Source of the DNA: a phage
Direction: 5' to 3' (one strand)
Length of the DNA stretch: 64,000 nucleotides
Sequence record: PZ166176.1
Shown: positions 1-64,000 of the stretch, one piece after another
Layout: each line of letters starts with the position of its first letter
Position numbering within the stretch: the stretch's first letter is position 1
Notes under the pieces: model-generated
Seen by the model: the letters and a program-made list of their open reading frames with translations, nothing else
The model's database searches: none
What the model was told of the DNA's origin: nothing
Program-made: the position numbers and the translations under genes

Positions 1-110
1 ATTAACAAGGAAATAATAAACGATAAAAGATTTCCCGATTGTTACTGTCTTAGTAACCTCTACACGTTTAACACCTTGCATGTATTTTGCCTTACCGGAA
101 TAGAGTAAAA

Positions 111-392
111 TCATTTTGCATTCCTCTTGTTGTTGATAACATCCATAGCAGTATATGGTTTATTAGTGCCATGATACTCCAGAATCATTGGAGAGCCTTC
201 TTGCACTACTTCAAAGATACCATAAACAGAACTTTCAGCAAATACCATTTGCTTCGTGCCTTCATCGTTTACAACGAGAGAAAACTTCTTGCCTGTCCCG
301 TTGAGGATCTCGTATTTCTTGCCAGCAGTGAATAATCCAGAGTACCACTCATTATCTGTTGCTTTTACACACTTCAGAAAAGTCTTTATCAT
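111..392 (-). CDS. hypothetical protein (93 aa)
   Basis: ORF from the six-frame track; GAGGAG-like RBS upstream of the ATG on the minus strand; same orientation as neighbouring leftward genes. The antisense ORF 87-335 is discarded. Confidence 0.5.
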   Translation of the reverse strand: MIKTFLKCVKATDNEWYSGLFTAGKKYEILNGTGKKFSLVVNDEGTKQMVFAESSVYGIFEVVQEGSPMILEYHGTNKPYTAMDVINNKRNAK

Positions 393-742
393 TTCTTTTT
401 GCTCCTCTTTTTAGATTTCTCATACAAACCTAACACAGCCGCTTCTTTTGCACAAGTAGGAACTGAAGTCATTCCTCTTCTTTTTGCTTCTGGAAGATTG
501 AGTGTCCACCATCCGAACCAATAAATTTGGTCTGCCGTGAGTGGTTCAGCCATTGGATCTGCCTCCTGCTCCTCAAGACGTTGCAACGCTTCTTCAATCT
601 TCTCGATTGGTGTGTCAAAGACGAATGCCTCCGTATCAAATTTATCTTTCTTAGGAACTGATTTAGCTACTTTGAGAACCTCGTTTTTCGGTTTCTTAGT
701 AACGTTCTTTGGCTTTGATAACTTCTTCGGTGTTTTCGCCAC
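389..742 (-). CDS. hypothetical protein with lysine-rich N-terminus (117 aa)
   Basis: ORF with GTG start preceded by GGAGG; N-terminal KK/PKK-rich segment suggests nucleic-acid binding (inference only). Confidence 0.45.
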   Translation of the reverse strand: MAKTPKKLSKPKNVTKKPKNEVLKVAKSVPKKDKFDTEAFVFDTPIEKIEEALQRLEEQEADPMAEPLTADQIYWFGWWTLNLPEAKRRGMTSVPTCAKEAAVLGLYEKSKKRSKKK

Positions 743-935
743 TTACTACCTCCATACGATCTAAAAAGTCATTCACAAATCTCCAGTAACGTTGACCTGT
801 TCTAAGATCTTCATAGATAACCACAGGATCAAACACTTTAGATATTCCGGCAGGTTTTGGAAATTCCACTACCGTATATAAACCACCTTTTGCTACACAA
901 GAATAGGTTACGCCTGTAATTGGATAGTTGCTCAT
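696..935 (-). CDS. hypothetical protein (79 aa)
   Basis: ORF with GGAG upstream of ATG; 47-nt overlap with the downstream gene makes the exact ends uncertain. Confidence 0.4.
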   Translation of the reverse strand: MSNYPITGVTYSCVAKGGLYTVVEFPKPAGISKVFDPVVIYEDLRTGQRYWRFVNDFLDRMEVVSGENTEEVIKAKERY

Positions 936-1126
936 TTCTTTACGTACTCCATGATTGGGGTGTGGTCGCCAGTAAGCGTAACACGGCTGTAGGACACATC
1001 TTGTGTCTTCAGTGTATCAATCCACTCTAAGAAGTGTTCTTTCGCTTCTGTGTAGTTCTGTGTGCCTTTAACAACGTGTATACCATCTAGAGTTACACGG
1101 AATACCATTTGAATAACGTCTTTCAT
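932..1126 (-). CDS. hypothetical protein (64 aa)
   Basis: ORF with AAGGAGG RBS six nt upstream of ATG (minus strand). Confidence 0.5.
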   Translation of the reverse strand: MKDVIQMVFRVTLDGIHVVKGTQNYTEAKEHFLEWIDTLKTQDVSYSRVTLTGDHTPIMEYVKK

Positions 1127-1239
1127 TTCTTACCTCCTTTATTGTCAAAATAGCTTACCAGAATATCGTGAACCACACATAAGGCAAAAATCAGAACAAT
1201 TGTTGCCAGGACTGGATTCTCACTAATCAGTGCTATCAT
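1123..1239 (-). CDS. small hydrophobic membrane protein (about 38 aa)
   Basis: Internal Met of track ORF 1123-1320 preceded by GGAGGTGG; product MIALISENPVLATIVLIFALCVVHDILVSYF is a single predicted transmembrane helix. The longer N-terminus overlaps the upstream gene and is probably not translated. Confidence 0.3.
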   Translation of the reverse strand: MIALISENPVLATIVLIFALCVVHDILVSYFDNKGGKK

Positions 1240-1546
1240 CTTTAACCACCTCCAATTGTCTTTCGAGTTTGACCTTGTTTGAGAACTGATAATGACACAA
1301 CTTACATTGCATGTCAACAATCTGATAGTGATTTAACCCTACAATTTTAACTTCCTTTGCACCATCCCACTCCAAATACTCAAAGCCATCCAAATGATTA
1401 CTCTTGTCCAACAGGAATGCTATCTGCTGCCATTCAATCTGAATGTCATTTAAATGATATGCTGCACAGAAGATATCCTCATAGTAAAAGACGATCATTG
1501 TCATTGCTTCGTCCAGCACAACTACCTCTTGTCTTGTAAATCTCAT
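1223..1546 (-). CDS. hypothetical protein (107 aa), first gene of the leftward unit
   Basis: ORF with TAGGAGG RBS upstream of ATG; sits immediately left of the divergent control region. Confidence 0.55.
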   Translation of the reverse strand: MRFTRQEVVVLDEAMTMIVFYYEDIFCAAYHLNDIQIEWQQIAFLLDKSNHLDGFEYLEWDGAKEVKIVGLNHYQIVDMQCKLCHYQFSNKVKLERQLEVVKDDSTD

Positions 1547-1590
1547 TCTAGCCTCCTAAACGCGTCTCTGATGCACTTTTTATATATAAG

Positions 1591-1619
1591 ATGATAAATC
1601 ACCTTACCTAGTAAGTAAA
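1591..1619 (-). promoter_or_regulatory. sigma70-like promoter for the leftward genes (-35 TTTACT, 17-nt spacer, -10 TATCAT on the minus strand)
   Basis: Hexamers read directly on the reverse complement, correctly spaced and positioned upstream of the 1546 start. Confidence 0.4.
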
Positions 1620-1801
1620 CTTGCTCTACGAGCCTCTTATGAAGCTTATGTTATAGGCTATACTATTGCTACCTGTTTAAGCAAGGTTTTTGCACACAGA
1701 AAATAATTTTTAATAAAACTCTTGACTTTTGTGTTCGAAGTATGCTACCCTAGAAATCTATTAACGAGCGCAGCGAGTTAAGGTTTTAGGTTGTTGATGT
1801 A

Positions 1802-1833
1802 GTACTCTGTACTCAAGTACTGTACTCCGTACT
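1802..1833. repeat. array of five GTACT repeats within 32 bp
   Basis: GTACT at 1802, 1809, 1817, 1822 and 1829; further GTAC sites at 1888, 1907, 1911, 1989 and 1994 flank AT-rich tracts. Confidence 0.8.
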
Positions 1834-1835
1834 AG

Positions 1836-1882
1836 ATTAATAATTATTAAATATTAATAATAAATAATTATTAGATCTAACA
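1836..1882. repeat. AT-rich tract with internal palindromes (ttaataattattaa)
   Basis: Nearly pure A/T for about 45 bp between the GTAC clusters; a second AT-rich tract lies at 1921-1965 and a perfect 14-bp palindrome TGATCTATAGATCA at 1968-1981. Confidence 0.8.
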
Positions 1883-1966
1883 AACAGGTACAGTGTATCA
1901 GAACTGGTACGTACAGATCAACTTCTATCAATTAAAAATAAAATAATAAATTATTATAAATAATAC

Positions 1967-1995
1967 TTGATCTATAGATCAGTATGAAGTACAGT
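1967..1995 (+). promoter_or_regulatory. sigma70-like promoter for the rightward genes (-35 TTGATC, 17-nt spacer, -10 TACAGT), overlapping the palindrome TGATCTATAGATCA
   Basis: Hexamers and spacing read directly; AT-rich UP-like region upstream; the palindrome in the spacer looks like an operator. Confidence 0.4.
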
Positions 1996-2027
1996 ACGGA
2001 ACATCTTAACAAGAATGGAGGTGTGCA

Positions 2028-2213
2028 ATGATTAGCGAGAATCCGTGCAAATGGCATCATGTGCCTATTAAAGATTGTATGTCTTGTAATCCACGTTCTA
2101 TTTATAACATTGCATCTTATGATGATGACAATGTGTTAGACGATGATGAAGGCTGGGAGGATTTAGATTGGACTGGTTATGAAACCAAAAAGGATAAAAT
2201 TATTCCTAGTTGA
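2028..2213 (+). CDS. hypothetical acidic protein (61 aa)
   Basis: ORF with strong RBS (AATGGAGGTG) upstream of ATG; Asp/Glu-rich C-terminal half. Confidence 0.5.
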   Translation: MISENPCKWHHVPIKDCMSCNPRSIYNIASYDDDNVLDDDEGWEDLDWTGYETKKDKIIPS

Positions 2214-2286
2214 CTTAAGATATCCTTCGTGCTAAACTAGAAGTGAGGAGATGCCGATCACTCCCCATTTGGGGTTCGAAGGATAT

Positions 2287-2502
2287 ATGCAAAATAGCTT
2301 TTATTTTAGGTGCCGTGCTTGTAATAGGCATTTGACAAACCACTCCAGACGTGATAAAAATGGAGTCATCAAGGAATCAGACCTCTGTTCTATTTGCACA
2401 GGTTTGGCTTTTGATGATAGTCCCGAAAGGGTTTATCAGCATCAATGTATAACAGACGTTCTCGTGTCAAACTTGGTAGAGGACGAACAACTAACAGATT
2501 AG
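2287..2502 (+). CDS. hypothetical Cys-rich protein (possible zinc ribbon)
   Basis: Track ORF 2251-2502; start placed at the internal ATG after GAAGGA; CxxC...CxxC pattern (CRACNRH, CSIC). Confidence 0.4.
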   Translation: MQNSFYFRCRACNRHLTNHSRRDKNGVIKESDLCSICTGLAFDDSPERVYQHQCITDVLVSNLVEDEQLTD

Positions 2503-2510
2503 GAGGAACA

Positions 2511-2759
2511 ATGTCTCTATTAGAAAAACACGTGTTTGAAGATGGTAACGGCAATGCAGTTTTTCTTTTCCATCCAGAAAAATACACATCTGAAAACAAT
2601 GGTACAACTTCTATTGTAATCACTAAAGATGTTAAAGTTATTGATTTCTTGGCTCTGATGCGAGAGATGGATCTTGAAATTAATACTTTTAACGCAGAAG
2701 CTTTGGTTGTTGCTCTTCTGGAAAAGAAAGATAGTGAAGAAGTAGCAGAATATGCTTAA
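2511..2759 (+). CDS. hypothetical protein (82 aa)
   Basis: ATG at 2511 preceded by AGGAGG (2501-2506); the track ORF starting at 2445 is a longer in-frame artefact. Confidence 0.55.
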   Translation: MSLLEKHVFEDGNGNAVFLFHPEKYTSENNGTTSIVITKDVKVIDFLALMREMDLEINTFNAEALVVALLEKKDSEEVAEYA

Positions 2760-2766
2760 ATAACTA

Positions 2767-2796
2767 TTGACAAACGTATCCTTCATATGTTAGGAT
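2767..2796 (+). promoter_or_regulatory. promoter-like site (actattgacaa motif: -35 TTGACA, 18-nt spacer, -10 TAGGAT) with inverted repeat GTATCCT...AGGATAC
   Basis: Consensus -35 hexamer; weak -10; the 7-bp inverted-repeat arms at 2776-2782 and 2793-2799 overlap the -10 region. Confidence 0.4.
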
Positions 2797-3005
2797 ACGT
2801 TCATCAAGTGTGGTAACAGGGTCGTTGACTTTTGTTAAGAGGGGCTTGCACTGCGGTAGTGTTAGAGACTACTTCTTCAGAGGTTAGCTACCAAAGAGGA
2901 AAAGGAATAGTCTCGGCTCAAGAACTTTTACGCTGAAAGTTGGGCTTGGTCTTAGAGAATGTAGCGGTTCTCTACAATCGTCAGCGTCTCTGTTACCACA
3001 TTTAT

Positions 3006-3080
3006 GGCCCTGTAGCTCAATGGGAGAGCTGTCGGCTCATAACCGATAGGTAGCTGGATCGAAACCAGCCAGGGCCACCA
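3006..3080 (+). tRNA. tRNA with anticodon CAT (Met, or Ile2 if lysidine-modified), CCA encoded
   Basis: Cloverleaf folded by hand: acceptor GGCCCTG/CAGGGCC, D-stem GCTC/GAGC, anticodon loop CTCATAA, T-stem GCTGG/CCAGC, discriminator A, CCA. Confidence 0.8.
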
Positions 3081-3082
3081 AC

Positions 3083-3157
3083 GTCTTTATGGTGTAATGG
3101 ATAGCACAGGAGTCTTCTAAACTCTTAGTCAAGGTTCGATTCCTTGTAAAGACACCA
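3083..3157 (+). tRNA. tRNA-Arg (anticodon TCT), CCA encoded
   Basis: Acceptor GTCTTTA/TAAAGAC, anticodon stem GGAGT/ACTCT with loop CTTCTAA, T-stem CAAGG/CCTTG with loop TTCGATT, discriminator A, CCA. Confidence 0.8.
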
Positions 3158-3353
3158 GAACATTTTAACATGAATTAGCTCAAGTGATTTGAACCCACTA
3201 CTGATCATGGTGGCAGAGAATGAGGCAAGTATGTCAGACATTATAAACAAAGGCCACGGTTATATTAGAAGACATAAATGCTCGAAGAGCACCGTTCGTT
3301 GAGAACGGGGGTTGGTGGAGTCACCATTCATGGTAAAATGTTTTAAAAAACTA

Positions 3354-3383
3354 TTGACAACTAACATTATTTTATGTTAGATT
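3354..3383 (+). promoter_or_regulatory. promoter-like site (-35 TTGACA, 18-nt spacer, -10 TAGATT) with palindrome TAACAT...ATGTTA
   Basis: Same actattgacaa motif as at 2767 and 4103; lies just upstream of tRNA-Ser. Confidence 0.4.
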
Positions 3384-3391
3384 ATAAGTAT

Positions 3392-3482
3392 GGAAGGGCA
3401 AATCGACGTGGCGACGAAAACGGTCTTGAAAACCGCCGAGCTTGAAAGAGCCTTGGGAGTTCGACTCTCCCTCCTTCCGCCA
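3392..3482 (+). tRNA. tRNA-Ser (anticodon TGA), long variable arm, CCA encoded
   Basis: Acceptor GGAAGGG/TCCTTCC, anticodon loop CTTGAAA, long variable arm, T-stem GGGAG/CTCCC with loop TTCGACT, discriminator G, CCA; the D-arm is irregular. Confidence 0.7.
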
Positions 3483-3486
3483 GATT

Positions 3487-3572
3487 GGTAGATTGGTGAA
3501 ATGGTAGCCACGACAGTTTGCTAAACTGTAGTCGGAAACGGCGTGTAGGTTCGAGTCCTACATCTACCGCCA
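3487..3572 (+). tRNA. tRNA-Ser (anticodon GCT), long variable arm, CCA encoded
   Basis: Acceptor GGTAGAT/ATCTACC, D-stem GTGA/CCAC (read as in the analysis), anticodon stem ACAGT/ACTGT with loop TTGCTAA, T-stem GTAGG/CCTAC, discriminator G, CCA. Confidence 0.8.
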
Positions 3573-3578
3573 AATTAA

Positions 3579-3664
3579 GATGAGTTGGCTGAATGGTTTA
3601 AGCGGCGGACTGTTAATCCGTGTTCGAAAGAACGATATAGGTTCAAATCCTATACTCATCGCCA
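3579..3664 (+). tRNA. atypical tRNA: serine-like body (long variable arm, discriminator G) with anticodon GTT (Asn codons), CCA encoded
   Basis: Acceptor GATGAGT/ACTCATC (perfect), anticodon stem GCGGA/TCCGT with loop CTGTTAA, variable arm hairpin GTTC-GAAA-GAAC, T-stem ATAGG/CCTAT with loop TTCAAAT, discriminator G, CCA. Isotype cannot be settled by eye. Confidence 0.55.
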
Positions 3665-3671
3665 GAATTAT

Positions 3672-3750
3672 GGACTTGTAGAGTTAAGGTAAACCCCCAG
3701 TCGCCAAGAGGCTTCTGGAATTGCAGGTATCGAATCCTGCCGAGTCCCAG
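3672..3750 (+). pseudogene. degenerate tRNA-like element (no CCA, 8-nt T-loop, no clean anticodon arm)
   Basis: Acceptor GGACTTG/CGAGTCC and T-stem GCAGG/CCTGC are recognisable, but the D and anticodon arms do not fold canonically and CCA is absent. Confidence 0.3.
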
Positions 3751-3754
3751 CTTT

Positions 3755-3829
3755 GCTCCTATAGTATAATGGCTATTACAACGGTTTTGTAATCCGTGGA
3801 TCTCTGTTCGATTCAGAGTGGGAGCACCA
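3755..3829 (+). tRNA. tRNA-Thr (anticodon TGT), CCA encoded
   Basis: Acceptor GCTCCTA/TGGGAGC, anticodon loop TTTGTAA with a U-U loop-closing mismatch, T-stem CTCTG/CAGAG with loop TTCGATT, discriminator A, CCA. Confidence 0.75.
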
Positions 3830-4102
3830 ACACAACATTAAGAGCACTGTGATTGATCGTCGTATCCTGTGCACAAGGTCTGCTCGAAAGACAGTGTTCT
3901 TAGTATTGTGTTGATCACAAAAAGAGTTACCTGAAACTTGACCGGAGTAGGGTTGGATGGGGCAAAAGAAGAAGCGGCTCTCCCATCGACAGCAACGAAG
4001 AATAATATTTGACTTTGGTTTTGTATTATTTTAAGTTAGCTTACCGAACGTAGGGCTAGTCACCCAATGGGATACTCGTCACTGTCCCGCTCAATAAAAC
4101 TA

Positions 4103-4132
4103 TTGACAACCAATAGTAAAATGTAGTATAGT
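4103..4132 (+). promoter_or_regulatory. sigma70-like promoter (-35 TTGACA, 18-nt spacer, -10 TATAGT) with inverted repeat ACTATTG...CAATAGT
   Basis: Good match in both hexamers; lies upstream of tRNA-Gly and restarts transcription inside the tRNA region. Confidence 0.55.
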
Positions 4133-4143
4133 AAAGATGTAGG

Positions 4144-4217
4144 GCGTTCTTGGTGTAGCGGTAGCATTCCGTCCTTCCAAGTCGGCGGCACGAGTTCGAT
4201 CCTCGTAGAACGCTCCA
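4144..4217 (+). tRNA. tRNA-Gly (anticodon TCC), CCA encoded
   Basis: Acceptor GCGTTCT/AGAACGC (perfect), anticodon loop CTTCCAA, T-stem ACGAG/CTCGT with loop TTCGATC, discriminator T, CCA. Confidence 0.75.
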
Positions 4218-4315
4218 AATTATTTAATAAAGGGTTGCCAGAAAACTTTCTCTTTTACTCATGGTTTTCTCCTTCTCTCACACCTCTTCTGGTTGCCCTT
4301 CATTAAATGATTTAT

Positions 4316-4391
4316 TGGTTTGTAGTGTAGTCCGGTAGCACACGACACTTTGACTGTCGTAGGTTTGGTTCAAATCCAGACAGACCAGCCA
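4316..4391 (+). tRNA. tRNA-Gln (anticodon TTG), CCA encoded
   Basis: Acceptor TGGTTTG/CAGACCA, D-stem GTGT/ACAC region, anticodon stem CGACA/TGTCG with loop CTTTGAC, T-stem TTTGG/CCAGA with loop TTCAAAT, discriminator G, CCA. Confidence 0.75.
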
Positions 4392-4396
4392 TATAA

Positions 4397-4473
4397 CGGA
4401 ATTTAGCTCAGTTTGGTAGAGCATACGCTTTGGGAGCGTAGGGTCGCAGGTTCGAATCCTGCAATTCCGACCA
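4397..4473 (+). tRNA. tRNA-Pro (anticodon TGG), CCA encoded
   Basis: Acceptor CGGAATT/AATTCCG (perfect), anticodon stem TACGC/GCGTA with loop TTTGGGA, T-stem GCAGG/CCTGC with loop TTCGAAT, discriminator A, CCA. Confidence 0.85.
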
Positions 4474-4479
4474 ATCAAA

Positions 4480-4553
4480 TGTTTCGTAGTTCAATGGTAG
4501 AACCCACGACTGATAATCGTGAGACACAAGTTCGATTCTTGTCGAAACAACCA
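4480..4553 (+). tRNA. tRNA-Ile (anticodon GAT), CCA encoded
   Basis: Acceptor TGTTTCG/CGAAACA, D-stem GTTC/GAAC, anticodon stem CACGA/TCGTG with loop CTGATAA, T-stem ACAAG/CTTGT with loop TTCGATT, discriminator A, CCA. Confidence 0.85.
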
Positions 4554-4555
4554 GT

Positions 4556-4625
4556 TTCCCGTTAGACTTACAGGATAAGAGTTCCACAGCTTATTGTGAT
4601 GTTGGTTCGAATCCAGCACGGGATA
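4556..4625 (+). pseudogene. degenerate tRNA-like element (no CCA, irregular anticodon arm)
   Basis: T-arm GTTGG-TTCGAAT-CCAGC and an acceptor pairing with a 1:72 mismatch are present, but the anticodon region gives only a 4-bp stem with a 6-nt loop and ACA replaces CCA. Confidence 0.3.
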
Positions 4626-4631
4626 CATAAT

Positions 4632-4710
4632 AGCGGGATAGAGGAGTCTGGTCGTCCTCGCCAGTTTCATATGCTGGAGATCATCGGTTCAAATCCGATT
4701 CCCGCCTCCA
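4632..4710 (+). tRNA. tRNA with anticodon CAT and an A1:C72 mismatch (second Met/Ile2-type tRNA), CCA encoded
   Basis: Acceptor AGCGGGA/TCCCGCC, D-stem GAGG/CCTC with an 11-nt loop, anticodon stem CCAGT/GCTGG with loop TTCATAT, T-stem ATCGG/CCGAT with loop TTCAAAT, discriminator T, CCA. Confidence 0.65.
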
Positions 4711-4825
4711 AATATCGCTTGCCAGCGGTATCTTTGAAGACCTTGCCTGGTTCCTTCTAAGATGGAGGGGTGCGACTCCTTAACGCACAATTATAATAAA
4801 GCATTTCAAATTAACAGTATTTATT

Positions 4826-4848
4826 AGCCTCCTTATTGGAGGCTTTTT
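4826..4848 (+). terminator. rho-independent terminator after the tRNA cluster
   Basis: Hairpin AGCCTCC-TTATT-GGAGGCT followed by TTTT. Confidence 0.75.
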
Positions 4849-4867
4849 GCTATCTATTGAATAAAAC

Positions 4868-4896
4868 TTGACTTATTATTTTTTATATGTTAAGAT
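4868..4896 (+). promoter_or_regulatory. sigma70-like promoter (-35 TTGACT, 17-nt spacer, -10 TAAGAT)
   Basis: Hexamers read directly; followed by AGGAGG and the ATG at 4918. Confidence 0.5.
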
Positions 4897-4917
4897 AAAG
4901 TTTAGGAGGATTTTATT

Positions 4918-5214
4918 ATGCCTAAACTAAAACGTGGTCGTGGAAGACCAACAGCCGAAATGCAACAGATCTACGCAATGGATGCGGCGCAAGCAAGTGT
5001 AAAAGAATTATTTGCAGAGCATTATTTAGAAGCTATGCGATATATTGTTGAACTTGTTAATGATAAGGATGCAGCAAAACCTCTCCGCTTCCAAGCAGCT
5101 AAAGCTATTAAAGAGCAAGTAGAAGAATGGTTAGAAGAACATTATGAAGCTATGGAAGAAGAAACCCCTGCCGTGCAGAATACAGATGACGTTCCTAAAA
5201 AGATCGTAATCTAA
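4918..5214 (+). CDS. hypothetical protein with AT-hook-like KRGRGRP motif (98 aa); small terminase subunit possible
   Basis: Strong RBS; own promoter and two downstream terminators; N-terminal PKLKRGRGRPT motif suggests DNA binding; lies upstream of the large terminase. Confidence 0.5.
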   Translation: MPKLKRGRGRPTAEMQQIYAMDAAQASVKELFAEHYLEAMRYIVELVNDKDAAKPLRFQAAKAIKEQVEEWLEEHYEAMEEETPAVQNTDDVPKKIVI

Positions 5215-5229
5215 TCCCTCTCCTCTCTT

Positions 5230-5260
5230 GGGGCTTTGCCCCTCCTCCTTGTTATTTTTA
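5230..5260 (+). terminator. terminator hairpin GGGGC-TTT-GCCCC followed by a T-rich tract
   Basis: Read directly after the stop codon at 5214. Confidence 0.55.
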
Positions 5261-5263
5261 ACA

Positions 5264-5298
5264 CCCCTCTCCGAAAGGTTAGGGGCTTTTTTATTTTT
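5264..5298 (+). terminator. rho-independent terminator (stem CCCCT...AGGGG followed by CTTTTTTATTTTT)
   Basis: GC stem followed by a long T-run; second of two tandem terminators. Confidence 0.75.
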
Positions 5299-5303
5299 AA
5301 TGC

Positions 5304-5333
5304 TTGCAATTGTATATCATTTTGTGATAAGAT
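5304..5333 (+). promoter_or_regulatory. sigma70-like promoter (-35 TTGCAA, 18-nt spacer, -10 TAAGAT)
   Basis: Same -10 hexamer as the promoter at 4868; followed by GAGGAGGA and the ATG at 5355. Confidence 0.45.
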
Positions 5334-5354
5334 CAGATATGAGGAGGATAAAAT

Positions 5355-5525
5355 ATGCGCAATTTTGTAGTTAAAAATGATTTTAACCGTTCTTCTTATC
5401 ATAAAGATAAAAAGAATGATTACACACGGGTTTGGAACTTGGAGGAAGAACTTTATGATGACAGAGAAGACTTGGAAAGAGATCCTAGCGGAGGCTCAAC
5501 CAATGGAAGTGAAGAAGATAGTTAA
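5355..5525 (+). CDS. small acidic hypothetical protein (56 aa)
   Basis: ATG at 5355 six nt after GAGGAGGA; not in the track (below 60 aa). Track ORF 5377-5592 in another frame is the alternative. Confidence 0.3.
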   Translation: MRNFVVKNDFNRSSYHKDKKNDYTRVWNLEEELYDDREDLERDPSGGSTNGSEEDS

Positions 5526-5575
5526 CAACGCCCCTTCTCTTCCTAAAATAAAATTTTATGAGGAAGTAGAAGATA

Positions 5576-5968
5576 ATGAATCTAAAGACTAAAACTGTAT
5601 TAAGTTTTGTTTTAATTGTTGTTCTTATTCTTGCCGGAATGTTTGCTTATAACAAGATACGTGAGTCTGGCTACAAAGATGGTATTGCCTATCAAACGCA
5701 AGTATATCAAGCAGCCCAAGCAAAAGCAAAACAAGATTTCGATGTTCTTCAAAAAAGAGCGGATGAAGAAAGAGCATTATTAAATACTCAAATAAACAAC
5801 TTGTCTAAAAACAATGCACAATTAAAAGCAGATTTAGAGAAGAAGAAACAAACGATCAATGAGGATACAACGAATTATGCAAAAACTAATTCTGGCAGTA
5901 TGTCTTGCTTTGCCCCTAATGATGACGGGTTGTTCATCATCAACAAAAGTTTCCCCAGTTCTTATTGA
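5576..5968 (+). CDS. putative i-spanin (Rz-like): N-terminal transmembrane helix plus coiled coil
   Basis: GAGGAAG RBS; product begins with TM helix VLSFVLIVVLILAGMFAY followed by a Gln/Ala/Lys-rich coiled-coil region; overlaps a lipoprotein ORF in another frame. Confidence 0.45.
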   Translation: MNLKTKTVLSFVLIVVLILAGMFAYNKIRESGYKDGIAYQTQVYQAAQAKAKQDFDVLQKRADEERALLNTQINNLSKNNAQLKADLEKKKQTINEDTTNYAKTNSGSMSCFAPNDDGLFIINKSFPSSY

Positions 5969-6203
5969 TGAGTGTAAGGCTGTAGCCATAGAAAAGGTTA
6001 AAGGTCCAGATTCGGACTTGATGGATAAAGTATCGACACCTGTGCCATACACTAAAAATCAAATTGCAAAAGGGGTTAGTAGATCTGAAGTTGTTAACAA
6101 CCAAACTCAAAACAATGCTCTTTGGGAGCAAGATAGACGAAAGGTTCTAGGTTTACAAACATATATTAAAACACTGCAAGAAAAAGGTATTATTGCTGAA
6201 TAA
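5859..6203 (+). CDS. putative o-spanin (Rz1-like lipoprotein), overlapping the i-spanin gene
   Basis: Signal peptide ending in lipobox-like LMMTGC (Cys-first mature protein); probable start at the internal ATG at 5877; 110-bp out-of-frame overlap with 5576-5968. Confidence 0.35.
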   Translation: MRIQRIMQKLILAVCLALPLMMTGCSSSTKVSPVLIDECKAVAIEKVKGPDSDLMDKVSTPVPYTKNQIAKGVSRSEVVNNQTQNNALWEQDRRKVLGLQTYIKTLQEKGIIAE

Positions 6204-6212
6204 GGAGGGAAT

Positions 6213-8288
6213 GTGGCAAAGAAAAAGGCAGCAGGTAGTTTAGCTGGAGTAGATATTGAAGTAAAGGCTCAACCAGGTAAACAGACTCTTGCAATGGATT
6301 TAATGCCAGAAGTTATGATTTATGGTGGTGCCGCTGGATGTGTTTCTGCTGAAACAGAATATCTTACAAAAGATGGTTGGAGACAGATTAGTGAATATTC
6401 TGGAGAGGATATTTACCAATACAATCCTAAGAATAAGCGTTTAGAATTGGTAACACCTTATTTTGTAGAATACGATTTAAATGGAGATAACCTATACAGA
6501 ATAACAAATGGTGTAGGATTGTTCCAAGAACTTAGTATGGAACACCGTTTTGTATTCTATAAGAAAAAGAAATCAAAGAAACATTTCGAGATTCTTGTAG
6601 GAGATCTTATTGCATTACAGCAAATAGGAAAACCCCTGCAAGGTTATGTAGAAAATCCATTCGGTAAACGTGTTCCTTTTAACATACCTGGTAAAAAGAG
6701 CACTTACTTAAAAATACACGAGGTTATTTCAACAGATGATAAGAAATATTGTTTTGAGACTCCAAGCAGCTATATTGTCTTTAGACGTGGCGATCACTGC
6801 TTCGTTACTGGGAATAGCGGCAAGTCTCGTCTGCTATTGCTGAAAGCTTTAAAATACGCCTACAAAGACCCTTTGTTTGGTGGAATACTTTTCCGTAAGA
6901 ACACCACTGCTCACCGTAAACCAGGTGGTCTGTTTACAGAAGCAAAACGTTTGTATCTTCCTTTACAACCGCACGTAAAAGAAAGTACAATGGATATCAT
7001 TTTTGAAGCCACTGGTGGTGGAACCCTCAAATTTGACCATTTGGAAAATGATAACGTAACAGCAGAAACAAACCATCAGGGTACACAGTATTCAATGGTA
7101 GGTTTTGACGAGTTAACCCACTTCACACAATATGAAATGCTCTATCTTCTGGGACGTATGCGTTCAGAGTCAGAAACAAGTTTCATGTTGTGCACATGTA
7201 ACCCTGACGCAGATAGTTGGGTTTTGAATTGGGTGTTACCTTATCTTGATGAGGGTGGTTATCCTAGAGAAGATATGTGTGGTAAACAAAAATATTTCAT
7301 CATTGTTAACGATGAACCTGTTTTTGCTGACACACCTGAAGAACTGAAAGAAAAATATCCAGAAAACTGTTTCATGGAAAACCCTAATACAGGGGAGACA
7401 GTTGTTATTGAACCACAAACTTTCGTATTTATTGGTGGGACAATATTTGATAACCCAGAACTCATTAGGCTTAACCCTAATTACTTAGCACAGCTTAAAT
7501 CACAAACAGCGATTAAAAGAGCACAGCTTCTGGACGGTTGTTGGTTTGCACGTATTCAGAAAGAATCTTTCTTTCAACGTGAATGGTTACATAAAATATC
7601 TTATAAAGATGTTCCTAACAATCTTAAACTAATGCGAGCATGGGATAAAGCTGTTTCAGTTCCTACAGAAACTTACCGTTATCCAGACTATACAACATCT
7701 GTCAAAATGGGTAAAGACCAAGATGGTAATATCTACATCTTTGGCGACTATGATTATGATGCTGTGGATGAGAAAAGTAAAATTTTCGGAAGGTTTCGAA
7801 GACTACCTGGGGAAAGGGATAACCTGATTCTAAATCAATGTAAGATTGATGGACCAGAAGTTACAGTAGTGCTTCCTAAAGACCCATCTGGTGCTGGGAC
7901 AATAGAATACACAGAGTCTGCAAAGAAACTTATTCTAGAAGGTTTTGTTGTTAAACCAGATGCTATGCCAGGTAACAAGAAAAAGCTTCAGCGTTTTATG
8001 CCTTTTAGTAGTGCGTGTCAAAACGGTTTTGTTTATATTGTTGAAGATTCTTTCCCTAATGTGGAAACTTTAACCCACTTTTATAAAGAATTGGAATCTT
8101 TCAATGGTGAAAGATCTACAGCCACTATTAAAGATGACATTCCCGATGCTGCTGCCTCTTGTTTTAATACTCTGTCAAAAGAGAATACTTTCAAAGCAGT
8201 AGCTATCCCTACAACAACAAATGCTCCTACAGGATACAGTAGAATGAACAGCGGATTTCACCAACCGTATAGTGTCCGTAAAAGATAA
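6213..8288 (+). CDS. terL: terminase large subunit, interrupted by an intein in the Walker A P-loop
   Basis: Walker A (GGAAG...SGKS) is split by an inserted segment; Walker B-like MVGFDELTHF; size and position upstream of the portal gene. Confidence 0.85.
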   Translation: MAKKKAAGSLAGVDIEVKAQPGKQTLAMDLMPEVMIYGGAAGCVSAETEYLTKDGWRQISEYSGEDIYQYNPKNKRLELVTPYFVEYDLNGDNLYRITNGVGLFQELSMEHRFVFYKKKKSKKHFEILVGDLIALQQIGKPLQGYVENPFGKRVPFNIPGKKSTYLKIHEVISTDDKKYCFETPSSYIVFRRGDHCFVTGNSGKSRLLLLKALKYAYKDPLFGGILFRKNTTAHRKPGGLFTEAKRLYLPLQPHVKESTMDIIFEATGGGTLKFDHLENDNVTAETNHQGTQYSMVGFDELTHFTQYEMLYLLGRMRSESETSFMLCTCNPDADSWVLNWVLPYLDEGGYPREDMCGKQKYFIIVNDEPVFADTPEELKEKYPENCFMENPNTGETVVIEPQTFVFIGGTIFDNPELIRLNPNYLAQLKSQTAIKRAQLLDGCWFARIQKESFFQREWLHKISYKDVPNNLKLMRAWDKAVSVPTETYRYPDYTTSVKMGKDQDGNIYIFGDYDYDAVDEKSKIFGRFRRLPGERDNLILNQCKIDGPEVTVVLPKDPSGAGTIEYTESAKKLILEGFVVKPDAMPGNKKKLQRFMPFSSACQNGFVYIVEDSFPNVETLTHFYKELESFNGERSTATIKDDIPDAAASCFNTLSKENTFKAVAIPTTTNAPTGYSRMNSGFHQPYSVRKR
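6339..6815 (+). mobile_element. mini-intein (about 159 aa) in the terminase P-loop
   Basis: Begins CVSAETEYLTKDGW directly after GGAAG and ends ...DHCFVTGN before SGKS; excision would restore the P-loop GGAAGSGKS. Confidence 0.6.
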
Positions 8289-8291
8289 TTG

Positions 8292-8320
8292 TTGACAAAA
8301 GTCACTTTAAAGTGTATTAT
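8292..8320 (+). promoter_or_regulatory. sigma70-like promoter (-35 TTGACA, 17-nt spacer, -10 TATTAT) upstream of the portal gene
   Basis: Strong consensus match; the palindrome ACTTTAAAGT lies in the spacer. Confidence 0.6.
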
Positions 8321-8389
8321 AACTAGATAGGTGAGGTTGTATATAATACAGCCTTGCCTTAACGATTTTATACCTGACTGGAGGAACAA

Positions 8390-9955
8390 GTGTCAACAGG
8401 AAAAAGAACGTACACTAAAAAGTCAGAATACTGGGACAAAGGTGCTGCAAATAAAGCTGCTCTCTCTCCAACAAAAGAGGCAGAGAAAGAGAAAACGTTA
8501 CTCCTGTCACCTGAAATAGGAACGATCGGATTAAACTCAATCAAAGCATTTACGAATTTCATGCAACCTTATGAGACTCGTTTCCCAGAATGTATTCGCA
8601 CTTTTAAAGAGATGGGTGAAGACCCTGATGTAGCTACTGCTCTTGACGCTACATATATCTTTGTAGATAGAGCATTCTTTGATTTCAAGATAAAATACAA
8701 TGTAAACTCGGCAAAGTCAAGAAAAGCTGCTAAGTTTATTGATTACATGTTGCGCAATATGCAAGCCCCTCTACGTCAATATGTTAGATCACTTTTGACA
8801 TATAAGCAATATGGTTTTGCATTCGCAGAGAAAGTTTATGAGTTGGATGAAGATCCTAAAAGTCCTTACTTTGGGTATTGGCGATTAACCAAACTGGCTT
8901 TTAGACCACAAGACACTCTTCACATGGCTCAACCTTTTACATATTCGGCAGACGGACGTTCTATTCTATCTGTTAACCAGAATATCACCAATACGATGTT
9001 AGCTCCAGGTAATACAACTTTAGAAACGGGTATTAAAGAAATCCCTTTCAGTAAAGTTTTATTTGTTGGTAGCAACATTACAGAGAATAATCCACTAGGA
9101 GTTAGTCCGCTTTTAGCTGTATATCGTAGCTGGCGTGAAAAATCTCTTATTCAGGAATTTGAGGTTATTGGGGTATCTAAAGATTTAGGCGGTATGCCAG
9201 TTCTTAAGGTTCCAAGTGACATTCTAAACAGGGCATCTTTAGATCCTGCTGGGGATGAAGCACAATCTCTTCGAGTTCTCCAAGCCAACATCGCTAACCT
9301 ACACTCTGGTGAACAAGCCTACATGGTATTGCCTTCAGACGTTTATGAAGGCACAGTGATGCGTCAATACGATCTTGTATTCCAAGGTGTTGATGGCACG
9401 GGTAAACAGTTTGACACTCAAGCACTAATCAAACAACGCAAGCTAGATATTTATAACCGCTTTGGTGCGGGTGTGTTGATTATGGGTGATGGTGATGCAG
9501 GAAGTTTTGCGCTTTCTGACAACAAACAAACACTATTGTCTCATTTTATTGAGCGAGATGTAGATATTGTTGTAGAAGCTATAAACTCTCAACTGATCCC
9601 TCAAACACTACGACTAAACAATATCTTCCTTTCTGATGAAGATATGCCTAAGTTTGTCAGTGGTGAAATGGGTGATCCTGATATTGAAGTAAATGCTAAA
9701 GCTATTCAGCAGTTGGTAGCCTCTGGTGCAATACCTTTAACCCCAGAAGTTATTAACGAGTTCCTTGAAAAAATTGGTTTTGAATATCGCATCCCTGATG
9801 ATATTGTTGCCAATAAAGAGAAATTCTTTGAATTCATGGATAACTATATGCCTGACAAAACTTCACGATCAGGAGATGGTTTAGCTACAGCGGGAACTGG
9901 AACGTCTGATACTGTTTCTGCTCTAGATCCTTCAGCACAAAACCTGTCGAATTAA
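8390..9955 (+). CDS. portal protein (521 aa)
   Basis: GTG start after GGAGG; size and position directly after the large terminase; called by synteny. Confidence 0.7.
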   Translation: MSTGKRTYTKKSEYWDKGAANKAALSPTKEAEKEKTLLLSPEIGTIGLNSIKAFTNFMQPYETRFPECIRTFKEMGEDPDVATALDATYIFVDRAFFDFKIKYNVNSAKSRKAAKFIDYMLRNMQAPLRQYVRSLLTYKQYGFAFAEKVYELDEDPKSPYFGYWRLTKLAFRPQDTLHMAQPFTYSADGRSILSVNQNITNTMLAPGNTTLETGIKEIPFSKVLFVGSNITENNPLGVSPLLAVYRSWREKSLIQEFEVIGVSKDLGGMPVLKVPSDILNRASLDPAGDEAQSLRVLQANIANLHSGEQAYMVLPSDVYEGTVMRQYDLVFQGVDGTGKQFDTQALIKQRKLDIYNRFGAGVLIMGDGDAGSFALSDNKQTLLSHFIERDVDIVVEAINSQLIPQTLRLNNIFLSDEDMPKFVSGEMGDPDIEVNAKAIQQLVASGAIPLTPEVINEFLEKIGFEYRIPDDIVANKEKFFEFMDNYMPDKTSRSGDGLATAGTGTSDTVSALDPSAQNLSN

Positions 9956-9983
9956 AAATATTTAATATTTTTTAATTTTTCTA

Positions 9984-10011
9984 TTGACAAAACAACAAAT
10001 ATCCTGTAGAC
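9984..10011 (+). promoter_or_regulatory. promoter-like site (-35 TTGACA, 16-nt spacer, -10 TAGACT) with AT-rich upstream element
   Basis: ctattgacaa motif preceded by about 25 bp of A/T. Confidence 0.45.
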
Positions 10012-10048
10012 TAAGATTTATGGGATATCTGTTTTTAAGAGGTTTCAA

Positions 10049-10528
10049 ATGGAACTCAATAAAGATACACTGTGGGAACTCTTCAAAACCTTCGCTGGTT
10101 TTAAAGAGAATTCTGAATCCCAACAAGATTCTATACCATCTCAAAAACCTGAAACTCTAGTCAAACAAAATAAATTTGATGAAGAAAAGATGCAGGTTAT
10201 TGAGGTCTTGTATTGTCCACCTGAAGAAGACGATCTCCACGGAGAGCGCATGTCTGATTTGGAAATCAGGAAGATGGTTGACAACTTCAATGAGAATATT
10301 ACCAATATTAGCGGTAATCTTGGTCACATGAAGAACACCGATAAGTTTGCTCCAATTAAAGCTTGGGTAAATGAAGTCGATTGTTACATTGGTGACGAAC
10401 TCGTTGTGGAAGGAACTCCCCTCGTTAAAATCCAATTCAACGACCCTGAATTATATCAAGCTCGTAAAGACGGCGTTCTTAAAGGTTTGAGTATAGGCGC
10501 AATGGGCGTTAAAGTCAAGAAGGACTAA
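10049..10528 (+). CDS. head morphogenesis protein, function unknown (159 aa)
   Basis: ORF between the portal and scaffold-like genes. Confidence 0.4.
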   Translation: MELNKDTLWELFKTFAGFKENSESQQDSIPSQKPETLVKQNKFDEEKMQVIEVLYCPPEEDDLHGERMSDLEIRKMVDNFNENITNISGNLGHMKNTDKFAPIKAWVNEVDCYIGDELVVEGTPLVKIQFNDPELYQARKDGVLKGLSIGAMGVKVKKD

Positions 10529-10530
10529 TC

Positions 10531-11646
10531 GTGGCAAATACATATTTAACTAACGTAGACTTTTCTGGAAAAGCTACGGAAGAGTCACTAGGTGCTCATA
10601 TTGCTTACACTTTTGATTTTCAAGGTGGAGCGGCATCTGGTTATAATACCCCCCTTTTATTTAAGTCAGACGGATCTCCAGACATAACTTTTGAAAAGTT
10701 AGAAGCTCTCACTAAAATGGGAGAAGATGTTACAGAGTTACGTAAAAGCTATATTCAACAAGTGATGGATCGCATTTCTGAAAAAGTGCGTGAAAAATTT
10801 GAAGCTGGTTGGGATTGGGTTTACGTTATTGATGCTGACTTCGATGCGAACGTTGCAATTTTCTGTTCAGATAACGGTATGTTCTCTGTTGGCTTTAAAG
10901 TTGACGGACTGAATGTTGAAGTTGAAGAGGTTGCTAAACCTGTTGTTCGTGTTACTGATTATCAAGTTGTTGATGGTGATGTAATGATCTCCATTGATTT
11001 CTTTGAGGACGTTTTAGACGATGCTTTGAGTAATCTCGTTAAGAGTTCCTTGAAACAAAGTCAAGTTAAAGATTATTTAGTGAAAGCTCACGCTAAAGCT
11101 AATACAAACTCTGTGGATGCAGAGGCTAACCCCGCAGGTGATAAATCTGCAAACACAACTGGAATCAATAAAGGAGAAACCCCTTTGGAAAATATCAACA
11201 AAGAAGAATTCCTGAAATCTGCTGAATTCCAAGAACTGATGAAAGCACAGATCGCTGAAGCTGTAGAAAAAGCAGCCGCAGATGCACGTGCAGCCGCAGA
11301 ACTTGAAGCACAGGAAAAAATCGCTAAGGCAGAACAGGAAGCAGAAGAACTTCGTAAAGCTGAACAAGCTCGTATCGAAGAAGAATATACAACTGTTGTT
11401 AAATCCTATTCTTTCGTAGAAGAAGACAAAGTTGAAGCTCTCGTTAAATATCTGGTAGACAATAAAGATATCGCTGAAACTATCGTCAAAGCATTCGAAA
11501 AAGCACGTGCAGAAGTGGACGCAGTTAAGAAAGAATTTGGAACAGAACGTGGTGTTGACGTGATCAATACTCAACCTGTAGCTAAATCTTCTTCTGAACT
11601 GATTAGTCAGAAAGCTGCTGAACTTAAAAAAGCCCAGAAACAATAA
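10531..11646 (+). CDS. putative scaffolding / head core protein (371 aa)
   Basis: GTG start; C-terminal half is Ala/Glu/Lys-rich coiled coil (EAEELRKAEQARIEEE); lies just upstream of the decoration and capsid genes. Confidence 0.45.
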   Translation: MANTYLTNVDFSGKATEESLGAHIAYTFDFQGGAASGYNTPLLFKSDGSPDITFEKLEALTKMGEDVTELRKSYIQQVMDRISEKVREKFEAGWDWVYVIDADFDANVAIFCSDNGMFSVGFKVDGLNVEVEEVAKPVVRVTDYQVVDGDVMISIDFFEDVLDDALSNLVKSSLKQSQVKDYLVKAHAKANTNSVDAEANPAGDKSANTTGINKGETPLENINKEEFLKSAEFQELMKAQIAEAVEKAAADARAAAELEAQEKIAKAEQEAEELRKAEQARIEEEYTTVVKSYSFVEEDKVEALVKYLVDNKDIAETIVKAFEKARAEVDAVKKEFGTERGVDVINTQPVAKSSSELISQKAAELKKAQKQ

Positions 11647-11665
11647 TCTTAGGAGATTAAATTAA

Positions 11666-12064
11666 ATGGCTAAAGGAATTACTTTATCTAACTCTCGCCA
11701 GGAATTCGGACACCTGGTTCTGGGTGGAGTGTTTAGCTCTGACCTTGGACACTGTGTACGTGAAGTTAACCTGGTTAAAACAGCAACCATGAAAATTGGT
11801 TCTATCCTGAAAGCTGACAACACTGAAGCTGCTAAAGCTGAAGCTGCCGATGCTGCTAAAGTTCTGATTTGGACTGATGCTCTGTTCGGTATTGACGATG
11901 TAGCAGTAGGTGACACTTTCACCGCAGTTGTTGGCGTACGTGATCTTACTCTGAACCGCTTTGCAGTATACTACAAAGATGGCTCCCTGGTAGATGACGC
12001 TGGCGTAGCAGCACTGGAAACACATGATCTGAAACTGACCGAAAAAGTCGTTTTCACTTCTTAA
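11666..12064 (+). CDS. putative head decoration protein (132 aa)
   Basis: Small gene directly upstream of the major capsid gene; codon usage typical of highly expressed genes (CTG, CGT, GGT). Confidence 0.45.
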   Translation: MAKGITLSNSRQEFGHLVLGGVFSSDLGHCVREVNLVKTATMKIGSILKADNTEAAKAEAADAAKVLIWTDALFGIDDVAVGDTFTAVVGVRDLTLNRFAVYYKDGSLVDDAGVAALETHDLKLTEKVVFTS

Positions 12065-12085
12065 TTTTAATAGGAGATTAATATA

Positions 12086-13087
12086 ATGCCAGCAGTAATT
12101 TTAGATCAGGTTGTAGATTTCAGCCCTATGATCGAACTTCAGGATTCCCCTGATACACTGATTGCCAGCCTGAATCTGTTCAGTGTTGACTATCATTCAA
12201 CTACCGCTATTGAAATCGGTAAAGAAAAAGCTGAAGATGCTCTGATCTCCGCTCGTGAGCGTGGTGGTGAGCGTAACTTCCTGAGCATGAAAAATCCAGA
12301 ACTGAAAGCGTTCCGCATTCCGTTCTTCCCTCTGGATAAAAACATCAAAGCTCAAGATATCCAATCTTTCCGTAGCTTTGCAATGGCAGGAATCAATGAC
12401 TCTCTGCGCACAGACGCTGAAGTTGTTAACCGCTATATGTCCCAGATTCTACGTGACGTAGCAAAAACCAAAGAGAAAATCTTTGCAGAAGCAGTTATGG
12501 GTCGTGCCTATAACGGCGTAGGTGGTGCAGCTAACTCTGCATACAACTGGTATACCGAATGGGGTGCTACCCAGAAATCTGTTGCTGTAGACTTTGCTTC
12601 TACCACTATTTCTCCAGCAGCCACTATCGAGAAAGAAGCTCGTGCTTACATCATCGATACTAAACAAGATGGCTCTACCGCTACTCGTATCGTAGCTCTG
12701 TGTTCTCGTGAATTTTTCGCATCTCTGGTTAACTCTCCATTTGTTCGCCAGGCGTATCAGTATTTCCAGGGAACTCCTAACCTTCTGCGTGACCGCCTTA
12801 GCGGTAACATGGATGTTCAGGTGTTCGAATGGAACGGTGTAACTTACATTGAAGATATCCACGGTAACATCCCTGCTGGTGAAGCATATGTTCTGCCTAT
12901 GGGTATCGAAGGTATGTTCCAGGCGCACTACGCTCCTGCGGATACTCCAGAACTGGCTAACACCCAGGCTCGTGAACTGTATACCTTCATGATCAGCCAG
13001 CACCGCACTATTCAGCTTCAGTCTGAATTCTCGCTGCTCGCAGTTAACACCCGTCCAGAACTGGTAGTTAAACTGACTACGGCTTAA
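12086..13087 (+). CDS. major capsid protein (333 aa; lambda gpE-like family suggested)
   Basis: Size, position after the decoration gene, strong RBS (AGGAGATTAATATA ATG), high-expression codon usage, and a strong terminator downstream. Confidence 0.7.
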   Translation: MPAVILDQVVDFSPMIELQDSPDTLIASLNLFSVDYHSTTAIEIGKEKAEDALISARERGGERNFLSMKNPELKAFRIPFFPLDKNIKAQDIQSFRSFAMAGINDSLRTDAEVVNRYMSQILRDVAKTKEKIFAEAVMGRAYNGVGGAANSAYNWYTEWGATQKSVAVDFASTTISPAATIEKEARAYIIDTKQDGSTATRIVALCSREFFASLVNSPFVRQAYQYFQGTPNLLRDRLSGNMDVQVFEWNGVTYIEDIHGNIPAGEAYVLPMGIEGMFQAHYAPADTPELANTQARELYTFMISQHRTIQLQSEFSLLAVNTRPELVVKLTTA

Positions 13088-13108
13088 TAGAACTCTGTTA
13101 AGATTAGA

Positions 13109-13141
13109 GGCTCGTCCGTGATGGGCGAGCCTTTTCTGTTT
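13109..13141 (+). terminator. rho-independent terminator after the capsid gene
   Basis: Stem GGCTCGTCC / GGGCGAGCC with loop GTGAT followed by TTTTCTGTTT. Confidence 0.75.
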
Positions 13142-13171
13142 ACAATAAGAGTTTACAACGAGGAGATTGAT

Positions 13172-13516
13172 ATGTCAAACCCAGAATTGAAACGTTACTT
13201 TAGTTATCACGAAATGATTCGTGATTTCGAATCGCTTTCACCACTGATCGATGCTGATAAAACATTAGTATCTGCGCCACCAATGTCTTTCTATCTGAAA
13301 GATGGTCGTATTGCATTAGGTGGAAACTTCATCCACTTCCTCACACGTTTGAGAGAAGAAACAGGTATTCTTGTGCATCCTTTTGCAAGTGAAGAACACA
13401 TGGGTTACTATCTTGTAAGTTACGAAGACTATGCACCTGTAAAAATCAAAGAAGAAGTTTTAAAAGTAGAAGCGGTAGACACTCCAGCTAAAAAACGTTC
13501 CCTTCGTAAAAAATAA
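13172..13516 (+). CDS. hypothetical head-tail joining region protein (114 aa)
   Basis: ATG at 13172 preceded by GAGGAG; the track start at 13118 falls inside the terminator hairpin and is unlikely. Confidence 0.45.
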   Translation: MSNPELKRYFSYHEMIRDFESLSPLIDADKTLVSAPPMSFYLKDGRIALGGNFIHFLTRLREETGILVHPFASEEHMGYYLVSYEDYAPVKIKEEVLKVEAVDTPAKKRSLRKK

Positions 13517-13525
13517 GGTGGGCTT

Positions 13526-14074
13526 ATGCTGAATGCGGTAGAGTTGGCACCACTGATCCGAATTCTTGTTTATAACCCTTCTCAAGAAGTATTGCCAGAT
13601 GCAATGCTGATTCAGATCATCCAAACTTGGATTGATATTATAGGGAATGAAGATAAGGATAAGTGTGCAGTATTGTGGAACAGCTTGATTTCTGTTTTAG
13701 AGTATCTATGGAACAACGATGTTCTTAACAACAGTACTCAAACAGGAGGAGCTATGTCCCGCAGAGAAAAGATGGGTGAAGTCGAAGTTGAAGTTAAATT
13801 TAACAACGGTCAAGTAACTTATAAGTCTCCGTGGGAAGATATCTATCATAACTATTTAAACGGTCTTATGGTCATTCCTGGGTGCACGGCAGGACGAGGA
13901 GCAACCAGTAAAGTTCTTATTGGCGGTGTGGATGCTCGTGAGATTGATCGAGTAAACAGCGATCCTAACTCTGTGAATGGTCTTGGTAATGTTGCAAGTG
14001 TTGATCGTAATACACGTAACGTTAATTATTTGCGAAATTACGGACCTGTTTCTTTTTATCGTAGGGACAAATAA
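13526..14074 (+). CDS. hypothetical head-tail connector region protein (182 aa)
   Basis: AAGGTGG RBS; between the capsid and sheath genes. Confidence 0.45.
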   Translation: MLNAVELAPLIRILVYNPSQEVLPDAMLIQIIQTWIDIIGNEDKDKCAVLWNSLISVLEYLWNNDVLNNSTQTGGAMSRREKMGEVEVEVKFNNGQVTYKSPWEDIYHNYLNGLMVIPGCTAGRGATSKVLIGGVDAREIDRVNSDPNSVNGLGNVASVDRNTRNVNYLRNYGPVSFYRRDK

Positions 14075-14562
14075 TGGAAAGTGAGATCTTACCAGGTGAC
14101 GATACAGATTGGGAAACCATTATCAAAAAGATGATGGATCTTGAACAAGTTCAAATCGAAGCTGGTTTTTTAACAAACAAAAGGCATCCTGAATCAGATC
14201 TCACTATTCCTGCAATAGCAGCTATTCAACAATATGGTAATGAAACAAACAACATACCTGCTCGCCCTTTTATAACAGATGGTGCTGTTATCTCACAGAA
14301 CAATATCGCTAAAAAGATGAAGCAGGTGTTTGCAAATTACTTACTGAATAATGTCGGGTTAGCTGTTTTTGAGCCTATAGCGAGAGCCTCTAGAGAAGGA
14401 ATAGCTCAAGCGATTGCAATGCAACGTTATCGTCCTTTATCTCCTGTGACAATTAAGATACGACAAGATAAAGGCAACTATTCTAATCATATCTTAATAG
14501 ATACGGCACACATGATAAATGCAATCGAAACAAAAATCACAAAAAGCAAGTCTAAAAAATAA
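14074..14562 (+). CDS. hypothetical head completion / tail completion region protein (162 aa)
   Basis: Start overlaps the previous stop (ATAATGG). Confidence 0.45.
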   Translation: MESEILPGDDTDWETIIKKMMDLEQVQIEAGFLTNKRHPESDLTIPAIAAIQQYGNETNNIPARPFITDGAVISQNNIAKKMKQVFANYLLNNVGLAVFEPIARASREGIAQAIAMQRYRPLSPVTIKIRQDKGNYSNHILIDTAHMINAIETKITKSKSKK

Positions 14563-14563
14563 C

Positions 14564-14592
14564 TTGCATAAACTTTGTTTTTGATGTATACT
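14564..14592 (+). promoter_or_regulatory. sigma70-like promoter (-35 TTGCAT, 17-nt spacer, -10 TATACT)
   Basis: Good match in both hexamers; followed by AAGGAG and a GTG at 14608. Confidence 0.5.
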
Positions 14593-14607
14593 AAAAAGGA
14601 GATACAA

Positions 14608-15024
14608 GTGTTACTAGATCAATTTACTCTCCTTGATCTAACTGAATACCAAGGTCGTAGACGAGTCTACAAAGAGGCCGTTGGTTCAGTTATTGCTAAC
14701 TTAGAAAGTAGTGTAGAATATGAACAATTTACTATTGAAGCGGCAAGCTTACAACCGATATCTGGTAAAACACTGAATGCACTACCTGAAGGTTACAGAT
14801 CTAAGGCTCAATATAGTTTCTGGACTAAAACAGAAATGAAGGGGTTACAACAAGGAACAGAACAGTTATCAGATCAGATATTGATAGATGGTAAATGGTA
14901 TTCTGTTTATTCCCTTAAAGATTGGACCAGAACATCTTTCTTAGTCCATCATCACTGTGTTGCGATATTAGACGATCAAAACAACTCCTGGTCTTATGGA
15001 ACAGAAGGAGGAAACTTTGGCTAA
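14608..15024 (+). CDS. hypothetical protein (start uncertain; GTG at 14608 or ATG at 14584)
   Basis: Track ORF 14575-15024; the GTG at 14608 has AAGGAG seven nt upstream, whereas the ATG at 14584 lies inside the predicted promoter. Confidence 0.4.
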   Translation: MLLDQFTLLDLTEYQGRRRVYKEAVGSVIANLESSVEYEQFTIEAASLQPISGKTLNALPEGYRSKAQYSFWTKTEMKGLQQGTEQLSDQILIDGKWYSVYSLKDWTRTSFLVHHHCVAILDDQNNSWSYGTEGGNFG

Positions 15025-15655
15025 TATTTACCAACAAATAGAAGCATACGAAAATGCCATCTACTTAAATATAGGTGGCTTCCTTCAAGAATTAGTGGGG
15101 TTGCCAGTCTATGTTATGGATAAGCCATTCATTAAACCGGATACTCCTTACCTAGCACTACGTATTATCACTTCCAGCGATTCTGGAGGTTGGTCTTACC
15201 GAAGCTCTATTCAAAATGATATGTATTCCTACGAGATGGATAATACCTACGAGATTGAACTTGTAGCCTATCGTGGAAGACCTACCACTTTGATGAGCTA
15301 TGTTCTGGCTGCTCTCCGTGGTGCAGAGGAATTAAAATACAAACATCTCTATTCTAAAGGTCTTGGTTTTTTAGGAGCCTCCAATATAGCTCAAGCCAAT
15401 ACAATTGTAGACGGAGATAAGACTGAATTAAGAGCGCGTATGGTTATGACGTTCAACACTCGTATGAGTATTGAAGATATTGCTACTACACCAATAGAAG
15501 CAATCAACATGCACATCCGTTCATTCAGAGATAGTTACAATGATCCTATCCCTTTAGATTTAATTCTAAACAGGATTTATGCAATTACTTTGGTTCCAGG
15601 CGAATACTCGTCAGTCAATCAAAATGGATCATTATTTAACAACCCTACCGAATAA
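14996..15655 (+). CDS. hypothetical tail-associated protein (219 aa)
   Basis: ORF; GAAGGAGG RBS suggests the in-frame TTG at 15017 may be the true start. Confidence 0.45.
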   Translation: MEQKEETLANIYQQIEAYENAIYLNIGGFLQELVGLPVYVMDKPFIKPDTPYLALRIITSSDSGGWSYRSSIQNDMYSYEMDNTYEIELVAYRGRPTTLMSYVLAALRGAEELKYKHLYSKGLGFLGASNIAQANTIVDGDKTELRARMVMTFNTRMSIEDIATTPIEAINMHIRSFRDSYNDPIPLDLILNRIYAITLVPGEYSSVNQNGSLFNNPTE

Positions 15656-15689
15656 ACTCATTGGAATTAAGTTTCTAACAGGAGCATAA

Positions 15690-17063
15690 ATGGCAACTTT
15701 TCGTGAAAAGGTAGCAACCGTAACTTTACTGTATGGTGCTACATCAATTCGTGAAACCCAGTTCGATATTCCCCTGATCCTTACAGGTCAGAACGTAACT
15801 GGCGAAGCGATTCAATATTACTCTTCTTCCGATGCACTTTTGGAAGCAGGTTATGGATTAAATGATCCAGCGTATATTATGGCAGTCAAACTGTTTAACG
15901 GTTTGTTCCCACCAGATCAAGTTATGGTTGGTAAGCGTGAAGTTACAAACTTTACTCTAACTCCAATCGTAGAAGATAGTGCAACTTACACAATTACCAT
16001 CAAAAATGGTACCAAGAAAAAAGAATTTAAATTCATTGCTGATGACACTGCAACTGCACAAGAGATTGTAGTTGGTCTGACTGAAATGATCAATGCAGAT
16101 CTCGTTTATGGCCCACTGTTTACAGTAGCTAACAACGGCGCCGCAATGACTTTCACTCCAGTAGAAGGTAAGTTTGGTTCTATTGACAGCACAGGTTTCA
16201 CTCAAGAAACTGTCTATGCTAATGCTATTACGGAAGATATTGCTGCTCTGCATGATATTGATAGTAGCTGGTTCTGGACCCTTTCAGATTCCCATGAAAC
16301 AGAAGATGTTCTAGCTTTGGCTGCATGGGTAGAAGAGAATGATAAAGTTTACTTCTTCTCTAGCTCTGAACCTGGAATTAAAACGAAAGCAGAAGATAAC
16401 GTTCTGGAACGACTGAATGACCTCGGTTATAATAACACTTGCTTTGCTTTGTGGATGACCGATGCAGATTCTGTATTCCCAGAAGCAGCAGTTGTTGGTG
16501 CAATCTGTTCTCGTCAACCTGGTTTAACTACTCTTCACGGTAAAACACTGGTAGGCGTAGAGATCGAGAAACTGGATCAGACTTCGGAAAATAATATTGT
16601 TCAACAGAACGGTAACATCTATCGTAAAGAGCATGGAACTCTGTTCTATCGTGATGGATTGATGGTTAGCGGTTTCTTTGTTGATTATGTTGTTCATGCT
16701 TTGTGGTTTAAAGCTCGCACAGAAGAATCACTGTTTACACTGTTTAAACAACAGTCTATGCTGGGTGGCGGTGTTCGTGCTACTTCAAACGGTCTGGCTT
16801 TGATTCGACAAGCTGTTCTGGCTAACCCGATCCAAGTAGGTATCCTCAACGGTTCCATCGCTAATGAAGTTGTTACTTCTGAAGAGACTGGTTTGCGTGT
16901 CGATCTGAAACCTATTGTTTATATTCCTTCTCGTGCCGATATGACTGATGCGCAAATCAATGCTCGTCTGGTCGATGGGATGAAGATTGAATATGTTTAC
17001 GCTGGCTTCTTCCATTACGTTAAAGTTCAGGTCAACGTCCTGACTAACCGTACTGCAAACTAA
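15690..17063 (+). CDS. putative tail sheath protein (457 aa)
   Basis: Large gene followed by a 159-aa gene, two chaperone ORFs and the tape measure; high-expression codon usage; called by synteny only. Confidence 0.5.
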   Translation: MATFREKVATVTLLYGATSIRETQFDIPLILTGQNVTGEAIQYYSSSDALLEAGYGLNDPAYIMAVKLFNGLFPPDQVMVGKREVTNFTLTPIVEDSATYTITIKNGTKKKEFKFIADDTATAQEIVVGLTEMINADLVYGPLFTVANNGAAMTFTPVEGKFGSIDSTGFTQETVYANAITEDIAALHDIDSSWFWTLSDSHETEDVLALAAWVEENDKVYFFSSSEPGIKTKAEDNVLERLNDLGYNNTCFALWMTDADSVFPEAAVVGAICSRQPGLTTLHGKTLVGVEIEKLDQTSENNIVQQNGNIYRKEHGTLFYRDGLMVSGFFVDYVVHALWFKARTEESLFTLFKQQSMLGGGVRATSNGLALIRQAVLANPIQVGILNGSIANEVVTSEETGLRVDLKPIVYIPSRADMTDAQINARLVDGMKIEYVYAGFFHYVKVQVNVLTNRTAN

Positions 17064-17065
17064 TA

Positions 17066-17090
17066 CGGCGGGGGTTAAGCCCCCGTTATC
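17066..17090 (+). terminator. hairpin CGGGGG-TTAA-GCCCCCG after the sheath gene (weak T-run; attenuator-like)
   Basis: GC-rich stem-loop read directly; only a short U tract follows. Confidence 0.4.
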
Positions 17091-17109
17091 AAAATAAAGA
17101 GGATCTATA

Positions 17110-17589
17110 ATGGATAAAATGCTTACTGGCGTAATGGCCTACGACCCATCTCAAGTTATCCTTTCATTAGGTGGTTGGGAACCGTGGGGTTTTGCGGCTG
17201 ATACTAAAATCGTTATTGCTAAATCTAACGATATTATCAACCCTTATTCAGGGACTGATGGCGACGTTTCTCTAGCTTTGAGTCGTAACCGTTTGGGAAC
17301 ACTCACAATGTCTTTGCAACGCACATCTCCAGCTAACGAAGTACTTGCAACATATGCACAAACAATGTATTCTACTCGTCAAGTAGCGTTCAGTGTTTAC
17401 TTGGAAGACCCACGTGGCTATTACATTAGCACGATTGGATGGATTCAAAGTCAGCCTGAAGATACTATTGGTGAAATGATTACAGAGAACCAATGGGTTA
17501 TTGGTCTTAAAGATGCAAGCCTTCTGCGTAATGAAGTTGGTGTAGGTTTGAGCACCCTTAACTCAATCTCTGCTCTGACAATTCAATAA
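17110..17589 (+). CDS. putative tail tube protein (159 aa)
   Basis: Position after the sheath gene, size, strong terminator downstream; called by synteny. Confidence 0.5.
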   Translation: MDKMLTGVMAYDPSQVILSLGGWEPWGFAADTKIVIAKSNDIINPYSGTDGDVSLALSRNRLGTLTMSLQRTSPANEVLATYAQTMYSTRQVAFSVYLEDPRGYYISTIGWIQSQPEDTIGEMITENQWVIGLKDASLLRNEVGVGLSTLNSISALTIQ

Positions 17590-17594
17590 TAAAT

Positions 17595-17616
17595 AAAGGG
17601 CAGAAATGCCCTTTTT
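17595..17616 (+). terminator. rho-independent terminator after the tube gene
   Basis: Hairpin AAAGGGCA-GAAA-TGCCCTTT followed by TTTTT. Confidence 0.75.
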
Positions 17617-17634
17617 ATCATTAGAGAGGAAAAT

Positions 17635-18117
17635 ATGTCACAAGAACAAGATAACACAATTCAAAAATATGCTCGACCAGAAGAAGTAGTTGAGATTCCG
17701 TTAGATGGAAACAGATCTGTTACTTTCCGTATTATGAAGTGGAGTCCATCTAAAGTGTTTGACAGGATTCCAGAATTGGGTAGTGTTCTGGTTGTTCCTA
17801 TGACTATGTATAGCACAGCAACAATGTCCGCAGACGAAGACCTTGAGTCACGTATTGCTATGGCACTGATCCAACTTTTTTCAGGTTTGGAAGAAAAGAA
17901 TTTAACTGTCTTTTTGCGTAAAATTTTAGATGAGGTTTATACCCAAGACGGTTATAACGTTGCAGAAAATTTTGATGAATTATTTATGGCTCACCCAGAA
18001 CTAGTGTTAGATCTTACTGCTAAAGTTCTGGAGGTAAACTACGGCCCTTTTTTCAAACGAGGTTTCGGAAAACTGTTCACACAGCTTCAGGCGATGACGA
18101 GTTTAGCAGCAAATTAA
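17635..18117 (+). CDS. tail assembly chaperone (G-like, 160 aa)
   Basis: Located directly before the tape measure gene; contains a slippery heptamer near its 3' end and an overlapping -1 frame ORF. Confidence 0.5.
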   Translation: MSQEQDNTIQKYARPEEVVEIPLDGNRSVTFRIMKWSPSKVFDRIPELGSVLVVPMTMYSTATMSADEDLESRIAMALIQLFSGLEEKNLTVFLRKILDEVYTQDGYNVAENFDELFMAHPELVLDLTAKVLEVNYGPFFKRGFGKLFTQLQAMTSLAAN

Positions 18118-18383
18118 CACCTGCGATTGAACATGCTATCGACACAGCAACGAAAACCCTTACTTTGAAGTGGTATGAGGTTATTCTTTGCAAAGTCGTT
18201 AAAGATACCTCGGAAACACTGAAAACATTAGATAACTACGGTGTAGATTATCTTTTAAAACTATATGAGTATTTAACATACGAAGAGTATGTTGAAGCCA
18301 TGTATGTTAAAGACACTTCAATAAAGAGAAAACATCAAAACCAGACAAATAAAATGTCAGATTTGTTTAAGAAACTTGTTTAA
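18048..18383 (+). CDS. -1 frameshift extension of the tail assembly chaperone (GT-like fusion product)
   Basis: Heptamer T TTT TTC at 18048-18054 in the zero frame of 17635-18117; the -1 frame is open from 18024 to 18383 (track ORF 18165-18383 is in this frame). Confidence 0.45.
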   Translation, partial: FFQTRFRKTVHTASGDDEFSSKLTPAIEHAIDTATKTLTLKWYEVILCKVVKDTSETLKTLDNYGVDYLLKLYEYLTYEEYVEAMYVKDTSIKRKHQNQTNKMSDLFKKLV

Positions 18384-18403
18384 TCCAACACGAGGAACAT
18401 ACT

Positions 18404-20392
18404 TTGTTAGAAATTAACGCCTCCAAAATTAGTAACGTGGTTACGTTTAAGGTGGACAAGAACAGTCTCAAGGAAGCAAAAGATGCCGTGTTGAGTGTTC
18501 AGAAGTTTGCAAATAAAATGCAACCCACTATGAACATGACCAAGTTTAGACAACAAATGAAAGAGATTGAGCGTGAACTTAAGAAAGCTCAAACTCAAAG
18601 TCAAAAGCCTATGCGAGCACCTACTCCCGCTGGAGCGGGTGCTCCTGTAGGTGGTTCTGGTAGACCTAGAACTCCTAAAACGCCGCAAGGAAGAGAAGAA
18701 GAAAAAGCTCGTAAAGCTGCTGAACGCGAAGCTAAAGCAGCAGCACGTAGGGAAGACTTAGGTAATCTTCGTTTGCAGAACTTTAACTACCGAGCAAGAG
18801 CATTTAGTAAAGCAAGCCCTGGTGCTATGCAAGAAGCTAGAGACGTTATGGGTAAAGCCGTAGAGCAATACAAAAAGGGTGAAATAACTCTTCAACGTAT
18901 GAACCAAGCTCTTGCTCACCAGTTAGATGCTTTACGCAGATCTCATCGTGAAAAGAATGCTGAAATAGAAGACGAGGTTCGAGGTCGTCGCCGTATTCGT
19001 AGAGAGCTAGAAGCAGAAGCTAAAATGCGTATACGTATGCGAAATCGTGAACTTAGAGATATAGAACGCAACCGTAAGCGTGAATTAGCTCAACAGAAAC
19101 GTGATCGTGATCGTCGATATGGACAATTAAAAGAAGGTGCAGCAGGTCTTAATCCACGCATGATTGCATCCTCTTTGATTGGTGCTGGGCTGTTTGCAGG
19201 TGGTTCTGTAGTTGGTAACACGTTGATGAATACTAACGAAAGAATTAAACTTGTAAGCCGTGGTGCTGAAAACGTTCAGACAAACGCCAACGCTATTTTG
19301 GCAATGACAGCTTGGGGTGAACAGAACGGTGTAGACTCTGCAAATATTATTAAATCAATAGATAATATTAAAGACGTTCGTGAACGTCTTGGTAATACAG
19401 TTTTAGCTGCAAAGTGGAATGAGAAAGAAGGGAAGTGGAAAGGCGGTGATAATGGCATAACTGACATTATGAACTTGTTTGGATGGAATCCAGAACAGCT
19501 TAAACCTTTACAGAACGATCCTTTAGCTTTTATTCAGGCTACTGTTAATGAAGGTGAGCGTCGAGGTATGAACTCTGCTCAAATCGGGCGACTTCTTGAA
19601 AACCTTGGTGATGACCTTATGCACTACCAACGTATGTTTAGTAAAAACGGCGAAGGGTATAATGAAGTATTGAAGATGCTTCAAAGAACAGGTGCAACAT
19701 TAACTCAAGAACAAATAGATGCTTCTAAAGAGTTTACTCGTTTTGCTGCAACAGTTCAGCTTGTAGGTCAAGGTATGCAGAACCATTTCTTAGAAGGTTT
19801 TGTAAAAGCTTTACCTAAAGATGATTCTTGGTTGGATAACGTTAAAGTGCTAGATCAGTTCGCCAAAGATTTAGGTGAAGAACTCGGTAAGACAACAGTT
19901 CAATTAGGAGGTTTTGCTAAAGAATTGGGAGATGGTTTCGGATCTTTTACCAATTGGCTTAAAGAAACATTCCCAGATACATTCGGAGACAACACAGATC
20001 CTAATAAATCTATAGCACAAAAAGCATACGAGGCAACGCAAAGTGGAGACAGCAATCCTGTAGCAGATTGGTTGTACAATTTAACAGGTATTGATACACA
20101 AGATATTGGTCGTATGTGGAGAGGAGAACAAACAAGAACACGTGCTTTTGGATTTGGTAATCCTCTTGAAGATTTACGTGAATCAGCCTATACACCTAAC
20201 GTAAGTTTGGCTCGTAATCAACCTGTTGTTGAGAATACGGTAGCAATACCAAGTGATCTTATCAAAGTTACGATCAGCCCTTCTTCAGAGTTTGGAAATA
20301 TTCTTGATGCAAGAATTCAAAATAGCGGAAATAGCATTTTCCAACGTTTGTCTCTTTCAACTCTAAGTGGACAATCTAACACTGGTGGTTAA
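18404..20392 (+). CDS. tail tape measure protein (662 aa)
   Basis: TTG start after GAGGAACA; Arg/Lys/Glu-rich coiled-coil middle region; position after the chaperone pair. Confidence 0.65.
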   Translation: MLEINASKISNVVTFKVDKNSLKEAKDAVLSVQKFANKMQPTMNMTKFRQQMKEIERELKKAQTQSQKPMRAPTPAGAGAPVGGSGRPRTPKTPQGREEEKARKAAEREAKAAARREDLGNLRLQNFNYRARAFSKASPGAMQEARDVMGKAVEQYKKGEITLQRMNQALAHQLDALRRSHREKNAEIEDEVRGRRRIRRELEAEAKMRIRMRNRELRDIERNRKRELAQQKRDRDRRYGQLKEGAAGLNPRMIASSLIGAGLFAGGSVVGNTLMNTNERIKLVSRGAENVQTNANAILAMTAWGEQNGVDSANIIKSIDNIKDVRERLGNTVLAAKWNEKEGKWKGGDNGITDIMNLFGWNPEQLKPLQNDPLAFIQATVNEGERRGMNSAQIGRLLENLGDDLMHYQRMFSKNGEGYNEVLKMLQRTGATLTQEQIDASKEFTRFAATVQLVGQGMQNHFLEGFVKALPKDDSWLDNVKVLDQFAKDLGEELGKTTVQLGGFAKELGDGFGSFTNWLKETFPDTFGDNTDPNKSIAQKAYEATQSGDSNPVADWLYNLTGIDTQDIGRMWRGEQTRTRAFGFGNPLEDLRESAYTPNVSLARNQPVVENTVAIPSDLIKVTISPSSEFGNILDARIQNSGNSIFQRLSLSTLSGQSNTGG

Positions 20393-20399
20393 TAAAATA

Positions 20400-20422
20400 C
20401 CTCGCTTCGGCGGGGTTTTTTC
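20400..20422 (+). terminator. rho-independent terminator (CCTCGC-TTCG-GCGGGG plus TTTTTT)
   Basis: UUCG tetraloop hairpin followed by a T-run directly after the tape measure stop. Confidence 0.8.
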
Positions 20423-20429
20423 GTTTCCC

Positions 20430-20459
20430 TTGACACGAAGTTTCTATATGTGTTACAAT
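20430..20459 (+). promoter_or_regulatory. sigma70-like promoter (-35 TTGACA, 18-nt spacer, -10 TACAAT) for the baseplate genes
   Basis: Consensus hexamers immediately after the terminator. Confidence 0.55.
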
Positions 20460-20518
20460 AATCAATATGGGAAGATCTTGCATCTTCCTTTTGGCATTAT
20501 CATTACTACGAGGTTATC

Positions 20519-21220
20519 ATGGCAGCAATGACTCCACAACAGTCGGTGAGAGCCGTCTATAAGGCAGAACAGGAAATCAACTCTACCGAGAATAAAAATA
20601 CCTCGGCATCTACTGTAAAAGGTGATAATGGTTTCTGCATTTTAGCAAGTGTTTATAATAGTTCAAGTGATCAATACATTCAAAACTTTAAAGCAATTAC
20701 TTTCGATTCAGTCCCTGAAATAGGTGTAACTCGTGAGGCAGATGTTACAAGTTTTCCAGTAGAATCAGGATCAGATGTAAGTGACCACGTTCAAATAAAA
20801 AACAACAGATTTAAACTTTCAGGTATAATTACCGAAACACCAATTCGGCTTATGCGAGATCAATTATACAGTGCAGGTGTAAATGGAGCAAGGATTTCTC
20901 AAGCAATAGAATACCTAGATCAAATATTTGAGTCAAGACAACCAATAGTTCTTTTGACAGAACATAGAACTTTTGAAAATGTTATTCTCAAAGGTTATTC
21001 CTATGATTATAAATCTGAATTTGCTATGCAATTTGATTTAGAGTTTGAACAAATCCGTCTTGTTTCTAAGGCCACTACTAACGCTATTGCTGTAAAAACA
21101 GCACCAAATAAGTCAACTGGTGGTGATGTGAAAGGTCAAGTTGCTTCGAATGGTCCTAAGTCAGATATTACAGTAAGAACTGCTGAAGCTACTAATACCC
21201 CAACAAACAACGGAGGTTAA
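20519..21220 (+). CDS. tail / baseplate structural protein (233 aa)
   Basis: ORF in the post-tape-measure baseplate block. Confidence 0.45.
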   Translation: MAAMTPQQSVRAVYKAEQEINSTENKNTSASTVKGDNGFCILASVYNSSSDQYIQNFKAITFDSVPEIGVTREADVTSFPVESGSDVSDHVQIKNNRFKLSGIITETPIRLMRDQLYSAGVNGARISQAIEYLDQIFESRQPIVLLTEHRTFENVILKGYSYDYKSEFAMQFDLEFEQIRLVSKATTNAIAVKTAPNKSTGGDVKGQVASNGPKSDITVRTAEATNTPTNNGG

Positions 21221-21222
21221 TA

Positions 21223-21636
21223 GTGACAACTTATTCTAAAACAACAAGGTCTACAAGTAATACAGGCTACAGTGCAGTTTATCTGGAGGACCATTCTACT
21301 TATTTTGCATGGTATCTGAAAACTGAAGAGTACCCTGATCAAACATATACAGTTACATTGGATGGAGTTGATTATGACATTCGTTTAAGGTGGAACACTA
21401 GGGACGAGTCTTGGCAATGTCAGATGGGATTATCTGGAGATGATCCAAGTATAAGTTTCAAAGTTACAAATGGTTTAGATCTTCTTAAACCTTATAAATA
21501 TCTTGAAAGTGTTCCAGATGGTCAATTGTATATAGTAGATACAGTTAAGATTAATGGTCGTCCTGGGTATACAACTACAGGTCGAGATAAACGTTTTGTA
21601 TTGGTTTATATTGATAACAAACCTAATCAGGCGTAA
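21223..21636 (+). CDS. tail / baseplate structural protein (137 aa)
   Basis: ORF tightly packed with its neighbours. Confidence 0.45.
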   Translation: MTTYSKTTRSTSNTGYSAVYLEDHSTYFAWYLKTEEYPDQTYTVTLDGVDYDIRLRWNTRDESWQCQMGLSGDDPSISFKVTNGLDLLKPYKYLESVPDGQLYIVDTVKINGRPGYTTTGRDKRFVLVYIDNKPNQA

Positions 21637-21645
21637 GGAGATAAT

Positions 21646-22656
21646 ATGGCAGAAAGAGAGTATACAAAAGCTCCTGCCCCTAATTTAAACAGGGCATACA
21701 AATTATTAATTGGTTCTGCCACAAACACAATACAGAAGAGAACTAAGAACTCGGCATTTAAATCTACAGTAGATTTGGATACCAAGTTAGGGACAACAGA
21801 AAAATCCTCTTCTAATTTGTATTTGTTGCAAGACCATCAAATAACCTTCAGCATTAAGAAAGATAATAACAAAGATCCTAACCAAGCAGAGATTGTAGTT
21901 TATAACCTTTCGGATGATACTGTTAATTATATAAACCGTGGTATCCGAAATAACTTGGCTGTTGCTTTAGCGGTAGGATACGAAGGTGAAGAGTTGGTTA
22001 TGATCTTCAAAGGAACTATCCAATGGGTTAGTGATACTTTTGACTCGGTAGACAGGAAAACCACTTTACACTGTTTGGATGGCGGTATTAACATTGCAGA
22101 AGCAAGAACAAGCCGCAGTTATCCAAAAGGAACTAAAATCAAACGTGTTGTGACAGATTTGGTAAAGGATTTAGGAACTACAGAAGGTAATATACACGTA
22201 GATAATGATCAAACCTTATCTTCAGCAACAGCTATGTGTGGAAACACTTCACATTACCTAGAACATATTTGTAAAAGTATTGATCACAATGTGTCAATAC
22301 AAGATGGATCTGTTTATGTTACTCCTCGTTCACAAATGTCTAGTGCACGTAGCGCCTATATTAGCCCTGAAACTGGTCTGATAGGAAGTCCAGAACCATT
22401 CCACAACGATATAAAACCTACTAAAAAAGTTACCAAGTCCTCTAAGAAGGCAAAGAAACCTACAGATGGTGTTAAATTCAAATGCCAAATGAATGGTGCA
22501 ATATTACCAGAAAAAACAATCTGGTTAAAAAGCCGAGATTATGACGGTCCATTTAAAGTTGTTTCTGTTTCTCACAATGGTGATAAAGAGGGTAAAGAGT
22601 GGGTTACTGAAGTGGAGTGTGTATCCGTGTCTGAAATAATGACTAAGGAGAAATAA
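21646..22656 (+). CDS. putative baseplate hub protein (336 aa)
   Basis: Position after the tape measure; function not verifiable by motif. Confidence 0.4.
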   Translation: MAEREYTKAPAPNLNRAYKLLIGSATNTIQKRTKNSAFKSTVDLDTKLGTTEKSSSNLYLLQDHQITFSIKKDNNKDPNQAEIVVYNLSDDTVNYINRGIRNNLAVALAVGYEGEELVMIFKGTIQWVSDTFDSVDRKTTLHCLDGGINIAEARTSRSYPKGTKIKRVVTDLVKDLGTTEGNIHVDNDQTLSSATAMCGNTSHYLEHICKSIDHNVSIQDGSVYVTPRSQMSSARSAYISPETGLIGSPEPFHNDIKPTKKVTKSSKKAKKPTDGVKFKCQMNGAILPEKTIWLKSRDYDGPFKVVSVSHNGDKEGKEWVTEVECVSVSEIMTKEK

Positions 22657-23390
22657 TGGATGCATTGAATTTTGTCACAGCAATGCGTGGCTTAATGACA
22701 GAACAATTAGCAGAAGTCCATACAGCCTTGCCAGTCCGTGTGACTGGTGTTAATTATGGTGCTAAAACTGTCACTTTAGAATCTATTGTTAAAAACACAC
22801 GATCTAGTGAAGATGAAATAGATTATCCAACTTTCGAAGATGTTCCTTTCATGGTTAATGGTGGTGGGACAGGAAGAATCTCATTCCCTATTAAAGCTGG
22901 CGATTTAGGAACTGTTATATTTTCTGAAAGAGATCCTTCTAATGCACTGCAAACTAGTGGGGAAACCTCTTCATCATCCACTTTTATGCAGCCTTGTGGA
23001 TTATACCCTATTTGTTTTATTCCCAAAATAGCTACAGGAACAGATTCAACAGAAGCTGTAGATTCTGAAAAGGTAGTTATTTCTAATAACAAAAACACGT
23101 ACGCTTCTTTCGACCCTACAGGTAATATTTCAATATGGAATAGTCAAGGGATGAAAATAGATATTACTACCTCCGGTATTACTATTACAGATGGCACAGG
23201 AACTTTGGATCTAAAAGGTGGTAATTTAACTTTCAAAGGCGGCGTGGCAGATATCAATGGTCTTAAAATAGACCAGAACGGTTTGATGACAGATGGTAAT
23301 GGCATCGGATTCCATACTCACACGCACACGGTTCGTAACATTCAGAGCGGTAACTCAAGTGCCGAGTCCTTAAAACCAACAGGAGCCTAA
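22656..23390 (+). CDS. putative baseplate central spike protein (244 aa)
   Basis: Position immediately upstream of the baseplate wedge-like gene; start overlaps the previous stop. Confidence 0.35.
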   Translation: MDALNFVTAMRGLMTEQLAEVHTALPVRVTGVNYGAKTVTLESIVKNTRSSEDEIDYPTFEDVPFMVNGGGTGRISFPIKAGDLGTVIFSERDPSNALQTSGETSSSSTFMQPCGLYPICFIPKIATGTDSTEAVDSEKVVISNNKNTYASFDPTGNISIWNSQGMKIDITTSGITITDGTGTLDLKGGNLTFKGGVADINGLKIDQNGLMTDGNGIGFHTHTHTVRNIQSGNSSAESLKPTGA

Positions 23391-23391
23391 C

Positions 23392-24015
23392 ATGGGAATC
23401 CCTTTTGACTTAAAGCTTGGACCAAACAACGACCTCATCATGGACGATGGGGATTTGGTCCTCACCACAACCAGAACAGAAATTGCAGCACAAACTCTTG
23501 GGATAACTCTGAACACGTATCGTGGAGAGTGGTTTTTAAATACTAACTTCGGTGTTCCTTACTTACAAGAGATTATTGGTGTTGCTAGAAAGAAAGATAT
23601 TGTAGACAGAATATTTTTAGCGGAGATTGCCAAAAACGTTTACATAGATACAATAAACAGTTATAAATCTGCTTACGACATGGACCAACGTTATTACTCA
23701 ATGACAGTTATGGTGACAGTTGGAGCAGATACAGTAACATCCATATTCAATACTCAACCTTCTGAAGAGTTTATTTACCCTGAAGCTGGTGAAGACAATG
23801 CAGCGATCATTTGTGAAGCTTACAGTATTGTTGAGAATTCGAATAGACTTTATCGCTTTATCAACTTTGTTGGTTTGCCACGTGATACCTACTCTACTTG
23901 GTGGAATGAATGGTCTACAGAGTCAGCAGGGGAAAGAATCATGGTTAACGAAAAAGGTGATGCATTAGCTACAAACAATAATTTCGGTATAACAGCTATG
24001 ACAGGAGTAGAATAA
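23392..24015 (+). CDS. putative baseplate wedge protein (gp25 / GPW-like)
   Basis: N-terminal region MGIPFDLKLGPNNDLIMDDGDLVL resembles the gp25-like baseplate wedge family; position fits. Confidence 0.4.
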   Translation: MGIPFDLKLGPNNDLIMDDGDLVLTTTRTEIAAQTLGITLNTYRGEWFLNTNFGVPYLQEIIGVARKKDIVDRIFLAEIAKNVYIDTINSYKSAYDMDQRYYSMTVMVTVGADTVTSIFNTQPSEEFIYPEAGEDNAAIICEAYSIVENSNRLYRFINFVGLPRDTYSTWWNEWSTESAGERIMVNEKGDALATNNNFGITAMTGVE

Positions 24016-24488
24016 TGGCAGATTTAACTACGATCAAAGTTTCTGATCTTACACAAACAACCTCTGTATCTGATACAGATTTCTTTGTAACAGATCAGGC
24101 TGGAATAACAAAGAAGACTTCTTTGAAAGTGCTGTTGAGTGGTGCAGGGGTAACTAGAAACCGTTTAAATGCACGTGGAACAGTAACTAGCACCTTGGCA
24201 TTAGATATTAGTTCAGCAGAATATTTTTCGGCAACTTTATCTTCTGCAACATGCACAATTAGTTTTACTAATATTCCAGTAGCAACGAATGCAGTTTTAA
24301 ACTTTACTTTAGCTTTGCGTCAAGGAAGTGGCGCAAATAAAGTCGTATGGCCTTCTTCTGTAAAATGGAGTTTTGGTCGTTCCCCAGTTTTGAGTTATCG
24401 TCAAGGTGCAACAGACACTTTTGAGTTTATCAGTTATGATAATGGTGCAACTTGGACAGGTAGCTTAGTTTTAGCAGGAGTTATTTAA
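24015..24488 (+). CDS. baseplate-associated hypothetical protein (157 aa)
   Basis: ORF; ATGGCAG start overlaps the previous stop. Confidence 0.45.
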   Translation: MADLTTIKVSDLTQTTSVSDTDFFVTDQAGITKKTSLKVLLSGAGVTRNRLNARGTVTSTLALDISSAEYFSATLSSATCTISFTNIPVATNAVLNFTLALRQGSGANKVVWPSSVKWSFGRSPVLSYRQGATDTFEFISYDNGATWTGSLVLAGVI

Positions 24489-27364
24489 TGTCAAGAGTTA
24501 AGCACAATATTGACAACACGTTTCAGTTGATTGAAGGGTTGGTTCAGTTTTTGGAAAGAAATACTGGGCTTACCATAGATCCTACGGTTCAGCATTACAT
24601 TATCAACCCACAAAACGTATTGGCGAACAACAGACACTTTATTAACTGGACAGCGCAGGAAGGGCAACCAAACGGTGACGCTACTACCGAAGGTCAATCT
24701 GTGCTTATCACTGGTTTTGCTTATGCATATTTGGCTACAGGGGATAAAAAATATCTTGAATCTGCCGAGAAGTATTGGCAAGCCTATATAGATCACTTCT
24801 TCGGGGGCCAACCTATTCCTGATCCTCCGGCTAAGTATCGTCCCAACTGGATCATCAATGGTAAAGAACCACGTTTAGCACATTACCCTCTCACAGATGA
24901 TGGGTATCCTACGCACGGTGGGTTCAAAGGTAGCATGATGACTTGGATTAACGGAAGGACTGTTATTCCTAAAGGTGCACCGCATTGGGGGGAATACTTA
25001 GATAAAGCTTGGTTTGCTTTCAATGGCAATCTTGGTTGGAACTCCGTTAACGCAACAGTTTATGCAACTAATCCAGATGGTTCAACCAACTGGAAAGAAT
25101 ATGGAGATCAGTGGGACGTTGAATGGATTATAGATCGTCTAGGACGTAAAGTTGATTGGGATGGTAACATTTTATCTACAGATCACAGCTTCGCAGAATA
25201 TGGAACAGTGCAACTTAAAAATGCTTCTGTGAACGGTGATTATAAATTCAACTACGCTACATGCAACCCTGTAGAACACGGTGGATATCTGCTTAAGCGT
25301 AATGAGATGTGGCATAACCGTCCTGTAAACGTTCCGGTAGAGTTAGGTTATCAAGATAATGCTTCCGATGCTGAAACGTGGTGGTGTGATGCAAACTACT
25401 TGATGTATCAGATCACAGGAGAGAGAAAATACTGGCTTTGCTGGCAATCTTCTTTATTGTTGTGTCAAGACTACTCAAACATCGATATGTTTGATAAATT
25501 CTTCCGTAGATCTACGACAGCAATAATTCCTTTTACAGATGGTATCTCGTATGATTACTCATACCCATCTACAGCAATACCTAAATATTCTCGTGACGAA
25601 TTAGGATACACAGTAATTCGCCAAGATGTTTCAGCACAAACAACTCTAGAACAACAGGCAGTTTGGTTCAGAGTAGATCAGAATTCAAAACTGCGTATTG
25701 AGTTTCAAGGTGTAGATGATGCAGGGGAAGGTGTTCTTTTCCGTCCAGAGCTAGAATTAAGCAAAACTAAGAGTGAAACAGACACAGTGACATATCGTTG
25801 TGGCTTACCTCTTGGTGCAGCTAATATGACTAAGATGGATATACCTTTATCTAGTTTTATGCGCACCGAACCTCCTGGAGGTGGTGTATATATTATTGCT
25901 GAACCCAGAATTATTGTTGACTGGGGAAGCAATACTGTGATACAATATAAATATGCAACTGGTATTGCTGGGACAAATAGTGATCAGATAGTTTCTGCTA
26001 ATATGGATTCAGATGGTGGTTTTACTGTTGGGTTTTGGTTAACACCAACTAAAACAGCCAATTTAAAATCTATTACATATCGTTCATACGCAGATGATTT
26101 TAACATCACTATTACGGATTCCGCAGGTTGGAGATGGTGGGCCATGTTAGAAAAAACAAATTCTGCATGGGTTACTAAAGCTTTAAGTCCTGCTGATTTC
26201 AAATTAAGCACTTGGCAACCCAATCATAACGACACAGAGACAAAACCTTCGTCAATAAACCTGACTGCTGTTGATCAGATCAACATTGCATTGGATTCTG
26301 AACCTGCAAATGGCTTGACAGGGGCAATCGATTTTTATTGTGTTAACGATATCCCATCTTTGTATTCTTCAGCCGCTGGTGATGATTACACAATGTATTT
26401 CAGGGTTACAGTTTCATCTGAAAATCCTTATACAGCAAAACTTGGAGATTGTACAATACTGGACTATAAACTTGACAGTTTGAATTATACTCCAGGAATC
26501 ATTCCATTTTCCAATATTAGTGATCCTAACACAGCATTATATGACGGTTGGCGTGGTATTCCTTACCCAGGTTATCAATACCCATCCTTATATTGTTTTA
26601 AAGGGAGAGATATTGACTGGGTTCGTATGAACAACAGTATAGACTTTTTATATGATTCACAAATGTGGTTTTATAATAAGTTTGCCCCTGTAATGCCTGG
26701 GCCAATGGCACAAGCTTATGTTTGGGATCGTTGGGATGCTCATAAATATGGAAACAAAAATGAGTTCACAATGTATCATTGGAACGATAAAGCTTGGGAT
26801 GGTTATGAAGCACGAGCATTCTTCTGTGCGTGTCATACGGTATACGAACTAAAGCGACGAGGAGCCGAAGTTCCTGAAAAACTTTTAACAGTTTGTAAAA
26901 ACTGGATCAACTACCTGAAGTGGTTCCAAGATAACAACGAAGGAAGAACACCAACAATATTTTATCCCAACGGAGAAGTGGCTGCGCCTGTAGATGACTT
27001 TACAAGTCACATGTCTGCGCTCTTTATGGCGGGATGTGCTATAATGGGGATGGCTGGATATGATTCAGAAATTCCTAACATTAAAATAGTAGCAGACCGC
27101 TGTTTTGAACTTATTCAGGAAAACTATATTGTTCTTGGTCCTAATCACGTTATGAATGGTTGTTGGAGTGCTGCTCCTAGACCAGACAGTGATAACGGAG
27201 TCTTCTTTGGCTTCCACGCTGGAGAGTTGTTACGTGGTTTTGGGTTGTATGCTTTATACAAAAAACTTAATCCCCAAAATGCATTACCTGTTTTGGATTC
27301 GAGCAATATTCCTGCACTTACTGTTTTGACAATGGCAAACATTAGTGTGGACGTTACCGAGTAA
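24488..27364 (+). CDS. large tail / baseplate structural protein (958 aa)
   Basis: Long ORF within the baseplate block; no recognisable catalytic motif. Confidence 0.5.
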   Translation: MSRVKHNIDNTFQLIEGLVQFLERNTGLTIDPTVQHYIINPQNVLANNRHFINWTAQEGQPNGDATTEGQSVLITGFAYAYLATGDKKYLESAEKYWQAYIDHFFGGQPIPDPPAKYRPNWIINGKEPRLAHYPLTDDGYPTHGGFKGSMMTWINGRTVIPKGAPHWGEYLDKAWFAFNGNLGWNSVNATVYATNPDGSTNWKEYGDQWDVEWIIDRLGRKVDWDGNILSTDHSFAEYGTVQLKNASVNGDYKFNYATCNPVEHGGYLLKRNEMWHNRPVNVPVELGYQDNASDAETWWCDANYLMYQITGERKYWLCWQSSLLLCQDYSNIDMFDKFFRRSTTAIIPFTDGISYDYSYPSTAIPKYSRDELGYTVIRQDVSAQTTLEQQAVWFRVDQNSKLRIEFQGVDDAGEGVLFRPELELSKTKSETDTVTYRCGLPLGAANMTKMDIPLSSFMRTEPPGGGVYIIAEPRIIVDWGSNTVIQYKYATGIAGTNSDQIVSANMDSDGGFTVGFWLTPTKTANLKSITYRSYADDFNITITDSAGWRWWAMLEKTNSAWVTKALSPADFKLSTWQPNHNDTETKPSSINLTAVDQINIALDSEPANGLTGAIDFYCVNDIPSLYSSAAGDDYTMYFRVTVSSENPYTAKLGDCTILDYKLDSLNYTPGIIPFSNISDPNTALYDGWRGIPYPGYQYPSLYCFKGRDIDWVRMNNSIDFLYDSQMWFYNKFAPVMPGPMAQAYVWDRWDAHKYGNKNEFTMYHWNDKAWDGYEARAFFCACHTVYELKRRGAEVPEKLLTVCKNWINYLKWFQDNNEGRTPTIFYPNGEVAAPVDDFTSHMSALFMAGCAIMGMAGYDSEIPNIKIVADRCFELIQENYIVLGPNHVMNGCWSAAPRPDSDNGVFFGFHAGELLRGFGLYALYKKLNPQNALPVLDSSNIPALTVLTMANISVDVTE

Positions 27365-27372
27365 GGGGTAAA

Positions 27373-29526
27373 ATGAAACAAGCTATATTTACTGTCACGC
27401 GAGACAAGAGAGTAAATGCGAGTTCATTTAACTACACGACTGTTGACGGAACAGCAGTCGCTGGTAGAGATTATATTGCAAAATCGGGAACACTTGTGTT
27501 CCCTGATGATGCGGATTCTGCTACTATTGTGGTTGAAGTATTTGAACGACCAAAGAACTCAATAGATCTTAACTTCTCCCTCCAAGTTTCAGGGATTAGT
27601 CAAAATAACATGATGGTTGAAACGACCATTAATTGTATTATAACTACTATCCAAGAAAATACTACTCCAATAACTTGGACTACAAAAGACGTTAAAATGT
27701 TCTCTCCTATGTATTGGACAATAGATTCTCAAGCAACGGAAAGTTGTTCTATTGTATCTCATGGAGACTCTTTTACTGCAAGATTTGTAAACAGAACAAC
27801 AGCAGGTTTGGCAGGGGTTATCTGGAGCACAGTTGACAAATATGACCATAAAGGTGTTGGGTATTTGCCTCACACAGATTTAAGTTCAGAGAAACTTTGG
27901 TTTAAAATGGAAATTAGTCAAAACATGCCAGGTTTTAAAGAAGAACCTTTGGTGCCGACTTTGACTGTAACTCTCCTGGATAAAAGTGTTCATTATGTCA
28001 GTTTAGGATTCTACGCTTCAGATATTTCAGAAGATGGTAAAACAGCCACAATAAAGTTAGATTTTGGTAATATCTTTTCTGGCCCTAATAATGATATTCC
28101 TTTGGATATGAGTGCTGTAGATAATATTTTCTTCTCTTTGATTACAGCAAGGTATGAAGAAATAGAAGAGATTATACCTATTGCCAGTCAAGAGGCTTGG
28201 TTTACTTTCACTCTTCTTGAACCTACTTCTGGTTACAGTATGATGAAAGTCAGCAACCTTGTCCAGCCTGAACATGATATTCGCATGTGCACATCTTATG
28301 ATGATATGTATAACCTGACTCCAGAGAGAGTTATTTATAATACATATGCACTAGGTTATCGTGGAATGATTAACCATTACAACGGAATGTCTCACTATTA
28401 TGAGTTCTCATGGAACGGAACATCTTGGGCTTTAAATAGATCTGTTTTCCTGAATCCGGCTACAGAAGCTTGGCTTAACAGTTTCCATTCTATAGCTAAT
28501 GAAAATGGCTACACAATAATGAACTCTTTGAGTTTTGAGTTGATGAGCACAGTTTGTCCTGTTGAATGGGTCCAGCATGATTGGAACGATGCTCTTGCAG
28601 CAACAGGGTATAAGCCTCCTAGTTACGTGTTGTCTCCAACTATTGACGAAGGCATGGAATATTTGCAAAATGTTATTAACAAAATAGCATCTATTTCTCA
28701 AGCTAATAACATTCCAGTCGTAATTCAAATTGGTGAACCTTGGTGGTGGTATAATACAGCAAGTAAAATGCCTTGTATATATGATTACACTACCAAACTG
28801 GCATTCAATACAGAAACAGGCTTATTTGCACAAGACGCAGGAACAATAGATAATTATAAAACAGGAACACCATTTGACGAATACTATGCATTTTTGTCTC
28901 GTAAACTAGGGTTAAGAGTTACAAAGTTTGCAACAGACACCAGAGCAACTTATCCTGGAGCTAAAGTAACATTGCTTCCGTTCTTACCGTCAATTATTGG
29001 CAACGGTTTGATGGAGAAAGTTAACTTCCCGTCTGATTACTACATTCCTGAAGCTTTTGATTTTTACTGTTCAGAGTGTTACGACTGGCTTCTGGAAGGT
29101 AAAATGATGAAAGCATTCGATGCAATTACCATACCACATGAAAAATTAGGTTTTGAATATTCTGATATTCACTATCTTTCGGGTTTTGTTCCAGATGCTA
29201 CTCTTGCACCTTTGTATGGCTTCGATCCTGAATCAAACTACCGCACGTATCTTTGGAAAATGATTATAGGTAATATAGTGTTGAACGCCAATAAGTTCAA
29301 TGGGCTTACACAATATATATGGGCCTATCCTCAAATAATGCATGATTCCATCACGGTAGTTAATTCTCAATCCCAAGTTTTCTATATGGGTAATGTGCCT
29401 TTGAATTGTTATTTGCAAGATATCACTCTTAAACAAGCAAATGTTGAGATTGCTACCATAAGTGGAATTACATTAGCTACTAAATCTGGAGAAGATTTAG
29501 TAACAACACAAAAATTTTATATATAG
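27373..29526 (+). CDS. large tail-associated protein (717 aa)
   Basis: Long ORF following the 958-aa gene. Confidence 0.5.
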   Translation: MKQAIFTVTRDKRVNASSFNYTTVDGTAVAGRDYIAKSGTLVFPDDADSATIVVEVFERPKNSIDLNFSLQVSGISQNNMMVETTINCIITTIQENTTPITWTTKDVKMFSPMYWTIDSQATESCSIVSHGDSFTARFVNRTTAGLAGVIWSTVDKYDHKGVGYLPHTDLSSEKLWFKMEISQNMPGFKEEPLVPTLTVTLLDKSVHYVSLGFYASDISEDGKTATIKLDFGNIFSGPNNDIPLDMSAVDNIFFSLITARYEEIEEIIPIASQEAWFTFTLLEPTSGYSMMKVSNLVQPEHDIRMCTSYDDMYNLTPERVIYNTYALGYRGMINHYNGMSHYYEFSWNGTSWALNRSVFLNPATEAWLNSFHSIANENGYTIMNSLSFELMSTVCPVEWVQHDWNDALAATGYKPPSYVLSPTIDEGMEYLQNVINKIASISQANNIPVVIQIGEPWWWYNTASKMPCIYDYTTKLAFNTETGLFAQDAGTIDNYKTGTPFDEYYAFLSRKLGLRVTKFATDTRATYPGAKVTLLPFLPSIIGNGLMEKVNFPSDYYIPEAFDFYCSECYDWLLEGKMMKAFDAITIPHEKLGFEYSDIHYLSGFVPDATLAPLYGFDPESNYRTYLWKMIIGNIVLNANKFNGLTQYIWAYPQIMHDSITVVNSQSQVFYMGNVPLNCYLQDITLKQANVEIATISGITLATKSGEDLVTTQKFYI

Positions 29527-29534
29527 GAGTAAAA

Positions 29535-31481
29535 ATGTCAACTACAATTACTAATTTACCCGAAACATCAAAAGTTAATGGTTCTGATTACCTAGTTTTA
29601 GACCAATCTGATAAGACCGTTAAAAGCACAGTTTCTAACTTTCTTGCTGACACTGGGGTGGTTTTAGCCACCCAGTTGAAAGATACAAATGGAGCAGATT
29701 TAATACAATCCTCAAATGGTAATACTGTTCAGGAAGAGTTGAATAACAATCTTCTTAATGATCGTGAACAGTGGTGTCGTAGTCTTGCTGAGGCAGGGTT
29801 AACCCTTGTCAACGGTAGCTTTGAAGAAGGCGCTACATTAAATAATAAGACCGATGCTGTTTGGTATATTGCAGGCGGTCAGTGTTATTCATGGGATGGT
29901 GCACTACCTAAAGAAGTTCCAAATGGCTCAACTCCAGAAACATCTGGTGGTGTTGGTCTGGGTGCGTGGGTTAGTGTTGGTGATGCATCGTTGCGCACTG
30001 AACTTTCCTCTTTATCAGGGGCTAATCTTGTTGGGTATAGCGTTTCCATGAGATATAATGAAGAGACTGTTGGGTGGATGTTAGAAAATCTCACCGACAG
30101 AGCTTTATCATCAAGTGATTTCCCTGGAGACGATGCCGGAGAACAAATAAATAACGGTCTTGATTTTTTACGCTCCCAGAATGAGAAATATAGACAAGGG
30201 GGAACATTAAACCTACCCAGAGAAACACTGAATGTATCGACACCGATTACACTCGACAGAACTCCAAGCGGTGCGCCAGATGAAAATGATGAATATACAA
30301 TATCTGGCTCTGGAAAAGGAGGGACAGTACTGATAGCGGGTAATAGCTTCCCACCAGATAAAGCGGTTTTAACAACTAACTCTGCTAATGGTAATGCGGT
30401 TCAAGGTTTTAAATTAAAAGACTTTTCCATCAGGGGTGGCAAAAACGGACTTCGTATTGAAACCGCATCAAGAAGTATAATAGACAGCATCAAAGTTTCG
30501 GGATCAGGTTCGGACGGTATTTATGTAGGTAATAGCTGGGTCAATCTTTATAGTCAGGTGCTTGTAGATTCAAGCGGTGGTAATGGAATTACGTTCGATA
30601 ATAGTCTACAAAAAACAAGCACAACAGTACTTTCAGGATACCAGTTAAAAAACAAGGGGTCAGGTTGGGATTTTGGTTTTATGAACTATTCAGTGGCAAT
30701 TGCCACTGCTTCAGATCAGAACTCACAACATGGCTATAAAATATCAAGGTCGGAAGGATTTGTTCTTATATCTCCGGGAGCGGAAAGCAACGGGGGTGCT
30801 GGTATATTAGCTGAGGCATCAACATCTTTAGGGGAAAACAAGAGCGTCCTAATTCAAGGAGCTTTTTGCCACAATAATAATAAGATAGGTACTTACGCGA
30901 ATCTTTTATATGCGGTGAGTACTGCTAACACAATAAACCGTGTAAAAATAACAGATAGCACAGCACATTCCAGCCCTGTAGGTTCTCCAGATGTTGTTGC
31001 TGATGGGAACGAATGCGTTGTCACAATAGATAACTGCGTACTACCTAACGGCTGGGAATCCAGAAATGGTGGATATATTGACTGGGTTCATCATACCCTA
31101 TATGTACAGAAACCAGGAATCACAGGGGCAACAGCCATATGCAACTTAAGAGGAACTCAGGGGCACGGTAGAAATGAAGCTTCTGCTTCTGATAGTTTTG
31201 CTGGGGAAGTAACCATAGTAGCAAGTCCATTAGCGCCTTCAACAGCGACAAGACGACTTGCTATCTATAAACTTTTTATTTGCGTAGCAGCGGATACCGG
31301 CGTTCAATGCGAAGTGATAAAACAATTGGGTTACGTATCTGGAAATGTTCCAGGTTCGCCAAGTTTCACATGGAGCATCGGTTCATCTCATGAATTGATA
31401 GCAACCCCAATAGGGTCTACAGCCGGAACGTTCTATTTTGAAATCACAACGGATTCGCAAGTTGTAGCCCTCAAAAGATAA
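29535..31481 (+). CDS. putative tail spike / fibre protein (648 aa)
   Basis: Long ORF; Gly/Ser/Asn/Thr-rich middle region consistent with a beta-helix receptor-binding protein (inference). Confidence 0.45.
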   Translation: MSTTITNLPETSKVNGSDYLVLDQSDKTVKSTVSNFLADTGVVLATQLKDTNGADLIQSSNGNTVQEELNNNLLNDREQWCRSLAEAGLTLVNGSFEEGATLNNKTDAVWYIAGGQCYSWDGALPKEVPNGSTPETSGGVGLGAWVSVGDASLRTELSSLSGANLVGYSVSMRYNEETVGWMLENLTDRALSSSDFPGDDAGEQINNGLDFLRSQNEKYRQGGTLNLPRETLNVSTPITLDRTPSGAPDENDEYTISGSGKGGTVLIAGNSFPPDKAVLTTNSANGNAVQGFKLKDFSIRGGKNGLRIETASRSIIDSIKVSGSGSDGIYVGNSWVNLYSQVLVDSSGGNGITFDNSLQKTSTTVLSGYQLKNKGSGWDFGFMNYSVAIATASDQNSQHGYKISRSEGFVLISPGAESNGGAGILAEASTSLGENKSVLIQGAFCHNNNKIGTYANLLYAVSTANTINRVKITDSTAHSSPVGSPDVVADGNECVVTIDNCVLPNGWESRNGGYIDWVHHTLYVQKPGITGATAICNLRGTQGHGRNEASASDSFAGEVTIVASPLAPSTATRRLAIYKLFICVAADTGVQCEVIKQLGYVSGNVPGSPSFTWSIGSSHELIATPIGSTAGTFYFEITTDSQVVALKR

Positions 31482-31487
31482 AAACAA

Positions 31488-31510
31488 CCCCGCTTCGGCG
31501 GGGGGTTCTT
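31488..31510 (+). terminator. terminator-like hairpin CCCCGC-TTCG-GCGGGG (same module as at 20400)
   Basis: Identical stem-loop motif to the tape-measure terminator; downstream T tract is weak. Confidence 0.5.
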
Positions 31511-31530
31511 AGAAAAACAAAGAGGTACTT

Positions 31531-31842
31531 ATGAACGAGATGTTCTCACAAGGTGGTAAAGGTTCAACTGGAATCTTAACCAATAAACAAGCAGTAGCCC
31601 GTCACTTTGGAGTTAAACAATCTGAGGTTGTTTACTTCTCAGTTGGTGCACTGCTTGATGGGTACAAAGTTATCTATGATAAGGAGACGCAAAGGGCGTA
31701 TTCCCTACCTGCTGATATTGCCCCAGGTACTATTGCCATTAGTCTTAGTGCTGCCGGAGTATTAGTTCACTCTGCGGGTAATGTGGACCTTGGGGAATTA
31801 GCTGTATCTCGTGATTTAAAAAGTAATGAGAACGCACTATGA
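31531..31842 (+). CDS. hypothetical protein (103 aa)
   Basis: ORF with RBS AGAGG; sits between fibre-like genes. Confidence 0.45.
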   Translation: MNEMFSQGGKGSTGILTNKQAVARHFGVKQSEVVYFSVGALLDGYKVIYDKETQRAYSLPADIAPGTIAISLSAAGVLVHSAGNVDLGELAVSRDLKSNENAL

Positions 31843-32081
31843 GAAAATTTTTAATAGGTATGTTCTGTACATATCCTGATAATAAAGTCAGTTCTACGAA
31901 AGTCTGGAACGCTGTAGGCATGTCGGTTATGACAGGCATGTTTATCTTTTTAGGAATAGAAAAAGAAATTCCTGAATGGATGGGTTGGGCTTTTGTTTTC
32001 ATGATAACTCCTTCTCGCCTCATGAAAAATCTTATTGATTTACGCTGGGGCAGATCACAATCTACCAAAGAGGATGACTAA
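31839..32081 (+). CDS. small membrane protein with two predicted TM helices (holin-like topology)
   Basis: 80 aa; hydrophobic segments VWNAVGMSVMTGMFIFLGI and WMGWAFVFMITP followed by a charged C-terminus. Confidence 0.35.
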   Translation: MRKFLIGMFCTYPDNKVSSTKVWNAVGMSVMTGMFIFLGIEKEIPEWMGWAFVFMITPSRLMKNLIDLRWGRSQSTKEDD

Positions 32082-33568
32082 TGGACGAATATGGTTTGAC
32101 AGATGCGGGATTTGTAATCCCGACTTTTGACGATGTTTTAAACAACTACATGACAGCAGTAAAAAACACATTTGGTGCAGATGCAGCCACTTCGGAAGAT
32201 ACTGTGATCGGACAACTGTTTAGAATAATTGCATACACAGATTACACATTGTGGGAAGGTATGCAAGGTGTTTACAATACTCAAACACTGGATGGTGCAG
32301 AAGGTATTTATCTTGATGAAATCTTTTCTAAACGCGGTTTCTATCGAGCAGGGGCAGCAGCAAGTACAGGTTATGCATATGTTAAGAGTAATAACAAAGC
32401 AGCTTGGACTTATGAGCTAGGCACGGATATTTACTTCAACTCTGATAGTGATATGAACTACTATGTTAGCACACCAACTATGTTGAATGCTAAGATTGCA
32501 GCTTATCAAATCTCTCGTGCTAATGCAACTGCTACAGGTGTTCCAAATATTACTTTTTATGCACAAAGTGCGGTGGATGGAGGACTAAACAGTAAAACAC
32601 TTGCACCTGGTTCTTCTACATTTATAACCGATCTTGAAACTTTTATCAAGGCGAATTTAACAGAAGCTGATCGTAGTCTTGTATTTTCTGATTCAGGTAA
32701 CTTATCAATTGGTTTTACTTCTTTAACCAGCGATACTCCAGTGGGACTAGTAACTCCTATCAAATTTTATGCCAGTGTTCCAGTTGGAACCAAATGGAGT
32801 GAAATTCCAGTAGTTGCAGCAGAGAAAGGATACAATCCTGTTGGTGTGGAGTCTATTACAGGGATATCTTCTACCTTTACAGGTTATCTTGACAGTGGTA
32901 ACTTTTATTCATTTTCTCCTGGTCGGGATGTTGAGACAGATGCAGAATTCCGCTCTCGTTTCAATGACAACGTTGATGAAGCTAACGCAGGGACACGAGC
33001 AGCTATTGTGAAAGCTCTGTTACTTACAGATGGTGTTACTAAGGTGAAGATTTATGATAACCCTACGTTACATGATCAAGAACACGCTCCAGCTATGACT
33101 TTCCAGACTATAGTTTATGGTGGCAGTGCAGAAGAAATTGCAAATGTTATCTATAAAACCAAACCAATCAACACTTTGACACACGGAACAACTAACATAA
33201 CAGTTACAACAGAAGATGGAGGACAAGAAATTATTCGCTTCTCTCCTGGTGCTTCTGCTATGTATTCCGTAAAACTTGTTTATCAAACTGTCAACGGAAC
33301 AACTTTAAGTGGAACAGAAAAACAAAACATCGTAGAAGCTTTACAAAACCTGCAAGCTTACTTTGAGTTAGGTTCTTCAGTAACGAACGATCAAATCAAA
33401 GGTGTTATTTATGCAGCACTTGCTTTTGGACGCTTGACTTCTCTTCGTGTTTATGTTAAACTTAATACTGAGGATGACAGTAAATATACAGAGAATAATA
33501 TAGTTCCTGCTTATAATGTTGTCCCTTCTTTTGACCTTGATAACATTTCTTACGAGTATGGAGTGTAA
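32081..33568 (+). CDS. putative baseplate J-like protein (495 aa)
   Basis: Size and position (followed by a roughly 200-aa gene and a fibre gene, as in P2-type baseplate modules). Confidence 0.4.
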   Translation: MDEYGLTDAGFVIPTFDDVLNNYMTAVKNTFGADAATSEDTVIGQLFRIIAYTDYTLWEGMQGVYNTQTLDGAEGIYLDEIFSKRGFYRAGAAASTGYAYVKSNNKAAWTYELGTDIYFNSDSDMNYYVSTPTMLNAKIAAYQISRANATATGVPNITFYAQSAVDGGLNSKTLAPGSSTFITDLETFIKANLTEADRSLVFSDSGNLSIGFTSLTSDTPVGLVTPIKFYASVPVGTKWSEIPVVAAEKGYNPVGVESITGISSTFTGYLDSGNFYSFSPGRDVETDAEFRSRFNDNVDEANAGTRAAIVKALLLTDGVTKVKIYDNPTLHDQEHAPAMTFQTIVYGGSAEEIANVIYKTKPINTLTHGTTNITVTTEDGGQEIIRFSPGASAMYSVKLVYQTVNGTTLSGTEKQNIVEALQNLQAYFELGSSVTNDQIKGVIYAALAFGRLTSLRVYVKLNTEDDSKYTENNIVPAYNVVPSFDLDNISYEYGV

Positions 33569-33570
33569 AA

Positions 33571-34200
33571 ATGGCAGTGAGTGTTGACCATGTAACAACT
33601 TGGGCCAGTATCAATGAAGATGTTAAAAACCTTCTGATTGAAGATTTTAAATCTTCTCCTAACATTGTCAAGCTCCTCTACATCGTATCCAGTGAAAAGC
33701 AAAAGATAGATCAGGCAATGATCTATCTTGCTAAACACCGCTTGATCTCTACAGCCACAGGCAAATACCTAGATATTCTAGGGGAAGAAATGGGGATCGA
33801 ACGTAATGGCTCTGATGATGAAGAGTATAGAACAATATTAAAAATCAGGGCTTACCGCGTAGCCTCATCGGGGACTCGTGGTGACATAATTGATATCTTC
33901 GCCCGTTTCACAGGAACAGAGCGTGAAACGCTTAATACTTACGTAGGTTTGAATAAAACCTTTGATGTGTTTTTCTACAACCTGTGTCTTCAATCTGATC
34001 AAGCTTTAGAGCAGTTGCTAAGTGTTTTCCCTATTATTAGTAGCTACCGTCTTGGAGCAAAAGCAGGATCAGCTTTTGGTTTTAGTTCTTATTATGCTAC
34101 CAAACCGCCTCATGGTATTGGTGGTTTAGGTTCCCTGTACATGGAATCTACTGGGGATGAAACAGGACGCATGTGTACGCTTCTCAAGCAAATAGATTAA
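33571..34200 (+). CDS. putative baseplate protein (gpI-like position, 209 aa)
   Basis: Synteny: between the J-like and fibre genes. Confidence 0.35.
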   Translation: MAVSVDHVTTWASINEDVKNLLIEDFKSSPNIVKLLYIVSSEKQKIDQAMIYLAKHRLISTATGKYLDILGEEMGIERNGSDDEEYRTILKIRAYRVASSGTRGDIIDIFARFTGTERETLNTYVGLNKTFDVFFYNLCLQSDQALEQLLSVFPIISSYRLGAKAGSAFGFSSYYATKPPHGIGGLGSLYMESTGDETGRMCTLLKQID

Positions 34201-34209
34201 GGAGTTTAA

Positions 34210-35271
34210 ATGGCGAAGCCAATATATTATCCTGACTGGGCTACACAAACTGTAACGCTCCCAGGAACTTTAAACACAAACAAAATTAGACCTAAAGAAA
34301 CCATCCGCACAGTTGGTATGGATTATGGTCAAATCATGACTTGCGAAGAAATGAACTGGATTCTTAATAATATCGGTTTATGGATTCGCTATTTGGTGGA
34401 TGACTTTCTTCCAACTTTGCCTGATACTTACTTGCCTTTAGTGGGAACTAAGATTACAATGGCTGGTGACGCTACTGGTGAGGCTACTTGGAATGGTAAC
34501 AAAGAAGTTACTTTATCTATCCAGGTTCAAGATAACAGTCATAATCACTTGTCGGCAAACATTACAGATGCCACTAGTTCAACAGTAACACCAAACGTGC
34601 TGGTAAAACGTGATGCGGGTGGTGCTATTTATGGTGGCGATGTTTATGTTAACGGTACTTCCACAACAGATCCTGCAACACTGTTCTTCAAAAACTTTGC
34701 AGGACAAACAAATGGTGAGATTTCTGCCGAGTATCAAAGCGGAGGTCAGCTTTATATTTATCGTAGAAATCCTAGCACAGGTAGTGTATCGGCAGGTGTT
34801 CGTTTATATGATGCAGGTTATGTTCTAATAGATAATCCAAGATCAAACAGTGGACAAGATACTTCTAACGGAAATGCTTTAGTTCGTTTAGATTATCTGA
34901 ACTCTCGTTTGACTTCCCTTCAGAACACATTGCAGACGAATATTAACACTGTTCAAAATAACTTGAATAATGTTAACAGCAACCTTTCTTCCCGTATAAA
35001 CAATGTAGAAAGTAATCATCAAAGTCAGATTACAAATAACTACAATTATGCTAACGGAACCTTTGTAAGAGATATTCGTTATACTAGCCAAGGTGTGTAT
35101 TATCCACCAGGGAACGAGGTTTCTTGGACTTATATCTGTTCTTCTGGTTATGTTCTTTCTGGTATTATCGTACAGGAAACAGGACGTAGTTCTGCGGATA
35201 ACATCGGTGGGGTTTATTTCAAACGCCTCCAGCGCAACGTTAACGGAAACTGGTACGATATCGGAGGCTAG
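34210..35271 (+). CDS. tail fibre protein (353 aa)
   Basis: Asn/Ser/Thr/Gln-rich repetitive C-terminal region; followed by a chaperone-sized gene. Confidence 0.5.
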   Translation: MAKPIYYPDWATQTVTLPGTLNTNKIRPKETIRTVGMDYGQIMTCEEMNWILNNIGLWIRYLVDDFLPTLPDTYLPLVGTKITMAGDATGEATWNGNKEVTLSIQVQDNSHNHLSANITDATSSTVTPNVLVKRDAGGAIYGGDVYVNGTSTTDPATLFFKNFAGQTNGEISAEYQSGGQLYIYRRNPSTGSVSAGVRLYDAGYVLIDNPRSNSGQDTSNGNALVRLDYLNSRLTSLQNTLQTNINTVQNNLNNVNSNLSSRINNVESNHQSQITNNYNYANGTFVRDIRYTSQGVYYPPGNEVSWTYICSSGYVLSGIIVQETGRSSADNIGGVYFKRLQRNVNGNWYDIGG

Positions 35272-35272
35272 A

Positions 35273-35818
35273 ATGAGATTTACAAATTTTAAAAGATATA
35301 TTCCCGAAGATCCCGAACTAAAAGAATTGGTAGAAGTAGAGAACATTCTTTTTCTTCGTTGCGATCAAGGTTACGATTGGTATGATTTACGTAGCACAGA
35401 ATTCAATAACGATAAAATGAAAGTCGTTTTTGACGATCAAAATCGTATTGTGTTTTGGAATACTGATCCTACACTACTTTGCCCTGAAGATCTTTCTATA
35501 GCACAAGTAGACTTTAATATAGATACTTTTGAGGATATTAGGAACAAGGTTCTGGATTTAGAAACCTTAACTCTTAAGGATAAAGAGTATTCCCGTGAAG
35601 AGTTGATGACACAAGCTAGTGCAAAAATTCGCTCTTTACAAGAAACAGCGGTAGCACTTATAACACCTTTACAGTATGCTAAAGATTTAGAAATGGCTAC
35701 TGAAGACGAATTAGCTTATCTTAAAAATCTTCAAGTTTATGTAGTTAAACTAAATCGTGTTCCGCTTCAAAAAGACTATCCTTACGCTATAGATTGGCCT
35801 ACATTACCGACAGAATAA
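35273..35818 (+). CDS. putative tail fibre assembly protein (181 aa)
   Basis: ATG at 35273 preceded by GGAGG and directly after the fibre stop; the track ORF starting at 35093 overlaps the fibre gene and is unlikely. Confidence 0.4.
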   Translation: MRFTNFKRYIPEDPELKELVEVENILFLRCDQGYDWYDLRSTEFNNDKMKVVFDDQNRIVFWNTDPTLLCPEDLSIAQVDFNIDTFEDIRNKVLDLETLTLKDKEYSREELMTQASAKIRSLQETAVALITPLQYAKDLEMATEDELAYLKNLQVYVVKLNRVPLQKDYPYAIDWPTLPTE

Positions 35819-35827
35819 GGGATCACT

Positions 35828-36163
35828 ATGGAATTTCAAGAAGCATGGGGACTTGCAAAGGATGCAATAATCCCTTTAATCGGAGTCATCTGGTTCTTTT
35901 TCAAACAAAAAATGGATAAATTCGGCTCTGATCTTGAGGAAATGGAGGAGAAAAGTCGAGAGCTAGAGAAGAAGTTGGTCTTTGTTGAATCAACTTATGC
36001 AACTAAAGCCGAACTTACCCAGATGCTAAATCAAATTAACTCTACATTAATGGCAAATAATAACACCCTTGAGCAAAAAATTGAAAAGATTATGGACCTC
36101 AAGAATGCGACTATCCAAATGATGCTAGATGACATAGTTAAACGTACACAGAATAAGGGGTAA
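35828..36163 (+). CDS. small protein with N-terminal TM helix and coiled coil (111 aa)
   Basis: Hydrophobic AIIPLIGVIWFFF followed by a heptad-like EEMEEKSRELEKKL region. Confidence 0.45.
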   Translation: MEFQEAWGLAKDAIIPLIGVIWFFFKQKMDKFGSDLEEMEEKSRELEKKLVFVESTYATKAELTQMLNQINSTLMANNNTLEQKIEKIMDLKNATIQMMLDDIVKRTQNKG

Positions 36164-36166
36164 TTA

Positions 36167-39100
36167 ATGGCAACATTCCCAACATATCCAGCAACGTCTC
36201 TCGAACAGGGCGTAGACCTGGTTATTTTCTCATCTAACCAACTCCATGATGTTATTAATGGAAGTGCTACAGAGAGTATTGAAACAGAATCAGGGTTGAT
36301 ACCAACCCTGAGAAAAGCCCTTGTTGACAACTTTTTCTTTAAAAGCCCATTGGATTGGGCGCAAGGCACAAACGAAACAGTTTTTAACCAACTTCGTTAT
36401 TTCCAGAATGGAGTATTGAGCGGTTATTACTATGCCCCTAACGCTACATTGGTTAACCCAATCCCTATGCAAGGGACTCCAGTAGGAGATAACAACTGGG
36501 TATTGTGGGGACTGAAGACAGAACAATTGGCAACAGAAGTCACCCCTTGGGTATATTCTGGTGCAACTGGTTATGAAACAGTAATTAGTCCTCCTTACAT
36601 CTTTGATAGTGCTATTGTTACGATCAATGGTGTTATTCAGGTTCTGGGGGAAGCTTTCCGTATAGAAGACAGTAAGATCATCTTATCTGAACCTTTGGGA
36701 CACGATCCTGCAACAGGACTGCCAAACAAGCTTTTTGCTTATATTGGTAAAATCGTAGCTTCAGCAGATACAGATCCTAATCTAGAGAACCGTCTTGTTA
36801 GTTTAGAAACAAAAACGGAAGAACTAACAGAAAGCATGGATAAAGTCCCTCTGCAAGCTATTGCTCGTAAGTATGGTTTGTTAGATGATGAGGTGGCTTA
36901 CGCAACAGCAGGTCAATCGTTAACAGGGATTAAAGCTCTGTATGATCCGGTAGCACAGTCTTCCTACACATTACCTCCTAACATCACAGGAACTTTAACA
37001 TCCTTATCTGTTTCTGGAGTAATGACTTATTCTGGAGGATCTGTAGACCTTTCTGCACTGGCTGTTGAGCGTGGACAGTTTGTTCATTTGCCTACAAGCT
37101 TTGGTAATAACGTAACTCTGACAGCTAAAAATCAGACGATTGGACGTGGTGCTGGTCGTTATCGTTGGGCTGGAAGTTTACCAAAAAGTATTTTGGCCTC
37201 TGATACATTGGAGACAAGCGGAGGATTAGGTCCAAATGCATGGGTTCTGACTAATACAGAAGGACTGTTAACCCCTCGTGGTGGAACATACAACGATCTA
37301 TTCGATGTTGTCTACTTGTCAGAATTTGCTAACAATACAACTACCTATACCACACCAGAAGCAGCTTTCCAGGCGGCACTGTTAGCAGCAAAAGCTTCGA
37401 AAAGCAAGATTCTCGATGCTTACGGTTGCGACATGACTTTCACGACAAGCTCTTTTGATATTCAAGATATCACTTTGCGTGGTGGTGTGTTCCGTGGTCA
37501 ACGCGACTATCGTGTGCAGAATGCTACAGTAGAAGGCACAACTTTCCGTAACTCTCGTGTTATGTATTGGGGTGGTGCTGTGCGCATGTTCGATTGTTTG
37601 TGGGACGGTGCTCCTCGCGCAGGTCAAGTTGGTAGCTTGGTATTCCAAGGCAACCCAATATCAGGTACTTTTGAAATTGATAATTGTACTTTTAAAAACG
37701 GGTTATATGGCATTCTTCAACAAGGAACAGGGGAACCAGTAACACGCGGTGTCTTCCGTAACCTTACCTTCATGGACATGCAAGGTGATGCAATAGAACT
37801 GAACGTCATCAATAAACATTATGACGATGGTTGTGTGATTGAGAATATTTACCTGTCTAATATCGATGGGACTAACGCTCCTATTCCTCTGTCCAACTGG
37901 GGTATCGGTATCGGTGTAGCTGGTAAAGGACCATATGGTTACGGAATCCCTGATGATCAATATTGTAAGAACATTACAATTCGTAACGTTTTTGCAAAAC
38001 GTTGTCGTCAGATTGTCCACGTAGAAGTTGGTCGTAATATCTCTATCGAAAACATTCATGGCGATCCAGATCAAACCGTATCTGTTGGGACAGGTTTGGC
38101 AACTGGCGCAGTTGTAATGTATGGAAGTAAAGACTTTACGATTGATGGTGTTTATGGAGAGCCTAAAACAGACGGTAGCACACTTGCAAGTAATATCCGT
38201 ATGATTTACTTGGAGTGGGGAACTAACGCAGTTCTGGATGAAGAGGGTAATCCGGTAGTTCCGGCACAGGGCAGACCTTCAAACCCATGCTTTAACTATT
38301 CTGTTCGTAACATTCACACCAAAACTGGGCGTGTTTTTGCGGGAGTTTCCGCTGGGCCAGGTTATGAAAACAGAGTTAGCTTTGAAAATATTCGTTGCGC
38401 TGCCTTGCAGTTGTTCGGTATAGCTTCTTGGCTTTCAATGTCTAACATCACCTGTAATATCTTCGATTGTGTTGGTCAACCTGAATCTGGTCCAGGGACA
38501 TTTTATGATGGATTCTTCCGTAGAGAAAAATCTGTTCTTGAAATGGTTAACGTAAACTGTTACCCAGATGGCAAGACGATGGTTACTGGTCGTCCACAGT
38601 GGAGCCGTTGCCGTTACTCGGATATTCATCGTGTCAACTGTAATGTTGAAGCTAATATGTATACCAATATCGCAGGTGGTATTGGAGCTATTGTAGGGAC
38701 AACGGGCAAAGTTTATTACTTAGAGCCTAATCCTAGTCGAAACATTGATGGAATGCATTTCCCAACAGGGAAAGAGTTTGACAAAGGGGATATGATAGTC
38801 AAGGCGGATAATACGTTCTTCCTTGTAACAACAAGTGGGGCATATATTCCAGATATCCCAGCTTTCGGTATTCGAGCTACACAGGCAGGAGATACCTTCC
38901 TGACACAGAACTTGACTCCTAACGGGACAGCAACAAATGCTTCTTGGTTGTATCATTACCCTCTGTCAGCAGGGACACGTATCCGTATTCCTGGCGCTGG
39001 TGTAGGTGGAGCAGATTTGGACACAGTTATTACTCGTGCACCTTATCAAGATAATGATACGTGGACTAACCCAGTTAAAATAGACATTGCAGATCCAATT

Positions 39101-39220
39101 GTAACGCCTACAAGTGCTGGAGTTAGAATTAAAACCATACCTAATGATTCCAGTAATGTTTCTGTAGGTAATACTGCGGTTATTCGCCCAACGCCAGTAG
39201 TAGATGTGCCAACAACCTAA
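36167..39220 (+). CDS. large tail spike / fibre protein (1017 aa)
   Basis: Long ORF; Gly/Asn/Thr-rich repetitive middle region consistent with a beta-helix fold (inference). Confidence 0.5.
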   Translation: MATFPTYPATSLEQGVDLVIFSSNQLHDVINGSATESIETESGLIPTLRKALVDNFFFKSPLDWAQGTNETVFNQLRYFQNGVLSGYYYAPNATLVNPIPMQGTPVGDNNWVLWGLKTEQLATEVTPWVYSGATGYETVISPPYIFDSAIVTINGVIQVLGEAFRIEDSKIILSEPLGHDPATGLPNKLFAYIGKIVASADTDPNLENRLVSLETKTEELTESMDKVPLQAIARKYGLLDDEVAYATAGQSLTGIKALYDPVAQSSYTLPPNITGTLTSLSVSGVMTYSGGSVDLSALAVERGQFVHLPTSFGNNVTLTAKNQTIGRGAGRYRWAGSLPKSILASDTLETSGGLGPNAWVLTNTEGLLTPRGGTYNDLFDVVYLSEFANNTTTYTTPEAAFQAALLAAKASKSKILDAYGCDMTFTTSSFDIQDITLRGGVFRGQRDYRVQNATVEGTTFRNSRVMYWGGAVRMFDCLWDGAPRAGQVGSLVFQGNPISGTFEIDNCTFKNGLYGILQQGTGEPVTRGVFRNLTFMDMQGDAIELNVINKHYDDGCVIENIYLSNIDGTNAPIPLSNWGIGIGVAGKGPYGYGIPDDQYCKNITIRNVFAKRCRQIVHVEVGRNISIENIHGDPDQTVSVGTGLATGAVVMYGSKDFTIDGVYGEPKTDGSTLASNIRMIYLEWGTNAVLDEEGNPVVPAQGRPSNPCFNYSVRNIHTKTGRVFAGVSAGPGYENRVSFENIRCAALQLFGIASWLSMSNITCNIFDCVGQPESGPGTFYDGFFRREKSVLEMVNVNCYPDGKTMVTGRPQWSRCRYSDIHRVNCNVEANMYTNIAGGIGAIVGTTGKVYYLEPNPSRNIDGMHFPTGKEFDKGDMIVKADNTFFLVTTSGAYIPDIPAFGIRATQAGDTFLTQNLTPNGTATNASWLYHYPLSAGTRIRIPGAGVGGADLDTVITRAPYQDNDTWTNPVKIDIADPIVTPTSAGVRIKTIPNDSSNVSVGNTAVIRPTPVVDVPTT

Positions 39221-39281
39221 TGGAATAGAGGGGGATTCCCCCTCTTCTTCCAATAGAATGGTCTAATGATAGGAGAGATAA

Positions 39282-41306
39282 ATGAATTTAACAAGACCTA
39301 ATAGTGCGATAGCCGATCTGGTAGAAGCTACTTATCGAAAACGTCGCAGCTTTGAGGCAGGTTTTACATTACGTAATTCCCGTGAAGTTTTGCTGTTAGC
39401 AGCAGAAGGGAATTATTACCAATGGAAAGGAACTTTTCCTAAAGTTGTTCCAGCAAACTCTACGCCAGCCACCACAGGTGGTATTTCTTCCCTTGCATGG
39501 CAAAGTGTTGGGACCGCTGATGATATAGCAATTATCAATGCCAAGTTTACGGCAATGCAGCAACAGATTGATGATCTGTCGGAAACAATACCTGAAGCTG
39601 GTAAATCGGCTTATCAGATCGCACTTGATAATGGTTTTGTTGGAACAGAAGCACAATGGCTTGCTTCTTTGAAAGGGGATACTGGTGCTCAACTTAATAT
39701 TAAAGGATCATTAGCAAACACTAGTGAACTACCATCCACAGGTAACGTTGCAGGGGATGGTTATATCGTAGGTGATGTAATCTACGCTTGGGATGGTTCT
39801 GTTTGGAAACTTATTTCTTCTCTTGGGCCAGAAGGTAAATCAGCTTACGAGGTATGGTTGGCAGATGGTAATACAGGATCTGTTTATGATTTTCTTACCT
39901 CTATAAAAGGTGATAAAGGTGATGTTGGTCCTACAGGGCCACAGGGAGCACCTGGTGTTAACGCCAACGGTTTTGATTATCGTGGGGATTTGCCTTCTAC
40001 AAGTAACTTACCACAACCAAACTCTGAAAACGTAAGTCAAGCTTATTCTATCAATGGTAATCTTTATGTCTCTAATGGGACAGCTTGGGTCAACATGGGT
40101 AATATTGTTGGTCCTCAAGGTCCACAAGGTGAGGCAGGTAAAGACGGTCTTGATGGAACAGATGGAGATGAAGGGAAGTCTGCATATCAAAGTTGGCTGG
40201 ATGCTGGTAATGAAGGGACAGAAGTAGATTTTATTGCCTCACTTAAAGGTCCAAAAGGAGACAAAGGTGATCAAGGAGAGCGAGGTCCACAAGGTGAACT
40301 AGGTCCACAAGGACCAGTGGGTGCAACAGGATCAGGCTTAGATATTATCGGGGTTCTGAACAGTGAAGCTGAACTTCCTCCTACCGGAGAAGTAGGTGAT
40401 GCATATAAAATTAATAATGATTTATATGTTTGGGTTCAAGATGCTACGGAATGGATGAATGTTGGCAGTCTTGGAGGAACATCAATTACAGCTAAAGGTC
40501 ATGTTCCGAACAGTGAAGCTCTCCCTGTTTATAATAACTATGGCGATGCCTACTTAACTGAAGACACTAGTAATCTTTACATCTATACCTACGATCAAGA
40601 CACCAATTCCGCATCTTTTGTTGACATGGGAAGTATTAAAGGCGACAAAGGTGAAAAAGGGGATAAAGGAGATAAGGGTGATCCTGGAACAAACGGAACC
40701 AACGGTACTGATGGGACCAACGGTAAGGACGGCGCACAGTGGTTTGTAGCAACAACTAATCCAGTCGCAGGAGACGGTGTTATCAATGATTACGCCTTCA
40801 ATACTACCACTGGAGCAGTGTTCAAGAAAACAGATTCTTCTACTTGGACACTTATAGGAACTCTTCCTAGTATACCAGAAGCACCTCAAGACGGCTTGAC
40901 GTATGGTCGTTCTGATGGGAACTGGATTGAAATATCAGGATCAGATCCTACGGAAGCTATAACACCAACTAGAGTTACAGCAGGTTTCATGGAACTTGAA
41001 ACAACTACTGCCAACTCTGGAGCATCTTGGACCCCTTCTGGAACTTCCAATATGTATGTTGTTACAGTAACTGACGCTCTGACAGTTGGAGCATGGCCTG
41101 GTGTCACTGGCTCTACAAAGCCTAAAGCGTTTTCAGCAATGATTTATTTGATTCAAGATACAACGGGACACACGGTTACACTAGATGCGTCTTATGGAGC
41201 ACTGAATGATACAGAAATAGCAACTACTGCTAACGCAGTAACAATTTTGCAATTAACGTATCCTGGTGTGGGTAATGTCGTGGACATGGTTGTTGTAACA
41301 CGATAA
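39282..41306 (+). CDS. collagen-like tail fibre protein (674 aa)
   Basis: Several Gly-X-Y runs (GDKGDVGPTGPQGAPG, GPQGPQGEAGKDGLDGTDGDEG, GDKGEKGDKGDKGDPGTNGTNGTDGTNGKDG) and a threefold repeat GKSAYxxWLxxGNxGxxxDFxxSLKGxKGD. Confidence 0.6.
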   Translation: MNLTRPNSAIADLVEATYRKRRSFEAGFTLRNSREVLLLAAEGNYYQWKGTFPKVVPANSTPATTGGISSLAWQSVGTADDIAIINAKFTAMQQQIDDLSETIPEAGKSAYQIALDNGFVGTEAQWLASLKGDTGAQLNIKGSLANTSELPSTGNVAGDGYIVGDVIYAWDGSVWKLISSLGPEGKSAYEVWLADGNTGSVYDFLTSIKGDKGDVGPTGPQGAPGVNANGFDYRGDLPSTSNLPQPNSENVSQAYSINGNLYVSNGTAWVNMGNIVGPQGPQGEAGKDGLDGTDGDEGKSAYQSWLDAGNEGTEVDFIASLKGPKGDKGDQGERGPQGELGPQGPVGATGSGLDIIGVLNSEAELPPTGEVGDAYKINNDLYVWVQDATEWMNVGSLGGTSITAKGHVPNSEALPVYNNYGDAYLTEDTSNLYIYTYDQDTNSASFVDMGSIKGDKGEKGDKGDKGDPGTNGTNGTDGTNGKDGAQWFVATTNPVAGDGVINDYAFNTTTGAVFKKTDSSTWTLIGTLPSIPEAPQDGLTYGRSDGNWIEISGSDPTEAITPTRVTAGFMELETTTANSGASWTPSGTSNMYVVTVTDALTVGAWPGVTGSTKPKAFSAMIYLIQDTTGHTVTLDASYGALNDTEIATTANAVTILQLTYPGVGNVVDMVVVTR

Positions 41307-41311
41307 CAGAA

Positions 41312-41337
41312 GCCCCGAAAGGGGCTTTCTTTTTATG
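41312..41337 (+). terminator. rho-independent terminator (AGCCCC-GAAA-GGGGCT plus TTCTTTTTAT)
   Basis: GNRA-type tetraloop hairpin followed by a T-run. Confidence 0.8.
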
Positions 41338-41347
41338 GAGGGTTTAA

Positions 41348-44020
41348 ATGTTTCCAATTCCAATATTTACTATTATGACCAGCACTGGTGTCGTTCCTCT
41401 GCCAGCAGGTATTGTTAAAAAAGTAATTACTTTAGATTACCCAGATAATGCTGGTAATTCTAACAGCAGTTTAGCAATTTTGCTTAATGATGGTAGATTG
41501 TTTACTCAAGGCGCAAACCTCTTTGGTGAGATTGCAGATGGAACTCGTAGTGCACGATTCAATAATTTCCACTTAGCTTCTACTGTAGTAGCGGATGTGT
41601 TTACCGCAGATCGTTGTTTTGTTATTAAAACTAACAGTGGGGGATGGCAATATTCAGGATTGACAGCAGGGTTAGTAGGATCTATAGCAGCAGGTGGTAC
41701 GGATGCATGTGTAACTACTTGGACCAGCTTTCCATCTGTAATAACAGGGACTATCTCTTTAGCCAATCTTAAAGAGGTTAAGGGAGGATATAACAACACT
41801 CTCTGGTTAATGAATAGTGGTGTTCTTTATGGATCGGGTCAAAACACAGTAGGTAGTTTAGGTGCAAGCACTACTAACGAAGTTTCTACTCCTCGTCAGA
41901 TAACAAGTTCAGCAGTTGCTTTTGATGCAGGTTACAACCAATGCTCTTATGTCAACAATGTGGGAACCTTGCGTGTTTGTGGAGCTAGTAAAGGTTTAGC
42001 AGGTAATAATAACACAACAACAGCTTTTGTCAATGCCAAGATATCCGCTACTGAAACAGTGTATGTCAAAGATTACATCAATACAGTTTCCCAGACAATA
42101 GTTGTAGGAGATACCTCCGGTGGCACGGGTACAGTAAACTACTTATATGTCAGGTCTAATACAGAAACAACCTACACTAAACTGGATACCTTTGCAGCAG
42201 GTTTCTCAACATGGAAATTTCCACCAAGCCGCCACTCTTTTTTCGTTGGGATCAACAATTCCTTGTGGGCTATTGGTAAGAACTACACTGCAAACTTAGG
42301 TTTGGGGTATGATTCTGCGAGCGGAGATCCACTCCAAGTGGGAAAACCAGTTAAACCTGAAGGAGTGGGTTCTTGGGATATAAACAAGCTCACAAGCGTT
42401 CATACGCTGAATATGGATATTACTAACCAATTAGGTTATCAAGGAACCTTTTTCGTTTATAACGGGGATATGTATTATTCCGGTATTTGGAAAGATGGGA
42501 AAGCCTCGTATCTGTTCAACAGTGGTCTAAATTATAATAAATTCACACCGATAGCAAGCTCTGTGATTACGGGTGATATTCTGGCAACTGGTTTAACTAC
42601 AGATTCTTTAGGAATTTGTATTGTAGGTGGAACTAAACAGTTGACACATTCTGTTAGCCCAGAAGGAGGTAAACTTTTCAATATTAAATACACTTCTTCT
42701 GCCCCTGCAAACATGACAATATCATCCACTGGTTTAATGACTTTCCATGCAGAAGGTGGTTTTGATGCAGGTATGACAGCCTTAAACGCTGAAGGAACAA
42801 CTTTATCAGATACCTCTGGAGGATATGCTTCAACATTGAGTGTTTACACCCCTAGCTTATCTGCGATGGATGTAGGAACAACACAAACAATGGTAGCAGA
42901 AATAACGCCAACAGGAGCAGCAAGCTTACCTGGTATGGTTGTTGAGTATACAACTACAGATCCTAATGTTGCTACAGTAGATCCTACAACTGGTGTAATA
43001 ACTGGTGTTGGTGATGGTGGTTGTAGAATTGGTTGCACAGCTACGTATCAAGGTGTTGTTACCGCTTCTGATAGTTCTTATTTAACGGTGAACGCTGTTG
43101 CGGGAAAGGAGTTAGCTCCATCTCCGAGTAGTAGTTTAACGGTTCTAAACGGATATTTCAACCACTCGGCAGATGGGGCAATTACGTTCCCAATTTTATC
43201 GGGTACTGTCACACCAGCTAACTTTGTAGTTAAGGTGGATGACGTTGTAATACCTTCAAATAAAGTAATATTTAGAAATAAAGCTTTCTCTACAGTGGAT
43301 AGTTATCCAGCAGGAGAATATAGACTGGCTATTGAATTTGCAAGTGCTTCAGTAGTGAATAGTGTTGATGTGTCTATGGAAGCAAATCCAGATCTTTTAG
43401 AATTATGGGGCGGCAACAGAATTGGTTATTCTACAAGCCCAGCCTCACAATTCTTAAAAGGTTGTGCTAACTTAAGACGAATAACTTCTGATTGTTTTAG
43501 TAACACATCTTACACCGGAACATCTATAAGTGGTATCTTCTCTGGCTGTACAAGTTTGACAGCTATCCCTGAAGGATTATTCAGTGATGCTTTATTTCCT
43601 TCAATGACAACAATGTCAAGCACGTTTGAAGGTTGTACATCTTTAACATCTATTCCTTCAGATTTATTTAAGAATCTATCAAAAGTTACAAGATATTCTT
43701 ACACCTTTAAAGATTGCACCTCTCTTGCAGAAGTTCCAGCAGGAATGTTTGATAATATTCCAACGAAAGTGACCTCTTTAACAGCTACATTCCAAGGTTG
43801 TTTAGCACTTACAGATTTTAATAAAATCTTTAATGACAACCCAGGGTTAACGGTTTGTGGTCAACGTGGAGCATTATCTTCTTTCTTTAGTGGATGCACA
43901 AATCTTACAGGAACAGGAGTAACATTAACAAGCACATTAGGTGGAGCAGCTAATAGTTACCTATTCAGGTATTGCACAAAACTTTCTGATTATAACAATA
44001 TTCCTTCGGGTTATAAATAA
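41348..44020 (+). CDS. tail fibre / adhesin with Ig-like domain and C-terminal leucine-rich repeats (890 aa)
   Basis: Ig-like segment (TTTDPNVATVDPTTGVITGVGDGG) and repeated CTSLTxIPxxLF units resembling BspA-type leucine-rich repeats. Confidence 0.5.
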   Translation: MFPIPIFTIMTSTGVVPLPAGIVKKVITLDYPDNAGNSNSSLAILLNDGRLFTQGANLFGEIADGTRSARFNNFHLASTVVADVFTADRCFVIKTNSGGWQYSGLTAGLVGSIAAGGTDACVTTWTSFPSVITGTISLANLKEVKGGYNNTLWLMNSGVLYGSGQNTVGSLGASTTNEVSTPRQITSSAVAFDAGYNQCSYVNNVGTLRVCGASKGLAGNNNTTTAFVNAKISATETVYVKDYINTVSQTIVVGDTSGGTGTVNYLYVRSNTETTYTKLDTFAAGFSTWKFPPSRHSFFVGINNSLWAIGKNYTANLGLGYDSASGDPLQVGKPVKPEGVGSWDINKLTSVHTLNMDITNQLGYQGTFFVYNGDMYYSGIWKDGKASYLFNSGLNYNKFTPIASSVITGDILATGLTTDSLGICIVGGTKQLTHSVSPEGGKLFNIKYTSSAPANMTISSTGLMTFHAEGGFDAGMTALNAEGTTLSDTSGGYASTLSVYTPSLSAMDVGTTQTMVAEITPTGAASLPGMVVEYTTTDPNVATVDPTTGVITGVGDGGCRIGCTATYQGVVTASDSSYLTVNAVAGKELAPSPSSSLTVLNGYFNHSADGAITFPILSGTVTPANFVVKVDDVVIPSNKVIFRNKAFSTVDSYPAGEYRLAIEFASASVVNSVDVSMEANPDLLELWGGNRIGYSTSPASQFLKGCANLRRITSDCFSNTSYTGTSISGIFSGCTSLTAIPEGLFSDALFPSMTTMSSTFEGCTSLTSIPSDLFKNLSKVTRYSYTFKDCTSLAEVPAGMFDNIPTKVTSLTATFQGCLALTDFNKIFNDNPGLTVCGQRGALSSFFSGCTNLTGTGVTLTSTLGGAANSYLFRYCTKLSDYNNIPSGYK

Positions 44021-44022
44021 GA

Positions 44023-44052
44023 AAAGGAGCCAAATGGCTCCTTTCTTTTATT
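44023..44052. terminator. bidirectional rho-independent terminator between the convergent plus and minus modules
   Basis: Hairpin AAAAGGAGCC-AAAT-GGCTCCTTT with A-run upstream and T-run downstream, so a U tract follows the stem on either strand. Confidence 0.8.
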
Positions 44053-44542
44053 CAGCGTTCAACCCTTCCCCATGTTCTTGATGCCAAGCTTCATGGTGCA
44101 GAGGACACAGCCATAGAACATCTAACGGTTTATCATAATCACAATGATGAGCATGAACATCAACAGACCCACACACTTGGCAAGGTTGTTTTACTAACTT
44201 TCCATCTCGGAGTGCGTTACCTACAGCTATATGAGCAGAACGTTTTTTCGGATTCTTTTCGATGTAACGTTTCTTAGCTTCATTAGCCTTATCTTTACCT
44301 TTCCCTTTTGCGTAAGCCTCTTTCAAAGCTTTGCGCTCTGGGGTCTGATCTCTGCTTTTATCATACTCTTTGTAATATTCAGATTTATCTTTACGATTCT
44401 GTTTAACATCTTTCTTATTACATTCCTTGCATTTATTGACGTGACCGTCAGCCATAGCTTTATGTTTGTAAAATTCAGTGAGGGGCTTTAACACCCCACA
44501 CTTGAAACAAACCTTAGAAGCAATGCAGGAAGTTTCGACCAT
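44048..44542 (-). CDS. HNH homing endonuclease (free-standing)
   Basis: C-terminal HNH signature (VHAHHCDYDKPLDVLWLCPLHHEAWH) and upstream Cys cluster (CFKCG...CKEC); start placed at the Met of MVETSC; the longer track ORF to 44740 is out of context. Confidence 0.6.
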   Translation of the reverse strand: MVETSCIASKVCFKCGVLKPLTEFYKHKAMADGHVNKCKECNKKDVKQNRKDKSEYYKEYDKSRDQTPERKALKEAYAKGKGKDKANEAKKRYIEKNPKKRSAHIAVGNALRDGKLVKQPCQVCGSVDVHAHHCDYDKPLDVLWLCPLHHEAWHQEHGEGLNAE

Positions 44543-45446
44543 ATTGCAGTCCAATAGGGGCAAATGGAATATCATCATCGAAGTCCATTGGAGGTTCTTC
44601 TTGATTACTTGGAGTTGGTTCTGGTTGTGGTTCAGGCTTCTTAACTTCTTTCTTCTCTTCTTTCTTAGGTTGTTCTGCGGAACCACGGATGGCAGCAGCA
44701 ACTTTATCAGACAGAGCCAGAACTTTACGAGCAGAGTCAATCAGATCTTCTACAGATACAGTCTTAATGGTATGGTCTTTACAAGCATTGAGGATAGCGT
44801 GACCAACAGATGCCCCAAGATCATAATCATTAATATCAACGCCACGAGATTCAGCAATTTCCGATTTCAGTGTGACAGTTGCAGATTGAACAACCCCAGC
44901 GATATCGAAAGCATCGCCTTTAACACCATTACGAATCAGTTCCAGTGCACCATTTACTGCGTGACCAGTTTCCAGACCTACAGTATCACGTTTTTTATAG
45001 GATTGCTTAGGAGCAGCATCGTTGGAACCTTTATTGCCAGAAGATTTGTTAGACTTCTGAACACCATCGGTAGACAATACTGTAATACGAGATTTTTTAG
45101 TATTGTAGTAAGTTTTACCGCCTTTATTATCAACGCGATCAATATCAATACTTACTTCTACACCTTTTTCAATAGTGATCCAATTATCACCTTCTTTGAC
45201 TTGCAGGTTTTCATAACCTTCTTTCAGTTCAATGTCACCAAGAGAAATCCAAACACCTTTCTCATCTGGTTTAGCACCTTTCTCTTTCAGAACAAGAGAA
45301 GCTCGGTGAGTTGAAACAATCGTTTTTCCTTCCCAATGAAAAGTTTTAGGTTCAGCGAATTTATCCAGTTTAACGTAGTCTACGATACCAGTTGCATAAG
45401 TTACGGTTTTGCCTTTACGATCAGTTTCAGTATTAATTACGGACAT
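44514..45446 (-). CDS. ssb: single-stranded DNA-binding protein with internal DFDDDIPF acidic tip and a 15-aa C-terminal extension
   Basis: Sequence PPMDFDDDIPF matches the conserved SSB C-terminal tip, preceded by a Gly/Ser/Asn/Lys-rich linker; the ORF continues APIGLQYGRNFLHCF past the usual end. Confidence 0.6.
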   Translation of the reverse strand: MSVINTETDRKGKTVTYATGIVDYVKLDKFAEPKTFHWEGKTIVSTHRASLVLKEKGAKPDEKGVWISLGDIELKEGYENLQVKEGDNWITIEKGVEVSIDIDRVDNKGGKTYYNTKKSRITVLSTDGVQKSNKSSGNKGSNDAAPKQSYKKRDTVGLETGHAVNGALELIRNGVKGDAFDIAGVVQSATVTLKSEIAESRGVDINDYDLGASVGHAILNACKDHTIKTVSVEDLIDSARKVLALSDKVAAAIRGSAEQPKKEEKKEVKKPEPQPEPTPSNQEEPPMDFDDDIPFAPIGLQYGRNFLHCF

Positions 45447-45462
45447 TATTATCTCCTCTACA

Positions 45463-45855
45463 TTACATTAATTTTGCACAGAAAGAGCGGAGTCTTTCCA
45501 TATCATCTTGCTCTAACAGGTATTTACCTTTACCTATTCCAACTCCAATTTCACCATTAGGGAAATGAACTATTTGCACTGGAAAACCTCCGAGTTTAAT
45601 TGTGGCAGCTTTGCCTTCTTCGTCTATAACGTTTCGGATTGTATCTTGCAGTGAAATGAATTCTTTGTTTGTAACAGTGGTTTCAATTATTTCAGATGTT
45701 TCAACACGAGCAGTTAGCTTCTTGTTTCCACCTTGAATAACCAAAATTTGAAAATAAAAAGAGTTGTCAAGACCTATAACATTTTTCTCAACTAGTGTCA
45801 AACTGGTATAGTTTCCATAAACAGTTTCAACAGCTATCTTAGAACGTTCAGTCAT
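45463..45855 (-). CDS. hypothetical protein (130 aa)
   Basis: ORF in the replication module. Confidence 0.5.
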   Translation of the reverse strand: MTERSKIAVETVYGNYTSLTLVEKNVIGLDNSFYFQILVIQGGNKKLTARVETSEIIETTVTNKEFISLQDTIRNVIDEEGKAATIKLGGFPVQIVHFPNGEIGVGIGKGKYLLEQDDMERLRSFCAKLM

Positions 45856-45900
45856 TGAATGCTATCCTATCATAAAATGTTTAATATTGTCAAGCTTTAA

Positions 45901-46494
45901 TTACCAAGGAATATCATCTTCTTCCAATCTGGCATCTACTTTAGGTGGACGTGGAACCTTAACCTCTTTCACAAAACGAAGATATGGGAAACGTGTAGCA
46001 ATTTTAATAACATGTTTGGCATCTTCTCTAACATCTTTGTGCAAGAAGCAGATCCCTGTTTCCAAGGTTGTTTCAAAATCTTTAGAATAATAACAGTCCT
46101 TCCCATCAAATGCAGCCTGGCAGATGGACAGATCGAACTCATTTAGAAAGGTTGTCATTACGCTTGGTTCCATAATCATAAGGTTGCAAAGCTGACCATC
46201 ACGTTCAAACTCAAAAACGTGTTTAAGACCAGTAACACCTTCATAATTGTCAGAAGCCTCTTTGTTTCCTAGTTTACGAATATTGGTTCCCATTAAAGCA
46301 GATGCAATTAATCCTTGTATTTGTTCTTCAGTCTGATGTGCAGGAAGGGATGTATAGAAATCCAGATCACGTCCAGCAATATCAAGAATACGCCAATCAC
46401 GAACAGCACCGCCAGCCAAGACAGAATTAGGATCAGCGATCTTTAATACGGTAAGAATCTCTTTGGCAATATTGATTTGTTTTGATTTAGTCAT
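45901..46494 (-). CDS. nucleotidyltransferase with CCA-adding-enzyme-like head motif and SSB-tail-like C-terminus
   Basis: LAGGAVRDWRILDIAGRDLDF matches the GGAVRD...DxD signature of tRNA nucleotidyltransferase / poly(A) polymerase head domains; C-terminus EEDDIPW resembles the SSB tip. Confidence 0.5.
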   Translation of the reverse strand: MTKSKQINIAKEILTVLKIADPNSVLAGGAVRDWRILDIAGRDLDFYTSLPAHQTEEQIQGLIASALMGTNIRKLGNKEASDNYEGVTGLKHVFEFERDGQLCNLMIMEPSVMTTFLNEFDLSICQAAFDGKDCYYSKDFETTLETGICFLHKDVREDAKHVIKIATRFPYLRFVKEVKVPRPPKVDARLEEDDIPW

Positions 46495-46705
46495 TGATAC
46501 GCTCCACAGTTACTTTTACAACATCGTCCATATTAATCTCATCCCCCAAGACCTCAATAACACCTTCCTCATAAAGTCGAGCACATTCTTCCCACACTTC
46601 AGCTTCCGTCATTCCACCTGCAATCTTATTTGCAAGACCTTTAATAACATCTTCATTTTGTTCATCAACAAGAATTGAAACATTAAAGCTCACTAATTTA
46701 CGCAT
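46487..46705 (-). CDS. hypothetical protein (72 aa)
   Basis: ORF; acidic. Confidence 0.45.
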   Translation of the reverse strand: MRKLVSFNVSILVDEQNEDVIKGLANKIAGGMTEAEVWEECARLYEEGVIEVLGDEINMDDVVKVTVERIND

Positions 46706-46882
46706 TGTTTTCTCCTTATACTTCTAAACGGAAAGTTTCTTTAGATACAAAATCGTATCCACCTTTTTCAAGCCAGTTATTGTAAACCTCATCGGCTTGA
46801 GACTCTATCATAAAATACCGAGTGGTAACTTCGTCTCCGACAATACGCACAATTTTATAGCAAATCATGATACCATTTCCCA

Positions 46883-47074
46883 TTAATCTTCCTCCAGATC
46901 AATTTCATTGTAACAATGTATGCAGAAACCATCATTGTGCATATGTTGTTCATAAGACATATCTTTACCACAAGACCAACAACGGATATCCCCATCGTCC
47001 CATTCACGTTCTTCTTCACCTTCAAATTCATCTGGTAGGTAAGGCATACCAAGACAATCTAAATCGTAATGCAT
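46883..47074 (-). CDS. small zinc-ribbon-like protein (63 aa)
   Basis: CxxC...CxxC pattern (CWSCGKD...CIHC); GGAGGAG RBS upstream. Confidence 0.5.
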   Translation of the reverse strand: MHYDLDCLGMPYLPDEFEGEEEREWDDGDIRCWSCGKDMSYEQHMHNDGFCIHCYNEIDLEED

Positions 47075-47086
47075 ATCTCCTCCTAT

Positions 47087-47106
47087 AAAGGGGCAGAAGC
47101 CCCTTA
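47087..47106 (-). terminator. hairpin AGGGGC-(4-nt loop)-GCCCCT between the polymerase and downstream genes (weak terminator or stability element)
   Basis: Stem-loop read directly; on the minus strand it is followed by TTTAT and then the RBS of the next gene. Confidence 0.4.
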
Positions 47107-47122
47107 TAAAACAATGAGTTAA

Positions 47123-50100
47123 CTAGTGACAGGACGCCCAGGAATTACCCACATCATACCCAGCAGTAAGCTGAACATTAAGATTGTAAAATTCTCCAGC
47201 CTTAGTAACAGCTAAAGCAGCAAGTTCACCTGCCCGACTATAAGCTGTAAACCATCCACCTTTGGGAGATTCATGAATGTTAGCCCAAATTTGCCCTGTC
47301 TCTTTTTCCTTATTATGCTTCCATTCTTCGACTTTAGCAAGGCATTCTTTATCAATTTTCTTTTGTTCTTCAGGATCGTCTACTTTCTTCCAACCTAATG
47401 ATTCAGGTGAAAACCATTTAAATTCTACAAGGTTACGAGAAACTTCAAGCTGGGCTTCATCGTGATATGCAATCATTTGTTGCACGAAATCTTTATTCTT
47501 CCAGTCATCTTTAAAGAAGTCAACACTTAGCCCTTCTTCTTCGATCATGTCATCATAAATAACCATTGCACGTTTAGCACAGATAACCCCACCGCTTTGG
47601 AACAGAGAGTTAAGAATCGCGTGAGCAGAACGAGTAGGAACCTTACGACCGTCAATACCCAAAACATATTGTTTACCAGTCTTAACCCAGAAATCGTTTA
47701 AACGTTCTTTAAGACGCGCCAATGGGAATGCAGCTTCCCAGAAAGCATCGAACACCAATTGCCCTGTAAACTTGTCGCTACCAATTGTTTTAGCAACCTT
47801 GTCGGCTTGTGCACCATAGGTAATACCATACTTAACAGATTTAGCAGGACTACGTTCAAATTTACGTCCAATAGTTTCAGTGATACGTTTTGCCATCATT
47901 GTGTGAACATCATTAGGTTTCTCTAACAACAGAGCGTTACAATATTCGTGTGGCTCCGGCTCGTACCGCCAACAGTTTCCTGTGATGGTAATGCAGTCTT
48001 TCTGACGCATGACCCACGTACCAAGTTCTGTTTGTGGACACCAAACATCCTCTACACCCCACTCTTCAATAGTCAAACTTTGAACAGGAATGTGAGAGCG
48101 GTTAGTCAATGTTGCCACTTTTACTTTCTGCTCTTTTGTATTGAAAGCTACAGAGATATTGCCTCCATGCACCAGGTACGAGGCAGTTAAAGCTGCTTCA
48201 AAAAGTTCACCTGGGTTCTGCGCCCAACGCCAAACAGGTTTTTGTTTATGTTCGTGCCAGTAACCATCTGCAATCAAGAAACCTTCCAAGAAAGCTACAC
48301 GCTCGGCATGAGACATATTAACTACACGTTCTACCCACGGAACATCCCATTTACCTTGTTGAACAGAAGTTAAACTATTTACCTGATCTTGTTCCATGTT
48401 AAATGGAGCATTACAAATAATGTTATCTCCTGTGCAAAGCTCGGCAGTTGTTCTGACTTTAGGCACATAAGTATTCCCTTTACTACGGGTATTAACATAC
48501 CAACGGTGATCTGCTGTTGCACGGTAAGTGTGTGATTTCCCTTTAATCTCAAACGTCTTACTATTTTTATAGAAGACCTTACCTTTTACTTTAGTCCATT
48601 CTTTCAGACCTGTTTCAGCATTGTACCCTAAAATCTCATCCCCTTCCTTCAGGTCGTGATATCCTACCCAACCTTTACGAGTCAAAGCTTGAGCATCCAT
48701 CGGCACACAGTAATGCGATTCAATTTTTGCTTCCAAAGAGTCGAAGTCGTAGCCAATCTGGAAGTATTTAGGAACTTCTACACCAAACAAGTTACGCATC
48801 TCCCATCCAAACAAAGATGTGACACGAGGAATATTAGCTACAGATCTATGCTTCATACGAGAGGTTGCAGCATCACATGTAGCGGCTGGGGTAGGAATAC
48901 GCCCATCCGCCCTTACTGCGGCTAAGAAACCTTTATCGTATTCTTGATCTTCTTCATCTTCTTCCCAATCGGCACCGCCACCTAAAATAGAGTTCCTACG
49001 ATGCTTATACGTTAAGTATTCTACAATCTGTGTAGCATAAGGAAACTTCTCACCCAAAGCTTGCAGGTTAGGACAAATTTCTTTTTCCTGACCTTTGGTA
49101 AAACACGGGTTAGTCAATACTTTAAGACCGCGACCTTTACCTTTTGCTATACGCTCTTGAATCTTCCTTTCCAGGGTTTCCGGTGTGCACTCCAGATGAT
49201 CACAACGATCCTGACAAAAATTAGAAGATAGGGTTTGCTCAACGTAAGCTCGAATACCTTTCTGAAGTTCTTCCTCGCTCTTTTTAATTTTGGTGCCAGA
49301 TTTAAGCGTCAAGTCTTTATCTTTATATTCAGACGGTACCCAACCTAATCCTACGAGCCAGTTTTTAATATGGGTTGTATCGTTCAATGTTGCAGGGATG
49401 TTAGGATCACATAGAGGCTCATCTGCTGCAACTGGTAGTTTCCACTCTTTCCCCAACATAACTAACCACCAATCGCCATCCCTCTCTTCCAAATGACCAT
49501 CATGTTTCTTAGCAAAATTGATCATATGGTTAGTTGGCTCTAAGTTCTTTTTAATTTGCAACTTAGGTGGAATAAAAGCCTTAAGATAACCTTTTGTTGC
49601 TGGTTTAGGTGGCAAAATAGGCTCAACGAGTAAACGAAGACGCTCCATTTCTGCATCCAAAAAAGCAAGGTTCTCTTCTGCTTGCTTCATGTTAAAAGCA
49701 AACCCACGGTGTTCCTGGCGTGTAATAATGTCTGCTACACGTTGTTCAAGTTCAAACGGACCTTCCCATTTATCATAATCACCCCATTCTTCCATAAGGT
49801 AATTATATACGCTCGTATTGGCTTTGTTGTCATAGATACAGTAATAAAGCATGTCCGCAGCAAAAGTCTTAAATCGATCCTCTTCTGGAATCTCTTTACG
49901 GAAATCTATTTTTACATCACCACCTGCCTTTCGAGAAAGTGCTGCCAAACTATGTCCTGATTTGCCCTCAATCTTTCGATCTGGGTTTAACACTTTACTC
50001 AAAATCAAGGAGTCAATAAGTTTTACCTTATTTTTGCCCCACGTGTTATATTTAACACTGTAATCTAAGCCATAAAACAGTTTTGTAGCCAACCAGTCGT

Positions 50101-50455
50101 AGTTGATACCGTTGTGAGCCACAGCCATTTCAACCAGATATTCAGGCTTATCTTTAAAATAACCTTCATGATTAATAAAGTCTGGGAAATCTTTTAGTTG
50201 AAAATGTGTGTAATCTTGCGCCACATACTCTTTAAGAACATATGTGTATTTGCCATCTGACTCTTCATAAGGACGCCCATCAAAGATGTATTTAGGACCA
50301 TCGTGGAAAGCTACTATTTCTCCTGTTTCATGGTTCTCTAAGACAATACAGTGCATTTGAAATGTGTCTTTGAGACGATAAGGACTAGCTAAATAATCAA
50401 TAGTGTCATTATTCAACAATCCGTTTGCTTCAATATCCCATGTAAACTTACTCAC
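47123..50455 (-). CDS. family A DNA polymerase with 3'-5' exonuclease domain, interrupted by an intein
   Basis: Exo motif DIEANGL; motif A region GYDFDSLEAKIESHY; motif B ERSPAKSVKYGITYG; motif C HDEAQLEV; a 245-aa insertion separates motifs A and B. Confidence 0.85.
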   Translation of the reverse strand: MSKFTWDIEANGLLNNDTIDYLASPYRLKDTFQMHCIVLENHETGEIVAFHDGPKYIFDGRPYEESDGKYTYVLKEYVAQDYTHFQLKDFPDFINHEGYFKDKPEYLVEMAVAHNGINYDWLATKLFYGLDYSVKYNTWGKNKVKLIDSLILSKVLNPDRKIEGKSGHSLAALSRKAGGDVKIDFRKEIPEEDRFKTFAADMLYYCIYDNKANTSVYNYLMEEWGDYDKWEGPFELEQRVADIITRQEHRGFAFNMKQAEENLAFLDAEMERLRLLVEPILPPKPATKGYLKAFIPPKLQIKKNLEPTNHMINFAKKHDGHLEERDGDWWLVMLGKEWKLPVAADEPLCDPNIPATLNDTTHIKNWLVGLGWVPSEYKDKDLTLKSGTKIKKSEEELQKGIRAYVEQTLSSNFCQDRCDHLECTPETLERKIQERIAKGKGRGLKVLTNPCFTKGQEKEICPNLQALGEKFPYATQIVEYLTYKHRRNSILGGGADWEEDEEDQEYDKGFLAAVRADGRIPTPAATCDAATSRMKHRSVANIPRVTSLFGWEMRNLFGVEVPKYFQIGYDFDSLEAKIESHYCVPMDAQALTRKGWVGYHDLKEGDEILGYNAETGLKEWTKVKGKVFYKNSKTFEIKGKSHTYRATADHRWYVNTRSKGNTYVPKVRTTAELCTGDNIICNAPFNMEQDQVNSLTSVQQGKWDVPWVERVVNMSHAERVAFLEGFLIADGYWHEHKQKPVWRWAQNPGELFEAALTASYLVHGGNISVAFNTKEQKVKVATLTNRSHIPVQSLTIEEWGVEDVWCPQTELGTWVMRQKDCITITGNCWRYEPEPHEYCNALLLEKPNDVHTMMAKRITETIGRKFERSPAKSVKYGITYGAQADKVAKTIGSDKFTGQLVFDAFWEAAFPLARLKERLNDFWVKTGKQYVLGIDGRKVPTRSAHAILNSLFQSGGVICAKRAMVIYDDMIEEEGLSVDFFKDDWKNKDFVQQMIAYHDEAQLEVSRNLVEFKWFSPESLGWKKVDDPEEQKKIDKECLAKVEEWKHNKEKETGQIWANIHESPKGGWFTAYSRAGELAALAVTKAGEFYNLNVQLTAGYDVGNSWASCH
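47975..48709 (-). mobile_element. intein (about 245 aa) with LAGLIDADG-like motif, inserted after polymerase motif A
   Basis: Starts CVPMDAQALTRKGW, contains ERVAFLEGFLIADGYW, ends ...DCITITGN followed by Cys; the termini resemble those of the terminase intein. Confidence 0.6.
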
Positions 50456-51249
50456 TATTCCTCCTTTCTAATGTTCTCCAGAACCCACTGAAGTTCTTTT
50501 AAACTTAAACTTCTTACTCCCGCAGTTTTACTAGCTTCAGCTTTAAGTAACGGGTAAGCCTCAATGATACGCGTTTTAAGATCAGAAGTCAAGGCTTTTA
50601 AAAAATAGGTAGATGCTTCAGATAAAGAATCTTCTTCTGATAACACTTTACCTGCACTTGCTCCCGCTCTCCTAACAGCTATATCGTAGTCTTTACTGTT
50701 ACCTAATACGAACAGTCGATTCTCTCCTAAAACAACGGGAGAACGCTTCTCGTTGCGTTTAATCCATACTTGGAATACACAAGGAACATCCCAAGGTTCT
50801 CCATGAAGAATAAAAGATCCTTTTGGACATTCTTCTTCGTAAAGAAGATGCATATGGGGATTTAGTTTGTGTGCAAAAAAGATTTTTTGAAATGTGCGAG
50901 GCAAGATAAAACAAATACCACCTTCGTTATCCAGCATTTCAGCACAATGGTTAAAGAATTTAATGGCAAGACTAGCATTTTTTCCAAATGGAGGATTACC
51001 GACAAAAGCAGTTACACTACCAACAGACTCAACAGATTGAGCTAAAAAATCTGCCTCAATACAATCTTCAAACTTAGGGTCAATATCAAAAGAAGTTATG
51101 TTTTTAAAACAAGAAGAGAAAGCTCCTTCTCCCGCAGATGGTTCTACGTAGTTAGCTTCCTCTCCAAAAATTTCTTTGATCTTATCACATAAGAACCCCG
51201 CATAAGCGGGGTTAGTGTAATATTGATCAAGTGTGTTCAACTTGCTCAA
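50455..51249 (-). CDS. DNA methyltransferase (amino-methyltransferase, NPPF motif), no cognate nuclease seen
   Basis: SAM-binding motif EPSAGEGAF and catalytic motif VGNPPFG; upstream DQYYTNP motif. Confidence 0.6.
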   Translation of the reverse strand: MSKLNTLDQYYTNPAYAGFLCDKIKEIFGEEANYVEPSAGEGAFSSCFKNITSFDIDPKFEDCIEADFLAQSVESVGSVTAFVGNPPFGKNASLAIKFFNHCAEMLDNEGGICFILPRTFQKIFFAHKLNPHMHLLYEEECPKGSFILHGEPWDVPCVFQVWIKRNEKRSPVVLGENRLFVLGNSKDYDIAVRRAGASAGKVLSEEDSLSEASTYFLKALTSDLKTRIIEAYPLLKAEASKTAGVRSLSLKELQWVLENIRKEE

Positions 51250-51258
51250 TAGTCCTCC

Positions 51259-51690
51259 TTAGTTGTTAGCGAACTCAATAGTGAGGTCAACTTTACCATC
51301 ATCAGAAATAACCATGTTTTTAGTATTTTTAAAGATGATATCTACTTTACCTTCACTTACACGACAAAATGCAACACCATCTGCAACTTTATCGATATAA
51401 TATTTGTAAGAAAGAATACCCACTTTACTACGACCAGCACCTTTTGTGAAAGAAGGGCTTACATCGAAACGGAAACCTTTAGAAGAAACAACACGGTAAG
51501 AACGTCCAGTTGGGATATGTTCAATAACAGAAACATTGTTCTCAACAACTTTTACAGCAAACTCTTCAGGATGATCCTCAACAATCATATGTGGGATGGC
51601 AAATGCCAACGCTTGTTTGTGTTTAATAACACCAGCACCCAGAGCACCAGCAGCTTTAACTTTTGCATTCAGATCGATTGTCATACGCAT
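51259..51690 (-). CDS. hypothetical protein (143 aa)
   Basis: ORF with RBS; between the primase-helicase and methyltransferase genes. Confidence 0.5.
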   Translation of the reverse strand: MRMTIDLNAKVKAAGALGAGVIKHKQALAFAIPHMIVEDHPEEFAVKVVENNVSVIEHIPTGRSYRVVSSKGFRFDVSPSFTKGAGRSKVGILSYKYYIDKVADGVAFCRVSEGKVDIIFKNTKNMVISDDGKVDLTIEFANN

Positions 51691-51760
51691 TTTTACTTCT
51701 CCTCTTGTTTGGTTGATGAGACAAGTATAAGTCCCTTCCGCAAAGTTGTCAACAGGTATT

Positions 51761-51784
51761 TTTAATAAAAGGGCCGAAGCCCTT
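51761..51784 (-). terminator. rho-independent terminator at the 3' end of the primase-helicase gene (minus strand)
   Basis: Hairpin AAGGGC-TTCG-GCCCTT followed by TTTATTAAAAAT on the minus strand; overlaps the stop codon. Confidence 0.6.
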
Positions 51785-53561
51785 AATAGTTGCTATCCGT
51801 AGGCAAATTAGCAGGATTGTTGAAATACTGCTCTTTGTCATGCAGAGTTGCAGTTCTAATGTCATAGTAAAACTGCCCTGCCGGACCAGTTTCCGAGAAC
51901 TCACGGTTTTTTAGGATAAAGCAATGAGTCGTATTGCGTTCTACAGGGTCTTCAGCGGCTTTATCTCGTTCCAAAGCCAAGGTAATACCAGCACCTTTAG
52001 CCAAGAAACTACTACCCATTGCATCGTCCTCTGTTAAGTGTTCATTGCCACCATTAGCCGATTTCTTAACGTGTGAGATGACGATAATAGTTATAGCATA
52101 CTCTTTCATGATGCGCTTCAACCATGTTGCTAACTCTTCCTGGGCTTGAACATCCATACCAGAAAGCAAATCAGAATAAGGGTCGATAACAAGAATTGTT
52201 ACTCCAAAATAGATGATCATCTCCAAAACTTTTTCTTTGATAGACTCCACATCTGCTCCACGATCATCACACACATAAAAACGTGGTGATCCATCTTCTC
52301 TTTCGTAAAAATCTAGGATTTTTTCTTTATTCTCTTCCAAGATTTGAAATTTCTCTTCCGGTGTTTTCCTGTGCAGAGGAATATGCAGGAACGAGGACAA
52401 CAGGTTACGAGAGTATTTCTTATAAGTTGCTTCCAAGGACAGAATGCCGAGGGTATGTTCTGGGTGCGCAACAATAATATGTTTTGTGATCTCGTTCACC
52501 ATCAAAGTTTTACCGATACTGGTCTTTGCTAGGATGACTGTAATCTCTTCCTCTACTAAACCACCACCCAGCATATTTGCAGCAACACGCATAAAAGGGG
52601 GCAAGGTAATCATCTTGGATTCCAAGCATTCTAATGCAGCTTCATACAAGACATTAGAAGCATAAACACCTGCTGGGGTGTATAGACGAGCACTCCAAAA
52701 AGCCTTTACGAAATCCTTTGCACGACCTTCTTCCAGATACTGATTGGCATCCTTAAGATCCATCTGCATACGGTAGACTTTGTTACGAGGTAGCACCTTA
52801 ACAATATTTTCAAATGCCTCATTACCTGCTTTGTCATTATCCATGCAAACAATAATCTTCTTAAATTTTTCAAAGAAAGGATATTGTGCCTGAACTTGTT
52901 TATACATACTGGTTTCACCAGTTGTGCCACTAACTACTGCTGGAAGTTCATATTTGTTGTCCAAGTTTTCAGACAGCATTTGATAAGCTGCCAGAGCATC
53001 GTGTTCACCACCTGTAATTACCACAGTATGAGAACGGTCTGCAAAACGAATTTGTCCAAAAAGATCTACATCTTTACCTACTTGACCAATAGGTTTACTG
53101 AAATCTTTAGGATGAATACGACGCTTAAAACCAACCAATTCTTTACCGATGGTAGTTGGATATAAACAACTTTCTACTACCATCTGATCCCCTTCCTGAC
53201 GGTATTCATAACGAACACCATAGAAAGATGAAACTTTTTCTTTAATGCCTCGATAACCACGTGGGTTGGCTGATGTTTCTTGAACAATTTTACGATGAAT
53301 CTGTTTATTAAATTCCGAACCCACAATCTCCTCCTCTTCTTCTAAAACTTCACCATTTTCTCGTAACCATTCTACGCTAGGAATAGTGTATTCACACGCA
53401 AAGCACTTAGCACCTTTATGCTCTCCATTAGAATCTAATCCATAAACCATCAGGTTATTACGAGAGCGATCCTTGCCATTTTTCATGCAGCGCGGACAAC
53501 CTGTATGCCCTTCCTTGCTAAGATCAACATCAAATCCATATTTAGTTATAATGTGCGACAC
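51783..53561 (-). CDS. bifunctional DNA primase-helicase (T7 gp4-like)
   Basis: N-terminal zinc finger (CPRC...CFAC), Toprim region (VVITGGEHD, IIVCMDNDKAG), helicase Walker A (AKTSIGKT) and Walker B (LVIDPYSDL). Confidence 0.8.
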   Translation of the reverse strand: MSHIITKYGFDVDLSKEGHTGCPRCMKNGKDRSRNNLMVYGLDSNGEHKGAKCFACEYTIPSVEWLRENGEVLEEEEEIVGSEFNKQIHRKIVQETSANPRGYRGIKEKVSSFYGVRYEYRQEGDQMVVESCLYPTTIGKELVGFKRRIHPKDFSKPIGQVGKDVDLFGQIRFADRSHTVVITGGEHDALAAYQMLSENLDNKYELPAVVSGTTGETSMYKQVQAQYPFFEKFKKIIVCMDNDKAGNEAFENIVKVLPRNKVYRMQMDLKDANQYLEEGRAKDFVKAFWSARLYTPAGVYASNVLYEAALECLESKMITLPPFMRVAANMLGGGLVEEEITVILAKTSIGKTLMVNEITKHIIVAHPEHTLGILSLEATYKKYSRNLLSSFLHIPLHRKTPEEKFQILEENKEKILDFYEREDGSPRFYVCDDRGADVESIKEKVLEMIIYFGVTILVIDPYSDLLSGMDVQAQEELATWLKRIMKEYAITIIVISHVKKSANGGNEHLTEDDAMGSSFLAKGAGITLALERDKAAEDPVERNTTHCFILKNREFSETGPAGQFYYDIRTATLHDKEQYFNNPANLPTDSNY

Positions 53562-53573
53562 TTTGTTCTCCTG

Positions 53574-53852
53574 TTAAAATGGTTCGTTAGTCTCCATCAT
53601 ATATTCTGCTTCTAGTTCTTCCATATGCTTTCTAAATTGGAAAGCAATTTCTGCTACAGTTACATTTAAATCTTTTTCAAAAACTTCTGTAGAGCCTTCA
53701 TAAAAACGAATACCGTCAATTAAAAGCCCTCCGTGGTAATCCCAATCACTTTCACGAGAAAGCGGGTTAGGCTCTTCATAATAGTAATCCACCTCCACAA
53801 CTAAGGCTTTCCCGTTACGAGTGGTGTATTCAAAATCAAAAGTGTTAATCAT
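53574..53852 (-). CDS. hypothetical protein (92 aa)
   Basis: ORF; acidic. Confidence 0.45.
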   Translation of the reverse strand: MINTFDFEYTTRNGKALVVEVDYYYEEPNPLSRESDWDYHGGLLIDGIRFYEGSTEVFEKDLNVTVAEIAFQFRKHMEELEAEYMMETNEPF

Positions 53853-54796
53853 TATAGCTCCTCAAATAAAAGTCTACGACGCTCATTCAACACATCAATG
53901 TGATAATGAGTCCTGACATACTTAGCTAATGCTAATCCTTTCTCCATGCAAACATCGGGAGCACTTAATAAGTATTCCGTAATATCTTTCCACTCGGAAG
54001 GTGTTTCAGCAAAGAATAACAAATCTTTAAACTCTTGTGTATGATAATTCTCACGAGGAGAACAGATCAAAGGTAAACCCTTAGCACCTGCCTCAAGAAT
54101 TTTAAGATTGCTTTTTGCATTATTAAACACGTTATCAATCAATGGCGCAAGACTGATTTGATGACCATCGTAAGATTCCATGTAGTTGGCATATGGTCTT
54201 ACACCTTCATAAACACAAGTTGGTGCTACATTTTCTCTGATTACAGACCATTCACGACTACTTAAAACTTCAGAATCCCTACGAAAACCACATATTGTAA
54301 GATCTTTACCAAAATCGGGCAAGATAGCCAAATCTTGTTTATGTGTTTCACTTCCAGCCCAGACTAATGGAGTTTTGGAGTAGCGATCACGGGTCAACAC
54401 AAATTGACCTTCATCATAAGGAAGTCCATTAGGGATTATGTGCACATTATCATTGTATTGTGAAAGTTCAACTTGCAAGGCAGGTGTCGTAGTTGTAACA
54501 AGATCACTGTGCTCTAAAAACCATTTTAAATGTTCACGAATACCTGATTCAAAAATACCTTCTAACATGTGTCCTTTTGGAATAACTAAAGAGTCATCCA
54601 AATCCATAACCATTTTAAAGCCTAGGTTTTTAAGGGCTAAAAAGCCCTCTTTACCTTTTGTTGGCACTCCGTTAAAAACGAAAACGTTGTATTTAGGTTG
54701 TGAAGAGAACTGCCTTGAGTAAGGCAGCACTACCCTATGGAAATCGCAGACACTATAATTGATTCCGTTACGATTGTCAAGAATTATTTGTCCCAT
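53852..54796 (-). CDS. glycosyltransferase-like protein (paralog 1)
   Basis: Paralogous to 54804-55751 (shared blocks VWAG, KSNLKILEAGAKGxPxxCS, VRTHY); the blocks resemble nucleotide-sugar-binding GT-B enzymes (inference). Confidence 0.4.
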   Translation of the reverse strand: MGQIILDNRNGINYSVCDFHRVVLPYSRQFSSQPKYNVFVFNGVPTKGKEGFLALKNLGFKMVMDLDDSLVIPKGHMLEGIFESGIREHLKWFLEHSDLVTTTTPALQVELSQYNDNVHIIPNGLPYDEGQFVLTRDRYSKTPLVWAGSETHKQDLAILPDFGKDLTICGFRRDSEVLSSREWSVIRENVAPTCVYEGVRPYANYMESYDGHQISLAPLIDNVFNNAKSNLKILEAGAKGLPLICSPRENYHTQEFKDLLFFAETPSEWKDITEYLLSAPDVCMEKGLALAKYVRTHYHIDVLNERRRLLFEEL

Positions 54797-54803
54797 ACTT
54801 CAC

Positions 54804-55751
54804 CTACAAACTTTCAATAACCTGGCGTCGCAACTCATTTGCATCTGCCAGATTATAATGTGTTCGAACATGTTCAGCCAAGAACAAGCCACGATCTTCC
54901 CGATAGTTTGGATTGCGAAGAAGCTTAACAATTTCGTAATGCCATTCTGCTTTGTTCTCTGCGTAAGCAACAGCACGAGCATCTACAGGGTTAAAATAAG
55001 GTAATACCTTAGAACAAACAATCGGAATACCCTTTGCTCCAGCTTCTAGGATTTTGAGATTACTTTTACAATTATTAAAATCATTATCTACCAAAGGAGC
55101 TATAGCAATAGCATGACTTTCGTAAACACTCATGTAATTATCTAAATCTTTTACAGCAGCTTTATATTTAGCATTTGGTAAATTTCTGCGAATCTTAATC
55201 CACTCTTGTCCCGTGATGCTCTGCGATGCTTCATATCCCGCAATAGTAAGAAGTTCATCATCGAAAGTATTAGAGACTAGTCGTAAATCGGGTTCGTGAC
55301 TAGCACCGCCAGCCCATACAACAGGGGTACCGGATGAACGATCATTTGACAAAGTGAATTGTCCACTATCAAAAGGAAGTGCATTTCGGATCACAACAAC
55401 ATTCCTATTTAAGTGACGGATCTTATATGCCAAGTATTCCGTAGTCACAATAACCACATCAGCAAGCTTAACCATAGCCACAATAGCATGAGTGTTTGAC
55501 TCGTATAAACTTGCTAAATAATGCTCTGGATTAAGTTGGTAAAAATCATCTAAATCTACAACAACCTTAACACCTTGACGTTTCAAAGATAAAACGTATT
55601 CTGCACCTTTAGAGTGGATACGGTTAAACACAACAATATCTTTCTTAGGTTGAAAATTATTGTTGTTAAATGGCATAACAATACGATGATAGTCACAACC
55701 GCTATGAGGTTTTGCATCAATTTTTAGTTTAGACCATTTTTTATTTGACAT
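54804..55751 (-). CDS. glycosyltransferase-like protein (paralog 2)
   Basis: Tandem paralog of 53852-54796 with the same conserved blocks. Confidence 0.4.
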   Translation of the reverse strand: MSNKKWSKLKIDAKPHSGCDYHRIVMPFNNNNFQPKKDIVVFNRIHSKGAEYVLSLKRQGVKVVVDLDDFYQLNPEHYLASLYESNTHAIVAMVKLADVVIVTTEYLAYKIRHLNRNVVVIRNALPFDSGQFTLSNDRSSGTPVVWAGGASHEPDLRLVSNTFDDELLTIAGYEASQSITGQEWIKIRRNLPNAKYKAAVKDLDNYMSVYESHAIAIAPLVDNDFNNCKSNLKILEAGAKGIPIVCSKVLPYFNPVDARAVAYAENKAEWHYEIVKLLRNPNYREDRGLFLAEHVRTHYNLADANELRRQVIESL

Positions 55752-56424
55752 GTGCTAGTGCCTCCTCATAGGAAATTCGGATTTTCCCATTTTTAATATC
55801 CTCTAAAGATGCTTTATATTCTTCCCAGTTAATCCCGATAGCAGCTTCTTTCTCTTCTTTTGTCAGATTAGCAAAAGGCATAGGGTTGTTTCCAAAAACA
55901 TCGTCTGGGTGGATATAAGCCATGATACGAAGTGGACAAGGTGTTGCCTGAATACCATGATTCAAACCAGCAGCTTTCAAACGGTGTCCCCATTCGGCAT
56001 CTTCAAAACCATAACCGTGAGTGTAAGGGCGGAAATAACCCATCTTCTCAACAACGGCACGAGAATACATTGCAAATTGACACATTGCAAGTTCCCAGAG
56101 AATAACTTCTCCTTTGCTTCCAACAACTTTATCTTTGAAGTACTCCGGCATACCAAAGAAATCCCATCCTCCAGAAACAGCTTGATCTACAAAGTATGTT
56201 TCCCATCCTTCCATGACTGGGTAGCAATCGTCGTCAAAAATAAACCAATAATCATAACCTTCTTCATAAAACTGGTGCATAAGTTCATTCCTGGCATAAG
56301 CTACACCTTTACGGTCTGGATCGTTGAATACTCGAAAATCTGCACGTGGATCTGTTACAAGGTAGTCTTTAAGTGGGCGGACACCTACAGTGATAACACC
56401 CACTCCGATTTTAATATTTTCCAT
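55741..56424 (-). CDS. putative GT-A-type glycosyltransferase (DxD motif)
   Basis: Motifs GVAYARNELM and WFIFDDDCYP are typical of family-2-like GT-A folds. Confidence 0.4.
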   Translation of the reverse strand: MENIKIGVGVITVGVRPLKDYLVTDPRADFRVFNDPDRKGVAYARNELMHQFYEEGYDYWFIFDDDCYPVMEGWETYFVDQAVSGGWDFFGMPEYFKDKVVGSKGEVILWELAMCQFAMYSRAVVEKMGYFRPYTHGYGFEDAEWGHRLKAAGLNHGIQATPCPLRIMAYIHPDDVFGNNPMPFANLTKEEKEAAIGINWEEYKASLEDIKNGKIRISYEEALAHVK

Positions 56425-56432
56425 TTTCTCTC

Positions 56433-56996
56433 CTAAATAGTTTTACTGTGATCGTGACAGTGTAATAAATGATGTATAGACCGTTGAGGATTTGTTTGAC
56501 CTAATCTGTAAATGTGAAACAGATACATTCCCCGCATCAATCCTAACCTCTTTCCTTTTTCATGTAAAGTGCGAGAGAAAATTAAGTCGAATTGGATAGA
56601 TTTTTCTTCGAAATGAATTTCATTCCACAATGATTTTCTAAAAAGCAAAAAGAAACCTGCCAAAGGTGTTCCGAAAGGAACTTCTTCAACACTCACTTTA
56701 TGATATTCTCTTGCAATCTTAGCATATTCTATATGGTTTAGAATATCTGGATCATCGTTAATTTGGTTAGAGAAAAGCTGATAACCACTGCCTAACCTGT
56801 TACAAGTTGCACCTATTACATCAAAAGGCGGGTTTGACATAACAAGCTCTTCAAGCATAGATGGTTGATCAGGTAGGAGGAACATTGTATCGGTATCTCT
56901 TAAACACACCCAACTATCATCTGGAAGAACGGCAATGGCTTCATTGATAGCCTTGCCGATATTTCCTGTCAGATAGGGAGTAATATAATAAATCAT
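56433..56996 (-). CDS. putative glycosyltransferase-like protein (weak)
   Basis: Acidic DTD motif (CLRDTDTMF) in an N-terminal Rossmann-like region; clustered with three other GT-like genes. Confidence 0.3.
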   Translation of the reverse strand: MIYYITPYLTGNIGKAINEAIAVLPDDSWVCLRDTDTMFLLPDQPSMLEELVMSNPPFDVIGATCNRLGSGYQLFSNQINDDPDILNHIEYAKIAREYHKVSVEEVPFGTPLAGFFLLFRKSLWNEIHFEEKSIQFDLIFSRTLHEKGKRLGLMRGMYLFHIYRLGQTNPQRSIHHLLHCHDHSKTI

Positions 56997-57012
56997 TCTC
57001 CCCTCCGTTATA

Positions 57013-57204
57013 TTAACTGTCGGCTACAATCCCGCGTTTAATCATTTCCTGTTGGATTTGGATGACACGATCTCGTGCTTCCATGTATTCTTTAAAAGAT
57101 TCTTGAAGATGGTCACGAGCTACGTCTCGTAGCTTAATCAGCTTGTCGTTTGTCACTTCTTGAAGAGAGATTTCGCCAGTTTCATTGGTCCCAAGCGTTT
57201 TCAT
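57013..57204 (-). CDS. hypothetical protein (63 aa)
   Basis: ORF. Confidence 0.4.
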   Translation of the reverse strand: MKTLGTNETGEISLQEVTNDKLIKLRDVARDHLQESFKEYMEARDRVIQIQQEMIKRGIVADS

Positions 57205-57412
57205 TTACAACCTCCTTAATAGCTACTGCACAGTTCTTACAAATACATTGACCTTTGTTCTTAGAAATTTCAATGTAAGGTTCATTTTCGTTTTCTCCGC
57301 GTCGTGAGTCGTATATTACTGTATTGAAGCAGACAACGCAAATGTTTTTAATAACGACATATTTTTGCACTTTCTGTTTAGTGCGAAAATTGACTTCAAT
57401 GACTTCTCCCAT
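57182..57412 (-). CDS. small Cys-rich protein (zinc-binding?)
   Basis: Track ORF 57182-57460; start placed at the internal Met; CVVC...CICKNC pattern. Confidence 0.4.
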   Translation of the reverse strand: MGEVIEVNFRTKQKVQKYVVIKNICVVCFNTVIYDSRRGENENEPYIEISKNKGQCICKNCAVAIKEVVNENAWDQ

Positions 57413-57696
57413 CAGTGAATCTCCCCTAAAATATTGTTTTGAGACATTACTGCGGAGCATTCTACAGCATCATGAGTCCTTGCAAAACGCTCCCACAACA
57501 CAGCATCTACTTTAAGAACCATACAAGGATAAATACTGTCGTTGATCATGTCAATGCTATATTTATCTACATCCTTTTCATCTTCCATAAACAAAGTAGC
57601 GTATGCTTCTAAATGCTTACGGGTGTAGTATACATCCTCTTCAGTAAGACCGACAACCAGGTAACTTGCTACAACAACAGTATTATCTTCTTGCAT
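57412..57696 (-). CDS. hypothetical protein (94 aa)
   Basis: Track ORF 57412-57759; start placed at the internal Met (MQEDNTVVV) to avoid overlap with the upstream gene. Confidence 0.4.
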   Translation of the reverse strand: MQEDNTVVVASYLVVGLTEEDVYYTRKHLEAYATLFMEDEKDVDKYSIDMINDSIYPCMVLKVDAVLWERFARTHDAVECSAVMSQNNILGEIH

Positions 57697-57697
57697 T

Positions 57698-58219
57698 TTA
57701 ACTCCCCTTTGGTAGATAGAAACCATGCACTTTATCTCGATAAACAAGACGCATATCACGTTCCCAGTGTGTCCTTATATTCCGTTTCTTGAAGTATAGA
57801 GCACCTTTAGTAACATCTAAAACAGACCGCAATTCAGGAAAATGTTTCTCTAAATAAAGTAAACGCTCCGCTATTGCTTTTGCTTCCTGCCACTTATCTT
57901 TCTCTGTTACGTTAAAAGTTTTCGCATATGAGAATTGTCCTTTCTGGAACAAGACTCCTCTGACTGTGTTAGGGAAGTAGGTATCATTTCTTCTGTTGAT
58001 TACCACGTTCCCAACGGCATTCATTCCTTTTTTACCCAGACCGCGACCTTCTGCGTAAATTGCACAAGCTAATAGAATTTTATCATTATATTGCTTTGTA
58101 CATTTGTGAACTACTTTAGCGGTTTTTACGTTTGCAGCTTCGGCTTTCGCCACAACAGGTGTAAATGTAAAAGCAGTTAAGGATAGTAACGCAACTGTTA
58201 CAAAGTTTTTTATCAGCAA
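57698..58219 (-). CDS. secreted cell-wall hydrolase (SleB-like), candidate endolysin
   Basis: N-terminal signal-peptide-like segment (VTVALLSLTAFTFTPVVAKA) and motifs LACAIYAEGRG...GMNAVGNVVINR...VLFQKGQFS. Confidence 0.55.
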   Translation of the reverse strand: MLIKNFVTVALLSLTAFTFTPVVAKAEAANVKTAKVVHKCTKQYNDKILLACAIYAEGRGLGKKGMNAVGNVVINRRNDTYFPNTVRGVLFQKGQFSYAKTFNVTEKDKWQEAKAIAERLLYLEKHFPELRSVLDVTKGALYFKKRNIRTHWERDMRLVYRDKVHGFYLPKGS

Positions 58220-58318
58220 ATTTTGCCTCCTTTTTAAGTTAACGAATTTCTAGTATAGCACGATAGAGGCTTTATTGCAAGAGGGGTATTTCTCCCCCTC
58301 AAAATCATTTGTTAATTA

Positions 58319-58921
58319 TTATGGACATTCATACCATTCTTTTTTACCACCGAAGGCCATCACCACATCACAAATATCCAGACCAGCTTTACCTACACCA
58401 TATGCTTTCAGCTTCCATTCCCCATCTTCACGGACCAAGGAAGCCACGTGGCAGATTGTGTTGCCAGCTACTTCAGGAGCCAGGAAGTCAAAATCCAGAA
58501 TTTCCACATTGCGCTCGGAGTCGAAGATTTTAAGCATACCTTCAGAAGCATGACCAAAACGTTTCAGACCTGTATCATCATCAATGGTCAGAACAAAGGC
58601 AATCTCTTGTGCATCAGGAGAGATTTTAGCTAGAGTAATATCAATCTGCTCCATGCTGCCAGTTCCATCACGAACATCGTCACCAGCGAAGGTAGAACGT
58701 TCAGGATCAAACTTGTTAGCATAGCAAACCAGATGACGTGCAGACAGCATTTCAGGATTGCCAGCGGCATTGTGACGACAAACCAGTGCACTTACATCCA
58801 GATCCAGTTTAGAATCAGATTTCCAAGAGAATTCAAGGCGCAGTTCTTTCAGAGCCGGAGCAACTTTCTTCAGGGAAATTTTTTCGCTAGAGCCTTTTTT
58901 CAGGGAAATTTTATCAGTCAT
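58319..58921 (-). CDS. TerD-domain protein
   Basis: N-terminal KISLKKG repeats, DLDVSAL and later acidic segments characteristic of TerD-family proteins; 200 aa. Confidence 0.6.
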   Translation of the reverse strand: MTDKISLKKGSSEKISLKKVAPALKELRLEFSWKSDSKLDLDVSALVCRHNAAGNPEMLSARHLVCYANKFDPERSTFAGDDVRDGTGSMEQIDITLAKISPDAQEIAFVLTIDDDTGLKRFGHASEGMLKIFDSERNVEILDFDFLAPEVAGNTICHVASLVREDGEWKLKAYGVGKAGLDICDVVMAFGGKKEWYECP

Positions 58922-58936
58922 CTTTTGTCTCCTCTA

Positions 58937-59206
58937 TTATTTAAGTGTAATACCAGTTACAGTCAATTCTACTTCCAAAAGCTTAGATGTGTTTTGGATT
59001 GATACTAATTGTGCATGATGGTTTAGTTCTACAGCAGAACAATCATTTTCCCCATCATCTACTTTTAAATAAACAATGATTTCACTAAGGTCTAAACCAT
59101 TTTCGTCAAATGCATTTTCATAGACGAAAGTATCTCCTACATCCAAATCTTTAATGGTAAGGCATCGTTTATTTACTTTTTGCTCATCAATTTCGAAGTT
59201 TAACAC
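58937..59206 (-). CDS. small protein, paralog of 60228-60572
   Basis: Shares DLDVGxTF...NGLD...LEVELTVTGITLK blocks with the 114-aa protein on the other side of the vWA gene. Confidence 0.45.
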   Translation of the reverse strand: MLNFEIDEQKVNKRCLTIKDLDVGDTFVYENAFDENGLDLSEIIVYLKVDDGENDCSAVELNHHAQLVSIQNTSKLLEVELTVTGITLK

Positions 59207-59435
59207 TTCTTCCTCCTAATGTTATCTCCGGTTTGTATATACGAAGAATTATAGCATTTTCATTTTCTTTGTCAACCCATTCTTCATAATCGGGCCATAC
59301 ATGAATCTCTACTCTACTTACAATATCTTCCATTCGCACAGTCCCAATGAAATACTCTTTGAGACTGCGCATAATGAAAGCTTCTCTCTCGCGCCAATAA
59401 TTTTCTATGACTTGAGAGGCAAGCTCGTCGATCAT
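59187..59435 (-). CDS. hypothetical protein (82 aa)
   Basis: ORF between the TerD and vWA genes. Confidence 0.4.
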   Translation of the reverse strand: MIDELASQVIENYWREREAFIMRSLKEYFIGTVRMEDIVSRVEIHVWPDYEEWVDKENENAIILRIYKPEITLGGRSVKLRN

Positions 59436-60226
59436 TTTTTAGCACCTACTTTAACAACCCACTCTCCGAACTCTTCAGATAAGAGTTTGTCATAAAGCTC
59501 TGAATCTGTCAAGTCTAAATCTTTAATGCCAATAAAACCAACATTATCATAAGCATTTGCCAGTTCTTTCAGGAAGCCGAACTTCTCATTACCAACGCCA
59601 ACCATGAACCAATAAATAGGTTTATTCTTATTCTCTTCGATAAGACGACGAACAGCACTAGGATCACCATTCTCACCATCCGTCTGGAAGAATACAACAC
59701 CAGGGGTAACGTCAGCACCTGGTTCAGATACAGCTACAACTTTTTCACGCTCTACAGACACTGTTTCAGTTTTACCAAGCAGACGATTAAAGAAGCCTTT
59801 CTTTGGAGCCTCCTCTTGTACCACTTGTTTAGTGGTAATATATTTAGTAACAGTGCCAAAATACTCATCGTAGATATCCGCCATTACAGGGGCGTAATTT
59901 GTTCCACCTCCGATACGAACATTACGCATACATTTGCCAACATAGTCATCGTAAACATCTGCTGTTGCTGGAGTAAGCTCTTGGGAACTCGTATTGAAGG
60001 CCCACATATCAATTTGTTGATTATCGTCGAACAGCATACCAAAAGGAAGCAGTTTACCTACAAAATCACTCACTACCCCACTAGAATATAGACCATGCAT
60101 ACTACCAGAAATATCTAGAGCACATGCTACACGAAGAACAATCTTACCTTCATTCAGGTTCTTATTCTTTTTCAGAGAGAAAGCAAGGTTTTCTTGACGT
60201 TTTTTCAGGCTGATTTTCTCGGACAT
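59432..60226 (-). CDS. von Willebrand factor A domain protein (TerY-like)
   Basis: MIDAS motif ALDISGSM with downstream acidic residues; N-terminal KISLKK segment shared with the TerD gene. Confidence 0.55.
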   Translation of the reverse strand: MSEKISLKKRQENLAFSLKKNKNLNEGKIVLRVACALDISGSMHGLYSSGVVSDFVGKLLPFGMLFDDNQQIDMWAFNTSSQELTPATADVYDDYVGKCMRNVRIGGGTNYAPVMADIYDEYFGTVTKYITTKQVVQEEAPKKGFFNRLLGKTETVSVEREKVVAVSEPGADVTPGVVFFQTDGENGDPSAVRRLIEENKNKPIYWFMVGVGNEKFGFLKELANAYDNVGFIGIKDLDLTDSELYDKLLSEEFGEWVVKVGAKK

Positions 60227-60227
60227 A

Positions 60228-60572
60228 TTATTTCTCCTTCTTAAGTGTAATATTGGTAACTTCTAAATCTACTTCCACCATATTTGTATCTGGTGGGATG
60301 CAATGAGTATAGCCTCGTTGTGCTAGTGATCCATTAATACAAATCGCACTGTTTGTGGAATTTTTAATGAACACCAAGTTACGGTAGGTATCCAACCCTG
60401 CGTCTTCATAGGCATCATAATACATGAATGTGGCCCCTACGTCAAGATCTTCGAAAGCAATAGGTAAATCCTGACTTTTTTCTTCTTGAATATTGAATCT
60501 AAACACGCATACCTCCTCTACCAATTTTGAAGCCCAAATCGTAAGCTTCCTTAGTGATCTTTTGTAACTCAC
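60228..60572 (-). CDS. small protein, paralog of 58937-59206
   Basis: Shared blocks DLDVGATF, GLD, VEVDLEVTNITLKK. Confidence 0.45.
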   Translation of the reverse strand: MSYKRSLRKLTIWASKLVEEVCVFRFNIQEEKSQDLPIAFEDLDVGATFMYYDAYEDAGLDTYRNLVFIKNSTNSAICINGSLAQRGYTHCIPPDTNMVEVDLEVTNITLKKEK

Positions 60573-61062
60573 TTATAGGAAGTGTTACAAGAGGATCATC
60601 TTCTTCAATTTCCATCTTGTCATCTTCTGTTTCAATGAGAGTATTATGCACTTTGTGATAAGGGTTGTCAACACGTTTAAACTTATTCTTTTCTGTGCTG
60701 AAAAAACAATCTGGATCTTCTTCACCATCACCCCAACCTTGGTTAGGATCTCCGTCAGATTGTTCTGTAGGGATTTCACCTGTAAAGTACTCTTCCAGCA
60801 CCATAGCAATACCGTCCCTTGGATTTGAGGAATGCATTAAATCACAAACCTTACCCCAATCCATAGCCCATTCGAACCGTTCACGAACGCCATTTTCATC
60901 CTCCTTTCCAGAGAAAACACAACCATAACTATCATAGTTGCCATACATCTCTTCAATAACAACACCGTCCTTCAAAAGAAAGAGGTAGCAAGGTGATCCG
61001 TCGAAAGAAGTAGAAAGGGCAGCTTTGCCCGATTCTTTGCACAAAAAGCTAAAACAACCCAT
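60499..61062 (-). CDS. hypothetical acidic protein (187 aa)
   Basis: ORF; 3' end overlaps the downstream paralog gene by 74 nt. Confidence 0.4.
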   Translation of the reverse strand: MGCFSFLCKESGKAALSTSFDGSPCYLFLLKDGVVIEEMYGNYDSYGCVFSGKEDENGVRERFEWAMDWGKVCDLMHSSNPRDGIAMVLEEYFTGEIPTEQSDGDPNQGWGDGEEDPDCFFSTEKNKFKRVDNPYHKVHNTLIETEDDKMEIEEDDPLVTLPISELQKITKEAYDLGFKIGRGGMRV

Positions 61063-61265
61063 TACAAACCCTCCTTCAGATTATCAAGAGCTACAGTGGT
61101 TTCACAAGAGTCTCCATAAGTTTTATGATGTTCCAGAAAAGCTTCGGGTCCACCCCAGTCATTATCTTGTGTATTCCAGCCATCAATAAAAGCATCTTCA
61201 ATGATTGTGATCAGTTCTTGTCGGGTTAACTGGATAATATTAGGATCGTTATCGTAGTTAAACAT
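61062..61265 (-). CDS. hypothetical protein (67 aa)
   Basis: ORF with RBS. Confidence 0.4.
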   Translation of the reverse strand: MFNYDNDPNIIQLTRQELITIIEDAFIDGWNTQDNDWGGPEAFLEHHKTYGDSCETTVALDNLKEGL

Positions 61266-61430
61266 CTTCTTCCTCCTCTAAAATATGGAACCCGTAATTA
61301 CAATAATCCTGAAAGGTTTCGTGCGCAAGATCTTCTATATCCTCTTGAGACATATCATCTTCAATTTCGATATCCACAACCTCATTGCATCCACACCAAG
61401 CAGTTTCAATATTCACTCGTAATGTTTTCA

Positions 61431-61628
61431 TTACTCCTCCTCCTCATTGAAGTCAATATCTGCAAGGAGTTCGAATTTACGGAAGTTACGACAACCTTCA
61501 TAAATATAACAATCACGACAAACTGCTAGAACACTTGCGGGATATATACCTCCCATCGGTGCGAATCGTTTTTCGTCATCATAACGGACACCAATGTCTT
61601 CATCAATTATATAGATACGGATTCTCAT
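61431..61628 (-). CDS. hypothetical protein (65 aa)
   Basis: ORF; contains Cys residues; overlaps the upstream stop by 4 nt. Confidence 0.4.
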   Translation of the reverse strand: MRIRIYIIDEDIGVRYDDEKRFAPMGGIYPASVLAVCRDCYIYEGCRNFRKFELLADIDFNEEEE

Positions 61629-62737
61629 TTACCAAGCCCTCGTTTCACAGCAGCTACCATCCCGTCTTCCAGAGATTGAACTTCATTAATATAATCAACA
61701 CGAGCAGCACGGGCTTCCGTATTGATGCGGTTAGTTTCTTCCAACATCTTAACCAAGTTTTCCTGATCGTGACGCAGAGTTTCAATATCCAACACTTGAC
61801 GGTTAGCCAGTGCTGCTGCTTCGATCTGATTCTGTGTGGCAAGATCGCTACCCAGTTTAATTGCCAGGTTAAATTCATCAAGAACGTTATTCTGCGTCTC
61901 TGCTGCTTTCATTTGACGTAAGCTCTCGATATACATTGAGAAGTTAGCAGAGTAAGCAGGAATAACATTATTTACTATGTTACGCGCAGATCGCATTAAG
62001 CTTGCAGAAACTTTTTGCATACCTTGTACACGCGGTCCCATTTGGACACACAGTAGGCGCAATGCTTTTAAATCTGCAATACGAATCTCCAGAAGATCCA
62101 AAGTATCTCGGATCACTTGTCGCTGTTCTACTGCATCTTCTGGAAGAGCAGCCAAAGCTTGTTCTTCTTTTTCATAGGTTGCTGTTAGAAGCTGCATATC
62201 TCGGTTCAAACTTGCAGCATATTGTCCAATAGCTTGATGCAGCTTTTCAAGATATACCAAGGAATCTTCTTCTTTGCGAATATCCATTTGAAGGTTCTTT
62301 ACCAACTCTTCAATACGGTTATTAACATTATCAAACTCCCCGAACAGGTCTTCTTTCATACCCATAACTTTTTTAATGAGTTTAGTAATACCCTTGCTTT
62401 GTTTAATAGAGTTTGGATCAAGTTGTTTTGCCTGTTTAATCAAAGCTGTGAGTCGTTCACTCATCTGATCGCCTTGATTACTACGTTGATGTTTTAACAC
62501 CTCGGCATTCAAGGAACGCAAGGTTGTTCCTGCCTCTGCCCCAATCTCTTCAATCTCTTGTCGGGTCATAGAAGGCAAAACTGGAACTTCTTGCGGTGCC
62601 GCTGGTGCATAAACAGGACTGGCATCTAACACGCTTGGAGCGAATACAGATTTACTTGCATCTGTTGTTGCAGCGAATACACTCATTTCAGACTTCTTCT
62701 GACCACCAGTAGCTGCTTTTAAAAATGGACTTGTCAT
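61625..62737 (-). CDS. coiled-coil protein, possibly TelA-family (toxic anion resistance-like)
   Basis: 370-aa, largely helical, Gln/Leu/Glu-rich; size and architecture fit TelA-like proteins but no diagnostic motif could be verified by eye. Confidence 0.3.
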   Translation of the reverse strand: MTSPFLKAATGGQKKSEMSVFAATTDASKSVFAPSVLDASPVYAPAAPQEVPVLPSMTRQEIEEIGAEAGTTLRSLNAEVLKHQRSNQGDQMSERLTALIKQAKQLDPNSIKQSKGITKLIKKVMGMKEDLFGEFDNVNNRIEELVKNLQMDIRKEEDSLVYLEKLHQAIGQYAASLNRDMQLLTATYEKEEQALAALPEDAVEQRQVIRDTLDLLEIRIADLKALRLLCVQMGPRVQGMQKVSASLMRSARNIVNNVIPAYSANFSMYIESLRQMKAAETQNNVLDEFNLAIKLGSDLATQNQIEAAALANRQVLDIETLRHDQENLVKMLEETNRINTEARAARVDYINEVQSLEDGMVAAVKRGLGK

Positions 62738-63324
62738 TCTTCATTCTCCTCTTCTGCATCTCTTATATATGGTGAAACACCGTACTCTTTAGCTACTTTA
62801 ACCCAATCATCCCATTTATACAACCATAATTTTCCTTCAGTTCCTTCTTTATCTGATTTCAACCACATGTTAGGTTGCTTGCCTGGGTACATGCGATTAG
62901 GTTTACGATTATAACCTCTAACACATCTTGTCGCAAACCTATCTACCAGAACAAGAACATATTTATATTCGTGGTTCAACGGCTCTTTGGAAGTGGCTTT
63001 AGGATTAGCCCCTAACTCTGCTGCCAGTTTTTGCCAATGAGCACCGTGTCTACTAAACTTACCCATACAACCATCAATAGCATGAGCAATTTCGTGCTTC
63101 ATTGTATCCACGATCATATCTCTTGTGGAGTTCTTATGCAAGTGCCAATTTACAACAACAATTTTATCTCGGTAGTTGCACCAACCGAAAGAGTTATTCA
63201 CTTTGTTTCTAACACAAGCTTTATATCCTGCTTCACGTAACATGTTGTAGTAAACAGGAAAATCTTCTTTTATTTCCTGCATCACTTCCCACCACAAGAG
63301 TTGCAAGTCTCTCTCGGTATGCAT
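62734..63324 (-). CDS. SprT-like zinc metallopeptidase
   Basis: HExxH motif (MKHEIAHAI) followed by HGAHW, as in SprT-family proteases. Confidence 0.5.
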   Translation of the reverse strand: MHTERDLQLLWWEVMQEIKEDFPVYYNMLREAGYKACVRNKVNNSFGWCNYRDKIVVVNWHLHKNSTRDMIVDTMKHEIAHAIDGCMGKFSRHGAHWQKLAAELGANPKATSKEPLNHEYKYVLVLVDRFATRCVRGYNRKPNRMYPGKQPNMWLKSDKEGTEGKLWLYKWDDWVKVAKEYGVSPYIRDAEEENEE

Positions 63325-63327
63325 AAC

Positions 63328-63921
63328 TTACACCTTAAAAGCGAAATGCGTGGTCGTGGCTTCAAAATCAGGGCCAGATAAACTTGCACTGAAATCTGAA
63401 ATATTTGTAATTAAAAAGCTTTTATGCATACCTAACACAGCCACGCTTTCAATATCTTCTACTAACATTTCAATCATGTTAGAAACATGGCTGAACGTAT
63501 AGTTTTGTTTTTTGATGGTGTAGAAAGAAAGACTCCCACCTGCTGTATAAGATACCTCTTCAAAATCTTTAATCGTATATTGTGTGCCATCAGTAAAGAA
63601 AATGGTAGCTTTATTAGTAGCACGTTTCTTGTTTTTTGGTCCTTTTTTACGTTTACTGCGAGTAGGCAAACCGTTTGGAAATACTGTAGCTACAAATTCT
63701 TCAGGAGAAACCTCCTTACCGAAATCATAACCGTAAGAAACAGCGTCTATAAACTCGTCGTCTTCATTTTTAAAATAATGAAAATAGGGCCAATTTGAGA
63801 GATTATCGAGCATCTTATGCTCATCCACAGCAGAGAACGTATCCCTCAAAGCACGTGTGATTTGCAAAGCATTAGGCAAACTTTTAACACCTGTAATGGA
63901 AGTACGAATAGAAATTGTCAT
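63328..63921 (-). CDS. hypothetical protein (197 aa)
   Basis: ORF; basic patch KRKKGPKNKKR. Confidence 0.45.
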   Translation of the reverse strand: MTISIRTSITGVKSLPNALQITRALRDTFSAVDEHKMLDNLSNWPYFHYFKNEDDEFIDAVSYGYDFGKEVSPEEFVATVFPNGLPTRSKRKKGPKNKKRATNKATIFFTDGTQYTIKDFEEVSYTAGGSLSFYTIKKQNYTFSHVSNMIEMLVEDIESVAVLGMHKSFLITNISDFSASLSGPDFEATTTHFAFKV

Positions 63922-64000
63922 TGTTTTTCTCCTTATTAACGTCGCTTGCTACGAGATGAACTCTTTTTACTTAAAGGGCTATTGTAAGATTTACGAGTTG

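Follow-up and report, generated by a model that had tools for sequence, protein, structure and literature searches.

The interval at positions 57698-63324 of the DNA analysed here (record PZ166176.1; the whole 64,000-nucleotide stretch is called the window below) almost certainly encodes TerD, TerF-type vWA and TelA as one part of a Ter stress-response system that is conserved and nearly complete. This system is carried by Stephanstirmvirinae phages, namely Phapecoctavirus, Justusliebigvirus, and metagenomic relatives. The window itself belongs to a Phapecoctavirus, which at least 65 GenBank phage records match at 98.5-99.3% DNA identity, and the genes lie in a replication and nucleotide metabolism block, with NrdDG on one side and the primase/polymerase genes on the other. 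Shigella phage SF1-1 is colinear with the window at 98.6%, reaching its very end, and beyond that point encodes TerC (3e-40), PRTase_3 (2e-41), and an HAD-like hydrolase. In near-identical genomes, the genes for TerC, the Ter-type PRTase, and the HAD hydrolase are located ~1-5.5 kb past the end of the window; they are outside the window sequence, and their presence in the PZ166176.1 phage is predicted from these relatives. The module outlined in the first-pass annotation was thus drawn too short, as the system in relatives runs on to these three genes. Phapecoctavirus is a familiar type of E. coli phage.

The general idea of that annotation, a Ter-family gene set in a virulent phage, was borne out by Pfam domain matches, which were significant for all four families it had named (TerD, vWA, TelA, and SprT-like), and all of its minus-strand ORFs were found exactly where it had placed them. 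Every feature described below is on this minus strand. The TerD-domain protein (58319-58921, 200 aa) matches Pfam TerD at 3.2e-28 and K. pneumoniae TerD (2KXT) at 1.5e-15, and it is 81% identical to gp172 of phage phi92 (dN/dS 0.115). It carries a degenerate GDDVRDGTGSME in place of the canonical Ca2+ motif GDNRTGEGDGDDE, and Ca2+ sensing by the phage TerD may therefore be changed. The 370-aa protein encoded at 61625-62737, previously only a possible TelA, is a member of the TelA family (Pfam TelA 3.2e-33; phrog_5890 1.6e-139), with 78.5% identity to phi92 gp178 (dN/dS 0.095).

The third core component is a 264-aa vWA protein (59432-60226), 66.5% identical to phi92 gp173 (dN/dS 0.159). Its MIDAS is intact, as first reported, with D38, S40, S42, T109, and D183 invariant or nearly so across 20 family members. 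The TerY-like subtype proposed for it did not hold, as the protein matches PF10138 (vWA-TerF-like, 1.6e-37) and no TerY-P defence model fits. The TerY-P triad described by Gao et al. in 2020 is reportedly an anti-phage system made of a TerY vWA, a PP2C phosphatase, and a Ser/Thr kinase. It has a vWA protein of the Ter world in common with the window, but the vWA here is of the TerF type, neither a phosphatase nor a kinase partner was seen, and PADLOC defence models gave no match to any protein of the region.

Two small beta-rich proteins accompany the vWA gene. Paralog A (58937-59206, 89 aa) lies between vWA and TerD, and paralog B (60228-60506, 92 aa) directly upstream of vWA. Both belong to phrog_11278 (2.6e-45 and 4.8e-50, respectively) and share 34% identity (E 3e-15), which upholds the paralogy noted earlier. 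The start assigned to paralog B at 60572 is to be revised, since a phage with 99% identity is annotated with a GTG start at 60506 and the homologs agree; this is most likely the true start. Paralog B is 65% identical to phi92 gp174 and shares its position (dN/dS 0.20). An 82-aa ORF (59187-59435; phrog_22387, 8e-58) without a Pfam match follows vWA and has no counterpart in the phi92 locus compared.

In 6/6 metagenomic contigs examined (L012-L017), a phrog_11278 gene adjoins a confirmed vWA-TerF and/or TerD gene. Distant members occupy the vWA-small-TerD order, as does paralog A, in L013, L015, and L016. The small gene comes just before TerD in L012 and L014, where vWA was either not recognised or lies beyond the contig, and in L017 a contig-end ORF without a Pfam call takes the TerD position. 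There are one or two copies, arranged around vWA or in tandem. Because phrog_11278 proteins are constant neighbours of vWA and/or TerD, even in distant relatives, they are probably clade-specific Ter accessory subunits of the vWA-TerD pair. No mention of this family was found in the published accounts of phage Ter genes consulted, and its association with vWA/TerD is a modest addition to what was known. A sigma-70 consensus promoter with an extended -10 (TTGACA-N16 ending in TGC-TATAAT) is predicted at 59248-59275, ~42 nt before the start codon of paralog A. It is the sole 12/12 consensus site in the 64-kb window and precedes paralog A and TerD; the vWA-TerD gap of phi92 holds an analogous site (TTGACT-16-TAAAAT).

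By sequence comparison, three further genes of the interval are neighbours and not Ter components, because their families are common in phages showing no Ter genes and no SprT-like counterpart was detected in the phi92 locus. The SprT-like metallopeptidase (62734-63324) was correctly recognised at first reading (Pfam 4.2e-9), scoring 36.7 bits where the cut-off is 25.6, and its translation contains HEIAH. The gene at 57698-58219 encodes a secreted cell-wall hydrolase of the Hydrolase_2 (SleB-type) family (1.9e-17) whose translation shows a Sec-type signal peptide; the initial SleB-like label is right as to family and secretion, but SleB proper was rejected at 51.7 bits against an equivalog cut-off of 236.5. 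The third is a 187-aa conserved orphan (60499-61062; phrog_14928) with at least 314 homologs; although syntenic with the Ter genes in this region, it is not Ter-specific in sequence surveys, as some contigs carry a homolog without Ter genes. Its AF2 model (pLDDT 87) returned no matches in a fold comparison. Three small ORFs of 67, 57, and 65 aa lie between TelA and the 187-aa gene (61062-61628); a counterpart in phi92 exists for the 67-aa ORF alone, and the 57-aa one has a weak DUF7167 match under the cut-off. A 197-aa ORF (63328-63921; phrog_27550) is partially related to phi92 gp179.

These observations bear on the boundaries first proposed, that is, a single seven-gene module where TerD, vWA, and TelA cooperate with the SprT-like protease and the secreted hydrolase. 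The genes do lie side by side on one strand, their ORFs overlapping or abutting, and the hydrolase position downstream of TerD, directly or one ORF away, is kept across relatives (L002, L009, L013, L014, and L016). However, no SprT-like counterpart was detectable in the phi92 Ter locus, and SprT-like homologs occur in 364 phage records, mainly from Klebsiella, Vibrio, and Streptomyces phages, mostly outside the groups listed for Ter genes. The hydrolase family is found in 1,094 phage records, T5-like phages and Vequintavirinae included, and the gene here has its own promoter-like site (TTGCAA-17-TATACT) and strong RBS AAAGGAGG following a hairpin. We thus regard such a seven-gene module as very unlikely.

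Ter-dependent stress-response systems are said to have been defined by Anantharaman, Iyer and Aravind in 2012. Iyer et al. (2021) distinguish signal synthesis (PRTase, HAD), a TerD sensor, TerC as the part in the membrane, and TelA together with TerF-type vWA as the parts beneath it (PMC7824862). Every one of these classes was found in the window or in near-identical relatives. Compared with such systems, the window has one TerD paralog and the clade-specific phrog_11278 proteins, and no ATP-grasp or other biosynthetic enzyme was detected among the ORFs tested. The TerD, TerC, and TerF-type vWA domains are homologous to those of terZABCDEF (IncHI2 R478, E. coli O157, K. pneumoniae), which gives phage inhibition and resistance to colicin and tellurite, with terC, terD, and terZ required (PMC12054061). 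In contrast to that operon, TerZ, TerA, TerB, and TerE are absent from the phage set, neither TerB nor multiple TerD paralogs being found among the region's ORFs tested by profile, and the Ca2+ motif of TerD is divergent. The phage vWA stands alone, whereas proteins P0187-P0190 are TerD-vWA fusions, the architecture that gives PF10138 its name; the phage protein shares only 25-38% identity with its bacterial relatives.

The phage Ter genes are already known. In phi92 (Justusliebigvirus), gp172 is TerD, gp173 vWA, gp174 the small protein, gp178 TelA, gp182 TerC, gp186 PRTase, and gp187 hydrolase, in the order HAD-PRTase-Macro...TerC...TelA...187aa-small-vWA-TerD-(gp171)-hydrolase. The gene order is kept, and phi92 and Phapecoctavirus phages (ZCKP1, ESCO13) have the Ter genes as in the window, phi92 at 47-81% amino-acid identity. 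Unlike phi92, Phapecoctavirus has the second small paralog and the 82-aa ORF between vWA and TerD, and a SprT-like gene upstream of TelA. Phapecoctavirus records, including near-identical genomes, already give these genes the labels TelA-like, tellurium resistance, VWA, or stress protein. The ZCKP1 authors described 'four genes related to tellurite resistance' (PMC6141743), and phi92 was reported with 'alx-like ter cluster genes' whose function was stated as not known; sets in other virulent phages have also been published. We found no published experiment on any phage Ter gene.

Contrary to the claim that this is not a standard phage module, a set of 50,697 phage records includes 149 with TerD, 220 with vWA-TerF, and 225 with TelA homologs. 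Contig L009 (144 kb) has TerC...TelA...vWA-TerD...PRTase_3, and a Neobacillus prophage-like island has TerD-vWA-TerC. Compact sets of the four core families (TelA-TerF-TerC-TerD) are shared by other virulent phages, namely the Pseudomonas phages phiPsa374 and Kremar, phiKp34, and Caulobacter/Brevundimonas jumbo phages, but at only 21-35% identity and in a different gene order. The Otagovirus-like (phiPsa374/Kremar) and Caulobacter/Brevundimonas groups gave no phrog_11278 match; the family is present in a single Pseudomonas record, the 151-kb PsgM04F. Shared gene order inside one phage clade partly reflects common descent and not necessarily functional coupling.

The set could also be neutral or decaying cargo with no part in infection. 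The classical operon is incomplete (TerB not found, one TerD), tellurium resistance has been argued in print to be unlikely for an incomplete ter set, and the TerD Ca2+ motif is degenerate. Against this, the Ter genes and paralog B evolve at dN/dS 0.10-0.20 relative to phi92, at dS >1 between genera, synteny holds down to ~46% vWA identity, the MIDAS is intact, and a perfect promoter is predicted. The cargo reading is disfavoured and highly improbable.

By analogy with bacterial systems, we tentatively propose that the Ter complex functions in exclusion or envelope conditioning. Part of the nisin resistance of Listeria comes from telA, as cited in PMC7574537, and TerC adds to tolerance of envelope stress (PMC9933665). 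Host RNA polymerase would transcribe the genes early, in the replication phase, from the sigma-70 promoters, and the PRTase and HAD pair is thought to produce a nucleoside-like signal. TerC would sit in the inner membrane with TelA and the MIDAS-bearing vWA beneath it, and TerD would be the cation- or ligand-binding sensor of this membrane-proximal complex. In the infected cell, the complex would alter both the envelope and the ion state, so that superinfecting phages and colicins would be shut out and the envelope kept stable until lysis. The best overall explanation, which joins the Ter system part and the accessory subunits to this inferred mechanism, has in our view about an even chance of being right.

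Counter-defence, in which the PRTase/HAD pair and the adjacent Macro domain make or destroy a nucleotide-like molecule, disturbing host immune signalling or ADP-ribosylation, with TerD, TelA, and vWA as sensors or scaffolds for this chemistry, appears unlikely. PRTase_3 and a Macro domain related to TARG1/OARD1 and the DarG macrodomain are side by side in SF1-1 and phi92, the Neobacillus Ter genes adjoin PRPP synthase and NAMPT genes, and a PRPP synthase gene is near the Kremar set. However, the enzymes lie outside the window, 3-6 kb from TerD, vWA, and TelA; the L009 PRTase is many genes away from the Ter core, with no Macro recorded there; the compact Kremar locus has no PRTase_3 annotation across the 12.8 kb shown; and Macro may be an independent anti-DarT gene.

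Less probable than exclusion, but a serious contender, is self-serving homeostasis, in which the set would buffer membrane, Mn2+/Zn2+/Ca2+, or proton-motive-force stress caused by the large phage's own replication and envelope-active proteins, for maximal burst size. TerC adds to envelope-stress tolerance (PMC9933665) and in Klebsiella is tied to this tolerance and to Zn(II)/Mn(II) resistance (PMC9933665, PMC12054061); the location of the genes in the replication block and the synteny of the secreted hydrolase with TerD in several lineages also fit. Sequence does not separate homeostasis from exclusion, and both could hold together, but phage and colicin inhibition are the most consistent bacterial terC/terD phenotypes: phage inhibition and colicin resistance are lost when terC, terD, or terZ is disrupted by insertion, and plaques are larger on deletion of terC (PMC12054061). 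Superinfection exclusion is also the usual published guess for phage Ter genes, competition against superinfecting phages having been proposed by Iyer et al. (PMC7824862) and likewise by the ZCKP1 authors (PMC6141743).

Each of the ORFs proposed in the first-pass annotation was found on the minus strand at its predicted position, and the profile HMM searches against Pfam that it had suggested matched the TerD, vWA, TelA and SprT-like families. The protein encoded at 58319-58921 is a member of the TerD family (PF02342, 3.2e-28; score 98.9 bits, cut-off 25.3), and the proposed TelA (61625-62737) aligned with profile positions 13-327 of the 332 in PF05816 (3.2e-33). The product of 59432-60226 is indeed a vWA protein with an intact MIDAS, but the label "TerY-like" does not hold, as its subtype is that of the TerF C-terminal domain (vWA-TerF-like, PF10138, 1.6e-37). 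Across 20 vWA-TerF proteins, TerD-vWA fusions included, the MIDAS residues D38, S42, T109 and D183 were invariant and S40 was conserved in at least 90%. The Stephanstirmvirinae vWA proteins carry an insertion of ~30-45 residues compared with the shortest bacterial and phage versions. That these genes represent a Ter stress-response system is, in our view, close to certain. PDB sequence searches with the vWA, TelA and SprT-like proteins gave no match, and the NCBIfam scan gave no score above any cut-off.

The Ter genes of this phage clade are already known. At least 65 Phapecoctavirus phages in GenBank (phAPEC8-like, ~150-kb E. coli myoviruses) share 98.5-99.3% identity with the interval over its full length, and 64 more records, including Justusliebigvirus and phi92-like phages (alia and VEcB, for example), match at 60-80% identity. 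Several relatives carry the annotations "TelA-like protein", "tellurium resistance protein" and "VWA domain-containing protein"; "general stress protein 16U", "SprT-like family protein" and "cell wall hydrolase/endolysin" are also found among them. Ter genes of this clade have been in print since 2012, and as a discovery the finding adds little, since they are annotated in dozens of near-identical genomes. The superinfection-exclusion hypothesis of the first-pass annotation is also already in print. Phage ZCKP1, which is 99.1% identical here, was described as having four genes linked to resistance against tellurite, perhaps an insurance against superinfecting phages (PMC6141743), and Iyer et al. 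reported Ter systems in jumbo phages and in some further tailed phages that are related but smaller, proposing a role in competition with superinfecting phages (PMC7824862). Sets of terC, terD, terF and telA have been reported for phages phiKp34 and phiPsa374, and homologs of vWA-TerF, TelA and TerD were detected in 220, 225 and 149 records, respectively, of the phage collection. The ter genes in a paper on a Raoultella phage were set aside, as they are genes of the host and not of the phage.

The gene content differs from that of two described Ter arrangements. The classical terZABCDEF operon unites the TerD paralogs TerZ, A, D, E and F with TerB and TerC, whereas a single TerD and a stand-alone vWA are present here. 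The Pfam scan, which covered 29 ORFs of the region, found no TerB domain. Unlike the TerY-P triad (TerY vWA, PP2C phosphatase and Ser/Thr kinase), the locus has no kinase or PP2C domain detected by Pfam and no real PADLOC match; the PADLOC scan of 10 proteins identified no defence system and returned only two hits, both insignificant. Of the core Ter hub of TerD, TerC, TelA and TerF-vWA, TerD, TelA and the TerF-vWA with its MIDAS are encoded in the window, and TerC is known from relatives.

The alignment of the phage TerD with that of K. pneumoniae (2KXT) spans 179 residues, from one end to the other, and the DLDxSA segment is preserved. In place of the acidic motif GDNRTGEGDGDDE, the phage protein has GDDVRDGTGSME, with the loss of three acidic positions; in the 2KXT study, GDNRTGEGDGDDE is said to be Ca2+-binding. 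TerD (58865-58921) and the vWA protein (60167-60226) start with double motifs that are almost alike, M-x-x-K-ISLKK...[IF]SLKK. As ISLxK...SLxK is kept throughout the vWA-TerF family, TerD-vWA fusions included, the stand-alone vWA may retain a TerD-like N-terminal hairpin.

The Ter set is also larger than first delimited. The window is colinear to its last base with Shigella phage SF1-1 (98.6% identity), and, with this genome as a guide, it ends ~950 bp short of the next informative gene, terC. Past this end, all on the same strand, SF1-1 encodes TerC (PF03741, 3e-40), a Macro-domain protein, a PRTase_3 "ComF-like" phosphoribosyltransferase (2.2e-41) and a weakly matched HAD-like hydrolase (Pfam 1.2e-3, under the cut-off; PDB phosphoserine phosphatase, 3.6e-5). 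TerC, which lies outside the window itself, was found in SF1-1, in phi92 and in the 144-kb contig L009. In the classes of Iyer et al., PRTase and HAD enzymes synthesize a signal, TerD is the sensor, TerC is in the membrane, and TelA and the TerF vWA are sub-membrane components (PMC7824862). Because the SF1-1 genes beyond the window match these classes, the interval is the downstream (3') part of a minus-strand string of Ter genes, at the end nearer the glycosyltransferase genes. Four consecutive glycosyltransferase genes (53852-56996, minus strand) lie directly downstream of the Ter/hydrolase block and are kept in phi92 (gp163-166); they may act on a host surface glycan, on the virion or on DNA.

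Between TerC and the PRTase, ~2.2-2.7 kb past the window end, SF1-1 gp208 encodes a protein with a Pfam Macro domain (L001, the SF1-1 locus, 17546-18019). It is nearest to TARG1/OARD1-type and DarG-type macrodomains (5e3b, 9e-13; 5m31, 3e-6), and this domain is also present in phi92 gp185, where an additional N-terminal region accompanies it. A nucleotide-based counter-defence role of the locus would rest on the enzymes encoded outside the window, and we consider it very improbable; the Macro protein may simply be an independent anti-DarT counter-defence gene and not a Ter component.

The membership of genes was judged by a gene-by-gene comparison of SF1-1 with phi92, a Justusliebigvirus. Counterparts were found for HAD (47% identity), PRTase (65%), Macro (49%), TerC (71%), TelA (78.5%), the 187-aa protein (76%), the small protein upstream of the vWA gene (65%), vWA (66.5%), TerD (81%) and the hydrolase (76%). 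TerD, vWA and TelA, together with TerC, form the core of the Ter set, and PRTase and HAD are probable further components. In the more distant L009, whose vWA is 46% identical, the order is TerC...TelA...vWA-TerD-x-Hydrolase_2...PRTase_3; a compact set, TelA-TerF-TerC-TerD, is encoded by Pseudomonas phage Kremar, and a Neobacillus prophage-like island has TerD-vWA-TerC.

The comparison with related phages thus kept the TerD/vWA/TelA set of the first-pass annotation, with the SprT-like protein and the hydrolase left outside it. Both are neighbours from widespread families that are not Ter-specific, and in the compared locus phi92 lacks counterparts of the SprT-like gene, the 82-aa ORF (59187-59435) and two of the tiny ORFs. 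The SprT-like assignment itself (62734-63324) was sound (PF10263, 4.2e-9, over the gathering score), with an HExxH zinc motif at H77-E78-I-A-H81. The protein is a family member and not an SprT ortholog, as it scored 21 bits, far under the NCBIfam SprT equivalog cut-off of 175; homologs are encoded in 364 phage records, chiefly of Klebsiella, Vibrio and Streptomyces phages. The hydrolase (57698-58219) has a Hydrolase_2 catalytic domain (1.9e-17), but it is not SleB proper (TIGR02869, 51.7 bits against a cut-off of 236.5), and its family spans 1,094 records, T5-like phages and Vequintavirinae among them. Its gene looks separately expressed, given that the TerD stop is followed by a GAGGGG...CCCCTC hairpin without a T-run, then by a promoter-like TTGCAA-17-TATACT and a strong hydrolase ribosome-binding site. 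The 187-aa protein (60499-61062) is likewise a neighbour and not a Ter component; its family has more than 300 homologs, and its neighbourhoods in other phage contigs are free of Ter genes.

The two small proteins flanking the vWA gene are paralogs, as first proposed (34% identity, E 3e-15), and both match phrog_11278. Paralog A is encoded at 58937-59206. The second gene, placed at 60228-60572, is real, but its start was probably set too far upstream: the annotation of a 99%-identical genome and the homologs indicate that it most likely begins at a GTG at 60506 (paralog B, 92 aa). Paralog A has no phi92 counterpart of its own and matches only gp174 (37%), the ortholog of paralog B. The family is small (8 clusters in a 5.8-billion-protein index) and was found only in phage records or phage-like metagenomic contigs. 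A locus search with the small-protein alignment returned two phi92-like loci only, while an exhaustive profile search with the family alignment gave 28 hits, ~14 of them short members. About half of the 28 were giant DUF11/DUF7507/HYR repeat proteins, rejected as homologs because they share only a short LDVGeTwvY motif.

We examined six metagenomic contigs (L012-L017) that encode five distant members, and in every one the immediate neighbour of the small gene is a confirmed vWA-TerF and/or TerD. The order is vWA-small-TerD-Hydrolase_2 in L016 and vWA-small-small-TerD-Hydrolase_2 in L013, where both copies are family members (hhalign 4e-7). It is small-TerD in L012 and L014, vWA-small-[cut ORF] in L015, and small-vWA-80aa-small-[cut ORF] in L017, in which the TerD position is taken by a contig-end ORF with no Pfam call. 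Phage phi92 has one copy, upstream of vWA, and Phapecoctavirus has one on each side; the side varies and the adjacency is constant. No member was found in the bacterial Ter loci examined or in L009, and a 110-aa ORF upstream of the L009 vWA was rejected (hhalign probability 0.1%). The structure prediction for a small paralog was of moderate quality (AF2 pLDDT 71.7, one good model of five) and beta-rich; Foldseek found no PDB match better than E 0.9, the weak matches being SH3/KOW-like barrels. The repeats of giant DUF11/DUF7507/HYR Ig-like surface proteins (P0195, P0197, P0214 and P0215) share LDVG(E/D)T(W/F)xY with the small-protein profile, a weak hint that the small proteins could be single beta-sandwich-like units.

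Between Phapecoctavirus and phi92 (dS 1.1-1.7), dN/dS was estimated at 0.095 for TelA, 0.115 for TerD, 0.159 for vWA and 0.20 for paralog B. These values indicate that the four genes are maintained by purifying selection, which rules out a reading of the locus as decaying cargo. For the small-protein family, the constant adjacency and the dN/dS of 0.20 are the best evidence that it works with the vWA-TerD pair, as these genomic patterns suggest.

A sigma-70 consensus matched at all positions (12/12) occurs just once in the 64-kb window, with an extended -10 (TTGACA-N16 ending TGC-TATAAT; 59275-59248, minus strand). The 82-aa ORF contains this site at its 3' end, and the start of paralog A, which has an AGGAGG ribosome-binding site, follows 42 nt downstream. 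If the bases are simply taken as equally frequent, clearly fewer than one such site would be expected in 128 kb of two-strand sequence. The vWA-TerD gap of phi92 contains TTGACT-16-TAAAAT. These two sites make it probable that unmodified host RNA polymerase transcribes TerD and, in Phapecoctavirus, paralog A.

Family memberships, the intact MIDAS, conservation, synteny, purifying selection and promoter-like sites are the observed basis for a possible mechanism. Host RNA polymerase would transcribe the Ter genes in the replication phase, and TerC would enter the inner membrane. Below it, metal-dependent contacts of the MIDAS would let TelA and vWA assemble, the small proteins would be partners particular to this clade, and TerD would sense a cation or a ligand, possibly the PRTase/HAD product. 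The altered envelope and ion state would then block rival-phage DNA entry or colicin action and keep the cell stable until lysis. In bacteria, terC, terD and terZ are required for phage inhibition and colicin resistance, and terC deletion gives larger plaques (PMC12054061). An exclusion or envelope-conditioning function of the phage set is plausible, if somewhat short of an even chance. Bacterial TerC also supports tolerance to envelope-active agents (PMC9933665), and Listeria telA contributes to nisin resistance, as cited in PMC7574537. The main alternative, that the set is purely self-serving and maintains envelope and metal homeostasis, appears rather unlikely.

Beyond an exclusion or envelope-conditioning function, a phage-specific vWA(TerF)-TerD complex might have the phrog_11278 small beta-proteins as its own dedicated subunits, for instance as acidic ligands that fill the MIDAS site or link vWA with TerD. 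Together with them and with a PRTase/HAD-made signal, TerC, TelA, vWA and TerD would then, as one early-expressed set, be a superinfection-exclusion or envelope-conditioning machine. We regard this combined proposal, small-protein ligands included, as speculative and unlikely to hold in full. If true, it would provide the first tractable model for the Ter mechanism, a question standing since the 1990s, because the set is compact and E. coli phages are easily handled. Ter systems occur widely among bacteria, plasmids and large virulent phages and are tied to the inhibition of phages, to resistance against colicin and tellurite, and to tolerance of envelope stress; the phage versions combine small size with strong purifying selection and are present in easily grown E. 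coli phages, and could thus serve as a model. Our analysis adds the correct boundaries, the exclusion of the SprT-like protein and the hydrolase, and the consistent link of phrog_11278 to vWA and TerD, a small testable lead into an old mechanism with a concrete interaction to test.

The 187-aa protein (minus strand, phrog_14928) belongs to a large and highly conserved orphan family, with at least 314 homologs at 50-65% identity in marine and other phage contigs. Its invariant features are G2, C3, S5, C8, GNYDSYG, DPNQGWG and P134-x-H136. A confident AF2 model (pLDDT 87) had no fold match in PDB or BFVD, and the protein could be an unrecognised enzyme or metal-binding fold. Several GenBank records (MG065650, MG065689 and MG065656; search hits H9, H50, H71 and H100) are labelled "Campylobacter phage" with C. 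jejuni as host, yet their identity to genomes of E. coli Phapecoctavirus or Justusliebigvirus is ~99%, which suggests mislabelled hosts or contaminating coliphages. Finally, a PRPP-synthase-like gene and then a NAMPT gene (NAD salvage) directly follow TerD-vWA-TerC in the prophage-like island of a Neobacillus vireti contig (L008, 7404-11928), and in Kremar ~5.5 kb separate a PRPP synthase gene and the Ter core; a connection of PRPP/NAD metabolism with Ter genes of phages may be a recurrent one.
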